Shown here piece after piece: positions 1 to 64,000 of a DNA stretch of 64,000 nucleotides (its first letter is position 1; each line of letters starts with the position of its first letter). The DNA lies in assembly GCA_024679065.1 (NCBI GenBank), contig JAGIQG010000018.1, forward strand, positions 40,734,001 through 40,798,000. The letters run 5' to 3'. This stretch comes from Sphyrna mokarran (lineage: Eukaryota). The translations under genes were made by a program, and so were the position numbers. The notes below the pieces were generated by a model that saw only the letters and a program-made list of their open reading frames with translations, was not told the DNA's origin and made no database searches.

Positions 1-1250
1 GTTAAATGAGAGGCTGCGGGATTGATTGGCCTGCAGACTAAATAACTAAGTGATACAGAGAAAGTTGCTGGCAGAAACTGAGTGTTATTTAAAAAAGGCA
101 CTGAAAACCATTAGGAATGAAGTGCATTGAAAAGAGTGTCCAGGAACTTCATAGTGTGCAAAATGGAGTATCCACCAGTTAGGGTGCAAAACCGCAGACA
201 TTAATGGCACCAGAAGTGAAGACATTAGTTTAAACATGAGCAGCATGGCCTCACAGCTCCAAGGAGCTGAGTTTGATTCCCAGCTTGAGTAACTGTCTCT
301 GCGGAGTCCGCACATTCTCCCCATGTCAGCATGGGTTTCCTCCGACAGTCCAAAAGACATGCTGATTAAGTGCATAGGCCATGTTAAACCCTCCCGTAAT
401 GTACCCGAACAAGTGCTGGAATATGACAACTAGAGGATTTTCACAGTAACCTCATTGCAGTGTTAATGTAAGCCTACTTGTGATACTAATAAATAAACTT
501 GAAACTTAAAACTGGAGAACAGATACCAAAGCTGGTAGAGTTAAGATATTCGAGAGGGTGAATCAACTGTGTGGGATCAGAATGCGGTGTTATGGGTCTA
601 GGAGAAACCATCTACCAGAATTCTGCAGATTCAGAGATGCAGAATGCTTCATGTTCCACTGTAAGGACCATTTGAGGCAAAGATGAAAGAATAAGCAGAG
701 CCTGTCTATAGGAATAGAGTGAACAGAAAGCAGCAGTAGATAGCTTTGAAGATTTTCCTGCGAGTGATTGGAATGTTCTTCAGATAAATAGTGTGAAAGT
801 GAACAATGTAGCCTTTGTTACAGTCATGTTGGTCAATGTTAGATCATTAAGAATTGAAATAGATATGGGAGTGTCTGCTGTCATAGTAAGGAAGCAGACC
901 TACTGGTATCTTTGAGAAGGTTGAAAACCACCTCGACAAGATTGGCTACCTACAGAGGGGAAGTCATTGAGATAGTGGGGATGGGATGACTGAAATACCC
1001 ATTAGCTATAGGCTGCAACCAGGTACCACAATCAATAATTGTGGTATCTGGTCAAAGATTAAATTTGATGGGTCATGGGAGACTGCAAGAAATTAAACTT
1101 AAATGGCTGGAAATGTTCAATATTAAAGAAGGAAGACTGCATGAAGTAATCAGGAAATATCAGCACGTCTTTCAGTATGAACTTGAGAAAATCAAAGACA
1201 TGAAGGCTGAAATTCACATTGATCCAGAAGCCATCCCAACAATGAATAGT
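1..1250 (+). mobile_element. Degenerate Gypsy/Ty3 LTR-retrotransposon gag-protease relic, interrupted by a SINE
   Basis: Broken frames give gag-like LNERLRD*LACRLNN*VIQRKLLAETE (start of window), a CCHC-like CYGSRRNHLPEFCRFRDAEC (~585-650), a protease-like VMLVNVRSLRIEIDMGVSAV (D[T/M]G motif, ~825-885) and post-protease linker NLMGHGRLQEIKLKW...KYQHVFQYELEKIKDMKAEIHIDPEA (ORF 1041-1268). Confidence 0.75.
240..510 (+). mobile_element. tRNA-derived V-SINE (shark HE1-like)
   Basis: Central domain 'gcacattctccccatgtcagcatgggtttcctcc' and tail 'ggattttcacagtaac...gcagtgttaatgtaagcctacttgtgatactaataaataaac', shared with copies at ~5615, ~16620, ~49785 and ~57423. Confidence 0.8.
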
Positions 1251-1329
1251 ATTCTGACTGGAACATAGGAAGTTGAGGAATTGGTATCAGAAGAGACACC
1301 AAGGCTGCAATTCTCCCATCCTGCTGCAC

Positions 1330-2115
1330 TAAATTTTTAGAAAGGCCATTTAAACAGTCATTTAAATATAATAGTGGGGCTGGGATGGAAGTCTCTGGGC
1401 CTCCGGGCTATCATCTCCCATCCAGCCAGAGCGGTTCACTCCAGCAGGGATTACACTAGCTTTTGGGAGCTAGAGACCCATCCCACTAGAGTGAAGGGGA
1501 GACAGTCAGGGCTCACTAGAGGGTTGGGCAGTGGGGGGATGCCCTTGGGCACTATCCAAAGGGCAAAGTGCCAATGCTTAGAGAGTATCTTGGCAGTGTC
1601 AAGGGAGTGCAGCGAGGTCTGATAGGGCAATCAGTGGGGGTGGGGAGGGAAGCCAGCGATCAAGATGAGCTGGAGGGTCAGGTAGGGGTTGTGGTCAGCC
1701 TGCTGGGGGATCACTATTATTGGGGTGGGGAATATTGGGGAGGGGGGGCTGGAGATCATGGTGATCTGGCAAGGGGAGGGGTGGAGGAATTGGAGGTTGG
1801 GGCTGGACCCAGGAGTAGTAAGGGATCCAGTGATCGGGCCTTTGGAGGGATAGAGTGTGTTGGGAGTTAGCATTGAGTGTCACAGGGCTAACCAGCAATC
1901 AGGAAGCCAGCAGCACGGGGCTACTGCACATGAACCGCTCAGCGCTGATAAATCAGACCCTGCCCATGAAATTTAAAGATATTCACTTTGGTGGCCTCAG
2001 CAGTGCACAAAATGTGGTAGATTCTTCTCTGAACACCCACTGAAAAAAAAGCATGAATTACTCCATTTTTCACCCAAATTTGACACTTAGAATATTTTTG
2101 GAAGAAATCTGCCCC
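1330..2115. repeat. G-rich non-autonomous interspersed element (unclassified)
   Basis: GC/G-rich island ending 'gaagaaatctgcccc'; similar architecture at 14520-15132, which ends 'gtaaaattgggcccc'. The ORFs here are low-complexity only. Confidence 0.4.
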
Positions 2116-3084
2116 AAGTGTGATAAGTCCTCCAAAAAGTTCCCAAACAGAGATACCCCACTCATTGTTGTTGTGCTGCTCTAGAAGTAAGTGAGAGCCA
2201 CCTGAGAGACTGAGTTTTTGAACAATTTTTAATCAATCTATCATTGTTGAAAATTATAGGAAACTATATACGTTAACTATTATAATATTTATTATTGTGG
2301 TGGAGGAATGAGGTGCCTGGCCCCTTTAAAAACTAATCTTCTGAAAGGATTACATGGCCTGGGCTGACCAATTCTGAATCGAGTTGGGGATTCACCCCAA
2401 TTTGTCCGGACTTGCCCCAGAGTTAGATCCTGGAGGCATGACCATAAGCATTGAATCTGCATTGCTCTGTATGCAGCTGTTACCATTAATAAACATTCTT
2501 TGTTCATTAATAACTGTTGGAGTCAAGTTACTACACAAACCATTAATGAGGAGCTTTAGAAATTCAGCCATATTGTCCAGAACTGATTGAGAAAGTTCAC
2601 CTGAATTTCCAATTATGTGGTGACAGACTGCAACATGGCAGTGCAAATATATACTGCCCCTATTGTGGTTGTTGATGTTTTTCATCATTGCTCAATATTT
2701 ATTTGGGAAGGGTCGAGAATGGGGAACAGTGGCAACCATTGGAGCTATGTTTTGTACAGTATTGATGCCAGTTATGGAGAGCATCAAGAATGATTCCATT
2801 ACAGATACCAGATGACATGACTTCCAAATAGCTTGAGGAACTTGTGTTACTGGCATATGATGTGGTTTCCTACAGTCGATCCACTGTGGATTGCAATTTC
2901 CAATGGAGATACTCCAGAATACTCATCATAATCAATGTCCCCAGTGCAACTAAACATAGATGCTTAAGAAATTCTATGGCTGCAACAAAATTGATGTTCA
3001 ATAATTGAAAGCGATTTCAGGTGTGAATATTGTTTTCTAAAATAAAAAAGAACTGAATTGGAAAAAAAATCTACTTATAGATAC

Positions 3085-3385
3085 TAAGAAGTAGGCTATT
3101 CGGCCCATTGAGTCTGCTCTACATTCAATGAGATCACAACTAAACTCCATTTTCCTGCTTTATCCCCATTATCTTTGATTCCCTTAATAATTAAAAATCC
3201 TTTTATGTCATCTTAAAAGACACTTTGCGACCCAGCCTGTACTGTCCTCTGCAGTAACGAATTCGACAAATTCACTATCTCCTAAGAGAAGGAATTCCTC
3301 CTTCTCTATGGGCAACTGTTTACTCTGAGGTTGTGTCCTCTGGTTCTACACTCTTCCAAAAGGGGAAATCACCTCTCAGGGTCTA
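3085..3385 (-). mobile_element. CR1 LINE 3' fragment
   Basis: Reverse-complement CR1 3' end 'gaagtaggctattcggcccattgagtctgct' with degenerate ORF2 C-terminus. Confidence 0.65.
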
Positions 3386-3769
3386 TGTTACAAAGACATT
3401 TGCTCCTTTTCAATATTTATGAAGACAAGTGCAAATTGCCATTCAAACAATTTTATAAGTTCACTTCTTTAATAGTGATTGGAACTAAAAAATTGATTAA
3501 TTTTCAAAATTTCTTTCATCAATTCTCTCAAAGGGATTTACATTGGTTTAGTTGATTTTGGCTTCATGCCAAAAATTTTTAAGTCAAACCAATCTCTGAC
3601 AGAGGTGCAATATAGGCAGTAGCAATAGAAAGAAATGTTGTGTGGTACATATAACAGTCAGGTATCTACTACCATCCATTTTATATATGTCAAAGTTGAA
3701 CCTCATCACCACTTGAATTTAAGAGATTGACTTAATCTGCATTAAAAAAAATCTGAAATTCAAAATCTA

Positions 3770-4020
3770 CTCACCGATGGCTATGAAACCATAGTTGATT
3801 GTCGGGAAAAATCTGTCTGTTTCACTAATTCCTTTAGGGAAAGAATTCTGCCGTCCTTACTCGGTCTCACCTATGTGTGACTCCAGAGCCACATAATATA
3901 GTTGGCTCTCTACTGCCCTCTGAAATGGCCTAACAAGTCATTCAGTTCAAGAGTTACTAGGGATGGGCAATAAATGCTGACCAAGCAATGATGGCCATGT
4001 CCCACAAACGAATTAAAAAA
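3770..4020 (+). mobile_element. Deu-domain-type SINE (SacSINE/AmnSINE-like)
   Basis: 'atgaaaccatagttgattgtcgggaaaaatctgtctgtttcactaattcctttagggaaagaattctgccgtccttac' recurs at ~21340 and ~57110; tail 'gggcaataaatgct'. Confidence 0.65.
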
Positions 4021-4959
4021 TATATATTTTGAAATTTCAGTTTGTACCCAAAAAGTTTTAATATTTATAGAAATCCAATATTATGATGCCCATCTCTCCA
4101 TGACATTTCTATCACAATACTATGAAACCAATATTTTACCTAATGCAGAATTTCCTGAAACTGCACCGTAACTGACATTCAAAGTCTATTGGAGCTAATT
4201 GGGTGCAAATTGGTTGCTGAGTTTCCTCTATCGTAATAGGGTTTGAACCTGAAAAATTAATTGGTTGTAATGTAACTTTAAGAGGGTGGTAGGTGGGATA
4301 TCATAAAAAATAATATATAAATTCAATTCTTTCTTGGTCACTATCTTTCCGACACATTGAGATACCAGAAGCGGAGGCCTCTTCCTCTTAATCCATAAAA
4401 TTTTATTGTGTGAAGAGTAGAAACAATTGCAAACATGTTCAACAAAGAAAATGTTATTTTGTGTTATTGTGTCCAATTTCCACACCACACTTAGGAAAAA
4501 CATCAAGGTCTTGTAGGGAGTGCAGAGATGATTTGCTAGTTTGGTACCAGTAATGGAAGATGTGAATTTTAAGAACCAGAGGTGAAATGAGCAAAAGGTT
4601 TAGACAACAGGTTGTGGTTGTGAAAACATCAATCACTGATTGATAACTTATCCATCAAGCTGCAGTACGCTTCAAGTCACAACACTTTAATGATGAGTCA
4701 GAGTATTAGCAGAGAAGGAAAGAAAGTGAAATGAATCCTGCATTCCGGATCCCATTAACTCATGGGATGTCCTGACCCATGTGTCCAGAGAAATGCAGGC
4801 TGAATATCAGTTTGTTGTGTCACATGAAAACAAGTCTTAACCATCATCAAACTGAGGGACAGCCGACACAGATCTCTAGTTTCTGAGCCAGAAGTTGTAA
4901 TTTCAAATCCCGTCACAGGTACTTCAATATAGAATGTTGATTGATAATTCAGTGTAACA

Positions 4960-5560
4960 ACAACTTGTATTTTTTATAAGGCCTTTAATATAATGAAATC
5001 TGCAAAGTGCTTCACAGCAGCATTATAAAATGAAGTATGACGCTGAGCCACATAAGAAGCTATTAGTCGGATGACCAAAATGGGTTTGTTATAAAGGAAA
5101 GTTTTGAGGAATATCTTCAGGAGGAAGGGAGAAACAAAGGTGTAGGGAGAGAATAGAGCTTTAGATGTAGCAATTTGAAGGCATGACCACCAATTGTGGA
5201 GCAATGGAAACAGATGTATAAGAAAACAAAATTAGAAGAGTGCAGATATACCAAAGGGGTATGTGGCTAGAGAAGATTACACAGGTGGGAGAGGTGAGGT
5301 CATATAAAAGGATTTGAAAACAAGGATGAGTATTTTAGAGTCAGTTCACTGCTTGGTCTGGAATCAATGTAGGCCAGAGGCTGCAGGAGTAATAGGGGAA
5401 TGGGAACTAGTGTCAGTTGAGATGTGAGGCAACAGTGTTTTGGATGACCAAGTTTATTGAGGTGCGGAGTGGAAGATCAGATAGGGACTGCACTGGAAAA
5501 ACTTGCAGCAGTCAAAGTCAGAGGTAACAAAGATATGAAGGAGTCACCTGAAGGTGAGCT
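4960..5560 (-). mobile_element. L2-like LINE 3' fragment
   Basis: Reverse L2-type tail 'caacaacttgtatttttataaggcctttaat...aaagtgcttcacag'; homologous to the + strand copy at 22370-23000. Confidence 0.6.
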
Positions 5561-5614
5561 ATGCTGGCAGGTGCTGCATTCATTATCTTATGCCTGCTTG
5601 TCTTTGTGGGATCT

Positions 5615-5845
5615 TGCTCAGTTCAATTTCTGGTTTTTGTGACTGTGCGGAATCTGCACATTCTCCCCATGTCTACATGGGTTTCCTCCTGATGCTCCTT
5701 TCAGTCTGAAAGACTTGCTGATTAGGTGGATTAGCCATTGTTAAGTTCTCCCTCAGGGTACTTGTATATGGCAACTAGGGGATTTTCACAATAACTTCAT
5801 TGCAGTGTTAATCTAAGCCTGCTTGTGACACTAATAAATAAATTT
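5615..5845 (+). mobile_element. V-SINE
   Basis: V-domain and the same tail as the 240-510 copy. Confidence 0.75.
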
Positions 5846-5849
5846 CAAA

Positions 5850-6470
5850 AGCTCATCAGAGGTCATCCTGAATTGAAACATTGGCTCTATTTTCTCTGTA
5901 CAGATGTTGTTAGACTCAGATTGGGGTGAATGTTTCCATCCTGCCAGCCATGCTAATCATAACCAGGGGGTGGGGGTGCAAGGACCATGTAGGATTTTCC
6001 AGTTTTGGGACGAGAAATCCCATCCAGAGATTTCCCAACATTTTCTGTTTTTGTTTCAGACTCCAGCATCCACAGTACTTTGCTTTTATCCTCAAAAGAA
6101 CTTGGCTGGAATTGTAAATGTACACTTTGGGGATGTGTAGATGGGCAAAAGGCACTTTACTAAAATAGAAAATGCTGGAAAATCTTGGCAGGTCTGACAG
6201 CATCTGCGAAAAGAGAATAGAGCCAATGTTTCGAGTCTGGATGACCCTTCGTCAGAGAGCTGTACGAAACCGAAGGGTTATTCAGACTTGAAGGGATGAA
6301 TTTTCCCGTCTTGCCTGCAATGGGAATCAGAGTGGGCAGGGGGCAGACCATCAAAAAGACCATTGATCTCGGGCGGGATTTTATAATTTCAGGACCAACG
6401 AGGCCAAAAAATCCCATCCAATTGATTTGTTCTCTCCCCACATATGCTGTCAGACCTACTTAGATTTCCC
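5850..6470. mobile_element. Cluster of Penelope-derived palindromic elements, each interrupted by a small MITE-like insert
   Basis: Arm 'aaaatgctggaaaatcttggcaggtctgacagcatctg' at ~6170 and counterpart arms 'cagatg...gagatttcccaacattttctg'; same family as 11864-12095 and 35903-36088. Confidence 0.6.
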
Positions 6471-6749
6471 TAGAGTAATCAGTACATGGTGGAACTTTAT
6501 GAACAAAAGTGACAGCAAAACATATTCCAATCAATATAATGTAAACTCATTTTCCCAGTTTACAGCAATAACACGATTTCAAAAGTACTTGATTGACTAT
6601 GAAACATTTTAGATACCCTGTAGTGGAAGATACTGAACAAATACCCGTCCCGACATTTCCGTTTTTGTTTCAGATTCCAGTACATGAGGTGTTTTGCTTT
6701 TATCCTCAAAAATACTTGGCTGGAATTGTAAATGTGGACTTTAGGGACA

Positions 6750-7185
6750 TCTGGGTGGGTGAGTGGAAGGCATTATAGAAATGTAGGCCTTTTTTGCTGT
6801 GTGAAGAGGGTGGCTGGGAAGACATTATAGAAATGCAGGTCTTCTTTGCTTTGTAAAGAGGGAAGCTGAGTGAGTGGAAAGGCACTATAGAAATGCAGGT
6901 CTTTTTGCTGTGTGGACAGGGAGTCAGGGGAGAAAAGGCACTATAGAAATGCAGGCTTTTTGGTGTAAATGAATCTGGGTGAGTGGAAAGGCACTATAGA
7001 AATGCAGGACTTTTTTGCTATGTGAAGAGGGAGCCTGGAAAGGCGCTATAGACATTCAGATCTTTTTGCTATGCGAAGAGGGAGTCCAGGTGAGTGGAAA
7101 GGCACTGTAGAAATGCACGTCTCTTTGCCGTGTGAACGGGGAGTCTGGGGAGAAAAAGGCACTATAGAAATGCAGGTCTTTTTTG
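6750..7185. repeat. Minisatellite, 8 copies of a ~52-59 bp unit
   Basis: Core 'ggcactatagaaatgcagg' (with variants) at ~6769, 6822, 6881, 6937, 6990, 7042, 7101 and 7158, mostly followed by a T-run plus 'gctgtgtgaagaggg'-like sequence. Confidence 0.9.
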
Positions 7186-7319
7186 ACGGAAAGGGGAGGT
7201 TTATTTACTCGAGGTGGTTACTTTTTTTTGCGCTGTCTTTTCTGTCTCTCTCTAGCTGTCCGTCCGTCTGTCTGATGTGGGGTTGAGGCCACACCTCTTG
7301 CCTATGTTTGTGTGTGTAG

Positions 7320-7455
7320 TGCCGCCACCGCCATGTTGTGGAGGGGCGGACTGCAGCAGCAGCTCGAGCGAGAGAACGCTCGGCCGTTAGCGGGGGAAAC
7401 GCCCAGAAGCTTCTAGGCGCCGGCGCCCGGGTGCGGCTGCGGAGCTGCCATGGAG
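7320..7455 (+). other. EPN2: Probable non-coding first exon of EPN2 (start approximate)
   Basis: Strong donor GAG|GTAAGA at 7455/7456 inside the CpG island. The TSS cannot be determined from sequence. Confidence 0.6.
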
Positions 7456-7589
7456 GTAAGAGCAATTGAACTGTGGCTAGAAAGAGAGAGGGAGAGGAGG
7501 AAAGGAAAAGAAAGGAAGGAGAGAAAGGCATAGTAGAACGTTTGAGGAGAAAAGGGGGGGATGACAAGGAAAGCCGGATCCTTCTCTCA

Positions 7590-7618
7590 CCCCCCCCTCC
7601 TCCTCCTCCTCCTCCTCT
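7590..7618. repeat. C-run plus (CCT)n microsatellite
   Basis: 'cccccccctcctcctcctcctcctcctct'. Confidence 0.9.
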
Positions 7619-9954
7619 AAAACAAAACCTCCTCCATGTCTTCTTCATCCAGCCAGGGGCGAGCGCAGGCTTCGACCAGCAGTCAGGCCCGCCCCGGCTT
7701 GAAATTTGTCCTTAAAATCTATCATTTGTTGGCGACCCTCTCTCAAGAGAGAGAAAATAAAATTTGCACCGATTGCAGGCTGGCTGAGGGTGGTTTAAAG
7801 GGATCGGATGATGTTGCCACTAGGTTTGTGTTGCTTACTAACTGTGCGGCATGCCACCCCCCCCCCCCCAAATCAGTGTATGTCAATGTGACTGAGGAGC
7901 TTTTTAAAATGATTTCAATAACAGACTTGCCGTCTCAAGTCATCGCTCCAGTCTACTTTGAGCTGTAAAACCCATCACCCTGCTTTAGTTACTTTCACAG
8001 GTTTATTATTCAAAAAGAAAACACGCCACTGTTTTAAAAAAATACAGAAGCGTGCATCAATTCGTGTAAATAAGTTTCTTTTCTTTTGCAATGTAGTCAT
8101 ATACCAGGCATAAAATTTTAAAAAATATAAGTATGGATATTGATCAACTTTCAGCTATATCTGTAAATCTCCCCTCCCCTTCTGTTTTACTAAATGTACT
8201 CAGGCATTTCTTTCTCCAGCTGATCTTTGGTTGATCATCACGGAAGCATTGATTTGTAGTCTTCATCCCAAAATGGATGGAATATGGGAATTTGTTCCCC
8301 CGAATCTTGGAATTTTCTATTTTTTAAAAAAGGGCTTACTGTAAACCAGTGATCTTAATATTTGTTTCATTTTGAACAAAGGAAGAATAGTTTACAGAGT
8401 TTGAATTGAGGCAAAAATATTTTTCAAGAAAGTTAAGATGAGGGTTATAATGGTGGATTAAAGTGAGAAGTGTGTTTACATTGCATTTTCAAAGACATGC
8501 ATTTGTTCAACATCTTTCACTGCAGGGTATTCTAAAACATTTCACAGTCAATCAAGTACTTTTGAAATCTTGTCATTGTAAATGGAAAAAAAAGTTAACA
8601 TCGTATTAATCGGAATATATTTTGTTGTACTTTTGTTCATAAAGTTCAACTTTAAGTTACTCAAGAATGATGATTCATATTTTAAATTGCGCAGCTACTT
8701 GTAGGTTGTGGTGAGTTAGGAAATTTGTGACATACAAGACAACTCAGGTTCTAAGAATTTATATGTAGGTTTGGACAGAAATATTTGCATCTTTCTATTG
8801 AGTAAATTCTTGTCTGTTCAGTCACGTTCTTATTCTGACACACCTTAAACAATAAGTAAGGTGTGTATTTCTATGTTCGTAAATGGAATTGGTCCAGATA
8901 GATGACGGCATAAATTATATAATTATTTTGAGTGTTTTGCTTACACTGGTTTTATTTAGTGGGAAGGGCGATGCTGCTAATACCTGCAGATTAAGAATAT
9001 TAAAAGCTATCAACTCTTATGTTTCTTAATTTTTTAAGTCTGATGGTTTTCATTCAAAACATTTGATTTTACTGGATGTAATGCATTTTTGAACTTGATG
9101 AATATGATCTGCTCTACTACTTTTTGGTGAGTATAAAAGACTTGTATAATAAGTGGAGTTAAGATCTATGTTTAAGTAAAATCATTACTTTGGAACTCAG
9201 TATCAGCAATGCAGCATTTTGTTTGATGTTTTAAATGCTCTTATGTGAGCTTTATCGGGTACAGCATTTGGCTGGTGGATGATAACCGTTAATAAGGATT
9301 AGCCTTTAGCTTGAAGTTAAATGTCACCAAGCAGTTGATTTGACTTTTATGACAAAAGTTACTGAGCAATTGTGATTTAAACCCAAAGATTCTATTACAT
9401 GTAATATTTATTTTAGATGAGATGTTGTATGTTCAAAGATATTCATTCAGGCTTCTTGGCCCTCCAGCGTCGGCTATATATGCTGTCTTTTAATTGCAGC
9501 TTTCACATCTTCTAATTAAGGGACACGCCTCTGACAATGCAGAGTGCTTTACCAAAGTGTTGATCTAGATTATGTACCCAAGTTTTGGATGACACTCAAA
9601 CCCAAAAGCTTCTGTCTCCAGATCTAGAATGCTATTAAGCTGGCACTCCCAAATGCACATTTTCCTGACCCATGGTGATAATGCTGAAAACTAACCAGTA
9701 GAAAGTAATATAACAGCCATACACTGGTACTTAATAATATAACCTTCGTCTCCTGTGGCTATCTGAATTGGTTGTAGTAGCATCCTTCCATTACTGGGCT
9801 TTCTTCTACAGCCTGTCACTTTGGGGATATATATTCATGTGTATTACATTAAAATATAAGGTATTAATCTTTTATCGTACACTTGTCAACATTTTACATC
9901 ATGAATTCCTTTATCTACATTTATCATAGAAATTGTCCATATAAACTTGTGTAG

Positions 9955-10585
9955 GGGGCAATACAGTGGTTAGCACTGTTGTCTCACAGCATTAGGGACC
10001 CATATTTGATTCTGGCCTTGAGCGACTGTTCAGCTGTGTGGAATTTGCACATTGTCAACAGGTCCAGGTAGCGAGCAATCCATCCTGACTATCTGCCCCT
10101 CTATCACGACTACATTCACGGCCAGGTGTCCCTAGAAAGGGAACATAAGGTGTTCACAGCAACAGTTGATGTCTTCAGTGCCTGCTGGGCATCACAGGGG
10201 CTGGGATGTATAAATAGACCCCGATAACCGTACCTTGATTTGATGTTTTAAATTTCCTTTCTACTTTGATTATTTGTTTGTTCGGATCCCTCTTCTTTTT
10301 ATTCCTTAGTTAATTTGATTTTGTATAATTGGTTGTATCTGAAAAGAAATGCCCATGTCTGCATGGGTTTCCTCAGGATGGTCTGGTTCCCTTCTACAGT
10401 CCAAAGATGTTCAAGTTAGGTTGATTGGCCATGCTGAACTGCTCCTTAGTGCCACAAAGATGTCTAGGTTAGGTGGGTTAGTAGGGTAAATACATGGGAT
10501 TTCAGGTAGGATGCACTGTCGGAGAAGAGTTGGTGCCGACTCGATGGGTCAAGTAATTTTCTTCTACATTGTAGGGATTCTATGA
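9955..10585 (+). mobile_element. V-SINE split by a ~300 bp insertion (~10052-10350)
   Basis: tRNA head 'cagtggttagcactgttgtctcacagc'; the V-domain is broken between 'gcacat' and 'cccatgtctgcatggg'; tail 'tgtagggattctatga'. Confidence 0.7.
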
Positions 10586-11109
10586 ACTTTAGTGAAATAT
10601 TTAAGCTGGATTGTCAAGAATTTATGACTGTGATATTTGTTACAATAATTAAGCATGCTTGCGGTGTATAGTTTTGTGATACTTTATAACAAATCTCAAG
10701 GGCTTAATATACAATGAATAATTTAAAGATTAACGTACGTGCTTTTGCAATTGTTAAGATCTTACAAGCATCGTTGAGGTGAATGGTCTGTTTTTGATAC
10801 TGTTTGGAACAAAATATTGGTCAAATATTCAATGAAGTTTCATAGGATTTTTGATGTGAATTACTGGATGATCAACAGCGAGAGAAATGTGCATTTATAT
10901 AATACCTCTAAAATAAATGTTGCAAGGCACTTCACAGGAACAATTGTTAGATAAAATTTGACACCAATACAGGCAGGCATTCTTTGTTTAACATCTATTG
11001 CATGGTACCCTCTTAATGTAAAATTTCCTCAGAATTGCATTGTACTTTCGTAATTCAGTAATTTCACATCAATAGGTATGAGTCTCAGCAATCAAGTCAA
11101 GCTGATATA

Positions 11110-12340
11110 CTTTGATTTGATTTATTATTGTCAGATGTATCAGTGTGCAATAAAAAGTATTGTTTCTTGCGCACTATACAGACAAAATATACCATGTGTA
11201 CAGAAGAAAAGGAGAAGGTGCAGAATGTAATGTTACAGTCAAAGCTAGGGTGTTGAGAAAGATCAACTTAATATGAGGTAGGGGCATTCAAAAGTCTGAT
11301 GGCAGCAGGGGAAAAAACTCAGCTTGAGTTGGTTGATACATGATTTCAGATTTTTATATCTTATTCCTGGTAGAAGAGAATATGTCTGGGATGCATGAAG
11401 TCCTTGATTAGACAGATTGCTTTTCTGAGGCAGTGGGAAATATGGATGGAAGGCTGGTTTGTATGATGGACTGGGCTTCATTCACGACCCTCTGTCATTT
11501 CTTGCTGAATTGGACAGAGCAAAAGCCATATACTAAGCTGTGGTACAATCAGGAAGAATAATTTCTATGGTGCATTTGTAAAAGTTGCTGAGAGTCCTAG
11601 CAGACATGACAAATTTCCTTAGCCCCTTGAGAAAGTAGAGACGGTGGGCTTTCTTAATTGTAGCGTCGACTTGGATCAGGTTGTTTGTGATTTGAATACC
11701 TGGAAACTTGAAGCTCTCAACCATTTATATTTCCCCCCGTTAATGTAAACGGGGCACGTCCTCCACTATGCTTCCTGAAGTCGATAACTATCTCATTTGT
11801 TATGTTGACGTTGAGAGAGACGTTGTTGTCATCGCACCAATTCACCAGATTCTCTATCTTTCCAAATAGCAAAATGCTGGAAAATCTCAGCAGGTCTAGC
11901 AGCATCTGTAAGGAGAGAAAAGAGCTGGCATTAAGTCCAGCTGAACCTTTGTCAAAGTTGACAAAGCAACTTTGATAAAGGGTCATTTGGACTCAACGTC
12001 AGCTGTTTTCTATCCTTATAGATGCTGCTAGACCTGCTGAGATTTTCCAGCATTTTCTTTTTTGGTTTCCAATTCCAGCATCTGCAATAACTTTTATTCT
12101 CTACCTCTTTCCTGTACTTGGTCTCATCATTGTCAGAGATCCGACCCGCTACGGTGGTGTCACTTACAAACTTGAAAATAGAGTTGGAGGGGAATTTGGC
12201 CACACAGTCATGTGTATAAGGAGTATGGTAAGGGGCTGAGGATACAGCCTTGTGGGGCACCGGTGTTGAGGATGATTGTGGAGGAGGTGTTGTTACATAC
12301 CCTTACTAATTGTAGTCTCTGGGTTAGGAACTCTAGGATC
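11110..12340 (-). mobile_element. Rex1/Babar-type LINE 3' portion (degenerate RT)
   Basis: Minus frames [38 protein letters not shown] / LVNWCDDNNVSLNV...IVIDFRK / VESFKFPG...LYFLKGLRKF...LSNFYKCTIE; tail reads 'tttgatttgatttattattgtc' on +. Confidence 0.8.
11864..12095. mobile_element. Penelope-derived palindromic element with target-site duplication
   Basis: Near-perfect inverted repeat 11871-11960 / 11967-12056; flanks 'attctctatctttcc' (11849-11863) and 'attctctacctctttcc' (12096-12112). Confidence 0.8.
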
Positions 12341-12622
12341 CATTATTATTTGCAATAGTAATGAAATTTAGTCCTACTTTTCCTTAATAAAGTAAATGTT
12401 ACTATCCAATTATGAGAATATTTTTCTTAAGGAAACCATTTTTATTGGTTTAACAGGTCTAATAATGAATGGACAGTGATTTACTGTACTCGAGTGACTT
12501 TTGTATCATGTTTATTCACTTTTGTGGATGTTTCTATATAAAATTATATTCTAAATAAAATTATATTATGAAAAGTAATTCCAGATTTTTGGCATTCCAA
12601 TATTATGGGAAATGAGTGAAGG

Positions 12623-13210
12623 AGAACAACAAAGAACAAAGAGCAACACAGCACGGGAAACAGGCCCTTCGGCCCAACGAGCCCACGCTGCCGTCCTAAC
12701 GTCCTAATGACATATCCTTGTCTTTAGGCTATGCCTATTGTTGAAGATTCCCATATAGGGACCAATATAGGGACAATTTGTTACCCAGTCAGCCTAAAAG
12801 CACATTTTTGTGATGTGGGAGGAAACCAGAGCACCCGGAGGAAACCCACGCAACCACGGGGAGAACACACAAACTCCCGCAGACACAGGCCCAAATCCAT
12901 GTGTCAGCACAGCAACAGCGATAGTCTCTGAGCTGTCATGTTGCCCATCAGATGGTCCAGTTTAAGCATACACTGACGACGTGAAGCACTAGGCAACTCC
13001 TGAAGCAACCTCCAGGAGCAGCTCTCGCACGACATGCCGCATGCATGCCCTTGTTGGTCAACAAGGTGGACCAAATTGCCTGCGGAAACAAATAAGACTT
13101 AATTAAACATGCTAAAAAAAACTAAGACATTCCCGAGACGAAACTAAAAGATAGTCTACTACTATTTGGTCCTCCCGATATTCAAACAGTCCTGCTATAT
13201 CCCTCTATCT
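12623..13210 (-). mobile_element. 5'-truncated CR1 3'UTR carrying a structured module and a V-SINE body (copy 1)
   Basis: Minus strand reads ORF2 end 'gatagagggatatag', then the module, the V-domain and a CR1 tail 'gggccgaagggcctgtttcccgtgctgtg...ctttgttct'. Aligns with 31960-32424. Confidence 0.7.
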
Positions 13211-13800
13211 GCAGAAGAGCATGTTGTGACTGAATTAATAACAAGTCTCACTTTCCAAGAACCATCAAGAGATCACGATAATTAGATGTGAGATCTGGAG
13301 AATTCACGTAAATTAATTTATCGATTAGAAATCCAAATGCGTTCCCCCCCCCCCCCACCCCCACCTCACATCGTAATCATGACTGTACGTTTATTCCATA
13401 TGCTGATCACTCCGTGAAGAAGTTACCAGTATTACTTCTAGATTTTGTTTTAAATCTATGTTGCCATGTTCTGTTTCTGCAGTTTAATTGAAAGATATAT
13501 TTTGCTTTAACGTTTGCCCTAACACTTTGATATAGTTCCATCACGCCTTTCTTAGGTGAAAATCTCCCACCTTGTATTATGCTGTTTGGATATGTTCTTC
13601 AGCATGTTAACTCGACGTTGGTCAGACATATTTGCACTGAGTCTATTCAGATATCTTTTTCAAATTTAGTTTTGGTTATTTGAACGCTATTCATGAAACA
13701 TAAACATTGTCTTTCTTTTGTCCTTTATATAGCATGTGACATTAATCTAGATTAAATGTCATCTCCCGTTGTTCTGCCCACTGTTTTTTGTTATTCGTTG

Positions 13801-14449
13801 TGTTACAATCCCAGTTTCTATTAGTACTAGACAAATCCTGGAATGAAACCTGGCTTGATTGGTGGCTTTTGTAGCCATGGAGGAAATTTGCCAAATAAAT
13901 TCACAACTTTAATGAAGTATTTATTAAAACGAGAAGTGAACACTATACCAGGCAAAATGTTGCAAAGATCCCAATATAAGCACAAGAAGATCATTCAAAT
14001 TTCTGCTATTCCTTTACCCCAACAATAACTTTATAAACACAAACCATTGGACAAGCACAGATATAGACAGCCTTCATCTCATGAATTCTTGAGCATTTAT
14101 TTGATGCTTCTCACTTGTATCTCTCCTTGAGACATCCAAAAAACACACTCTAACTCACTTTCTTCAACTACAGAGCAAACGAATGAGTTTCATAGACTCA
14201 AGGCTTCAGGAAAAACTTTGCTCAACTGGTCTCTTTACTGAGTCCTATAACTGATCGCTCAGTTAACTTGCTTTTCTCCGAGAGCTTAAAATCTCTGCCT
14301 TTCTCTGACACGGGTGCATATGCACATTAGGAACATATGTATATAGACTCATGGGCACTGAGGTTCATAGACAAACTAAATGAAACTGAAATAATTTTTA
14401 TCTTTCCTAACATACATATACAACTTAAAATATACATTGGAAACTAACA
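13801..14449 (-). mobile_element. Solo LTR (649 bp)
   Basis: Termini TGTTA...TAACA; 4-bp target-site duplication GTTG at 13797-13800 and 14450-14453; AATAAA on the minus strand near 13920 (the orientation is inferred from this). Confidence 0.75.
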
Positions 14450-14519
14450 GTTGTTATTTTCCAAGGAAAACATCAGAACCAAATTTCAGATGATTACAAA
14501 GGAAACGACTAATTATCTG

Positions 14520-15132
14520 GGGGCGATGACGAGAAGAGAGGCGGGCCTGATCATTCTCTGGTGAGAGTGGGTGGACAGGGTGAATCAGATATACTTCTGG
14601 GAGGAGGGAGGGAAGTCAGATTGTTCTCTTTTTTTGGGGAGTGGAGGGTAAGATGTAACTGGGGGAGAGGCCCAATCGCTCACTGATGGGGTGGGGGGGG
14701 GTGCAGGGGGATCTGCTGCAACTCTGTGGGCAATTGGTTGGGGGGGGGGGGAAGGGGGCAGGTGGGGTGTGTGGATAAAGGGGACAGTGGGGCCTGGGTA
14801 GCGGGGAGGGTGGTGTGGATAAGGGGGGACAGTGGTGTCTGTGGGTGCCATCGCTCCCACTTTTTGCTTCTGGGCTACTTTCTCCGCTTTCTGGGACCCA
14901 GGAGTGATCTGACACATGCATGATTTTTCAACTTTTTTTCTAATTGCGTATACACAGTTCAGAGCTCTGATAGTTTTGGGTGTGCTAAGCCCCTCTCCCC
15001 TCCTCCCCAACAGCGTGATTCAGACCTGCGATTTTTTTTCAAGCTAAGAGGGGTGTCTGAAAGCACATTTCCAACTCCGATCTGAATTGCGCTGAGATTC
15101 AGCGTAGAATGAAAATGGTAAAATTGGGCCCC
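14520..15132. repeat. G-rich non-autonomous interspersed element (unclassified)
   Basis: G-run-rich body ending 'gtaaaattgggcccc'; resembles 1330-2115. Confidence 0.4.
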
Positions 15133-16619
15133 ATGTCTGATTTCCTGACAACAATGTACCAAAATACAAAAACAGTTGACGCTAGAAATATTTTGTCAGT
15201 TCTTCATGCATTGTGTATAACTAAATTTCACTAATTGGAGCAGTAGTGTATAATGGGTGAATTCAGCTAGTTGTTCAAATTATGTCTTTGAATTTACTTA
15301 AATACTTTTATTTTGAAAACCACATTTATTGTATACATTGTGTTTTTGAATGCTTTTAAGTATTAACATTGGATTACACATGATGTAAAATACCAAGATT
15401 ATGCAATATTAAAGCTCTAATGTCAACCTAAGGAAGCTGTTGAATTTTCTTAATATACGTCTATGGCCTTGGTTGGTCACTCAGTCTGGCAAAATGTTTA
15501 TGGCTGTTCTAGCAGGCTGAGGTTACAGCAACACCTCTGGAGCAAGTGAGAACAACATGCAATATAGTAATATTTCTTCTAGAAGTACTGGAAGAAATAC
15601 AAACACCAGGTGGACACATGACACCAAATAGGTAACTTTTAATATTAATTGGTCATAGCTTGCATACCAACTTGGCATTGATACCAATTATAATCTTCAG
15701 ATGAAACAAGAGTAGTGCTTGTAGACATCATTTACTCTACATCTTAAAGTCTTAAATGTTGTCTTTTATGTATCACTTTTGATTTTGTTTAAAAGAAAAG
15801 TTATAACTAAATTGAATATGTTATTCAGCAATCAAAGTAATCCAGTTGTTTGGAGTATATAAGTACAAAGAGTTGTACTACAGCATGAAGCTGTAAATGA
15901 AAAATTGAGGCAGTGCACCAGCATTAGGAAGAGAGTTTAATTGTAAAGGCTTCAGTGGTTTCAGTAAATTGATACAAATTTATGACAAAAACATGACAAC
16001 AGGGAATAAGGTTTTGTAGATAGTGATTTTTAACAACTTTTTAAAATGCTCATCGCAGTGTTTTTAATAAAAGGTACATTTTTAATGTGACCTTAAATGG
16101 TAATGTGTTCTGGGGATATGATTCATTAATTCCTGTTGTCATATTTGAATATTGTGTATCAAGCACCAATGGTCTATATTTTTAAACTTTTCTAAGGAGG
16201 TTACAAAACGTTTTTTTCCCCCAGAATTGTTATTAAAGACATCCAGCTATGGTAAATGATGTATTGCAGCTGATCCTTGTTTCTACTCTAATTGTATCTG
16301 AGATAAATATGAAATAATACTGGACCTTCTAAGATCTTGGATCAAATTCTTAATCAAGAAAATAACAATCTATCCTTTTAAATGTGCTTTTTATGTTGAC
16401 TCTTTTGGAGTCATCTTCTTCAGTGTTTTTCTTCATTTTTTTCCCAAAATTGTTGACACCATGGAAGCAAAGGTGTTTAATAATTGGTGTAAATAGTTGT
16501 TCAAATTATTTTCCAAACTCTGTTTCATTAGAAATAGGATGAGGGAAATGGATTGGTAAAGACTACTTCTTAATTTAGCAGCAATTTATTGCCTGAATCA
16601 AAATATCTTAGTTGTACGT

Positions 16620-16850
16620 TGGTAGCACAGTGGTTAGTACTGCTGTCTCGCAGCATTTGATTTCTGGCTTGGGTCACTATTTGTGGAGTTTACCCATCCT
16701 CTGCATTGTTTCCTCCCACAGTCTGAAAGATGTGCTGGTTAGATGGATTGGTCATGCTAAATTCCCCCTCTATGTACCTGAACAGGTGGTTACATTAACA
16801 TATTAACACAACAATGTAAACTTGCTTATGATATTAAGAAATAAGCTAAA
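16620..16850 (+). mobile_element. V-SINE (degenerate)
   Basis: 'ggtagcacagtggttagtactgctgtctcgcagc' head and V-domain remnants. Confidence 0.7.
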
Positions 16851-17194
16851 CTAACAAAGTGGCTGGAAAGTTATATTTCTTTGAGCTTAGTTTCCTCTTG
16901 CCTTTTACTTACTAATGAGGTTCGTATGAATATCTGGTGACACAACTTAGTTTAGAATTTTACTGCAGAAGAACCGTAGACTCTAACCAAAATCCCTCGC
17001 ATCAGAAGAGTTAGAGACATGGATGAAACTGATGTGATCCTATGTTGGCTACTACGGTGCGCTTGGAATTTAATTATGCTGACTATATATACTTTAATTC
17101 AGTGGTCTCCAAAGTTTTTAAGTCCAAGATCATTTATAGAAACTAAATGGCGCACAAGACCTACTCCTAAAAGTTTGTAATATATATAAATGAC

Positions 17195-18320
17195 TTCGAG
17201 GAAAATGTAACTGGATTGATTAGTAAATTTGCAGACAATACAAAGGTTGATGAATTTGCAGATAGCGATGAGGGCCATCAGAGAATACAGCAGGATTTGA
17301 TCACAGAATCATAGAAACCCTACAGTGCAGAAAGAAACCATCTGGTCATTGAGTCTGCACCGATCACAATCCTGCCCAGGCCCTAGCCCGATATGCCTAT
17401 ATATTTACCTGCTAATCCCTCTAACCTACACATCTCAGAATACTAAGGGGCAATTTTAGCATGGCCAATCAACCTAATGTACACATTTCTGCCCTTGAAT
17501 CTTTGATATGTTGAAAACTTGGGCAGAGGGTTGGCAGATGGACTTTAATCCAAACAAATGTGAGATAATGCATTTTGGAAGGTCTAATATAAATAGGAAA
17601 TATACTGTAAATGGTAGACCCCTTAAGAGTATTGATAGGCAATGGGTCCTGAGTGTAGGGCACACAGGTCACTGAAAATAGTAATACAGGCGGAGAAGGT
17701 AGTCAAGAAGGTATACGACATGCTTGCCTTCATCGGCTGGGGCATTGAGTTTAAAAATTGGCAAGTAATGTTGCAGCTTTATCAAACCTTAATTATGTAG
17801 CACTTGGAATATAGCATTCAATTCTGGTTGTCACACTACCAGAAGAATGTGGAGGCTTTGGACAGGGTACAGAAAAGATTTACCAGGATGTTACCTGGTA
17901 TAGAGGACATCAGCTATGAGGAGAGGTGGAAAAACTTAGTTTGTTCACATTGGAACAACAGAGCTTGAGGGGTGACCTGATAGAAGTCTACAAGATTATG
18001 AGAGGCATGGATAGTCAAAGCTTTTTCCCAGCATGGAAGAATCAATTACTAGGGGACATAGATTTAACATGCAAGGGGCAAGGCTGAAAGGAGATTTTTG
18101 AGACGTTTTTTACACAGAGGTTGGTGGGTGCCAGGAAAGCTGGTGGAAGCAGATACAATAGTAACTTTTAAGGGGCAGCACGACAAAGACATGAATAGGT
18201 TCAGAATAGAGGGATATGGTTGTTGGAAAGTTAGGAGTTTTAGTTAAGTTGGGTAGCATGCATGGTGCAGGCTTGAAGGACCGAAGGGCCTGTTCCTGCA
18301 CTGTAATTTTTTTTGTTCTT
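17195..18320 (+). mobile_element. CR1 LINE 3' portion with a nested minus-strand SINE (~17305-17490)
   Basis: Degenerate ISKFADNTK...WQMDFNPNKCEIMHFG; tail 'gaagggcctgttcctgcactgtaattttttttgttcttt'. Confidence 0.85.
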
Positions 18321-19604
18321 TACTAAACCCCCAAAAATGTACGCTATGAATAACACTCAGCTATTCTTAGTATGGTATCTGTGCTTCACATTGAAAGTGC
18401 TTTGAAGTTTAGGCCATAGAATGAGATGGCCAATCTCATTCAGGCCATCAGATGGGCATCATTGAGATGAGTGCAATATTTGGATTTGATGATTTTCTTC
18501 TGGGGAAAGTCATCTCAGAATATATAAAGTATGCCTTCACCTTGAGTGCCCCGGATATCAGAAGAGGATACTTCTCTCTGTTTACAAGTACTTAAAATTA
18601 TTTTTCCCTTGACCTACTTTCAGCTCGATGGTATTTTGCATAGTGACGATTTCCATGTCAAGTCCACTTTTCAAGTACCTGCTGAAATTTTGCTGTCAAT
18701 TCTGCAATGTTCACTGAAGTAAAGGATTTTTGACAAACCTAATGATTTTTTCCATTTTGTCTACTTCCTTTTCTAATTTGTTCAGGTAAGCACAGAATTA
18801 TTTTGATTGGAACCTTTTGCTTGCCCTGTTGTTGGATTTTCTCTGGATTTGGGAAGTGGTCAATAGTTTGTTCTTCAAGTGTGAGGAACACGGGCCCAAT
18901 TTCAATGTACAAGCATTCACTGTAGTGATATTCTCCTTCTCCTCCTCCTTCCCCTTATCCACCATCTCCTCCTTTCCCCTGCCCTGGTTTGCGATTCAGC
19001 TCATTCAATTTTACGCTGGTGTCTGTGAGAAACATCAAATGTAGCAAACCAAGTATTATCCATCAGCTCGCTGTACACCTTATTTCTTGATTTAAGAAAG
19101 GTGGCAGTTCTGGGGAGCAGATCTAAAAATTTTTGGAGCAATCTTCCTCCATTTAATCGTCTGCATGAAGGATTATTCACTACAGGTGGCATCAAACTCA
19201 TTGATTAATGATTTGAACAAGTGATATTGCAGAACTCTGGCAGTGGTATGAATTAAGTTGACAATCTTGATAGCAACGTTATTACATTGTTCGTTAGCAC
19301 TTCTTGATGGATAACACTGTAGTAATTGACAAAGCAGAGGATTTCAGAATCATTTCTGCAAAAGATGTATTGACACACAGTATTGAAGGTGTACGATCGG
19401 TTGTGATTGAAACCAGTTTCTTAATTGGAATGTTCTTGTCAGTCACATACCTTTTGAATTTGTTGTGAACATCATTATCTCTTGCCTCCCTTTTGAGCGG
19501 CAGAAGAGTGAGAAAATCCTCCTTTGTTGAGTCTTTGAATGTTGAGCAATATCCATCATGTCTATTGACTCATCAAACTGCAGTAAGAAACATTCACAGC
19601 CTGA

Positions 19605-20781
19605 TAACATAGAACAATACAGCACAAACTGGCTCTTCGGCCCACAAGTTGTGCCGATCATATCTGTACCTACCAGGCCGTAGAACTATCTGTAACTCCC
19701 AATCCCGTTAAATCCCATGTACTCATCCAGAAGTCTCTTAAAAGACCCCAGCGAGTTCGCCTCTATCACCACTGACAGCAACTGATTCCATTCACTCACC
19801 ATCTTCTGAGTGAAAAACTTACCTCTAACATCTCCTCTGTACTTGTGACCCAACACCTTAAACCTGTGCCTTCTCACAGTGACCATTTCAGCCCTGGGAA
19901 ATAGCCTCCGAGAATCCGCCCTTTCTATTCCTCTCAACATCTTATAAACCTCTATCAGGTCGTCTCTCAACCTTTGTCTCCAGGGAGAAGAGACCTAGCT
20001 CCCTCAACCTGTCTTCATAAGGCATGCCTCCCAATCCAGGCACCATCCTTGTAAATCTCCTCTGCACCCTCTCAATAGCTTCCACATCCTTCCTGTAGTG
20101 ACGCGACCAGAACTGCACACAGTACTCCAACTGGGGTCTGAGAAGGGTCTATAAAGTTGCAACATTACCTCACGACTCCTAGACTCAATCCCTCGATTAA
20201 TGAGGGCCAGTACAACATATGCCACTTTGACTGCATCCTCCACTTGCGAGGCTGATTTAAGAGTCCTATGGACCTGGACCCCAAGATCCTTCTGCTCCTC
20301 AACATTGCCAAGACTCCTACCCGTGATATTAGAACGTAGAACATTACAGTGCAGTACAGGCCGTTCGGCCCTCGATGTTATACTCCTTCATTCCCATAGG
20401 TCCTGCCAAAATGGACCACCACACATTTATCCGCATTGAAGTTCATCTGCTACTTCTCCACCCAGTCTTGCATCCTATCTGTGTCTTGCTGCAACTTCTG
20501 ACATCCCTCCAGACTATCCACAATACCACCAATCTTCGTATCGTCGGTGAACTTACTAACCCATCCCTCCACTTCCTCATCCAGGTCATTTATGAAAATG
20601 ACAAACAGCAAGGGTCCTAGAACAGATCCCTGGGGCACTCCACTTGTGACTGACCTCCATGCAGAAAAAGACCCATCCACAACCACTCTCTGCCTTCTGC
20701 AGGCAAGCCAGTTCTGGATTCACAAATCCCCTTGGATCCCATGGCCTCTCACCTTCTCAAGAAGTCTTGCATGGGAGACCT
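19605..20781 (-). mobile_element. CR1 LINE 3' portion
   Basis: ORFs 20450-20686 (SGVPQGSVLGPLLFVIFINDL...SKFTDDTK), 19942-20130 and 19686-19970. Confidence 0.9.
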
Positions 20782-21199
20782 TGATGTATTTGCTGAGACA
20801 TCTTCAGGCAAGAATTCGACCTTTTCTGGTTACTGTTAGTGTCAAGCAGCATGCTCTTGATCGTCATAGTTTCATCTTTGTCCTTGAAGTCTTTGAACAG
20901 TATATCGGCAGTAATCGTCATAGCCCCCTTGATAACTTTGCCATCAATGAATTGTTTCTTGTATTTCACCAGCAGATGGCTAATGCAAAAAGACATCTCT
21001 TTGCTGGCTTTGCCTTTAGCCACAGATTGTAAGAGTGACTATTGAGCTTTCAAAATTCTTTTTAACTCCCCAGTTTTCATGTTCTGAATCTCAGAAGGGG
21101 AAAATTTCTTGAAATTTTGCATGCATTGTTTTATGTTGCCATTCCAAATTGCCTCTTACTGAAGGCTACAGTCTGATGACCAAATGAAACAAATTGTGG

Positions 21200-21560
21200 G
21201 GGGCAATGGTGTAGTAATATTGCCATTAAACTAATAATCCAGAGACCCATGGTGAGATTTGGGGACCTGGGTTTAAATCCTAACATGGCAGATGGTTAAA
21301 TTTGAATTCAATAAAAATCTGGAATCAGAGTTTACTGATGACCATGAAACCATTATTGATTGTTCTAAAAATCCATTCTGTTCACTTGTGCTTTAGGAAA
21401 AGAAATCTATCACCCTTATCTGGACTGGCCTACTCTCAAACCTAGATCTACAGCAATTGATTGTCACTCAAATGCTGTCTGGAATGGAAGGCAGTTAGGA
21501 TTGAGCAATAAATGCAGCCCCAGGCAACAACACCCAGTCCTGTAAAATAAGTTTTTAAAA
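21200..21560 (+). mobile_element. Deu-domain-type SINE inserted in the hAT transposase
   Basis: tRNA-like head 'ggcaatggtgtagt...gggtttaaatcc', shared core with 3770-4020. Confidence 0.65.
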
Positions 21561-22369
21561 GTTGACGTTTGTGAAAAGAATTTCACCTCTTTATTCTTAG
21601 TGGAAATGATAAATTTTTACCGTTCGATCTCCCTAATTCTTTGCTTGTCATTTTGCCTTTATCCAGCTTGTTCCAAATTTTGGCACCAGCAAGAATCTTG
21701 TTGTCTGAATCTCTTGGATATTTGGCACAGTTCAGCAGGTAATGAGTTGATTCATCTGTGTGACTTTGAGGTCCACCTGCTAATAGCAATCGACTATTTG
21801 GAAATCACAGTTTTAATTGTTTCATGTATGTGAGATCTGAATAATGTTGATATTAATGTACTTCAAGTATATATTTTACACTTTAGTATGTATTTATTGA
21901 ATTTTCAGTGCATTATTTTTGAACCAGGTGTTAATATTTTTATTCCAAAAGGATTAATGCTTATGTTAAAACAAAAATGTGTAGTATATATTCGTATGCG
22001 TTCAACTGCAAAATCTCTTAAAATTCACTGAACTATATCATAATGCAAATTGAAGCCATTGGATAGAGAGGTTGTGTTTTACGCTAGTTTTATTTTTGAA
22101 CTTGCACTTGAAACTCCAGAATAGCAGTGTTGATACAAAACTACATGCATAGTGGCCCTGATCATAGAGAGGACGTGAATATCTAGTCCATGTAGCCTGT
22201 ATTGCCTGGTTGATACTGCATTACTTAAATTCCTCACTTGAGCAAACTGATTGGCATGGGTAATTCCCTAGACTAGATGAAAAGCCTGGTTCCATACTGT
22301 TTCACGGGCTAAGTCCAGGGAAATCTGGAACCTTTTATTTGCTGAGACAAGACCTGCTATCTTTGGTTC

Positions 22370-23000
22370 TATATTTGATCCCAAGATAAACTTCAGACTG
22401 CTTGCACCATCACTAAGACTTTTTTTTTCCCACCTTTGTAATGTTGCCAAATCTTGCCCCACCTTAGCTCATCTGTTGTGGAAACTCTCATTCATGTCCT
22501 TTTTGACTCAAGAATTCCACTGCACTACTGGCTGGTCTCTCACATTCTACCCTGTATAAATTTGAGGTCATCTGCTGCCCATGCCCTAATTTGTACCAAA
22601 ACTTGTTCGCTTTTCATCTCTGTGCTCACTGATCCATATTGACTTCCAGCCAAGCACAGTCTTGATTTTAAAATCCACATCCTTGTTTTCAAATCCATCC
22701 ATGGCGTGATTCCTGTCTTCAATCTAACGCCTGAATCTTCCAAGATATATATGCGTATCTAATTCTGACCTCTGAGTGTCCTGATTTTAATTGTAACATC
22801 TATTGGTGGTTGTGCCTTTAAATTGCCTCGGTCCCAAGCTCTTAAATTCCCTACTCACACCTCTCCACCATTCTACCTCTGTCTTGATTTAAGGCACTTC
22901 TTAAGACATATCTTTTGACTTAGCTCCCTATGTGGCAGTGTTACATTTTATTTCATAATGCAGTACCTTGGGAAGTTTAACTGCTAAATAGATTGTTGTT
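22370..23000 (+). mobile_element. L2-like LINE 3' fragment
   Basis: Degenerate ETLIHVLFDSR...W-LP...DFKI; L2-type tail 'gattgttgtt'. Confidence 0.65.
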
Positions 23001-23179
23001 CATACTTTATATACCTTGAAAATGTATGACTACAAATGTCAGGCTAGAGTTCCATGAAAAGGCGAAATATCTCATTTGAACAACAGTTGAATCAAGCTAT
23101 TTTATGCTATTTCTATGTAGTGGCTATGGTAGTTTCCACTAACAGGGTGCTTATGTCAATCCAAAAACATTCTTAGAAT

Positions 23180-23490
23180 TTTAGAATCTCTACAGTACAG
23201 AAGGAGGCCATTTGGCCAATCAGGTCTGTATTGACCACAGTCCCCACCCTGGCCATATCAGCATAACCCCACACACTTATCCCACTAATCCCCCTGACCC
23301 TAGAGTCAATTTAGCACGGCCACTGAACCTAACTCGCACACCTTTGGACTGTGGGTGGAAACTGGAGGATCCAGAGGAAACGCACGCAGATAAACGTGCA
23401 AACTCCACACGGTGACCCAAGCCAGGAATCAAATCCAGGTCTCTGATGATGTGAGGCAGTAGTGTTAACCAATGTGCCAACATGTTGCCT
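23180..23490 (-). mobile_element. V-SINE
   Basis: Reverse V-domain 'gaggaaacgcacgcag...gcaaactccacac' and reverse tRNA head. Confidence 0.75.
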
Positions 23491-23499
23491 GCTGCTATT

Positions 23500-24040
23500 T
23501 TGCTACCAGGAATGCTGTATATAGATTTCAGAGCCGTTGCAATGCAAAATGTGTAGGCCTTATATCGCAGCAATTGGCTGATCCAATCAAACAGCACACA
23601 GTTGATCATCTTGGGCAACGTACACCGCAAAATGCGCAACAAAATGACTATTGTTAGATGTGCTTCTGCAATTGGCAGTACTTGTTGAACACTTCTGAGT
23701 GTGCTAATAGCTATACTAACAACCAATTGAAGATAATCAGTCAAGCTAATAATGTGGCTCATATACTTTTGTTAGAAGCATCATACATTCATACACAGGG
23801 ATTCATTCTGTGCTAATAACAGGAATATGTTCAATCCTTGTGCCTTTTTGAATTACCTGGAGCCTGTCATTCCCTGTTCCTCCATGGCAGTGCTTTGGCT
23901 AATCTGTTGACTTGCCAACCGCTCTGCACCTGTAATACAAATTGTTGTGATTATTTGAAATTTGGCTTTTTTGTGTTGTCTTGACAAATGCAAGAAGGAA
24001 AAGTTCAGCAACTTGTCCCTCTTTCCAGTGATATTCAGAT
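23500..24040 (+). mobile_element. Penelope-like element relic, GIY-YIG endonuclease and 3' end
   Basis: NAVYRFQSRCNAKCVGLISQQLADPIKQH (degenerate VVY...YVG.T...L..R..EH), ASAIG and LEASYIHTQG; 3' terminus homologous to 59330-59580. Confidence 0.7.
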
Positions 24041-24486
24041 TTGAATTTTCTTTCCAGGAGCAATTGCCAATACCTTGCTTCTGAATTTATTTACAGAAAA
24101 TCTGATGATCCTCATTCATGCCTTTTTGTAAAAGAAACAGAGCATAATTTGACGACAATTTTCTGAGCAATTTGCTGACAGCTGTGTCCTTCGTTCAAAG
24201 CTTCAAAATCAGTGCTTCAGTTTTAATTGCTATTGAATGAATTTGATTTTATAGTAATATTGATAGAGGTAATCATGAACTCGAGTTAATGTCATGCTAT
24301 AATCTGGCCAGCAAAAATCCTCAACAAGATCACCACCACTCATTCTTACAAAATTATTTGCTATTAGTGTGGTTAAATTACATATAGAAAGTCTGTTGAA
24401 TTTTATCTAAGATTTGATAAATGTAGATTTTTGAAATTAAGTTTTCTAAATACTGTAGCCTGAATAAATGTTCTTTTCTTTCACAG

Positions 24487-24671
24487 GTGATTTGCCCAAT
24501 GAAAATTATTTTTGAAGGGAAGAAATGATTTCAGCAGAAGACCCACAACACATGTTGAAATATACAAAGATTTTGAGTGGTATTCCCAATAACAATTGTT
24601 GGGTTTAAAAATTATTTAATACCATTTAAGTTATTGAAAGAAGCTTGGATTAATTTTTGACAGCTTTCATC
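24487..24671 (+). other. EPN2: EPN2 5'UTR part of the first coding exon
   Basis: Acceptor 'ttcttttctttcacag|' ends at 24486, 185 nt before the ATG. Confidence 0.7.
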
Positions 24672-25269
24672 ATGACTACATCAGCTATTCGACGGCAAAT
24701 GAAAAACATTGTAAACAACTATTCTGAAGCTGAAATTAAAGTACGTGAGGCAACTTCCAATGACCCTTGGGGACCTTCTAGTTCCTTAATGACTGAAATT
24801 GCAGACCTAACTTATAATGTAGTAGCCTTCTCAGAAATAATGAGTATGATATGGAAACGTCTCAATGATCATGGCAAGAATTGGCGACATGTTTACAAGG
24901 CTCTTACGCTGTTAGACTATATGATAAAAACTGGGTCTGAAAGAGTTGCACAACAATGCAAGGAAAACATCTTTGCTATTCAAACTCTGAAAGATTTCCA
25001 GTATATTGATCGGGATGGCAAAGATCAAGGCATAAACGTACGAGAGAAGTCAAAGCAGCTTGTCACTTTGTTGAAAGACGATGAACGGCTCAAGTCAGAG
25101 AGAGCCCAGGCGCTTAAGACAAAAGAGCGTATGGCTCAAGTAGCCACAGGAGTAGGAAGCAATAATCAAATTACTTTTGGTCGTGGATCTAGCCAACCTA
25201 ATCTGTCAACGAGCTATTCAGAACACGAATATGGAAAATCAGGAGGATCACCTGCTTCATATCATGGTT
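24672..25269 (+). CDS. EPN2: Epsin-2, first coding exon (ENTH domain)
   Basis: MTTSAIRRQMKNIVNNYSEAEIKVREATSNDPWGPSSSLMTEIADLTYNVVAFSEIM...ITFGRGSSQPNLSTSYSEHEYGKSGGSPASYHG; the post-ENTH linker is EPN2-specific. Donor T|GTAAGT, phase 1. Confidence 0.97.
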
Positions 25270-26559
25270 GTAAGTAAATTTAATTCCTCATATTGTTTGC
25301 TGTTACTTGATCATTACATCTTGGAGTTTGAGTATATTTTGTTATCCTAGAGACTTGTATGGAAGAATACTTATGACACACTACTTTAGGGCTAATATTT
25401 TTATAGATATTTAAAATTAAGTTTATGGAGCTGTGAGAAGGATACAGAGATGCTTCAGTGTGAATTGAACAAGCTGAGTGAGAGAGCAAATGTGTGGCAG
25501 ATGCAGTGTAATGTGGATAAATGTACGAGGAGCTACAAGGTTGAGAGAACAATTTTAAATCTGTCAACAAAGAAAATGGATGCCAGGAAAATATGGAAAC
25601 CACTGAATTCCTTACATATGGATATGTGGGCTTTCTAGCTTAAGATTGCATGCAGCTACTTTATGGGGAAAAATAATGGGTGTTATTGTAATGAATTAGA
25701 TAATCTAATACTGAATGGTTTCTTTTCATAAAGATTTGCATTTGTGTTATCAGATTTAAGTGTTTCCCATACTGTGAATTACTCAAGGTATAACAACTGT
25801 GTTAGAAACAAATGTGTGGAAATTTTGCATGCACTAAGATCTCAAGTAGTAATGAATCACTTCAGTTTCTAAAGTAGGGGCACCTTAAATTACTTTACAG
25901 TCTATGTGATACTTTGGAAGTGTAGTCACTGTTGTAATGAAAGAATGAAATGAGGTAAATGATCAATTAATCAGAAGAGTTTATGATCAGACAGCATAAT
26001 CTAAAAATTACAGCCAGATCTTTTAGGAGTGAAATTAGGAAACACTACGCATAAAGGCTGATGGATGTTTGTGTTCCACAAACAACAATTGATACCAGAT
26101 CAATATTAATGCTAGATCAATTGTTGAACTTAAATCTTAATTGAGATCTGAGAGACTGTAAAATGCGTAGTAATTGCCTGGTTAAAATCTTCCAACTCTG
26201 TACATTTGAGTTGAAAACACATTAGCTGTGTTTAGACCTTACCAGCCTGTGGAAGACCTGTTTAAAATTATGGCTTTTTGTGTGTAGAAATATGTCAGTT
26301 TTGTGGGTGGGTGGGTGGCCGGGTGGGGGAAGGAACTTAAGTTGCTGGCTTATGCTTGTTTGTTGTGCCATTTAGATACTGTGATGCCGATGAAGTTATA
26401 TGTTGTGACTTTATGTTTAATGGAGGAGCAATGATTGTTGCGGATATTGATGAATTCTAATTTTGCTTCTGCTGAGTCCAAATACCCCATATGTCAACAC
26501 AAGCGCAGAAATTAATGTTATTGTGTGACTGCATCACCTAGATAATGATTAGTGAGAAT

Positions 26560-27260
26560 GAAAAAGGGGCCTCTGAAAACCAAAAGAAAAGTCTTTGAGA
26601 AAATTTCAAGAAGAGGCCTTGATTAAGAATAACTTGAAACAGATCAGATTTTTGAATTAGATGTGACAAGTAATGACCATGTAAGATTCAGGAGTGACTA
26701 CCTAAATACAAGATTTAAAATTCAAATAGAAAAGGAGAAAGTTGGCAAAAAAGCAAAGGCAGTATGTTGGACTAGGGCAGAGCTAGCTGAGGCAGAAACA
26801 AAAATGAACGCGAAGTAACAGTATTTTATCCATCGACTTTTTAAAACCTTAATATTTGTAAAAATGGTCACAGATTCTGTCAAAAGATTAGAGCATCCTA
26901 ACATTGAAGAAGGCATATGGGGTCTATAAATATGACAGTGGGACAGCAAGGAGAAAACTGTCACAAAAAAAGCTGTGTCAGTAAAAAAATAAAATTGAAA
27001 AATGAGGTTGTTCTCTTGAAAGGAACAGATAATGTGTTAATCTCAGAGAAGTAAGATTTGCAGGTACGTTATTGGGATCAAATCCTGAATAGGTTAAAAG
27101 TGAGATGAGAGATATTGCAATAAAAATGTTAAGCTGACCTAAAAAAGGTCAATACTTCAGCCTAATGGGATACACCCAAAAATTGAGGGAAATGAGTCAG
27201 AAATAGTAGAAGCCCTAGAAAGTTATGTTGAGTTTCTGCTGAGAGCAGATGTGTGGTGGA
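26560..27260 (+). mobile_element. Old CR1 LINE fragment
   Basis: Highly degenerate ORF2-like sequence (for example PNGIHPK, VEAL). Confidence 0.4.
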
Positions 27261-27519
27261 AGACTTTATTTACTTCAACTTTGTCCCTCAATGGACTGAA
27301 AGAACTATGGAAAGTCTGCCCCAGCCCTACCCTTTATTAAAGCCCTTTTTTGCTACAGCCAGATATCCATCCCACTCTTGGGATGGATCCTTCTTAATGT
27401 ACTTTGCTAGGTCGCCTTTGGCTGGCCCCAACTTATCCCTCCTGATGCATCCACTCGACTGTCACTCTGGTAGAGTATACATCTGGAAGGCAAAAGACTG
27501 CCACTTTTCAAAAAGGATG

Positions 27520-28275
27520 CTGGTGGTTAGCATTGATACCTCACAACGCCAGGGACCGGGGCTCAATTCTGGCCTTGGGTGACTTGTCTGTGTAGAGTTT
27601 GCATGTTCTCCCAGTGTCTGCATAAGTTTCCTGAGTGTTTCGGTTTCCACCCTCAGTCCAAAGATATGCAAGTTAAGTGAATTGCCCATACTATATTGCA
27701 TCTTAGTGTCCCTAGCTGTGGGGAGTATGGGTATTAGTGGGTAAATACATGGGTTATGAGTAAAATTGGAGGGTATTAGCTACGAGGAAAGGTTGGATAA
27801 ACTTAGTTTGTTCTCACTGGAATGACGGACATGGAGAGGTGAACTGATAGAGGTCTACAAGATTGAGTGGCATGGATAGAGTGGATAATGAGATGCTTGT
27901 TCCTAGGATAGAAGAGTCAAGTGCTATGGGACGTAGGCTTAAGGTGCACAGAGAAAAATTTAGAGGAGATTTGGGAGACGTGATTTTTTTATGCAGGGTG
28001 GTAAATGTCTAGGATGGACTGTTTGGCTAGGTGATGGGAGCAGGTGCAATTTAGCAATACTTAAGGGGCAATATATGTGATAAATACATGATTAGGATGG
28101 GAAAGAAAGGGTATGGACTCAGTAAGTGTACACGGTTTTAGTTTAGGCATGCGTTATGATCGGTGCAGGTTTGGGGATGAATGGACCTGTTTCTGTGCTC
28201 TACTTTGTTTTTTGAATCCTCTGTTGAAGAGTTGGTGTAGATAGACTGGCCTCCAGCACTGTAGGGATCCTATGA
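27520..28275 (+). mobile_element. V-SINE with an inserted CR1 3' end (~27765-28210)
   Basis: SINE head and V-domain at 27520-27760; CR1 SYEERLDKL...LIEVYK; SINE tail 'ctgtagggatcctatga' resumes afterwards. Confidence 0.75.
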
Positions 28276-28349
28276 TTTATAAGTTGATAAATTGCAAAAC
28301 AGTTATTTAACATCTGCAGTTGAGAACATTTTAGAATCTTTAATTAAAG

Positions 28350-28795
28350 ATGAAATTAATAATGGAATAATCTACACTTGCTTGGATAAGTGCAGCTCTA
28401 ACAACACTGGAAGCTCAAAACTATCCATAACAAAGCAGCCCACTTGATTAGATTCCTCTACCACAGTAATAGCAATGTGTACTGTCTACGAAATTGCTGC
28501 AGCAAATTCACCCAAGGGCTCTTCGGCACAATCATTCAGACTCACAATCTCTAGCAATTAGACATCAAGGGTACAAGTTCCCTCCAAGCCATACCATCCT
28601 GACTTAGAACTATATGCCTTTCTTTTGCTGTAGCTGGGCCAAAATCCTGCAACTCCTCTTCCCAATAACATTGTTCCTGCAACTCATGAACTGCAGCTGT
28701 TCAAAGAGGCCCTCTCTTTCCCAAGGACTATTGGGGATAGACAGTAAATGCTGGTCTAACCAGCAATGTCCAAATCTCATGAATGAATAAATAAA
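28350..28795 (+). mobile_element. CR1/L2-clade LINE 3' fragment (second family)
   Basis: Homologous to 44085-44895, 46460-48830 and 63000-63840; tail 'atgaatgaataaa'. Confidence 0.65.
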
Positions 28796-29779
28796 AGAAT
28801 ATTAAGAGAAAAAAATTAAAGCAGCCAACATGGATTTAGAACGGAGACTACGCTTGAGAAACCTGAGTTCTTTGGAGGAATTTTCTTAAGGAGTTCAGCA
28901 GCTACATTTTTACAACTTTGTGCTCCCAATGCTGATGATCTCAGTCTGCATTTTTTTAAATCAAGTATGCTTTTTCTTTGAGAATTATTGAATGTGGTAG
29001 GAAATGCTTATATAGTCTGTTGCAAAGATTGTGAAGAGCTGTCATTTAAAAAGTACACCAGGCAGTTGTTAGTAAATCTTCATTTCTTGATTAAAAAAAA
29101 AAATAAATCGGCCACCATAAGCAAAGATGGTTGAGTTGGGAAACTGAAAGATCTGTTGACTAGCAATTGTCCCAGCAACTGCAGTAGAAAAAGCTGAACA
29201 TGTATTTGTGGAAAAAAATAATTGGCTGAACTGCCTTCAATTATCTGTCTTAACATTGCTATATTTCTCCCTACGATAGCTGAGAGAATTTATCCTAGTG
29301 ATAATATGGTGTGCCTTTCAATGGTCATTTTTATGTGATAATGTGCAAATTTAAGTTTCACAACTCAAGGTCTTTTGCTGTTCAAAATGAATTAAAAGAG
29401 ACTGTTATTTGCGTGATTTATTTTAACCACCTGTTGTGAAGAAAACAATCCATTACTGTTGCTGGGTCTTAAAATTTTGAGATTAGAAAAATGTGTTTTT
29501 GAAATTTTCAAAATATTCTCTTGATTCTTTTGGTACCTGGCATTCCAGAAGTAATGTCCATGCTTTTCTTTTGAAGAAGTATTGAGTAGAATTGCTGTTA
29601 CCTGGTTCTGGTAACATGTAGACCCTATGTCTGTGATTAATGTAGCCGAATCAAATCCAGAAATCAAATTAGCTCTTATAAGCTTTAATTCATGATTTGG
29701 CCAGTTTGAAAAATGGATTCACCTGATGATGATGGCAGGAAATTTACATAAGAATTATCAGGAGATATCTGCTGGGTGG

Positions 29780-30000
29780 AGGTCCTATCGCTCAGTGATC
29801 GCATTCCTGTCTCTGGGTTCAAAGCTCTGAATTCAAGTCCTATTTTAGGACTTGATGGCCAAGAAGGTGTGTTCATAATGGGGCCAAACAGGTTGATTAT
29901 CACCTTGTAAATTCTTTGAATATGCCTGATTGCAGGCAGTAAGAGCAGGAGAATTTCTGATCAGCCTTATTGTAGAAGGCAACATCAAACAACTGCAGTC
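29780..30000 (+). mobile_element. Possible tRNA-derived SINE with an RTE-type tail
   Basis: A/B-box-like 'cgctcagtga...ttcaagtcc' and 3' 'gaaggcaacatcaaacaactgcagt', resembling RTE/BovB 3' ends. Confidence 0.3.
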
Positions 30001-30269
30001 ACAATATAACCACAGACCAATCTACCCTCTTTGAGCATGTTACCTGAAGGAAGTCGACCTACTGGATTTTTGGGTTAAATCCAAGTTTCTAATCAGTACA
30101 AATGTTAAACCTACTCAAGCTGGGTATCTCATGTAACTTGGAAAAAAATACAGTATACGTTATGCTTATCGTTCCTGTTGGAAAAGCTACTGTTGTATGG
30201 ATTTCAGCATACACAAGTGAGTTTTCATAGGTAATTATTTGACTACTTCTCTGTATCATAGTATCCTAA

Positions 30270-30940
30270 CGCAGTGTAATATGGAAGGAGACTATTTGGT
30301 ATCATACCTGTGCTGGCACTATAGAGCTAGCTAATTAGTCCCACTCCCCTGGCTTTTCCCAGTAGTCCTGAGGTTTTTCCTTCGTATATTCAACTCCCTT
30401 TTGAGATTCACTATTAAATCTGCTTTTACCACTCAAGTAGTGTTCCAGAACATAACTTACTGTGTGTGTGTGTTTTTTTAACATGTTTCCACACATTGCT
30501 TCTTTTTTTTTGTCATTTAAAGCAGTGTCTTCTGGTTGCAGACTCTTCTCCCCTGGAAACTGTTTTGCTTAGTTGCTATGTCAAAACCATTTATGGCTGT
30601 ACACACACATCAATTTTTATCTTAACATCTCTATTTTAAGAATAACTCTACCTTCTACACCCTCTCTACATAGTTTCAGACCCTCATCGCTGGCAATATT
30701 TGAATAAATCTCCTCCACACCCTCATCCAAGTCTTGACATTCTCTCTGAAGTGTGTTGCCCAGAATTGAAAACATTACTCCAGCTGAGGCTGAACAATCT
30801 TTTATAAAGATTAAGCACAACTTCCTTGCTTTGTATTCACTGTATACTTTTATAACAGATGTATCAACTTTTGGGATTTGTAGAAATGTAGTCCCAAGTC
30901 TTAGTGTTCCTGTACTGTTTTTAAAACTGTACCCTTTATA
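30270..30940 (-). mobile_element. Old CR1 LINE 3' fragment
   Basis: Reverse CR1 tail and degenerate ORF2 C-terminus. Confidence 0.6.
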
Positions 30941-30944
30941 ACTG

Positions 30945-32424
30945 ATAAGTAACTGGCTTAGTAATAGTGGAAGGGTGTTTTTCTAGTTGGAGGTCGGTCA
31001 CTAGTCATGTGCCGCAGGGCTTGTACTGGGACCTCTTCTATTTGTAATATATATAAATGACTTGGAAGAGGGAGTAAGTGGAGTGATCAGCAAGTTTGCA
31101 GACAATACAAAGATGACTGGACTTGCGGATAGTGAGGAGCATTGTCGGGCGATGCAGCAGGACGGAAATAGGCCGGACGTTTGGGCAGATAGGTGGCAGA
31201 TGGAATTCAATCCTGATAAATGCGAGATGATGCATTTCGGGAGAAAGAATGTAGGCGGGAGGTAGCCCTATTAAGAGTATAGAAACGCAGAGGGACCTCG
31301 GGGTGCAGGTGTACAAGTCTCTGAAGGTGGCAGAGCAGGTGGAGAAGGTTGTGAAGAAAGCATATGGTATGCTAGCCTTTATAGGAAGGGGTATAGAGTA
31401 CGAGAACTGGCCTTTAATGTTGCAGTTGTATAAAACGTTAGTTAGACCTCATTTGGAATACCGCGTCTAGTTCTGGAGGCCTTACTACCAGAAGGATGTG
31501 GAGACTTTGAAGAGAGTGCAAAGGAGGTTTACCAGCATGATGCTTGGTATGGAAGGTCTGAGTTACGAGGAGAGGTTAGGCAAATTGGGGCTGTTTTCCT
31601 TAGAAAAACGTAGACTTAGAGGAGATCTAATAGAGGTGTACAAATTATGAGGGGTATAGATAAACAGGGTTAAGCTTTTTCCTAGAATGGACTCAAATAG
31701 CACGAGGGGTCACAGGCTTAGGGTGAGGGGGGGGTAAGGTATAATTTGGATGCTAGAAGGAGTTTTTTTCACCCAGAGGGTGGGGGGGGGTATGGAATGT
31801 GCTGCCAAGTAAAGTCGTGGAGACAGGCACTCTGGAGTTATTTAAGAGATATTTAGATGGGCACATGAACAGAATGGGAATGGAGGGGTATAGAAAACGG
31901 ATTTAAAATGGGGATCATGAGCCTTTATGTAAATAGATGATGATATAGATGTACTTATTTTTAATCCTACAGGTGCTTTGATCCACCTTATTGTCTAACA
32001 AGGGGCATACACGCGATGGGTCGCAAGAGGGCTGCTCTTGGGCTTTTTTCGAGAGTATCCTAGTGCTTCACGTCATTAGTGTACGCTTGACTTGGACCAT
32101 TTGATGAGCAACACGACAGCTCAGTGACTATCGCTTTGCTGTGCAGATACATGGATTTGGGCCTGTGTCTGTGGGAGTTTGCTCATTTCCCCGTGCTTGC
32201 GTGGGTTTTCTTCAGGTGCTCTAGTTTCCTCCCACATCCCAAAAATGTGCTCGTAGGCTAATTGGCAGAACAAATTCTCCCTAAATTGTCTCAAATTTGG
32301 TTTCAATCCATAGATCTATAAACATGGACAGGGATCACGGGCAGAGGTGGGAACATCGGGGTGGCGGTGCCGGTTCGTTGGGCCGAAGGGCCTGTTTCCC
32401 ATGCTGTTTTGTTCTTTGTTCTTT
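30945..32424 (+). mobile_element. CR1 LINE (RT C-terminal half) with an extended 3'UTR containing the structured module and V-SINE body (copy 2)
   Basis: ISKFADNTK...WQMEFNPDKCEMMHFG; ORF2 ends 'gaggggtatag' at ~31893; a ~530-nt 3'UTR ends in the CR1 tail 'gggccgaagggcctgtttcccatgctgttttgttctttgttcttt'. Confidence 0.85.
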
Positions 32425-33649
32425 AAGTTAATATTGCCTTCCTGCATTAAATTTCAACTGTCATATATTGTTTAACCAGCTGTGTCCACCTGAAGTCTTA
32501 AATATGTAGACGTTAATGGAGATAGATGGTGTTGTGTCAGTTAATTGTTGCTATTTTGAATGGAATTCTGGATGGTTTCACTGAACTTTTAGGTTTGCGT
32601 AACATTTTGAAACTTACTTTAAATTTCCATTTTTATAAATATTTTTGAAAACAGTTTAATCCGAGAAACGTGCACCTAAACAGATGTTTGAATATTTGTG
32701 TAGCAACACTGACTGAATATGATCTTATAAGTGTTAAAATTGCACTCAACAAATAAACTAAAAGCTAAAAAGTTGGGCGTTAAATTAGTCATATAAAAGG
32801 TTAATTACAAAAGTAAGGAAACAGTATCAACGAAATGAAATGTACAAAGTGGGATGCAAATATTAAAATGAAGCTTTACTTGTAAATAGCCTATCCTAAT
32901 CTATAAAGTTTTTTTTTACTAATTTGCTTCAGTTTTTATGATCATGCATTCGCCTTCTAGCTAAAAATGTTCATTGTTGTCATGCTACTGTCTGAATTTG
33001 GAAAAACTTTTTAAAAGTTCATGTATTATATAATGATGTAACTTGTAGAATTACAGTATTTTACATAAGACCATTCCGTGATTCACAATTAATTCTGTCA
33101 GGCTAAAGGACCGATCCACTTATTTTCATTCCAGCACGTTTTCCCCTTGCATATGTCAGATATTTAATGCAATAAATTCTTAGCTGCAGTAACTATTCAT
33201 CAACAGAATATTTTCAAAAAGTAAACAACTGACAAAATATTTGTTTTAATTTTTATAACTGTCAAGTTATGAGAAGGCAGCTGACACAAATCATGCCTTA
33301 GCACTGACATCATGAGAAGAAAGGAAATGTTGAATTTAATTTTTTAAAGCTGAGTACAAATATTTGCTTAACTCTGAAATTATTTGTTTGGCTCCATTTA
33401 GAATTATCATATAAACATGAAGTCAGCTTTGAGAGCACACAACTTTTATATTTTAAATGTTTGAAATGGATCTACTTTTAATTTCAAGCATCATTTGCAG
33501 TGTCTCCTCTTACTGTACCTGCAGTGTCACCTCCAGAGATCCCCCAAGGTCTGTGGTTTCTTTTGCTACTTGCTGATCCTCAGTTATTTGGAGTCATCTG
33601 GACAACTACAAATGCAAGCTGAAGCTAGTTGTGGTTCTCATTGAATCAT

Positions 33650-34600
33650 TACAACACAGAAGATCACTCAACTAATTAAATTTATATAGCGCTCTGTGCA
33701 GCAATCCAGTCAGCTCCATTTCCCTGTTATCACTGTGGCCCTGCAAGTTTATTTCCATCAAGTATCGGCTCAATTCCTTTTGAAATAATTGATTGTCTCC
33801 TCTCCCACTATTCTTGTAGATAGCAAGTTAAAGGTTATTGTCATTTGCTGCATAAAACAAAAGTTTTTCCTTGTATCTTTTGCCAAAAATGTTAAATCTC
33901 TGTCCCCTAATCCTTGTACAAATAGCTTCCTTCTGTTTACCTCATCTAAAACTGTCATAACTTTAATGAATCTCCTTTCAACTTCCTTTACTTCAAGACA
34001 AAAACCTCAGCTTCAACAACTTACCCCTGTGGAAAAATTCCTTCATTTATGGAATCATTCTTTTTCACCTTCTTAAAGAAACTCACATCTTTCCTAAAAT
34101 GTGATGACCAGAACTGAGTTCCATCCAGAGCTTCCTGAAGGTTCAGCTCAACTTCTCTGCCTTTGAGCTCCACATCTTTATTTATGAAACCCAAGATTCT
34201 ATATGTTTTGCTAACTGTTCACTCAAATGTTCTACCATCTTCAAAGATCTATGCACATGTCCCCAGACCCCACACTTTTGGATCTTGCCGTTAAGTCTAT
34301 ATTGTGTCCCTCAATCCTGTAATGCATCACCTCCTTACAGTCCTTCTGTGTATTAAATCCCACCTGCCACTTAATTGCCTTTTCTGTTAGCCTATCTATA
34401 ATATGCTTCAGTCAATTTAATATCATTATCACTGTTAACTGTATCTCCAAGTTTGGTCGTATCAATAAATTTTGAAATTTTACTGTCTTCCAGTATCTAA
34501 GTCATTTATGTGAGTATAGATATGTCCACATAACAAAAAATGTGGTGATCTTGGCATGATTTCTGGGGTACATTGCTAACTACTATATTCTACTGTGATT
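33650..34600 (-). mobile_element. Old CR1 LINE fragment
   Basis: Degenerate reverse ORF2 C-terminus and tail. Confidence 0.6.
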
Positions 34601-34959
34601 TTTTTTATCAAAAAATTCAAGTTTTTAAGATTTGTCCATGAAATTTGGGCATAGCTGGCAAGGGCCAGCATTTATTGCCCATCCCTAATTTCCCTTGAGA
34701 AGTTAGTGATTAGATTAGTCAAACACTAACTTTTGAAAATTTGTACTGGCTCTCAATTAGTCAAATTGGGAGGTGGAGGAGTTGGGAAGTGGTGTGGATG
34801 AATGGATTATTCTAAGCTCTTCGGCTCCTCTGCCCTGGCTGCATGAGGTGTTTGGTGTCTCAAGACCAGGTTTCCACAACAGCCTGAGATACAGCCTCAT
34901 AGATTGAAAGTAGCCATTAGTGTAGGGCTAGAGAGGATTTGTTGACAGGGCTACAAGGC

Positions 34960-35680
34960 CAAGAATGAAAACAACCTGTATTTATGGTTGCTTGGTATTG
35001 CAAACTTGAACATTGCGGACGAGAGTGATGTGGACCTGCGTAAATATGAACATAAGTCATTGAATATTTTTGGACTGGTTGAGAGCGTGGCTAATATAGC
35101 ACATAGCATACAAGAGCAAGGAGGTTATGTTGAATTTCTATGAGAAACTAGTTTGGTCTGAACTGAAGTATTGCGACCCATTCTGGGCTCAGCACTTCAG
35201 GGAAAATATGAAGGCATTGGAGAGAGTGCAGAAATGATCTGTGAGGATTGCTCCAAGGATGAGACACTTCAGCTATGAGGTTAGCACTGTTTCCTTGGGA
35301 GAAAAGAAGGCTGAGAGAAAGTTTGTTAAAAGTATTCAAAATCATGTGGGAGCCTGGAAAAAATACAAAGGGAGAAAGTGTTCCCACTCGTGAGGAGATT
35401 AAGAATAAGAGGGCACAGATTTTTAAATAATCGCTGAAAAAAGAAAAAGCGAAGTAAGAAAACTGCTTTCATGAAGCAAGGGGCGAAGATCTAGCATGCA
35501 CAGCCTGAATGTGTCATTGCAGGCCTGTTCAATTGAAGCATTCAGAAAGGAATTAGACTGTTATGTGAGAAAGAAAATTGTAAAGGGTTGTAGGGAGAAG
35601 TTGGGAAAATGAGCAGTTTACTTGGGGCCATTCAGAGAGCAAGTGTACACAGATCAAATGGCATCTATCTGTGCTGCACT
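34960..35680 (+). mobile_element. Old CR1 LINE fragment
   Basis: Degenerate LKYCDPFWAQHFRENMKALERVQK. Confidence 0.65.
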
Positions 35681-35902
35681 GATTTTGACGTTGAAGCTTT
35701 TTATCTTGTGTGAGAAGCTGATGGGAATAGTGACAACAGCCTGCAGCATTTCATTATTCCTTTTATTTATATTTCTTTTAAAAATATTTTAAATCTGTGA
35801 TGGTGACATTTATTTCAGCATCAAGATCTTGCAGATCAGACGTAGAACATTTAAATGCAGCATAAAGCTCCCTTTACCTCTGCAAAACTATTCTACTGTG
35901 AA

Positions 35903-36088
35903 CAAAAGAGAAACTGCTGGAAAATCTCAGCAAGTCTGGCAGCATCTGTAAGGAAAGAAAAAACTGAGGAGCTTTGACAAAAGGTCATCTGGACTCAAAA
36001 CATCAGTTTTCTTTTTCTCTCTTTACAGTTGCCAGCATTTTCTTTTTTGTTTTCAGATTCCAGCATCTGCAGTAATTTGCTTTTATCC
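35903..36088. mobile_element. Penelope-derived palindromic element (partly deleted)
   Basis: 'tgctggaaaatctcagcaagtctggcagcatctgtaagg'...'ccagcattttcttttttgttttcagattccagcatctgcag'. Confidence 0.75.
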
Positions 36089-36189
36089 TGCTGTGATATT
36101 TTCTCACTGTGCTGTGATTTGTCTGGGTAAGATTGCATTGTGAATTGTGGGCAGTTTTGAAGGAAGGAGTTGTGACAATTGGATAATAG

Positions 36190-37140
36190 TTGGTGCTTGA
36201 TGTCCTTCAAGTTTGAAGAAAACTGTGAAAAAGCAGACCCATTAATGATGAACACAGAAGTCGATATGTAATCCCAGTACGACACATGGAGTTAGAAACA
36301 GTTGAGGTATTGTGACGTTCTGTGATGTTATTCACGGATAGCAATAAGACATGAACGTGATACTTTTGAAAAGCAATGGAAGCTCTGTGGATCACGGTTT
36401 TCCACTGAGTTCCTTCTCATGCTGATTCTTCCGACTCATTAAGCTCGATGCCGCATCACTTCAGATTTCCCTTGTAACTCTTGTGTTGCTAAACTTGGTT
36501 TCTTTTGTCAGATGCTGGCACTCCAACCAGCAGCTGTTTCAGAATGCAGTGGTCTTCAATTCTCATTAGATGCCCTACCCAGCGCTGTTGAGTTCTCAGG
36601 AGTATTGCCTCAATACTTGTTGTTTAGGCTTAATGTAAGATTGAGGTTTGGGATCCAATTATCAATGGATGCCAAGGACGGAGCAAAGAGTATGCACAGA
36701 GTTTTTCCAACTGCTTTGTTTGTGGTATAAAGTCTAAGACACTCCGTTGTAAAGCAACAGAACATTGTACAACTGGAACTTTGTGGACAATCCAGTGCTG
36801 TTGTGGTAACTATTCTGCTGTGAAGCTTACCATGCTGATCCTAGCTGATATCTCATTATCAAACGAGTCATCATTAGATGTAATGGTTCCAAGATATTTG
36901 AAGCTATGAACATTCTTCAGCTCCGTATCATTGATATTGCCTGGAATTTGACAGGAGCTCTGTTTCCAAAATAATAGTCAATCCACACAGCTTTGATGCC
37001 TCTGAAAATTTGTCTGCTATGATCTGTAAATCTCTGGTTTTGAGTTATTTGGGTGCACCCATCAGCAAAAAGAGCTTCCTGAATGAGTTTCTCAGAAGTT
37101 TTGATTTTTGCACTGAGACACTTCAGAGCAAAAAATGAGC
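36190..37140 (-). mobile_element. RTE (BovB-like) LINE fragment
   Basis: Minus-strand KLIQEALFADGC, FKYLG and a degenerate RLRW.GH..RM region. Confidence 0.7.
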
Positions 37141-37144
37141 CATT

Positions 37145-39560
37145 AAAGAACAAAGAAAATTACAGCACAGGAACAGGCCCTGAGTTCCTCCAAGCTTGCA
37201 CCAATCATGCTGCCCGACTGAACTAAAACCCCCTATCCTTCTGGGGACGATATCTCTTTATTGCCATCCTATTCTTGTATTTGTCCCAACGCCACTTAAC
37301 ACTCACTATCATATCTGCTTCAACAACTACTTCCAGCAGTGAATCCCAGGTGCCTGCCACCCTCTGTGTAAAAAAAAAAAAAACTTGCCTTGTACATCTG
37401 CTTTAAATCTTGTCCTGGCACCTTAGACCTATGCCCCCTAGTAATTGACTCTTCTAACCTGGGAAAAAGCTTCTGACTATCCACTCTCCTCATGCCCCTC
37501 ATAATCTTGTAGACTTCTATGAGGTTGCCCCTCAATCTCCGCCATTGCAGTGAGAACAACCAAGTTTTTCCAACCTCTCCTCATAGCTAATGCCCTACAT
37601 ACCAGGCAACATCTAGTAAATCTTTTCTGTACCTTCTCCAAAGCCTTCACATCTTTCTGCTGGTGTGGCAATCAGAATTGAATGTTCTCCTCACAGCTAA
37701 TGCTGTCCATAGCAGACAACATCCTGATATAAAAAGCTTTGGGATTTTCCTTAATCCTGCTGACCAGTGATTTTTTTTTTATATGTGCCCCCTTTTAGTC
37801 CTCCTTACTCCCTGCTTAAGTTTCTTTCTACTTGTATTCCACACTTGCTTTGTGTGTTTCCAGCCTCCTGGCCTTGACAAATGCTTCCTTTTTCCTCTTT
37901 TGACTAGGCTCACAATATCTCTTGTTATTCAAGGTTTCCAAAACTTGCCAAACTTATCCTTCATCCTTATAGAATTGTGCAAATCCTGAATCCCTATCAA
38001 TTTACACGTGCTCTCAACCATCTGCCCCCAATCTACATTCTTCAGTTCCTGCCTAATATTGTTGTAATTAGCCTTCTATAGTTTACCATCTTAATTTGAG
38101 GACTACACTTTCTTCTTTACCTGTCAGTATCTTAAAGCTTATTGAATTGTGGTCACTGTTCCTGAACTGCTCCCCTACTGAAATATTGACTGTCCGCCTG
38201 GGCTCATTCTCCACTACCAGGTACAGTATGGCCCCTTCCCTAGTTGGACTACCTACTATTTACCAGAACTAAAGGGCACAGCCTCAAAATAAGGGGGGGG
38301 GGGGTGGCAATTTAGAACAGAGTTGAGGAGGAACTTCTCTGAGAGTGGTGAATCTTTAGAATTCTCTGCCTATTGAAGTGGTGGAGGCTACCTCATTGAA
38401 TATGTTTAAGTCACAGGTAGATTTCTGATGGATAAGGAATTAAGGGTTATGGGGAGCAGGCGGGAAAGTGGAACTGATCCACTTCAGGTCTTATTGAATG
38501 GCGGGTCAGGCTCGAAGGGCTAGATGACCTACTCCTGCTGCTATATCTTATGTACATACTGTTTCAAGAAGGCCTCCTGTATGCTCCTTACAAACTCTGC
38601 TTTATCCCCTAGTACTGAGTACCAGTCAATACAGTGGAAGTTAAAATCTCCCACCACAACAATCCTGTTACTTTTACACATTGCCAAAATCTGCCTATGT
38701 ATCTGTTCTTCTATCTCCTGCTGGCTGTTGGGTGGCCTGTAGTAAACACCCAACACTGTGATTACATCCTTCCTATTCCTGAGCTCCACCCATATTGCCT
38801 TGCTGTATGAGCCCTCCAAGATGTCCTCCTGCAGTACAGCTGTAACATTCTCCTTAATCAGTAATGCAACTCCCCCATCTTTTTTACATCTTCCTCTATC
38901 TCACCTGAAATATCTGTATCCTGGAATGTTAAGCTGCCAATCCTGTCCTTCCCTTAACCAAGTCTCAGTAATAGCAACAACATCATAGTTCCAAGTACTA
39001 GTCCAAACTCCCAAGTTCATCTGTCTTACCTGTTGTTGCATTGAAACAAATCCTTCACTGTGACACTAGCAAACCTTCTGGCCAAAATATTTATGCTTTT
39101 CCAGCTTAGATGTAATCTATCCTTCTTGTACAATCCCACTTGCTCTGGAAGAGGCCCCAAAGGTCTAGATATCTGAAACCTTTCCTCCTATACTAGCTGT
39201 TTAACCATGTGTCGAGCAGCACTATCTTCCTATTCCTAGTCTCACTGACATGTGGAACAGGGAGTAACCCTGAGATTCAGCCCTAGACGTCCTGCTTTTT
39301 AACTTTCTAGCTAACTCCCTAAATTGCTCCTGCAGGACCTCATCACTCTTCCTACCTATATTATTAGTACCGATATGTACCACAACCTCTGGCTGTTCAC
39401 CCTATCCCTTCTGAATGCTTTCTGCCTGTTCAAAAACGTCCTGGACCCTGGCACCAGGAGGCAACATACCATCCTAAAGTCTATTTCACATCCACAGAAG
39501 TACTTTTCAACACCTTTGAGGTTTTATTGGAGACACACTCCCTCTTTAAGATCCTTGGCA
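37145..39560 (-). mobile_element. CR1 LINE, internally deleted, including the APE endonuclease region; + strand CR1 3' end nested at ~38265-38550
   Basis: ORF 38541-38819 AIWVELRNRK...LGVYYRPPNS...VVVGDFNF.CIDW; ORF 37320-37559 is the ORF2 C-terminus. Confidence 0.85.
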
Positions 39561-39669
39561 ACATGGCTAAGGTAAAGAACATAAAATGCACTAATGCTAG
39601 ATTGCAATCCTTCTTCAGTCTATTTGAGGTCTCCAAAGGAAGCTGCTAATACACTAATTAAAAGAACTG

Positions 39670-40510
39670 GTGGCGTTTCCCACGGATCAGTGTTGGGACC
39701 TTAGTTTTTCCTAATGTATGTTGTTGATTTGAACATTGGAAATTGACAGATGACATAAAACTTGGAAGCACTGTGAATGGAGGAGGATGGTGTTGCACTT
39801 CAAACAAACATAGACGAGCTCATGGAATGGGCAGACATGTGAAGTGATTTATTTTGGTAGGAGGAATATGGAAAGATTATATGAATAGAGATGGGATAAA
39901 ATAAGAGTCCAACTTTAAAGAGGGTGCAGGAGCAGAGGAACCTGGGAAAATATATACATCAGTCATTGAAAGTAGTAGGGCAGGTTGAGAGAATGGCTAA
40001 TAAACCATACTCTAATCTGAGCTTTATTAGTAGGGCATAGAGCATTATGTCGAGCTGAAACACTAGTTTGGCTTCTGGATGCCACACTTTTTATGCAGTA
40101 TATGACTACGTTTGAGGGAATTCAAAAAAGACTCACACTGAGAATGTCTTGAGATAAGGAATTGTTAAATAAAAATTGTTAGGACTGTTTCCATTGGAGA
40201 AATGAAGGCTGAGAGAAGATTTGATAGAGATTGAGGATCTGAGCAGCATAGGTAGGAACACTCTATTCCCATTTATAAATGGATCAAGGTCGAGAGGGCA
40301 CAGATTTAAGGTGATGTGAGAAAAGGTTTTTTTCACACTGATATCAAGATCTGGGAATGCATTGCCTGCGTGTGGGGGAGCGGGTTCTGTTAAAACATTC
40401 AAGGAAATTAGATTGTTAACTGAAAAAGAAAAATTTACAGGGCGAAAGTAGGAGAATGGCACCAAGTGAATTGTTCATTCAGAGAATTGATACAGACACG
40501 ATTGGCAGAA
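39670..40510 (+). mobile_element. Old CR1 LINE fragment
   Basis: GVSHGSVLGP...DDIKLG degenerate RT motifs. Confidence 0.65.
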
Positions 40511-40519
40511 TGATGTGAT

Positions 40520-41025
40520 TTTTCGTCACATGTATTAACATATAGTGAAAAGTATTATTACTTGCAGTCTATACAGACAAAGCATTCCATTCATAGAAAA
40601 GGAAATGAGAGAGTGCAGAATGTAGTGTTACAGTCATAGCTAGGGTGTTGAGAAAATTGGCTTAATGCATTCAAAAGCTTGACAGCAACCAGGAAGAAAC
40701 TGTTCTTGAATCAGTTGGTATGTGACCCCAGGTTTTTGTATCTTTTTCCCAAAGGAAGAAGGTGGAAGAGAGAATGTCTGGGGTGCATGGGGTCCTTAAT
40801 TATGCTGATTGCTTTCCCGAGTCAGTAAGAAGTGTACACAGTCAGTGGCTGGTTTGCATGATGGGTTGGGCTACGTTCACGACCTTTTATAGTTCCTAGC
40901 GGTCTTGGGTTAGGAACTTCACAAGAGCAGGAGCCATCCCAAATTGTGATACAATCAGAAAGAATGCTTTCTATGGTGCATCTATAGAAGTTGATGAGCA
41001 TTGTAACTGACATGCCATATTTCCC
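40520..41025 (-). mobile_element. Rex1/Babar-type LINE 3' end
   Basis: MSVTMLINFYRCTIESILSDCITIW; homologous to 11110-11700. Confidence 0.75.
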
Positions 41026-41074
41026 CCTGTGTTGTAATGATTCTTAGATTCTGAAATCTTTGCAAGTACCTTTT

Positions 41075-41135
41075 GATTCTGTCTCTGTTTCTGTCTCTCG
41101 CTCGCTCGCGCTCCCCCCCCCCCCCCCCCCCCACC
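41075..41135. repeat. Pyrimidine-rich microsatellite and C-run
   Basis: 'ctgtctctcgctcgctcgcgctcccccccccccccccccccc'. Confidence 0.85.
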
Positions 41136-42019
41136 CTGCCATTGCTTTTAAAATCATAACCATCACCTTTTATGACAATTCATTCATGTTGTCAAAGGAT
41201 GCTACTCAACATTAATCATTGAACACGTTACATTCTTCTCCAATTTCATGCGGGAAGATCAAAGTTGTTGTTTACAGCATCTTCTATAAACTCTCTTGCC
41301 ATGATTCTATCTTCCTCTGTAGCCATTTGTTGGAGATGAACTAAACCATCGTGTGCTGTTCAATGTTGATCTGAGCTTGTATTCCTGACTTTGTTATCAT
41401 CAAGACTTGGGATTTTTACCTCTACATTACCCACCCTTACACCTACCCAACTCCTGTACTCTGAAAGCACTGTCATATTTTTTGTCATTTCTCATTTCCA
41501 TTTCCTTTCTTTCTAGCTTCCTATTATTGACTGGCCAAAAATTCAAATTTACTCTAAACCCAGTTGCCTATATCTTAGATCTTAAATCCACTTCTTATTT
41601 GTCTGAATGCCTAAGAAGGTGTATTAAAGTGAAAACCATGACTGATGGCATAGCTTTCATTGGCTTTGATGACCTTCACAAATATTCCCTCTCGTAACCT
41701 GATATTTATTCTCTTTCCTTGAGTTTAAAAAAAAAATTATTTTACCATTTTCCCCCAACCAATCTTTTTTTGGCGAAACAACAGTTTACTAATTTATTTT
41801 GTGAAGCAGCTTGAGATTTTTCTTAAAGGTACAGACTTTTGAAGATGATTCATAGCTATAATAAGCTTCTGCCTATAGTAGATAGCTACTAGGCAGTAAT
41901 TCAGTTGTTTTCTGACAACACCTTGAATTATGAGAGGACTTCCCTATAGGTTGGAGATCTGTAAGACAGAATCTCTTTTGGAATTCCATGGATCAAGGAT
42001 GATTTTTTTTCTTGCAAAT

Positions 42020-44085
42020 GAGTGGAAGGAAGTAAGACATCAGTGTTGATTGTGAGCTTTTCAGATGGTTTATAAGCCTTGCTTTGCCTTTGCAGGCTGT
42101 CTTCAATGAGGACACAGGTTGTGAGCTGGTGGAGTTGGTTTGAACATCTGCACTCTTCTCACACTGTCACTGTGCTCTCTTCAATTGCTGCTTTTGTTGA
42201 TTGTTTGGAAGATCTTGCCACCATTTTAATCACAATTAGGTATCTGCCTCCCACGCCTGGATGTCATTAGAACAGATCTTTATGGAAGCTTTGAGATTGT
42301 ATTTGATTTCCCTGGATCCCAGTATGAACATTCTCCCTCAAATAGCTCCTGAGTATGCAGTCATGGAGTTCAGCATCCTGACTATGTCCGATCCATCTCA
42401 ATTGATGTTGCTTTATCATGGCCTCTACGCTTGACATCAATGTCATTTGTTTTGTACTTTCTCACTTGATTCGCAACTCCTTCTAAGCAGAAATGGTGTT
42501 TATAAGTTGTCCAAGCTTCAGCAATGTAGATAAGCTTGCAGCAACCCACTATGATAGACTCTTTAGTATTGGGTGGGGCATCTGATTCTTAAAGTTGAGT
42601 ATCATAGATTGAACTATTCCCCTTCCAAAAAGTAAGCTTTTTCGAATAGATAGCTCCCAAAATATGGGAAATTGGGGACATTTCACCATCAGTCTGAATT
42701 GAATACATTGGATTTGACACATCTTTTTGGTAGAGCACTTCAGCCTTCTTAGTATTAATAGCAGTTTCCATGCTCTTATAGATTTCAACAAATACGTCAA
42801 ATATCTGTTATTTTTTCAGGATAACCATTAACTAGTGCATCGTCAGCATACTGCACATATGTTATGGAAGTGTTTGTCTTGGCTGTGCCCTTTAACTGGT
42901 TGAGGTTAAGCTGTTTACCATCACTGCAGTTAGATTATTGCCTCATCTGGAGGGAACCTGTCAGTATTGTAGTAAGTTTTGGCTTTTCTGCAAGGAAATT
43001 TGAAAATAGAATTGATGTAATAACCCCTTCCGTTTCCAAACATGTCAAAAAAAGAGTGTTATGTTGTGGGGCCAATGCATGGTGCTATTAATTACATATG
43101 TCATGAAAAAGACTCATGATGTTTGTGAACTTAACTGGGCATCTATCGTCTTAAAGCAGTTTCCAAATGGTAGTTTGATTCACTGAATCAAATGCTTTTG
43201 TGAGATCAAAGAAAACCATATATAAAGAAATGTTCTGCTTTCTGCACTTTTCCTGAAGTTAGTGCCCAGTGCAGATCATATTAATTGTTCCATTGGTCAA
43301 TCAGAAGACACACTGGGACTGTGGAATGACTTCTGCAGTTCAAGAGGTGATTTCTAAGATCTAATTTAGCTAGGACATTCTAATAATTGAGAACAAAATT
43401 ATGTCCCTGTAGTTGCTACAATTTATTTCTGTTCAAGAAAATTATGATCATAATGGTGCCTCCAAGGTCACAAGAATTTCTTCTTTGCACCAGAGTTCAT
43501 AAATTGGCATGTTTCTGGGAGATCATTATGACTCCCCATTTCAATACTTCCACAAGACCAGAAGCTTTTGTTTAGGATCATTGTTTAGTTTATTTTCAAT
43601 TGTATGTTGTAGGAGGATGCCCAGTGGATACCTGCCCATCTGTGGAGTTTTCATTGCATAGGTCTGTAAAGAGTTCTTTCCATGTCTTCATTGTGCCTGT
43701 GCTTTCAAAGTCTTGCCATCTTTGGATCCTACTGTCATTGGTTAGTATTGTGGGTCCATAGGTATCTTGGTTGCCTTGAAAAAGTTGTACGTGCCATGCA
43801 TGTAACCAAGAAGTTGAATTTCTTAAGCTTTCTGTCCATTTCTTCAAATCACTAGTTCTTTGAACTTTTAGCTTTGACTAGTGGATGAGCTTCTTTACTG
43901 TGGAGTTTGGAACCTATCGCCAGGATTTCTGCACCTCTTTCATCAAATCAGTCTTTAGGCCTTTAGTGGTATACCTACGGATTTCTTAGTGATAATGGGT
44001 TTTTATAATTGCCAGTCATCTTGAAAGTTGTCTGATGGTGTGAAAATCATTCCTGTGGTTTGCAATTGACTTGTGGTTGAATGTT
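42020..44085 (-). mobile_element. RTE LINE, degenerate
   Basis: Minus-strand VFFDLTKAFDSVN, QYADD and INTKKAEVLYQ motifs. Confidence 0.7.
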
Positions 44086-44895
44086 CAGCAAGACCTGAAC
44101 AATATCCAGGTTTGGACTAACAAGTGGCAAGTAATGTTTGCGTTGCACAAAAGCCAAGCAATGACCATTTCCAGCAAGAGTGAATTTAACCATTATCACT
44201 ATATATGTATATAGTGGCATTACCTACACCATCACTATGAATGTCCTGGGGGCTGGTGGGGAGAGAGAGGTTACCATTTTTGGCTACAACTTGAACTAGA
44301 CTAGCCATATAAATACTCTGGCTTCAAGAGCAGGTCAGAGGCTAGGAATCCTGTGGCATTTAACTCACTTCCTGATTCCCTAAAGCCTGTCCACCCCTAC
44401 AAAGAGTGTAATGGAATACTCCCCATTTGCCTGGTTGAATGCAGTTCCAAGAACACTCAAGAAGCTTGACGCTGTCCAGAATAGAGCAGCCTATTTTATT
44501 CATACCCCATCCATAAGCATTCAATCCTTCCACCATCAGTGCACAGTGGCAGCTCTGTATACCATCTGCAAGATGCATTGCAGAACTCAACAAAGCTCCT
44601 TGGAGAGTGCCTTCCAAACCCATGCCCTCCATCTAGAAGGGCAGGGGGAATACATGGGAACGTCACCAGCTAGAAGTTCCACTCCAAGCCACTCACCATC
44701 CCGATTTAGAAGTATATCACCATTCCTGGATCAAAATCCAGGAACTCCCTCCCTAACAGCATTATGGGTGTACCTGCACCACATGGATTCCAACAGTTCA
44801 AGAAGATTGCTTACTACCACACTCTCAAGGGCAATCATGGATTGGCATTAAATACCAGTCTAGCCAGTGATACCCACATTTATGAATGAATAAAA
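44085..44895 (+). mobile_element. CR1/L2-clade LINE 3' portion (second family)
   Basis: ORF 44411-44851 MEYSPFAWLNAVPRTLKKLDAVQNRAA; tail 'atgaatgaataaaa'. Confidence 0.75.
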
Positions 44896-45186
44896 CGCTC
44901 TGATAAACGTATGGGTAAAGCTGATGTCAAAATGCAGATGCATGTGAAAAGTAAATTTTAATTTGAGCTTAAGTGTGCCTTTCAGAATTAAGTGCTTTTG
45001 TAGGATGTGTTTATCTTTCTTGAATTCTTGTAGTTTCATTCTGCATTTGCAATAACCAGTTGCATTTACTTAAATCTGAAGTGGATATTCTATAACTGCA
45101 GGTTGCCATTCCTATGGTGGCATGAAATCAAGGTGAGGATACTACTGTTTAACTTTTTGTTTTAATATATACCGTTTTCTTTTTAG

Positions 45187-45299
45187 CAACCTCTCCACGA
45201 GCTTCATCAGAATTGGAACAGGCTAGACCACAAACCAGTGGAGAGGAAGAACTTCAGCTACAATTGGCTTTAGCCATGAGTAGGGAAGCTGCAGAACAG
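45187..45299 (+). CDS. EPN2: Epsin-2 exon, UIM1
   Basis: ttttag|CA ACC TCT...: (S)TSPRASSELEQARPQTSGEEELQLQLALAMSREAAEQ |gtacaa; 113 nt, phase 1 to 0. Confidence 0.95.
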
Positions 45300-45849
45300 G
45301 TACAAACTGCATATTAGTTCCACTCCATGTTTCCAGTATGTTACTTATCAATAGTTAGGTTGAGACCCCTCTTGTTCACAAAGGACAATTGCTTGTTGAT
45401 ATTGTAAGCTGATTTGTAAAGTTGCATGTTTTTAAAGGATTGCATTTCTTTTTACAAGGAATCTCTGAAGTGCCAAATCTGGAGATTCTAAGAGGTATAT
45501 CGTTCTTTCAAAACTTTTATATAACAGTTTGACATTAGATATTCTGTGTAAAAATACAACTTGTGAACATCTTTCCATCATCTCAGAAAAATTTGATCTA
45601 ACTTTTAAAATTAAAAAAGGAAATACTGAAACTTGGTTTCAGATTTTTTCATTACTAGCTGTAAGGGTGCCCAAAAGAAGGAAAATCTATATTAATCCTT
45701 TTTATTTCTTCTTCCTGCCTTCTGTAACAGATTTGCAGTTCTCTTCTGGTTCTTAACTATTATTTCAAATTATTTAGTGTAATCCCTTTAATTCCTGGCT
45801 CTTTGACTCTCCTGAAGCTTGGTAAGTTTCCCCTGCTACCCATTGGGTG

Positions 45850-46085
45850 GTTTGGGCGGCACAGTGGTTAGCACTGTGCCTGTGTGGGTTTCCTCTGGGT
45901 GCTCCGGTTTCCTCCCATGGTCCAAAGATGTGCGGGTTAGATTGATGGGCCTTGCTAAAATTAACCCTAATGTCAGGGGGTTAATTAGCGCATTAAATAT
46001 GAGAGGTTATGGGAATAGGGTGTGGGTAGGATTGTGACTGGTGCAGACTTGAAGGGCCGAATAGCCTCCTTCTGTACAACAAAGA
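45850..46085 (+). mobile_element. V-SINE (internally deleted)
   Basis: 'ggcggcacagtggttagcactg' joined to 'tgggtttcctctgggtgctccggtttcctccc'. Confidence 0.75.
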
Positions 46086-46459
46086 TTCAGTGAGATTAAG
46101 AGAATTATTTGGAGTTGAGTGGGAAGAATCCCAGCACCAAGTGACAGGCTCGGTCAACCAGGTTACATTAGCGAGCTAGGCTAGTCAAGTTATTGGTAGT
46201 GTCTTAGGCACAATGGAGATGCACAATTTAGGATCAGCTTGTGTTATCTTCTGTGATGAGTTGACCATTCCTAATAATAATAATCCCCATAATTCCCAAC
46301 AATCCTCTGACACATTATCTTGGAGTAGTCTTGGTCCTAAAAAATACCTGTATAGAACTTGGTGAAATCCCACTGGAGTATTGTTTAGTGATTTGGTTTC
46401 CTGATCTAAGGAAGGATATGCTTGCTGTGGAAGGAGTGTAACAGAGGTTTAACAGATCT

Positions 46460-48830
46460 AGCAAATCCAGACTATCAGATCCATGGGCTATCAAAGCAGC
46501 AGAATTGCACTGAACTATAATTTATAACCTCATGGTCCACCATATCACCCATTCTACCATTACCACCAAGTCATTGGATCAACCCTGGTTCTATGAAGAG
46601 TGCAGGAGAGCATGCAGGTGTAATACATAGATATCTAAAAATGAGATGTCAATCTGGTGAAGTTACAAAACAGGACTACTTGTCTATCAAATGGCATGAG
46701 CAGCAAGTAATAGACAGTGTTAAGCAATTCCACAATCATTGGATCAGAACTAAGCCTGGCAATCCTGCTACATCCAGCTGTTAATGGTGGTGGACAGTTA
46801 AACAGCTCATTAGAGGTGGAAGTTCCACAATAATTCCATCCTTGATGATTGATCGAGGAACCCAGCACATTGTTGCAAATGCATCTTCTGCACTAATCTT
46901 CAGCCAGAAATGTCAGTTGGAAGATACATCTCTGTGTCCTCCTGAAGTCTCCGCATCACAAATGTCAGTTTTCATCCAATTCAATTCATTCCATGTGATA
47001 CCAAGAAATGACTGAAGGTACTGGATAATGCAAAGGCTATGTGTCCTGACAATGAGAGCCTTTTTTCTCGGATGGTGACGGCTAACACGAGGGGACGTAG
47101 CTTTAAATTGAGGGGTGATAATTATAGGACGGATGTCAGAGGTAGGTTCTTTACTCAGAGGGTAGTAAGGCCATGGAATGCCCTGCCTGCAGCAGTTGTG
47201 GACTCGCCAACTTTAAAGGCATTCAGACGGTCATTGGATAGGCATATGGATAACATTGGAATTGTTTAGGTTAGAGCATCATTAGATTCGTTCCACTGGT
47301 CAGCGCAACATTGAGGGCTGAAGGGGCCTGTACTGCACTGTAATGTTCTATGTTCAAAGTTCTAATATTCCAGCAATAGTATTGAAGATTTATGCTCTGG
47401 AACTTGTCACATTCCTAGCCAAACTGATCCAGTATAGTTACTGCAGTAACAGCTACCTGAGAATGGAGAAAATTGCACAGATATGCGCACAAGAAATAGG
47501 ATAAATCCAACCCTGTCAATTATTGCCCCATCATCTATGCACGATCTTCAGTAAGGTGATGGAAGGAGTCATAACTCCGCTGTCAAGTGGCACTTGACTT
47601 AGCAATAACCTGCTCACTGATGCTCAGTTTGGGTTCTGCCAAGATCTCATCATTGCCTTGGTTCAAACATGAGCAAAAGATCTGAACTCCAGTGGTGAGG
47701 TAAGAATGGCTGCACATGACACCAAAGCAGCTTTGATTGAGTATGCCATCAAGGATCCCTAGCAAAACAAATCGATGGGAACCAGGGTGAAATAGCACCA
47801 CTGGTTGGAGTCATACCTGGCACAAAGGTGGTGATTAGAAGTCAATCATCTCAGTTTCAGGACATCACTGCCAGTCTTCTTCAGTATAGTGTCTTAGGCT
47901 AAACCATCAACTGCTTCTTGCATGACTTTCTTTCCACCATAAGGTCAAAAGTAGGGATGTTAGCTGATTATTAAAAATGTTCCGCACCATTCATGACCCT
48001 CAAATACTGAAGTAATCCATTTCCAAATTTAGCAAAACTTGGATAACACCCAGGCTTGGGCTGAAAATGGCAAGTATCATCCATGCTGCACAACTGATAG
48101 GCAATGACCGTCTCCAGCAAGAGAGAATCTAATCATTGCTCTGTGATATTCAATGGCATTACCATCACTGAATGCCCCACTATTAATACTCTAGGGTTAC
48201 CATTGACCAGAAGCTGAACTGGATTAAACAAACACTGTGGCTATAAGAACAGTTTAGGAGCTAGGAATTCTATTCTGTGTATAACTCACCACCTGAATCC
48301 CCAAAGCCTGTCCACCCTCTGTAGGGCGCAAGTTAGGGGTATGATGGAGTACTCTACAGTTGCCTGAATGAGTGCAGTTCCAACAATACTCAGGAAGCTC
48401 AACACCATCCAGGACAAAGCAACCTGCTTGATTGGAACCCTTTGCACAAACGTTCAGTCACTTCATCACCGACGAACAGTGACAACATTGTATGCCATCA
48501 TCAGGATTCACAGCAGGAACTCACCAGGGCTTCTTAGGCAGCTCCTTAGAAATTTATGATCACTACCATCCAGAAGGACAAGGACAGCAAGTATTGGGGA
48601 ATGCCACTACCTGGAAGGTCCCTGTTAATCATTCACTAACCTTACGTGGAAATATATCTCCATTCCTTCACTGCTGCCAGATCAAAATCCTGGAACTAAT
48701 TGCCTAACAGCACCAACTATACCAACACTTCAGGGACAGCAACAGTTCAAGGCAGCAGCTCATCACCATCCCCGCAACAGCAAATAGAAATGGACAATAT
48801 TGCTAGTCTAGCCAGCTACACCAATAATAT
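46460..48830 (+). mobile_element. CR1/L2-clade LINE (second family), with a younger CR1 3' end inserted at ~47050-47355
   Basis: Degenerate NYCPI...SKVMEG, QFGF and RT motifs; nested ORF 47039-47269 TRGRSFKLRG...FFTQRVVRPWNALP. Confidence 0.75.
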
Positions 48831-49288
48831 GGTAAATTAGTAAATAAAATTTTAACATCAACTTCTTTGTCTTAAGTTGTTAACAGTGTCTCACTTTAGG
48901 ATGTAAGCGATTCAGAGATAAGAAAATGAATTTCAGACAAGGCAATACTTCGTGAGTGGCATCAGGGCAATCGGTATCCTATTTCAGATGGCTCTTGATT
49001 CTCATAACTCTAGGAGTATAGATGCTTGTGATTTTATTTTCTCTTTTCTGTCTACTTGAAATCTTGCATCAAATCCCTTCTCTGTCCTTTTTTATTCTCT
49101 GCAGCGAGAGATTTTTCATGTGTTTTAATGTTGCTGCCATGGTTTGATCTTGTTATTCCATCTGTCAGTACCCTTTAACTCATTAATTGTGATCATGACC
49201 TGAAGAACTGTTCCAAAGAGTAGTGAACCTAACTTGTCATTGTAAATGAAGGGAATTCTTTCTGATTTTGTACTGTGATCCTCATCAG

Positions 49289-49396
49289 GAAGATCGCCTT
49301 CGCCGTGGTGATGATCTTCGACTTCAAATGGCTTTGGAGGAGAGCCGCAGAAATTCAGCTGTAATCGTGGGTAGCACTGCTCCAAAAAAGAAAAAG
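49289..49396 (+). CDS. EPN2: Epsin-2 exon, UIM2
   Basis: ctcatcag|EDRLRRGDDLRLQMALEESRRNSAVIVGSTAPKKKK|gtgaat; 108 nt, phase 0 to 0. Confidence 0.95.
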
Positions 49397-49784
49397 GTGA
49401 ATGCTTCCTCTATCTGAATAGAATATAGAAGCCATCAATATGAGAGAGTTACAAATTTTTCAGTTCAGAATTCAGAAGAACCATCTTTAGTTAGAAGGTA
49501 GTTAAAATGTGGGACTCGCCACCACCAAGTAATTGAGTATAAATAGCAGAGATACATTTAAGGGAAACTAGATAAGCACATGAACAAAAACAAATAGGAT
49601 ATGTTAATAGGATCCATTAAAGAAGTATGGGAAAATACCATTCTGTGCTTGATACTGTTGAGGGTTTTATTTCAAGATTCAAGGTTGTGGGTGAATTTTT
49701 CTTGAAAGTTAAGGCAAATATTTTAAGGTTAATCTGTTAGTGGGATGAGGGATGGAGTTTGTGTCAATAAAAATGAACATTTAA

Positions 49785-50035
49785 AGGCACAGTTGGCACT
49801 GCTGTCTTGCAGTGTCAGGGACCAGGTTTGATTCCTGGCTTGGATCATTGTCTAATCTGCACGTTCTCCTTGTGTCTGCATGGGTTTCCTCCCACAGTCT
49901 GAAAGACATGCTGATTAGATGCTTTGGCCATGCTAAATCTGAACTGGCACTGGAGTATGGCAACTAGGGGATTTTCACAGTAACTTTATTGCAGTGTTAA
50001 TATCAGGCTACTTGCAACGCTAATAAACTTTAAGC
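49785..50035 (+). mobile_element. V-SINE
   Basis: Same head, V-domain and tail as the 240-510 copy. Confidence 0.75.
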
Positions 50036-50509
50036 TTTTAAACTTTATTTGCTAATTTCTTAGTATCCATCATCCTATTATGGGAGGTGATAATCAGATG
50101 AACACTTTGTATAGAGAGAGTCAGATCGGCCCTTTTTGAACAGCTTTCGCAGTCAATTGAAACTGCCACTGAGAGAGGTTTGTTTGCTTGTACTTTCACT
50201 TGTAGCTGGTGCATGAAAGAAATACCAGTAGGGGGAACTTCTCCTCTGCACCATTTCAAAAAAAAACATTTGCCCATAATCTTTCAGTCCTGAATGTAAG
50301 GGATAAATTTCAACTGTATAATTGAATGGATTTGAAGTGGGTTAAAATCAGGAGACCCCAAGAATGAGTTGTATAGCCTTAAATTATACAAAAAATAATA
50401 GACAAAGGAAATATTTTTAAAAATATTTGCCCCAATTTGGAATCTAAAAATTCTGAAAATTCAGACTTGGCACCTGAAAATACTATGAATGATGTGTCAG
50501 TTTAGACTC

Positions 50510-52880
50510 AAAGATATAGGAGCAGACTTAGGCCATTTGGTCCATCAAGTCTGCTCCACCATTCAGTCCTGGTTAATATCTTTCTTAAACCCATTTTCCT
50601 GCCTTTTCCATGAAACCTTTGATCCCCTTACCAATGAAGAACCTATCTACACTCAATGATCTGGCCCCCACAACCTTCTATGACAATGAATTCCATAGGT
50701 TCACCACCCTCTTGCTAAAAGAATTTCTTCTGATCTTGGTTCTAAAAGGTCACCTCTTTATTCTGAGGCTGTGCCCTTGGAGCCTAGTCTGTCCTAGTAA
50801 TGGAAACATTCCCTCTCCTCTCCTCTCCTCTCCTCTCCCTCCCCTCCCCCACCCACCCACCCACCCACCCACCCACCCACACCACCACCACCCACCCACC
50901 ACACCACCACCACCCACCCACTCCATTTTATCCATGCCTTTCAGTATTCTCTAAGTTTCAATGAAATCCTGCCCTCATCCTTCTAAAGTCCAACCTAGAG
51001 TCCTCAAATGCTCTTCATACATCAAGCCTTTCATTTCCTGGATCATTCTCGTGAACTTCCTCTAGCCTCTGTCCAAGACCAGCGTATCCTTCCTCCGATA
51101 CAGGGCCCAAAACTATTCACAATATTCCAAATGTGGTCTAACCAGAGCCTTATAAAATTTAATTAGTGCATCCCTGCTTTTATATTCTCGTCCTCTTGAA
51201 ATGAATGCTAACACAGCATTTACCTTGAGAACTACCAACTCAACAAGTGAATCCTGAACTAGGACTCCCAAGTTCCATTGCACTTCTGATTTCTGAATTT
51301 CTTCCCTGTTTAGAAAGTTGTCTATGCTTCTATTCCTACCAAAGTGCATAACGTCACACTTTTCCTCATTATATTCTATCTGCCATTACTTTGCCAACAC
51401 TCCTAACCTATCCAAGTCCTTCTGCAGCCTCCTTGCCTCTTCAGTACTACCTGTCCCTCCATCTATCTTTGTATCATCTGCGAACTTAGCCATACCGCTC
51501 TCAGTTTCTTATCTAGATCATTGGTGTCTCAAGTGAAAAGTTGTGCTCCCATCACTGACCTCTGCAGAACTCCACTAGTCACGAGCTACCATCCTTAAAG
51601 GACCCCTTTATCCCCACACTCTGCCTTCTGCCAGTCAGCCTATTTTTTTTATCCATGCTCATAACTGGCCCCGAACACCATGGGCTCTTGTCTTACTCAG
51701 CAGCCTCCTTTTATGGCACCTTGTTAAAGGCCTTCTGGAAATCCAAGTAGATAACATCCACTGGATTTCCTTTGTCTAACCCGCCTGTTACGTCGAAGAA
51801 TTCTGATAGATTTATCAGGTATGCCCTCCCCCCCCCCCAACTTTGCCCTATTTTAATGCTGACTTATTTCAATGTGACTTTGCCCTATTTTACCATGCTG
51901 TTCCAAGTATTCCAAAATCCCATCCTTAATAAAGGACTCTCAAATCTTAATAATGACTGATGTCAGGCTAACCAGCTTATAATTTCCTGAGGAACGGGAT
52001 GACTTCCCTCTTTAAACAGGTGTATTACATTAGTGATTTTCCAGCCTTCTGGGACCTTTCCTGACTCCAGTGATCCCTGAAAGATCACTATTAATGCCTT
52101 CACAATCTCCTCTGGTATGTAGTCCATTTGGTCCAGGTGATTTATCCACTTTCAGAACTTTCAGCTTTCTGAACATCATCTCCTTAGTAATGGTTACCAT
52201 ACTCTCTTCTGCCGCCTGACTCTTGAATTTTTGGTATGTTACTGGTGTCTTCCACAGGGAAGACTGACACAAAGTACCTATTTAGTTCCTCTGTTTCTTT
52301 GTTTCTCATTGCTACTTCCCCAGCGTCATTTTCCAGTGGTCCAGTGTCCACTCTTGCCTCTCTTTCATTCTTTATATATCTGAAAAAACTCTTGCAATCT
52401 TCTTTTATATTACTAACCAGCTTACCCATATATTTCATTTTCTCTTCCCTTCTTGCTTTTTTTAATCTATCCTCTGTTTGCTTTTAAAGGCGACCCAATC
52501 CCTTAGTTTCCTACTAATCTTCACATCGTATGCTTTATCTTTAACTTCTATGCTATCCCTTGACTTTCCTTGTTAGCCATGGCTGCCTCATTCTCCCCTT
52601 GGTATGTTCTTCTCGGGCTGAAATTTTGCTGTGTCTCCGAGATTACTCCCAGAAACACCCATCATTGCCTCTCCATTGTCTTTCTTACTGGACTCCTCTT
52701 CCAATCAACTCTTTGCTCCAATCAACCTTTTACTCAACTGTAACATGGTCACATCCGATTCCAGCTTCTCCCCCTCAAACTGCAGAGTGAATTCTATCAT
52801 GTTATGGTCAGTGCCTCTTAAGGGTTCCTTTATCTTAAGCTCTCTTATCAAGAGCGTCTCATTGCACATCACCAAATCTT
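50510..52880 (-). mobile_element. CR1 LINE, degenerate, with an embedded (CCTCT)n/(CCCA)n/(CCA)n microsatellite at 50812-50920
   Basis: ORFs 52184-52438 (NIKEDCKSFFRYIK...ELNRYFVSVF), 52030-52272 (LKVDKSPGPNGLH) and 51113-51349. Confidence 0.85.
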
Positions 52881-52971
52881 AAATATAATCCAGGTCCGAA
52901 TTTATTTGTTTCACAATGATTTTTCTTGTAGTATTTCTGTCAGATAACTTTCTTTCCTAATTAAATAATAG

Positions 52972-53119
52972 GCATCCACGGTTACCCTGATGGATCCCTT
53001 GCCAACTGCAGCAACACAGAAAGCCTGGGGAGTAACTGTCCGACCAGTTATTATAGGAAAAGATGACCCATGGGCGGAAGTAAGCAGTCCAGTAGCGTCG
53101 GATCCATGGCAATCTGTCG
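52972..53119 (+). CDS. EPN2: Epsin-2 exon, start of the DPW region
   Basis: aataatag|ASTVTLMDPLPTAATQKAWGVTVRPVIIGKDDPWAEVSSPVASDPWQSV G|gtaaga; 148 nt, phase 0 to 1. Confidence 0.85.
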
Positions 53120-53685
53120 GTAAGATTACTTATATGGTGAAAGTACTCCTTGCATTTGTGTGTTGTGATAATGTCGTGGAGTCCTTTGGAATTCAGTTTG
53201 CATAGTTTAAGTTTTCAGTACTAAATTTTGACTTTGTGTTATTACTTTTAATTTAGTATTTCAGATTTTCTCAGTGTGAGAAATAATGTTTATCAGAAGA
53301 TGCCAATTTAGACTTAAATTTACAGGTCCTGCCCACAGCAAGAACTATCAAAGGTGAGGGGGAAAATTTTGACGGGCCAGCAAAAGGTTCATTGATCTAG
53401 ATTGGGAATTTCCTGGTGGAACCTTAAATCCCTGCCATTAATAATGAACTGTAAAATTTTTCATCCTGAATTAAATACATTGAAACTGTTACTGATATCT
53501 AAATATCTTTTGAGGTATTGGGTGGCTAGAATGCAACTTAAGCATGAACTGTGAGCCAAATATGATTAATTTCTTTAGGCAGTGCCATCATATGTAAACT
53601 TAATAGTGAATTATTTAATAATTCATTACCGGACATTTTTTGAAATAATTACTTGAGTCTTATTTTTAGGTTGTAATCATCATAG

Positions 53686-55690
53686 ACAGCACGGTGGCAC
53701 AGTGGTTAGCACTGCTGCCTCACAGTGCTAGGGACCCAGATTCGATTCCCGGCTTGGGTGATGGTTTGGAGTTTGTATATTCTCTCTATGTCTGCGTGGA
53801 TTTCCTCCAGTCTTTGGTTTAGAACATAGAACATTACAGCACAGAACAGGCCCTTCGGCCTTCGATGTTGTGCCGACCAAAATAAAAAGCAATGCCCCTC
53901 CAAACTAAACCATTCCCTTCTCTTCCATATACTTATCAATTAACCTCTTAAACGCCACCAAACTTGGCGCATCTACAACAGCTGCAGGCAGGGCATTCCA
54001 CTCCCTAATCACTCTTTGAGTAAAGAACCTACCTCTGATATCCGTCCTATAACTCATACCCCTTAATTTAAAGCTGTGTCCCCTCGTGCTAGCTTTCTCC
54101 ATCCTAGGAAAAAGGCTATCACTGTCCACCCTATCTAAACCTCTAATCATCTTATATGCTTCAATAAGATCCCCTCTTAGCCGCCTCCTTTCTAACGAAA
54201 ACAACCTCAAATCCTTCAACCTCTCTTCATAGGACCTGCCCTCCATACCAGGCAACATCCTGGTAAACCTCCTCTGTACCCTCTCCAATGCCTCCACATC
54301 TTTCTTATAATGTGGGGACCAGAACTGCACACAATACTCCAAGTGCGGCCGCACTAGAGTTTTGTACAGTTGCAACATGATGCTGCGGCTCCTAAATTCA
54401 ATCCCCCTACCAATAAAAGCTAAGACTCCATATGCCTTCTTAACAACTTTATCCACTTGACTGCCTACTTTCAGGGATCTATTGACACATACACCAAGAT
54501 CCTTCTGTTCCTCAACACTATTAAGAGCCCTACCATTAGCCCTATACTCTACACATTTATTGTTCCTGCCAAAGTGCATTACCTCACACTTTTCCACATT
54601 AAACTCCATTTGCCACCTCTCGGCCCAGCTCTGCAACTTGTCCAAGTCACTCTGTAAACTATAACACCCCTCTTCACTATCTACCACTCCACCAACTTTA
54701 GTGTCATCTGCAAATTTACTGATCCATCCCTCAATACCCTCATCCAGATCATTTATAAAAATTACAAACAGCAGGGGCCCCAAAACAGACCCCTGAGGCA
54801 CACCACTCGTCACCGAACTCCACGATGAATATCTCCCATCAACCACCACCCTCTGTCTTCTATCTGCCAGCCAATTCCTAATCCAATTAGCTAAATCACC
54901 CTCTATTCCACACATCTGCATTTTCTGTAGAAGTCTTCCATGGGCCACCTTATCAAACGCCTTACTAAAGTCCATATATACTACATCAACCGCCTTACCC
55001 CCATCCACCTCTTTGGTCACTTTCTCAAAAAACTCAATGAGGTTAGTAAGGCATGACCTACCCTTCACGAAACCATGCTGACTATCCACAATCAATTCAT
55101 TTCTCTCTAAATAACTATAAATCCTATCCCTAATAATTCTCTCCAATACCTTGCCCACAACAGAAGTAAGACTCACTGGCCTATAATTCCCTGGAAGGTC
55201 TCTCTTCCCCTTCTTAAACAATGGGACCACATTCGCTATCCTCCAGTCCTCCGGAACCACACCCGTAACCAACGAGGACCTGAAGATCAGAGCCAGAGGC
55301 TCTGCAATCTCCTCTCTTGCCTCCCAGAGAATCCTAGGGTAAATCCCGTCCGGCCCAGGGGACTTATCCAACTTCAAACCTTCGAGAATTTCTAGCACAT
55401 CCTCCCTATCTACTACAATACTTCCCAATTTGCAACCCTGTACCTCAGTGTTCTCCATAGCTACATTTCCAGCACTCTGCGTGAATAACTACACGTAACT
55501 CCTTCCACAGTCTAAAGATGTGTGGGTTAGGTAGATTGGTCATGCTAAATAGCCCCTTCATGTTAGGGGGACTAGCTAAAGTTAATGCATGGGGTTATGG
55601 GGATAATGGTGATAGGACCTGGGTGGGATTGTGGTTGTGTAGACTCAATAGTCTAATGGCATCGTTCTGCACTGTAGGATTCTATGATCC
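53686..55690 (+). mobile_element. V-SINE split by a young CR1 insertion
   Basis: Head 'cagcacggtggcacagtggttagcactgctgcctcacag' to 'ggttt' (53820), resuming 'ccttccacagtctaaagatg' at 55501. Confidence 0.85.
53821..55487 (-). mobile_element. Young 5'-truncated CR1 LINE with an uninterrupted RT-domain ORF (53905-55458, 517 aa)
   Basis: KSPGPDGI, NYRPVSLTS, DFSKAFDKV, SGVPQGSVLGPLLF, KFADD, HLEYCVQFWSP; no stops or frameshifts; endonuclease absent; tail 'taatgttctatgttct'. Confidence 0.95.
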
Positions 55691-55874
55691 TTCGATCCTT
55701 CTTTTCTTCTAGTTGTCTGGCCAGGAAATGGCATTAACCATCTGTTGTAGGTAACCCAAATTCATACTGTTACTGAATGGAAATTAGAGCCACATGTGAT
55801 TATCTCATTCTTACAAAATTTGCATTAAGATAGTTTTCAGGTACTCACAAGGTTTTTGTCTTATTTGGTTGTAG

Positions 55875-56039
55875 ATACCAAGCCAGCTACTGTTGTTGAT
55901 CCTTGGGGAACTTCTTTATCTGCCACGCAAACTGTTCCTAAAAGTGTGGATCCATGGACCTCTTCACAGACCACTTCTACTGCTCTGAAGCCTTCAACTG
56001 ATCCATGGGGACCAGGTCCTTCAGCTGATTCTGTTCCTG
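55875..56039 (+). CDS. EPN2: Epsin-2 exon, three DPW motifs
   Basis: gttgtag|(D)TKPATVVDPWGTSLSATQTVPKSVDPWTSSQTTSTALKPSTDPWGPGPSADSVP G|gtaagt; 165 nt, phase 1 to 1. Confidence 0.93.
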
Positions 56040-56179
56040 GTAAGTCTATTGAATTCTGTGAAGGTGAATGAATCTGTTGTTTTCCAGTTTGCCATCTATT
56101 GTCAACATTATGTACACCAAGCACAGGCGTAGTATGAAAATTATGCATAGCAAAGTCCTGAAGTTGCTTCACATAATCT

Positions 56180-56840
56180 TTAAGCTCATGCCAATTATGA
56201 TGCCCCACTAATCTAAAAGAAATCTTCTGCCCTCACTCAGTCTGTGTTACTGTATTCCTTCCCTATTCATGTGCCCATCCACATGCTTCTTAAAGATTGC
56301 TAATATGCCTGCTGCCCTCACCCCCTTGGCAGTGCATTCCAGGCATCCACCACCCTTTGTGTGATAAACTTCCCCCGCATATCTTCCTTAAACATTCTCC
56401 CTCACCTTCAACTTGTGTCCTCTTATATATGACACCTCCAGCCTGGGAAAAGCCTCTAACTATCCACCTTTCTATACCTTTCATAATTTTGTATATCTCT
56501 ATCAGAGCTCCTATCAGTCTTCGTCTTTCCAGTGAAAGCAATCCTAGTTTATTCAACCCCTCGTCATAGTCAACACCCTCAAGACTAGGTAACATCTTTG
56601 TGAACCTTTTTTTTCCCCTCTCCAGAGCTTCCATGACCTTCTGGAAGTGTGGCGACCAGAATGCACACATTCTAAATGTGACCTAACCAAGGTTTTATAT
56701 AGTTTCAACATGATTTGCCAACTCTTGTCCTCAATGCCAAGGTTAATGAAGGCAAGCATGTCATATGCTACCTTCGTCTCGGCCACCTGTGTCGTCACTT
56801 TTAGGGAACTGTGGACCTGCACACACAGATTCCTCTACGT
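56180..56840 (-). mobile_element. CR1 LINE 3' fragment
   Basis: ORFs 56290-56670 and 56553-56822 are ORF2 C-terminal pieces. Confidence 0.85.
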
Positions 56841-57009
56841 TAATGTTTAATCTTTTGAATTAGAATTATCCATCTGAATGAAACTTGATATTGTTTTGGT
56901 GCTGAATTCTGAGCCCATTGGACATACAGATGATACAGTCTTAAATTGTTTGTTTCTGCTATCTGCATATCATTGCATCTGTCTAAGTAAAATTTGTCCG
57001 AGTCCATGA

Positions 57010-57340
57010 ATAGGGATAATGTTGAACTAATAATCCAGAGGACAAATAATGCTCTGGGGGCACGGCTTGAGTTTAATAAACTTGGAATATAAAGTTTGTC
57101 TTGGTAATGGTGATCATTGCAACTCTCATCGATTGCTGTAAAAACCTACCTGGTTCACTAATACCTTTTTAGGGAAGGAAATCAACCATCCTTATCCAGT
57201 TTGGCCTACATAAAATTCTAGATCCATAGCATTGTGGTTGACTCCTAACTGCAATTGCCTAGCAAGCCATTAGTTCAAAAGTAATTAGGGAGCGGTAACT
57301 GACCTCGCCAGTGAATGCTAAATCGCTTGAAAGAATATTT
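57010..57340 (+). mobile_element. Deu-domain-type SINE
   Basis: Shared core with 3770-4020 and 21200-21560. Confidence 0.6.
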
Positions 57341-57422
57341 TTAAAAATGGGATCCCTTTCATTATAGCCCATTCTGGCAAATTGAAAGGATTTCAACTTT
57401 TTACAAAATCTTGATTTATTAT

Positions 57423-57720
57423 GGGCAGCATGGTGGCGCAGTGGTTAGCACCGCTGCCTTACAATGCAGGAATCTGGGTTCAATTCCTGGCTTAGGTCAC
57501 AATCTGTGTGGAGTCTGCATATTCTTCTCGTGTCTGTGTGGGTTTCACCTGGGTGCTCCTGTTTTCTCCCAAGTTTGAAATACGTACTGGGTAGATGCCT
57601 TTGCTATGTTAAATTCTCTGTATATCCAAACAGGTGCCGGACTGTAGCAACTATGGGATTTTCACAGTAACTTCATTGCAACGTTAATGTAAGCCTACTT
57701 ACAACATTAATAAATAAAAT
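57423..57720 (+). mobile_element. V-SINE
   Basis: Clear A-box 'tggcgcagtgg', B-box 'ggttcaattcc', V-domain and tail. Confidence 0.85.
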
Positions 57721-57969
57721 TTATCTGCTTAATATTACCAAATTTTCAAAAAAAATGCTAAAATTGAAAACTGCGAACATGTTTTTTTTAAAAAGTCAAA
57801 CCAGCTGTAGATTTATTTGTAAGGACACGGTTTATTGGCAACCATTACAATGAACATATTTCAATTTGATCCTAGCTGCACACATTGATCCACCTGAAGA
57901 GAACAGTCAAGTTGCATGAATTTAAAAGGCTTTTTGAATGATGAAAAATTGAAGTACAGGTATTCTGAT

Positions 57970-58590
57970 ATTGCTGAACCCCCTCCCACCACTAACACTG
58001 TGGGACATTAAGAAGCAATTTAACATGGCTGATCCACCTAATCTGCACATCTTGGACTGTGGGAGGAAACTGGAGCACCTGACAGAAACCCATACAGACA
58101 TGGGGAGAACATACAAATGCTACACAGACAGTCACCCAAAGTCAAAGTCAAAATCAAACCCGGGTCCCTGGTGTTGTGAGGTAGCCATGCTAGCTACTCT
58201 ACTGCTTCCATTTAAGGAAGCCATAGATATTTGCACTGCAGCACCATATCATAGAATCTCTCCAGTGCAGAAGAAACCATTCAGTCCATTGAGTCTATAC
58301 TGACTGTCTGACTGAGAATCTTACTCAGACTTCCTTCTCAACCCTATCACTGTAAACCCACACATTTACCAATCCATCTTGATCTACGTATCTTTGGGAC
58401 ACTATGGGACAACTTAGCATGGTTAATCAACCTAACCCCCACATCTTTGGGAAGAAACGAGCACCTGGAGGAAACCCACGCAAACACGAGGAAAATGTGC
58501 AAACTCCGCACAGACAGTGACCCCAAGCCAGGAATTGAACCCAGGTCTCTGGAGCTGTGAAGCAGCAGTGCTAACCACTATGCTACCTGT
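57970..58590 (-). mobile_element. Two tandem minus-strand V-SINEs (~57970-58200 and ~58250-58590)
   Basis: Reverse V-domains 'gggaggaaactggagcacc' and 'gaggaaacccacgcaaacacg'; reverse tRNA heads. Confidence 0.8.
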
Positions 58591-59580
58591 CTTTGATGAG
58601 ATGGCAGCTAATCTTCTACCCCTTGCATATTTCCGGTATATGGATGATAGCTCTGCTGCATTTCAATCTGCAGCTGTATATAATTTTCTTACATTTCAAA
58701 TTAGCTCCCTTCTGCGCTGAATTCACATTTGAAATGAAGCAATCAACTGACCTCCTTTTCCTTGACGTACTAGTTCAGAAATCCGATGGGGTGCTCTACT
58801 ATGACTATGCATGTTGGGATTTTTATAGTGTCATGTGCTATAACATTGGTCTTATTGGCAGCCATTTGCTCACCATGCAGTATTAGAGATGTCCTATGGG
58901 ATAATGGATATCCCGATCAGATCATTTTGTGCTCTATATCAAGCAAATTCATGAACAGATCTTAAGTCATTGCTTTTGATCCCTAAAATTGCCCAGTCTA
59001 TCTCAGATTATCTTGGGAAGACAAGGTATCTCAAAAATTTGAACAATGGGTGAAACATCTAGCTGTTTCACATTTCTATTATGTAGTAGCAACACCAGTA
59101 TTTGCCACTAGCAGAATCGTGCTGTCAAGCCAAAAGGACATTCTACTTATCTCTCAAATCAGAGGCAGCACAGTGGCACTTTGGTTAGCACTGTTGCCTC
59201 AGCGCTAGGGACCCAAGTTTGATTCCTGGCTTGCCTGTGTGGAATTTGTACATTCTCCCTGTGTCTACAAATAAGACGAACTTGTACACACGTTGCATAT
59301 GTTTCAGTTAAACAAAATAAATGATAACCAGTTCATTCCCCAGGACAATGCCTTGATCAATCAATCAAGAATGCCTGGCTTAAATTCCAAACAGTGCTTT
59401 GCTGTTATCATCAACTAGTGTGTTCTCAATGACTTCACCTCTACTAATCAGAGTCCACTTGCCAACCAACCAGCAATCTCTTCTCGTGCAGTACAAATTA
59501 TTTTCCTCTTTTATTGCTTTCTTGTGGTGTCTTTGAGCTCAAGACAAAAAGTTTCAACATGTCCTTTTTCAGAAATACTC
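58590..59580 (+). mobile_element. Penelope-like element relic (RT and 3' end) with a SINE fragment at ~59163-59270
   Basis: YFRYMDDS (RT catalytic motif) and FTFEMKQSTDLLFLDVLV, typical of Penelope/Poseidon RT; 3' part homologous to 23870-24040. Confidence 0.75.
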
Positions 59581-60112
59581 TGTACTACCAAATGACTCAT
59601 AAACATTCAGATAGATATAACAAGAATATTTAGCAAATATTGTGTCCGATCTTATTTACAAAGATATCAGTGATGCCGAAGGACAGTAAATCTTTTATTG
59701 TATCTGTTTTAAATGGATTGCCTGGTGTTCTACAAGGCGAAATAGTTTTAAGATTATAGGATTTAGCTTGCAAGGTTATTAATTAAGCATGGAATTTGAA
59801 AGCAAATCCTCTGTGTTATTCTTGTTTGGCTGTTTGATAATTGATAACCAAACTTTGCAGTGCACTTTTGTCAAGTACACTGCACTTTTAAATGAAAGCA
59901 TGCTTTTTAAAAAAAAATAAAGATTTGGGAGATATATATCTTGGATATGTTTGTCTTTGACTCATAATCTAATTCTCAGAATTGAACTGTGTAATTTGTT
60001 AATCATGATCTAAACACCAATAAGCTGGCTTAAGATCACAACTGACTTAAATGAATTGCAGTTTGAAATAAATCTTAAATTACAATCTACTTCTCTAACA
60101 CTCCCACTGCAG

Positions 60113-60208
60113 GCAGTACAGCTTTTGACCCATTCAGCACACTAAATGGTGCAGCAAAAGATGACTTTGCTGATTTTGAAGATCTCCGAGCTTCATCAAA
60201 AAGAATAG
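60113..60208 (+). CDS. EPN2: Epsin-2 exon
   Basis: cactgcag|(G)STAFDPFSTLNGAAKDDFADFEDLRASSKRI G|gtaatg; matches the EPN2 NGTIKDDFSEFDNLR segment; 96 nt, phase 1 to 1. Confidence 0.93.
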
Positions 60209-61039
60209 GTAATGAAATGTTTGTTTTGTTTACTTGTGCTTCTGATGCCATTTTCCCTCTTAATCCTGTTAATTTCTTGTTTCAGCATGTAGCCACATAA
60301 CCCAGACGGTAGTCACTGCAATGACCTCTAGAATGTTTAGTCCCATAAAGTAGTTCAGTTATTAGAGACAGTTCACTTATGGAGACAGTATCTCAAATAT
60401 GCCATTTCCAATATGTTTTCTTCAAGAATATGCTGTTGCTTGTTGATTTCAACATACAATTGTGCTTCATATAATTTCGTGGTAAACCTTTGAATATGGA
60501 TTTTAATTCTCTAAATGAAATCTGCACAGATTTGTAGCTACAGAATTCGTGTATTTATGCCCTTTGTTCGAGAGTTAACTGATATTCAACAACTTGCTAT
60601 TGAACATTCATTTTACGTTCATTACTGATCAGCTATCATTTCTGGGGCTATAATTTATTCATACTTAAAATTATCAAAACAAAAATGGAATTATCAATTT
60701 CCAAAAGTCACAATCCCAGGATTACAGTGCAGCCTTAAAATCCATACCACATTTTAAACAGAATGAGTATTTCTTTTTAATTAACTTTTTAAAAATCTAT
60801 GTTCCTTAATTAAATTTAATGTGGGTAAAAGGATACTTATAGTATTTTCTTATGACGTGGCATACAATAATCCAATTGGCCTTTCATCATTTATACTAAG
60901 TTCTTAAAATTTTTGGAAGATGAGGGATCACATTTTAACCTAAAGTTATCTTCATATCTTTAGAACCCGACTCATCTATCAACTCAGTAAAATGGAAACT
61001 ATGTTCCTTTTGTATAAGGCACACACGCTCATCAAGTTA

Positions 61040-61350
61040 ACAGGAAATCTATTCATTCATGAAATGTGGGAATAACTAGTTAAGCCAGCATTTATTGCCT
61101 ATTCCTAATTGCCCTTGAACTGAATGTCTTGCTGCTATTTCAGAAGATATTTTAAGATTACCACTGATCTGGAATCACGTAGACCAGACTGAGTAAGGAC
61201 AGGAAATGTGTTTTTACAACTACTGCTTCATGGCTTTCTTTTAACATTGAACAAATTCAAATTTTACCATCTGCCATGCTGAGATTCAAATCCAGCATGA
61301 AGATCTCTGGATTATATTAGTCCAGTGACAATGTCACATTACTGCATCTC
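61040..61350 (-). mobile_element. Deu-domain-type SINE (degenerate)
   Basis: Reverse tail 'gccagcatttattgcctattcctaattgcccttgaac' and reverse tRNA head. Confidence 0.55.
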
Positions 61351-61529
61351 AGCTCTGCACCCCCGCCAGCTTCTCATAGTGCTCTCTTTTGAAATTTCTT
61401 TTAGTTTGATAGTTTCATGGAATTTGTAAGTCTGCATAATGATTATTAATCTTTTTTATTGCAATGAGTTTTATATCCTTTTTTAAAAAGTGCAGAATAT
61501 ATTGGAGTGACACAGAGGCACAGTAGTTA

Positions 61530-61855
61530 CAGGCAGCACAGTGGTTAGCACACTGCTGCCTCACAATGCCAGGGACCTGGGTTCAATTCCTGGCTTGGGT
61601 CACAATGTGTGGAGTTTAAACATTCTCTCCATGTCTGCATGGGTTTTTTTCTGGGTGCTGCGGTTTCCTCTCACACTAGAAAGATGTGTGGGTTAGATGG
61701 ATTGGCCATACTAAATTGCCCATTAGTGTCAGGGAACTAGCTAGGGTAAATGCATGGGATTATGGCGAGAGGGCCTGGGTGTGATTGTGTGGTCGGTGCT
61801 GACTCAATGGGCCGAATGGCCGCCTCCTGCACTGTAGCATTCCATGAATTTCTAT
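61530..61855 (+). mobile_element. V-SINE
   Basis: Head with 'ggttcaattcc' B-box, V-domain and CR1-like tail. Confidence 0.85.
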
Positions 61856-62278
61856 GGTTCAGGTAGCTAGCAGGAATGCAGTGGTGCTGGAAAGATTTCC
61901 AACAATAATTGATGTCTCTATGTTTACACGGTCAATGGTAGCTATCAATAAATAAAAGTTAAATATGAAAGCTGTGGGGATGTTGGGCAGAATTTTGATT
62001 TTCATGGTTAAATGTAATGATACTGTAGTTGTGCATGTGGTGTTTGGCAGCACTGTTAACATCTGCAGAGAACCATTACCAGTATAGTAAGAATGCAGTA
62101 TTGCATTGCAGTTAAAAGTTTAATTTGGTTACTTTGCAAAGAAATATTAGGGACCAATGGATATAAAAATGTCAATTTAAAATATTACCTTCGTAGCATT
62201 TGAAAGTTTTGCACTTGCATTATAGAATTAGCTCAAAAGATTTTTAATTTTGAATTGTGGTTTTACTTTTTACTTCAG

Positions 62279-62497
62279 GTGAAACTGATATGTTGGGAGG
62301 AAATTCTAAACCCAGTGGTTCAACTAGTCCAGATTTATTTGATGCTCAACTGACCAGTTCAGCACCATCAAAGCAGACTGCTGCTCGAAAAACACCAGAG
62401 TCCTTTCTGGGTCCTAATGCAGCATTGGTAAATTTGGATTCTCTAGTATCCAAGCCTGTGCAACCTTCCAGTATATCTAATCCTTTCCTGGCTTCAG
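62279..62497 (+). CDS. EPN2: Epsin-2 exon with clathrin box (LVNLD) and first NPF
   Basis: tacttcag|(G)ETDMLGG...ARKTPESFLGPNAALVNLDSLVSKPVQPSSISNPFLAS G|gtatgt; 219 nt, phase 1 to 1. The terminal exon is not in the window. Confidence 0.95.
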
Positions 62498-62999
62498 GTA
62501 TGTATTTAGGAAATGTTTTCCTTGTAAATTGAACTGGGCTTCCCACCCTGAAGGGTAGTGGTGATGCTCTGTAAAGCAAAACTCTTAAGATTTTGGTAAT
62601 AGAAGTTTTTCCATCAGCTGTTTCTGTCTCTATCATTCCTTTCTGTATTGACTCTCGCCTGCCTCCATCATCTCTTTTCACAGCGATTCTCTTTGAATTC
62701 ATTGAGATTATTTTATGTCAGAACTTGAATCTTTTGGTTTCTTTTGATGTGGAATTTATTGAAATAGTTTGAGACTTTGATACTAGCATTCAACTATATT
62801 TCAGTAAAGTGGATAATTCTAAATCTACTTAAAAGTAATTAGGTTACACATTTACCCATGCCATACACTAGTTTAATTAATGCTTATTTTCCACCACATT
62901 TGAAAGATGGTTTCAACTGCAATGCTTGTCATACAACAGCTCTGGTATTTTTGTAAGTGTTGCAGTTATCATGGTTCCTTCCAAATCAAAAGAGCATTA

Positions 63000-63840
63000 T
63001 TTTGTAATCCCTAATATCACGGATGCCAATCTTTAGCCATTCTAATTGACCCCACATGTTATCAAGAAGTGGTTGACAGCCATTCAGCATCATTCATGAC
63101 TCAGATACTGAAGCATCTGTCTCTATGTGCAACAAGACCTGGTCAACATTCAGGTTTTGGCTGATAAATGACAAATAACATGGCATCACAAGTGCCAGAA
63201 AATGACCATCTTCAGCAAGAGAGAATCCAACCATCTCCCCCGACTTTGAATAGCATTGTCATTGCTGTATCCCTCTCTGTGGGTTACCGTTGACCAGAAA
63301 CAGAACTGGGCCAGCCGTATAAATACTGTGATCACAAGAGCAAGTCAGACACTTGGGGAATTCTGTGTCATGTAATTCAATCCTTGCTTCCCCAAAGCCT
63401 TTTCACCATCTACAAGGCTACAACAGCATTCAAGAAGCTTGATCCCAGCCAAGACAAATCAGTCTGCTTGATTAGCATCCATCCACCATCTGTGCACATT
63501 GTCAGCATTGTGCGCCAGATGCAATGCAACAACTCACCAAAGCTCCTTCAAAAGCACCATTCAGATCTGCGACTACTACTTGAAAGGAGAACAGAAGCAG
63601 ATGCATGGGAACGCCATCACTTGCAAGTTCCCACACTTTCCTAAATTGGTGCTATATTGGTGTTCTTTCATTGTAGGTCAACATTTTGGACTCCCTTTCT
63701 ATAATAGCGTTATGGAAATTTCTCCACCACATGATCTTCTTGATCAAGAAGACAGTTCAACAGCACGTTCTTGAGGGCAGTTGGGAATGGCTATAATGCT
63801 GGCTTAGCCAATGATATACACACACCCTGCTGAAGAATAT
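63000..63840 (+). mobile_element. CR1/L2-clade LINE fragment (second family)
   Basis: Homologous to 44085-44895. Confidence 0.7.
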
Positions 63841-64000
63841 AAACCACCGCCTTTTTCCTCACATCATTTCTTACCTCAAATCGACCAGTGTCTCAGATTG
63901 AACCAAACTATTTGTATATTTATCTTATTCAACCCCAACTAAAGCTTCTAATTGCCTATACTTTCCAATATATAGACTAACTATACATTGTAACATTCTT

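What the first reader, a model, noticed from the sequence alone, without database searches (positions are those of the whole stretch)
31950..32424. CR1 3'UTR module: conserved splice acceptor, multi-helix RNA and promoter-less V-SINE body (copy 2, sense to EPN2)
Seen: after the CR1 ORF2 stop (~31893) the usual short tail is replaced by ~530 nt, and a diverged second copy lies on the minus strand at 12623-13210. Homology between the copies begins at a 3' splice-site-like motif in both ('cttatttttaatcctacag|gt' and 'cttatttgtttccgcag|gc'). The next ~135 nt differ in sequence but keep most of the same pairings (copy 1 vs copy 2): outer tggtcca/tggacca (one mismatch in copy 2); hairpin ccttgttg..aacaagg vs ccttattg..aacaagg; stem gcatgcat/gtgtatgc vs gcatacac/gtgtacgc; hairpin gcgg-catg-tcgt vs gcga-tggg-tcgc; hairpin ctcctggag/cttcaggag vs tgctcttggg/ttcgagagta; and a crossing, pseudoknot-like pairing tcgtcag/ctgatgg vs tcattag/ttgatga. 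Then come a decayed tRNA head without a B-box, the V-SINE central domain and a normal CR1 tail. Inference: a CR1 lineage captured a V-SINE into its 3'UTR and keeps a structured RNA under selection. It could be a ribozyme, a translation or stability element, or an RT-recognition element, and the acceptor may allow splicing onto host transcripts. I do not recognise it as a described element.
Basis: partly seen in the sequence, partly recalled or inferred. Interest (0 to 1): 0.72.

Follow-up and report, generated by a model that had tools for sequence, protein, structure and literature searches.

The report
CR1 retrotransposon that splices out genes
This is the tail end of a very abundant jumping gene that captured part of a smaller repeat and carries a splice site; genomic copies show this site joined precisely to the element's own first exon and to a host exon, so it likely yields a short, folded RNA lacking both protein genes, whose conserved fold is predicted to help the RNA get copied back into the genome.

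Summary
Both window copies are 3' ends of one autonomous CR1 lineage (about 4.7 kb, eight subfamilies, at least 20,383 copies). Its 520-nt 3' UTR holds a splice acceptor, a 134-nt folded module, a remodelled tRNA head with a broken B-box, a V-SINE domain and the CR1 tail. Between the two window subfamilies synonymous sites differ 43% and both spacers 38-53%, but module 19%, head 7%, V domain 6%, tail 4%. The acceptor has been used: seven fetched copies join exon 1 at a GT donor exactly to it, skipping both ORFs (about 4.2 kb), and five retrocopies join a host eIF4A exon to an intronic copy. The module folds on the sense strand (z -2.4 to -6.4), but only 3 of 50 pairs change on both sides. No Rfam match and no sharp cleavage-like copy start, so a ribozyme is unlikely. 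The window copy's own subfamily has lost the donor, and this copy has a damaged branch motif. What the fold does is inferred, not shown. Repbase and Dfam could not be checked.

The parts
30960..31906 (+). 5'-truncated CR1 ORF2 (RT C-terminal part), subfamily A; stop codon 31904-31906
   Evidence: 91% to subfamily A consensus over 30960-32421; full-length relatives have esterase ORF1, endonuclease and RT
31907..31972 (+). Spacer with branch-point motif, pyrimidine tract and acceptor AG (31971-31972); this copy has a 16-nt deletion and a T-to-A change at 31947 in the branch motif that creates an upstream AG
   Evidence: acceptor use shown in other copies
31973..32105 (+). 134-nt folded module: closing helix, short hairpin and long irregular rod; alternative pseudoknot to the bases just 3' of the closing helix
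32106..32166 (+). Remodelled tRNA-derived SINE head, B-box broken
   Evidence: 15-27 of about 62 differences from free V-SINE consensuses, 1-6 between subfamilies
32167..32254 (+). V-SINE central domain
   Evidence: 8-14 of 89 differences from free V-SINEs of the same genome, 1-8 of 89 between subfamilies
32255..32370 (+). Neutrally evolving spacer with large indels
   Evidence: 24-38% difference between subfamilies except the sister pair B-B2
32371..32424 (+). CR1 3' tail: stem-loop and short terminal repeat
   Evidence: 0-2 of 51 differences between subfamilies; same hairpin type in short-tailed CR1 families
12630..13215 (-). Second copy, subfamily B, 5'-truncated just before the ORF2 stop; acceptor AG at 13081-13080
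   Evidence: 98% to subfamily B consensus
24654..25269 (+). Host epsin (ENTH) coding exon ending at a consensus donor, 6.7 kb upstream of copy 2 and in the same orientation (context only)

Best explanation
The stretch is the 3' UTR of an autonomous CR1 lineage, built from a splice acceptor, a 134-nt module predicted to fold, a captured V-SINE head and central domain and the CR1 tail; copies exist in which exon 1 is joined exactly to this acceptor, so the lineage likely splices out both ORFs to give a non-coding RNA of about 500 nt, and the conserved fold likely acts in cis to stabilise or export the RNA so that ORF2 protein can copy it. Steps: (1) shown: a 5' UTR monomer with a TATA box about 30 nt before the common copy start, then a GT donor about 45 nt in; (2) shown at DNA level: donor-to-acceptor joins in three module types, and host-exon-to-acceptor joins; splicing is inferred from them; (3) shown: constraint on module, head, V domain and tail; (4) inferred: the spliced RNA keeps the RT tail and is copied in trans; splicing lowers the supply of full-length RNA, and loss of the donor in subfamily A may have helped it become the commonest; (5) inferred and untested: the fold is an RNA stability, export or RNP-assembly element, by analogy with transport elements of intron-retaining retroelement RNAs.
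For: Exon-1 joins: L377 (skip 4223 nt, GT donor, only one shared base on each side of the junction); L504, L525, L526, L527, L529 end exactly, and L486 within a 2-nt alignment tail, at the donor of unspliced full-length copy L524. Of 15 matches to that exon-1 end, 4 run into the module and 7 into a consensus donor. The modules of these copies are closest to different subfamilies (D, A-like, B-like), so they are independent events. Host trap: eIF4A exon (E 3.6e-24), 367-nt intron piece, module copy in L523; five retrocopies share its private deletions. Branch motif, pyrimidine tract (12-15 of 17) and acceptor are kept in five of five consensuses checked although the spacer is 35-180 nt and diverged. 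Constraint: A versus B synonymous 60/140, spacers 35/66 and 39/104, module 25/132, head 4/61, V 5/89, tail 2/51; same pattern in 9 of 10 pairs. Embedded V domains are closer to each other than to free SINEs, so not homogenised by them. Sense-strand folding z -2.4 to -6.4 against -0.3 to -3.3 antisense; variable columns 17 of 40 unpaired against 18 of 94 paired, p 0.009, structure taken from the same alignment. No shared reading frame in two spliced copies.
Against: No RNA-level junction was seen: contigs of public runs laid on subfamily A showed no GT-AG joint into the acceptor among the joints listed (contigs only, lists cut, and A lacks the donor). Subfamily A, the commonest, lacks the donor in 29 of 30 5' ends, and 12 of 30 B-type 5' ends have lost it too; no exon-1 join among 56 of 57 A junction hits examined. 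So splicing is dispensable for transposition. Spliced copies are rare: 1 of 13 B-type junction hits. D-type joins share 3-4 bases between donor and acceptor, and non-splice deletions occur (L374, L461, L424, L473). Only 3 of 50 pairs change on both sides, one perhaps by CpG decay, and 12 pairs break somewhere. In the B-B2 pair the module differs as much as synonymous sites (12/133 versus 14/172). Nothing here tests stability or export.
Confidence: 0.55

Rival explanations
1. Splicing switch: the fold is a two-state structure beside the acceptor (rod versus pseudoknot) that sets how often the ORFs are spliced out, for example spliced in soma and unspliced in germ line, as recalled for the Drosophila P element.
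For: The closing helix starts 8 nt after the acceptor; two mutually exclusive pairings are both kept across eight consensuses (38 of 40 and 55 of 56 cells, slid controls 7-40 of 56); donor and acceptor are kept together in several subfamilies.
Against: The module stays intact in A and B2, which lost the donor (though recently); the pseudoknot is rich in G-U pairs (2-4 of 7); no tissue data.
Confidence: 0.2
2. Relic of capture: the element picked up a host 3' exon with its acceptor plus a SINE; the acceptor is a harmful or neutral passenger, and what is selected is DNA-level (enhancer or factor-binding) activity of head and V domain.
For: Donor loss in the most abundant subfamily; spliced copies are few and look like dead ends, as human SpIREs do (PMC5860796, abstract); head plus V fold equally on both strands.
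Against: Acceptor features survive large spacer deletions and 40% synonymous divergence; module folding is strand-specific; no source locus was seen in about 2 Mb of held loci, though the genome was not searched for one exhaustively.
Confidence: 0.17
3. Self-cleaving ribozyme or nuclease-blocking RNA that makes a defined 3' fragment.
For: Three-way junction with a possible pseudoknot; 5' ends are about twice as frequent from -50 to +20 around the acceptor as further upstream in 102 sampled copies (weak); five eIF4A chimeras all start 15-18 nt before the junction.
Against: No Rfam match over the module in five copies; no sharp peak of copy starts at acceptor, helix base or head (57, 216 and 204 raw hits, a fifth to over half of those inspected being indel variants); cleavage would cut ORF2 off its tail; the 7-nt loop that resembles an HDV-like ribozyme (recalled) varies between subfamilies.
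Confidence: 0.08

Closest known systems
CR1 LINEs of cartilaginous fishes (HER1) and their partner V-SINE HE1 (PMC3747384 table; PMC4824008 passages)
   Same: Esterase ORF1, endonuclease-RT ORF2, stem-loop tail with short repeat, 5' truncation; V domain close to free V-SINEs of the same genome.
   Different: The SINE body sits inside the LINE's 3' UTR (520 nt against about 60-100 nt in other CR1 families here); B-box broken; extra 134-nt module and a used acceptor. Direct comparison with published HE1 and HER1 sequences was not possible.
L1 SpIREs (PMC5860796, abstract and outline)
   Same: Retrocopies of spliced LINE RNA with exact donor-acceptor joins; donor changes alter splicing between subfamilies.
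   Different: SpIRE introns lie within the 5' UTR or reach into ORF1; here the intron is both ORFs and the acceptor lies in a conserved 3' UTR of a CR1.
SVA_F1 exon capture (PMC3287187, passage on MAST2)
   Same: Host exon spliced onto a retroelement acceptor and then retrotransposed repeatedly.
   Different: Here the acceptor belongs to an autonomous LINE; chimeras keep only 15-18 nt of the host exon and come repeatedly from the host locus rather than founding a large subfamily.
Bipartite non-autonomous LINEs and LINE-derived SINE bodies (PMC5786205, passages)
   Same: Products made of a LINE's 5' and 3' ends.
   Different: Described for RTE and Vingi and as LINE-to-SINE transfer; here the join is a GT-AG splice in a CR1 and the transfer ran SINE-to-LINE.
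Transport elements of intron-retaining retroviral and retrotransposon RNAs (PMC4338338 search listing; details recalled)
   Same: Structured cis element near the 3' end of an RNA that must be used unspliced.
   Different: No sequence or Rfam similarity; analogy only.

Membership tests
CR1 LINE | ORF2 with endonuclease and reverse transcriptase | tested here: met
   PF03372 and PF00078 above cut-off in full-length copy L222
CR1 LINE | Esterase-type ORF1 | tested here: met
   PF13472 E 3.5e-7, 31.3 bits against cut-off 32.9, in a decayed copy; feature named in PMC13343379
CR1 LINE | Stem-loop tail with short repeat, frequent 5' truncation | tested here: met
CR1 LINE | Placement in the CR1 clade on an RT tree | not tested
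   No reference set on hand; 75-78% nucleotide identity among subfamilies
V-SINE | About 80-nt V central domain | tested here: met
V-SINE | tRNA head with A and B boxes | tested here: not met
   B-box region deleted and changed; 15-27 of about 62 differences from free heads
V-SINE | Copies begin at the head (own promoter) | tested here: not met
   Only 204 raw hits lack the module directly upstream, many of them indel variants, against at least 20,383 copies
SpIRE-type spliced retrocopy | Retrocopy joined exactly at GT donor and AG acceptor | tested here: met
SpIRE-type spliced retrocopy | L1 element, intron inside 5' UTR or 5' UTR-ORF1 | tested here: not met
   CR1; intron spans both ORFs
Known self-cleaving ribozymes | Match to an Rfam ribozyme model | tested here: not met
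   No match over the module at E up to 10 (window copy) or 5 (four loci)
Known self-cleaving ribozymes | Site-specific cleavage | not testable with these tools
   Indirectly, no sharp peak of copy starts
RNA transport or stability element | Promotes export or stability of unspliced RNA | not testable with these tools
   Needs a reporter assay

The most novel reading that the evidence does not exclude
An autonomous LINE that makes its own SINE-like RNA by alternative splicing: a conserved whole-ORF intron, a two-state RNA switch beside the acceptor that regulates it, and a V domain that works outside a Pol III transcript; reverse transcription of these untranslated spliced RNAs is stopped about 15 nt upstream of the junction by the exon junction complex.
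Probability: 0.25. Interest if true: 0.85.

Novelty: new variant of a known kind. Interest (0 to 1): 0.68.

Why it matters
The function of conserved SINE central domains is an open question (PMC4824008 says so). Here a V domain stays constrained inside an autonomous LINE with its Pol III promoter broken, so it can be deleted and assayed directly in a retrotransposition reporter. A LINE lineage that kept a donor-acceptor pair around both ORFs across 40% synonymous divergence runs against the view of LINE splicing as an accident, and tens of thousands of 3' copies each carry a potential gene-trap acceptor, one of which trapped an eIF4A exon. The fixed 5' ends of the chimeras may report on what stops reverse transcription.

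Tried and rejected
Rfam: only chance-level hits. Metagenome scan: one match, not homologous on reading. A module-less subfamily suggested by loose ends in two runs: the two genomic matches are ordinary truncations. L348 looked spliced but is a nested insertion; L374 is a non-GT microhomology deletion; L182 is ambiguous and not counted. HDV-like fold (recalled) fails on missing or variable core pairs. RNA runs: X21 held 3 poor reads; X1-X3, X5, X16 are contigs, which cannot show strand, start or level, and gave no listed joint into the acceptor: no evidence either way. Early view that no spliced copies exist (from subfamily A alone) was overturned. First pseudoknot count used a wrong register and was redone. 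Earlier findings of this scan: none similar. A genome-wide count of copy starts 17-20 nt upstream of the acceptor was not done, so whether unspliced copies also favour that start is open. Literature: ten searches listed no paper whose title or abstract start describes this element; the 1999 and 2002 papers on HE1 and V-SINEs were not readable, no supplements were read, and Repbase and Dfam are not on hand, so an existing consensus entry is not excluded.

Full report
Observation. Copy 2 runs from 30960 to 32424 on the plus strand, with the ORF2 stop at 31904-31906 and the acceptor AG at 31971-31972. Copy 1 is at 12630-13215 on the minus strand. They are not two odd copies: a 15-mer of the module has 20,383 exact matches in the genome and none for the reversed control. 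Clustering 380 held copies gave eight groups of six or more and dropped seven copies in three small groups; five groups (A, B, B2, C, D) were analysed in depth. Copy 2 is subfamily A, copy 1 subfamily B.

The element. Walking upstream gave full-length copies of about 4.7 kb with an esterase-type ORF1, endonuclease and reverse transcriptase. Patterns for the 5' end matched 178 B-type and 231 A-type places, tandem monomers included. The 5' UTR is a monomer of about 197 nt with a TATA box some 30 nt before the point where full-length copies start. Of 419 CR1 ORF2 ends in the held loci, 205 carry the module; the other families end within about 60-100 nt of the stop. No close relative lacking the module was seen in that sample, so the order of assembly is unknown.

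Constraint. Between A and B, fourfold-degenerate sites differ at 60 of 140, the spacer before the acceptor at 35 of 66 and the spacer before the tail at 39 of 104. The module differs at 25 of 132, the head at 4 of 61, the V domain at 5 of 89 and the tail at 2 of 51. Nine of ten pairs show this pattern; in the sister pair B-B2 the module (12 of 133) matches the synonymous rate (14 of 172). Conserved blocks alternate with neutral spacers, which a single recent exchange of the 3' end would not give. Against consensuses of 96 free tRNA-headed SINEs, the embedded head differs at 15-27 of about 62 positions with the B-box broken, and the V domain at 8-14 of 89. The head was therefore remodelled after capture and then held. 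Copies do not start at the head in excess (204 raw hits, by eye about two in five of the first 100 being indel variants).

Structure. The module consensuses fold on the sense strand with z from -2.4 to -6.4, antisense -0.3 to -3.3. The consensus fold is a three-way junction: a 6-bp closing helix, a 7-bp hairpin and a long irregular rod. Over eight consensuses 29 of 50 pairs never vary, 9 change on one side, 3 on both, and 12 break in at least one group. The fold is likely real; covariation does not prove it or choose between the two forms. Rfam has no match.

The acceptor is used. I searched for module starts lacking the native upstream tract. In A, 57 hits, 56 examined: truncations, small indels, one nested insertion, one ambiguous deletion, no exon-1 join. 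In B types, 13 hits: one, L377, has the first 43 nt of the element joined at a GT donor to the acceptor, skipping 4223 nt. In C, D and A2 types, 78 hits, 32 fetched and the rest seen as 12-base listings: two recurring leaders. One is the exon-1 end: of 15 matches to it, 4 continue into the module, 7 into a consensus donor and 4 into other GT-starting sequence; six fetched copies align to the donor of full-length copy L524, and their modules belong to different subfamilies. The other leader is the end of a host eIF4A exon lying 367 nt upstream of a sense-oriented module copy (L523). Five retrocopies share that copy's private 3-nt deletion, three of them also its later 4-nt deletion, so they arose from the host locus more than once. 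All five begin 15-18 nt before the junction; under the sampled truncation rate this has a probability below one in a million. Branch motif, pyrimidine tract and acceptor are present in all five consensuses checked. Caveats: non-splice deletions also occur (3 of 60 full-length 5' ends; L374), D-type joins share 3-4 bases across the junction, and no RNA junction was seen in public contigs, which were laid on subfamily A.

The window copy. Subfamily A lacks the donor in 29 of 30 5' ends, and 12 of 30 B-type ends have lost it. Copy 2 lies sense to an epsin gene and has a change in its branch motif and mismatches in its stems. It is an inert, decaying copy; the interest lies in the family.

Mechanism. 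Most likely (0.55) the 3' UTR is a spliceable last exon. Full-length RNA makes the proteins and is the main template. Splicing from exon 1 removes both ORFs and gives a non-coding RNA of about 500 nt that keeps the RT tail and is sometimes copied in trans; the two spliced copies checked share no reading frame. The module, head and V domain are inferred to act in cis on RNA stability, export or RNP assembly. Rivals are a splicing switch (0.2), a passenger acceptor with DNA-level selection on head and V domain (0.17) and a ribozyme or nuclease block (0.08).

Comparison. It is a CR1 by anatomy and not a V-SINE (B-box and independent start fail). It works like L1 SpIREs (PMC5860796, abstract and outline seen) and like SVA_F1 exon capture (PMC3287187, passages), but the intron spans both ORFs and the acceptor is conserved. 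Bipartite LINE derivatives are described for RTE and Vingi (PMC5786205, passages). The function of SINE central domains is stated to be unknown (PMC4824008, passages). A 2026 survey of CR1-group elements has one use of the word UTR and none of splice (PMC13343379, term search). HE1 and HER1 are named in PMC3747384 (table passage). P-element splicing, transport elements, HDV-like ribozyme features and the position of the exon junction complex are recalled; PMC4338338 was seen only as a search listing. Ten searches listed no description of this element, but the original HE1 and V-SINE papers, supplements, Repbase and Dfam were not seen.

Verdict. New variant of a known kind; interest 0.68.

Noticed in passing
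L523 (G000:C960, minus strand) and L479, L481, L495, L496, L528: A module copy in an eIF4A intron trapped the upstream exon; the chimeric frame stops 35 codons into the module; five retrocopies all start 15-18 nt before the junction, at a motif that also resembles the element's own start site.
   Followed up: yes
L346, L350: Two subfamily A copies share a 14-nt leader of unknown source joined to the acceptor, again about 15 nt long: possibly a second trapped host exon.
   Followed up: partly
L492 and G000:C849:37554118: Two copies share a 9-nt leader before the module start (listing).
   Followed up: no
L419, L421, L440, L456: 5' UTR monomers of about 197 nt in tandem, each ending in a TATA box placed about 30 nt before the next monomer's start; exon 1 folds into a hairpin in both B and D types.
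   Followed up: partly
L461, L424, L473: Full-length 5' ends joined to internal or 3' parts by non-splice deletions (bipartite copies).
   Followed up: partly
L049, L126, L245, L182: A short-tailed CR1 family is repeatedly inserted head-to-head (antisense) into this lineage near its 3' end.
   Followed up: no
L055, L071, L163: Copies with inverted 5' parts around the module, as in twin-priming inversions.
   Followed up: no
window 53905-55488 (minus): A 527-codon open CR1 ORF2 piece of a short-tailed family, probably a young copy.
   Followed up: no
window 11862-12065: Near-perfect inverted repeat, 99-nt arms 6 nt apart, 87% complementary.
   Followed up: no
window 6766-7185: Eight tandem copies of a 52-60 nt unit.
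   Followed up: no
public runs X1, X2, X3, X16: Contigs from runs under other organism codes cover the module and spacer at 85-99% identity, so the lineage is probably shared by related species.
   Followed up: partly
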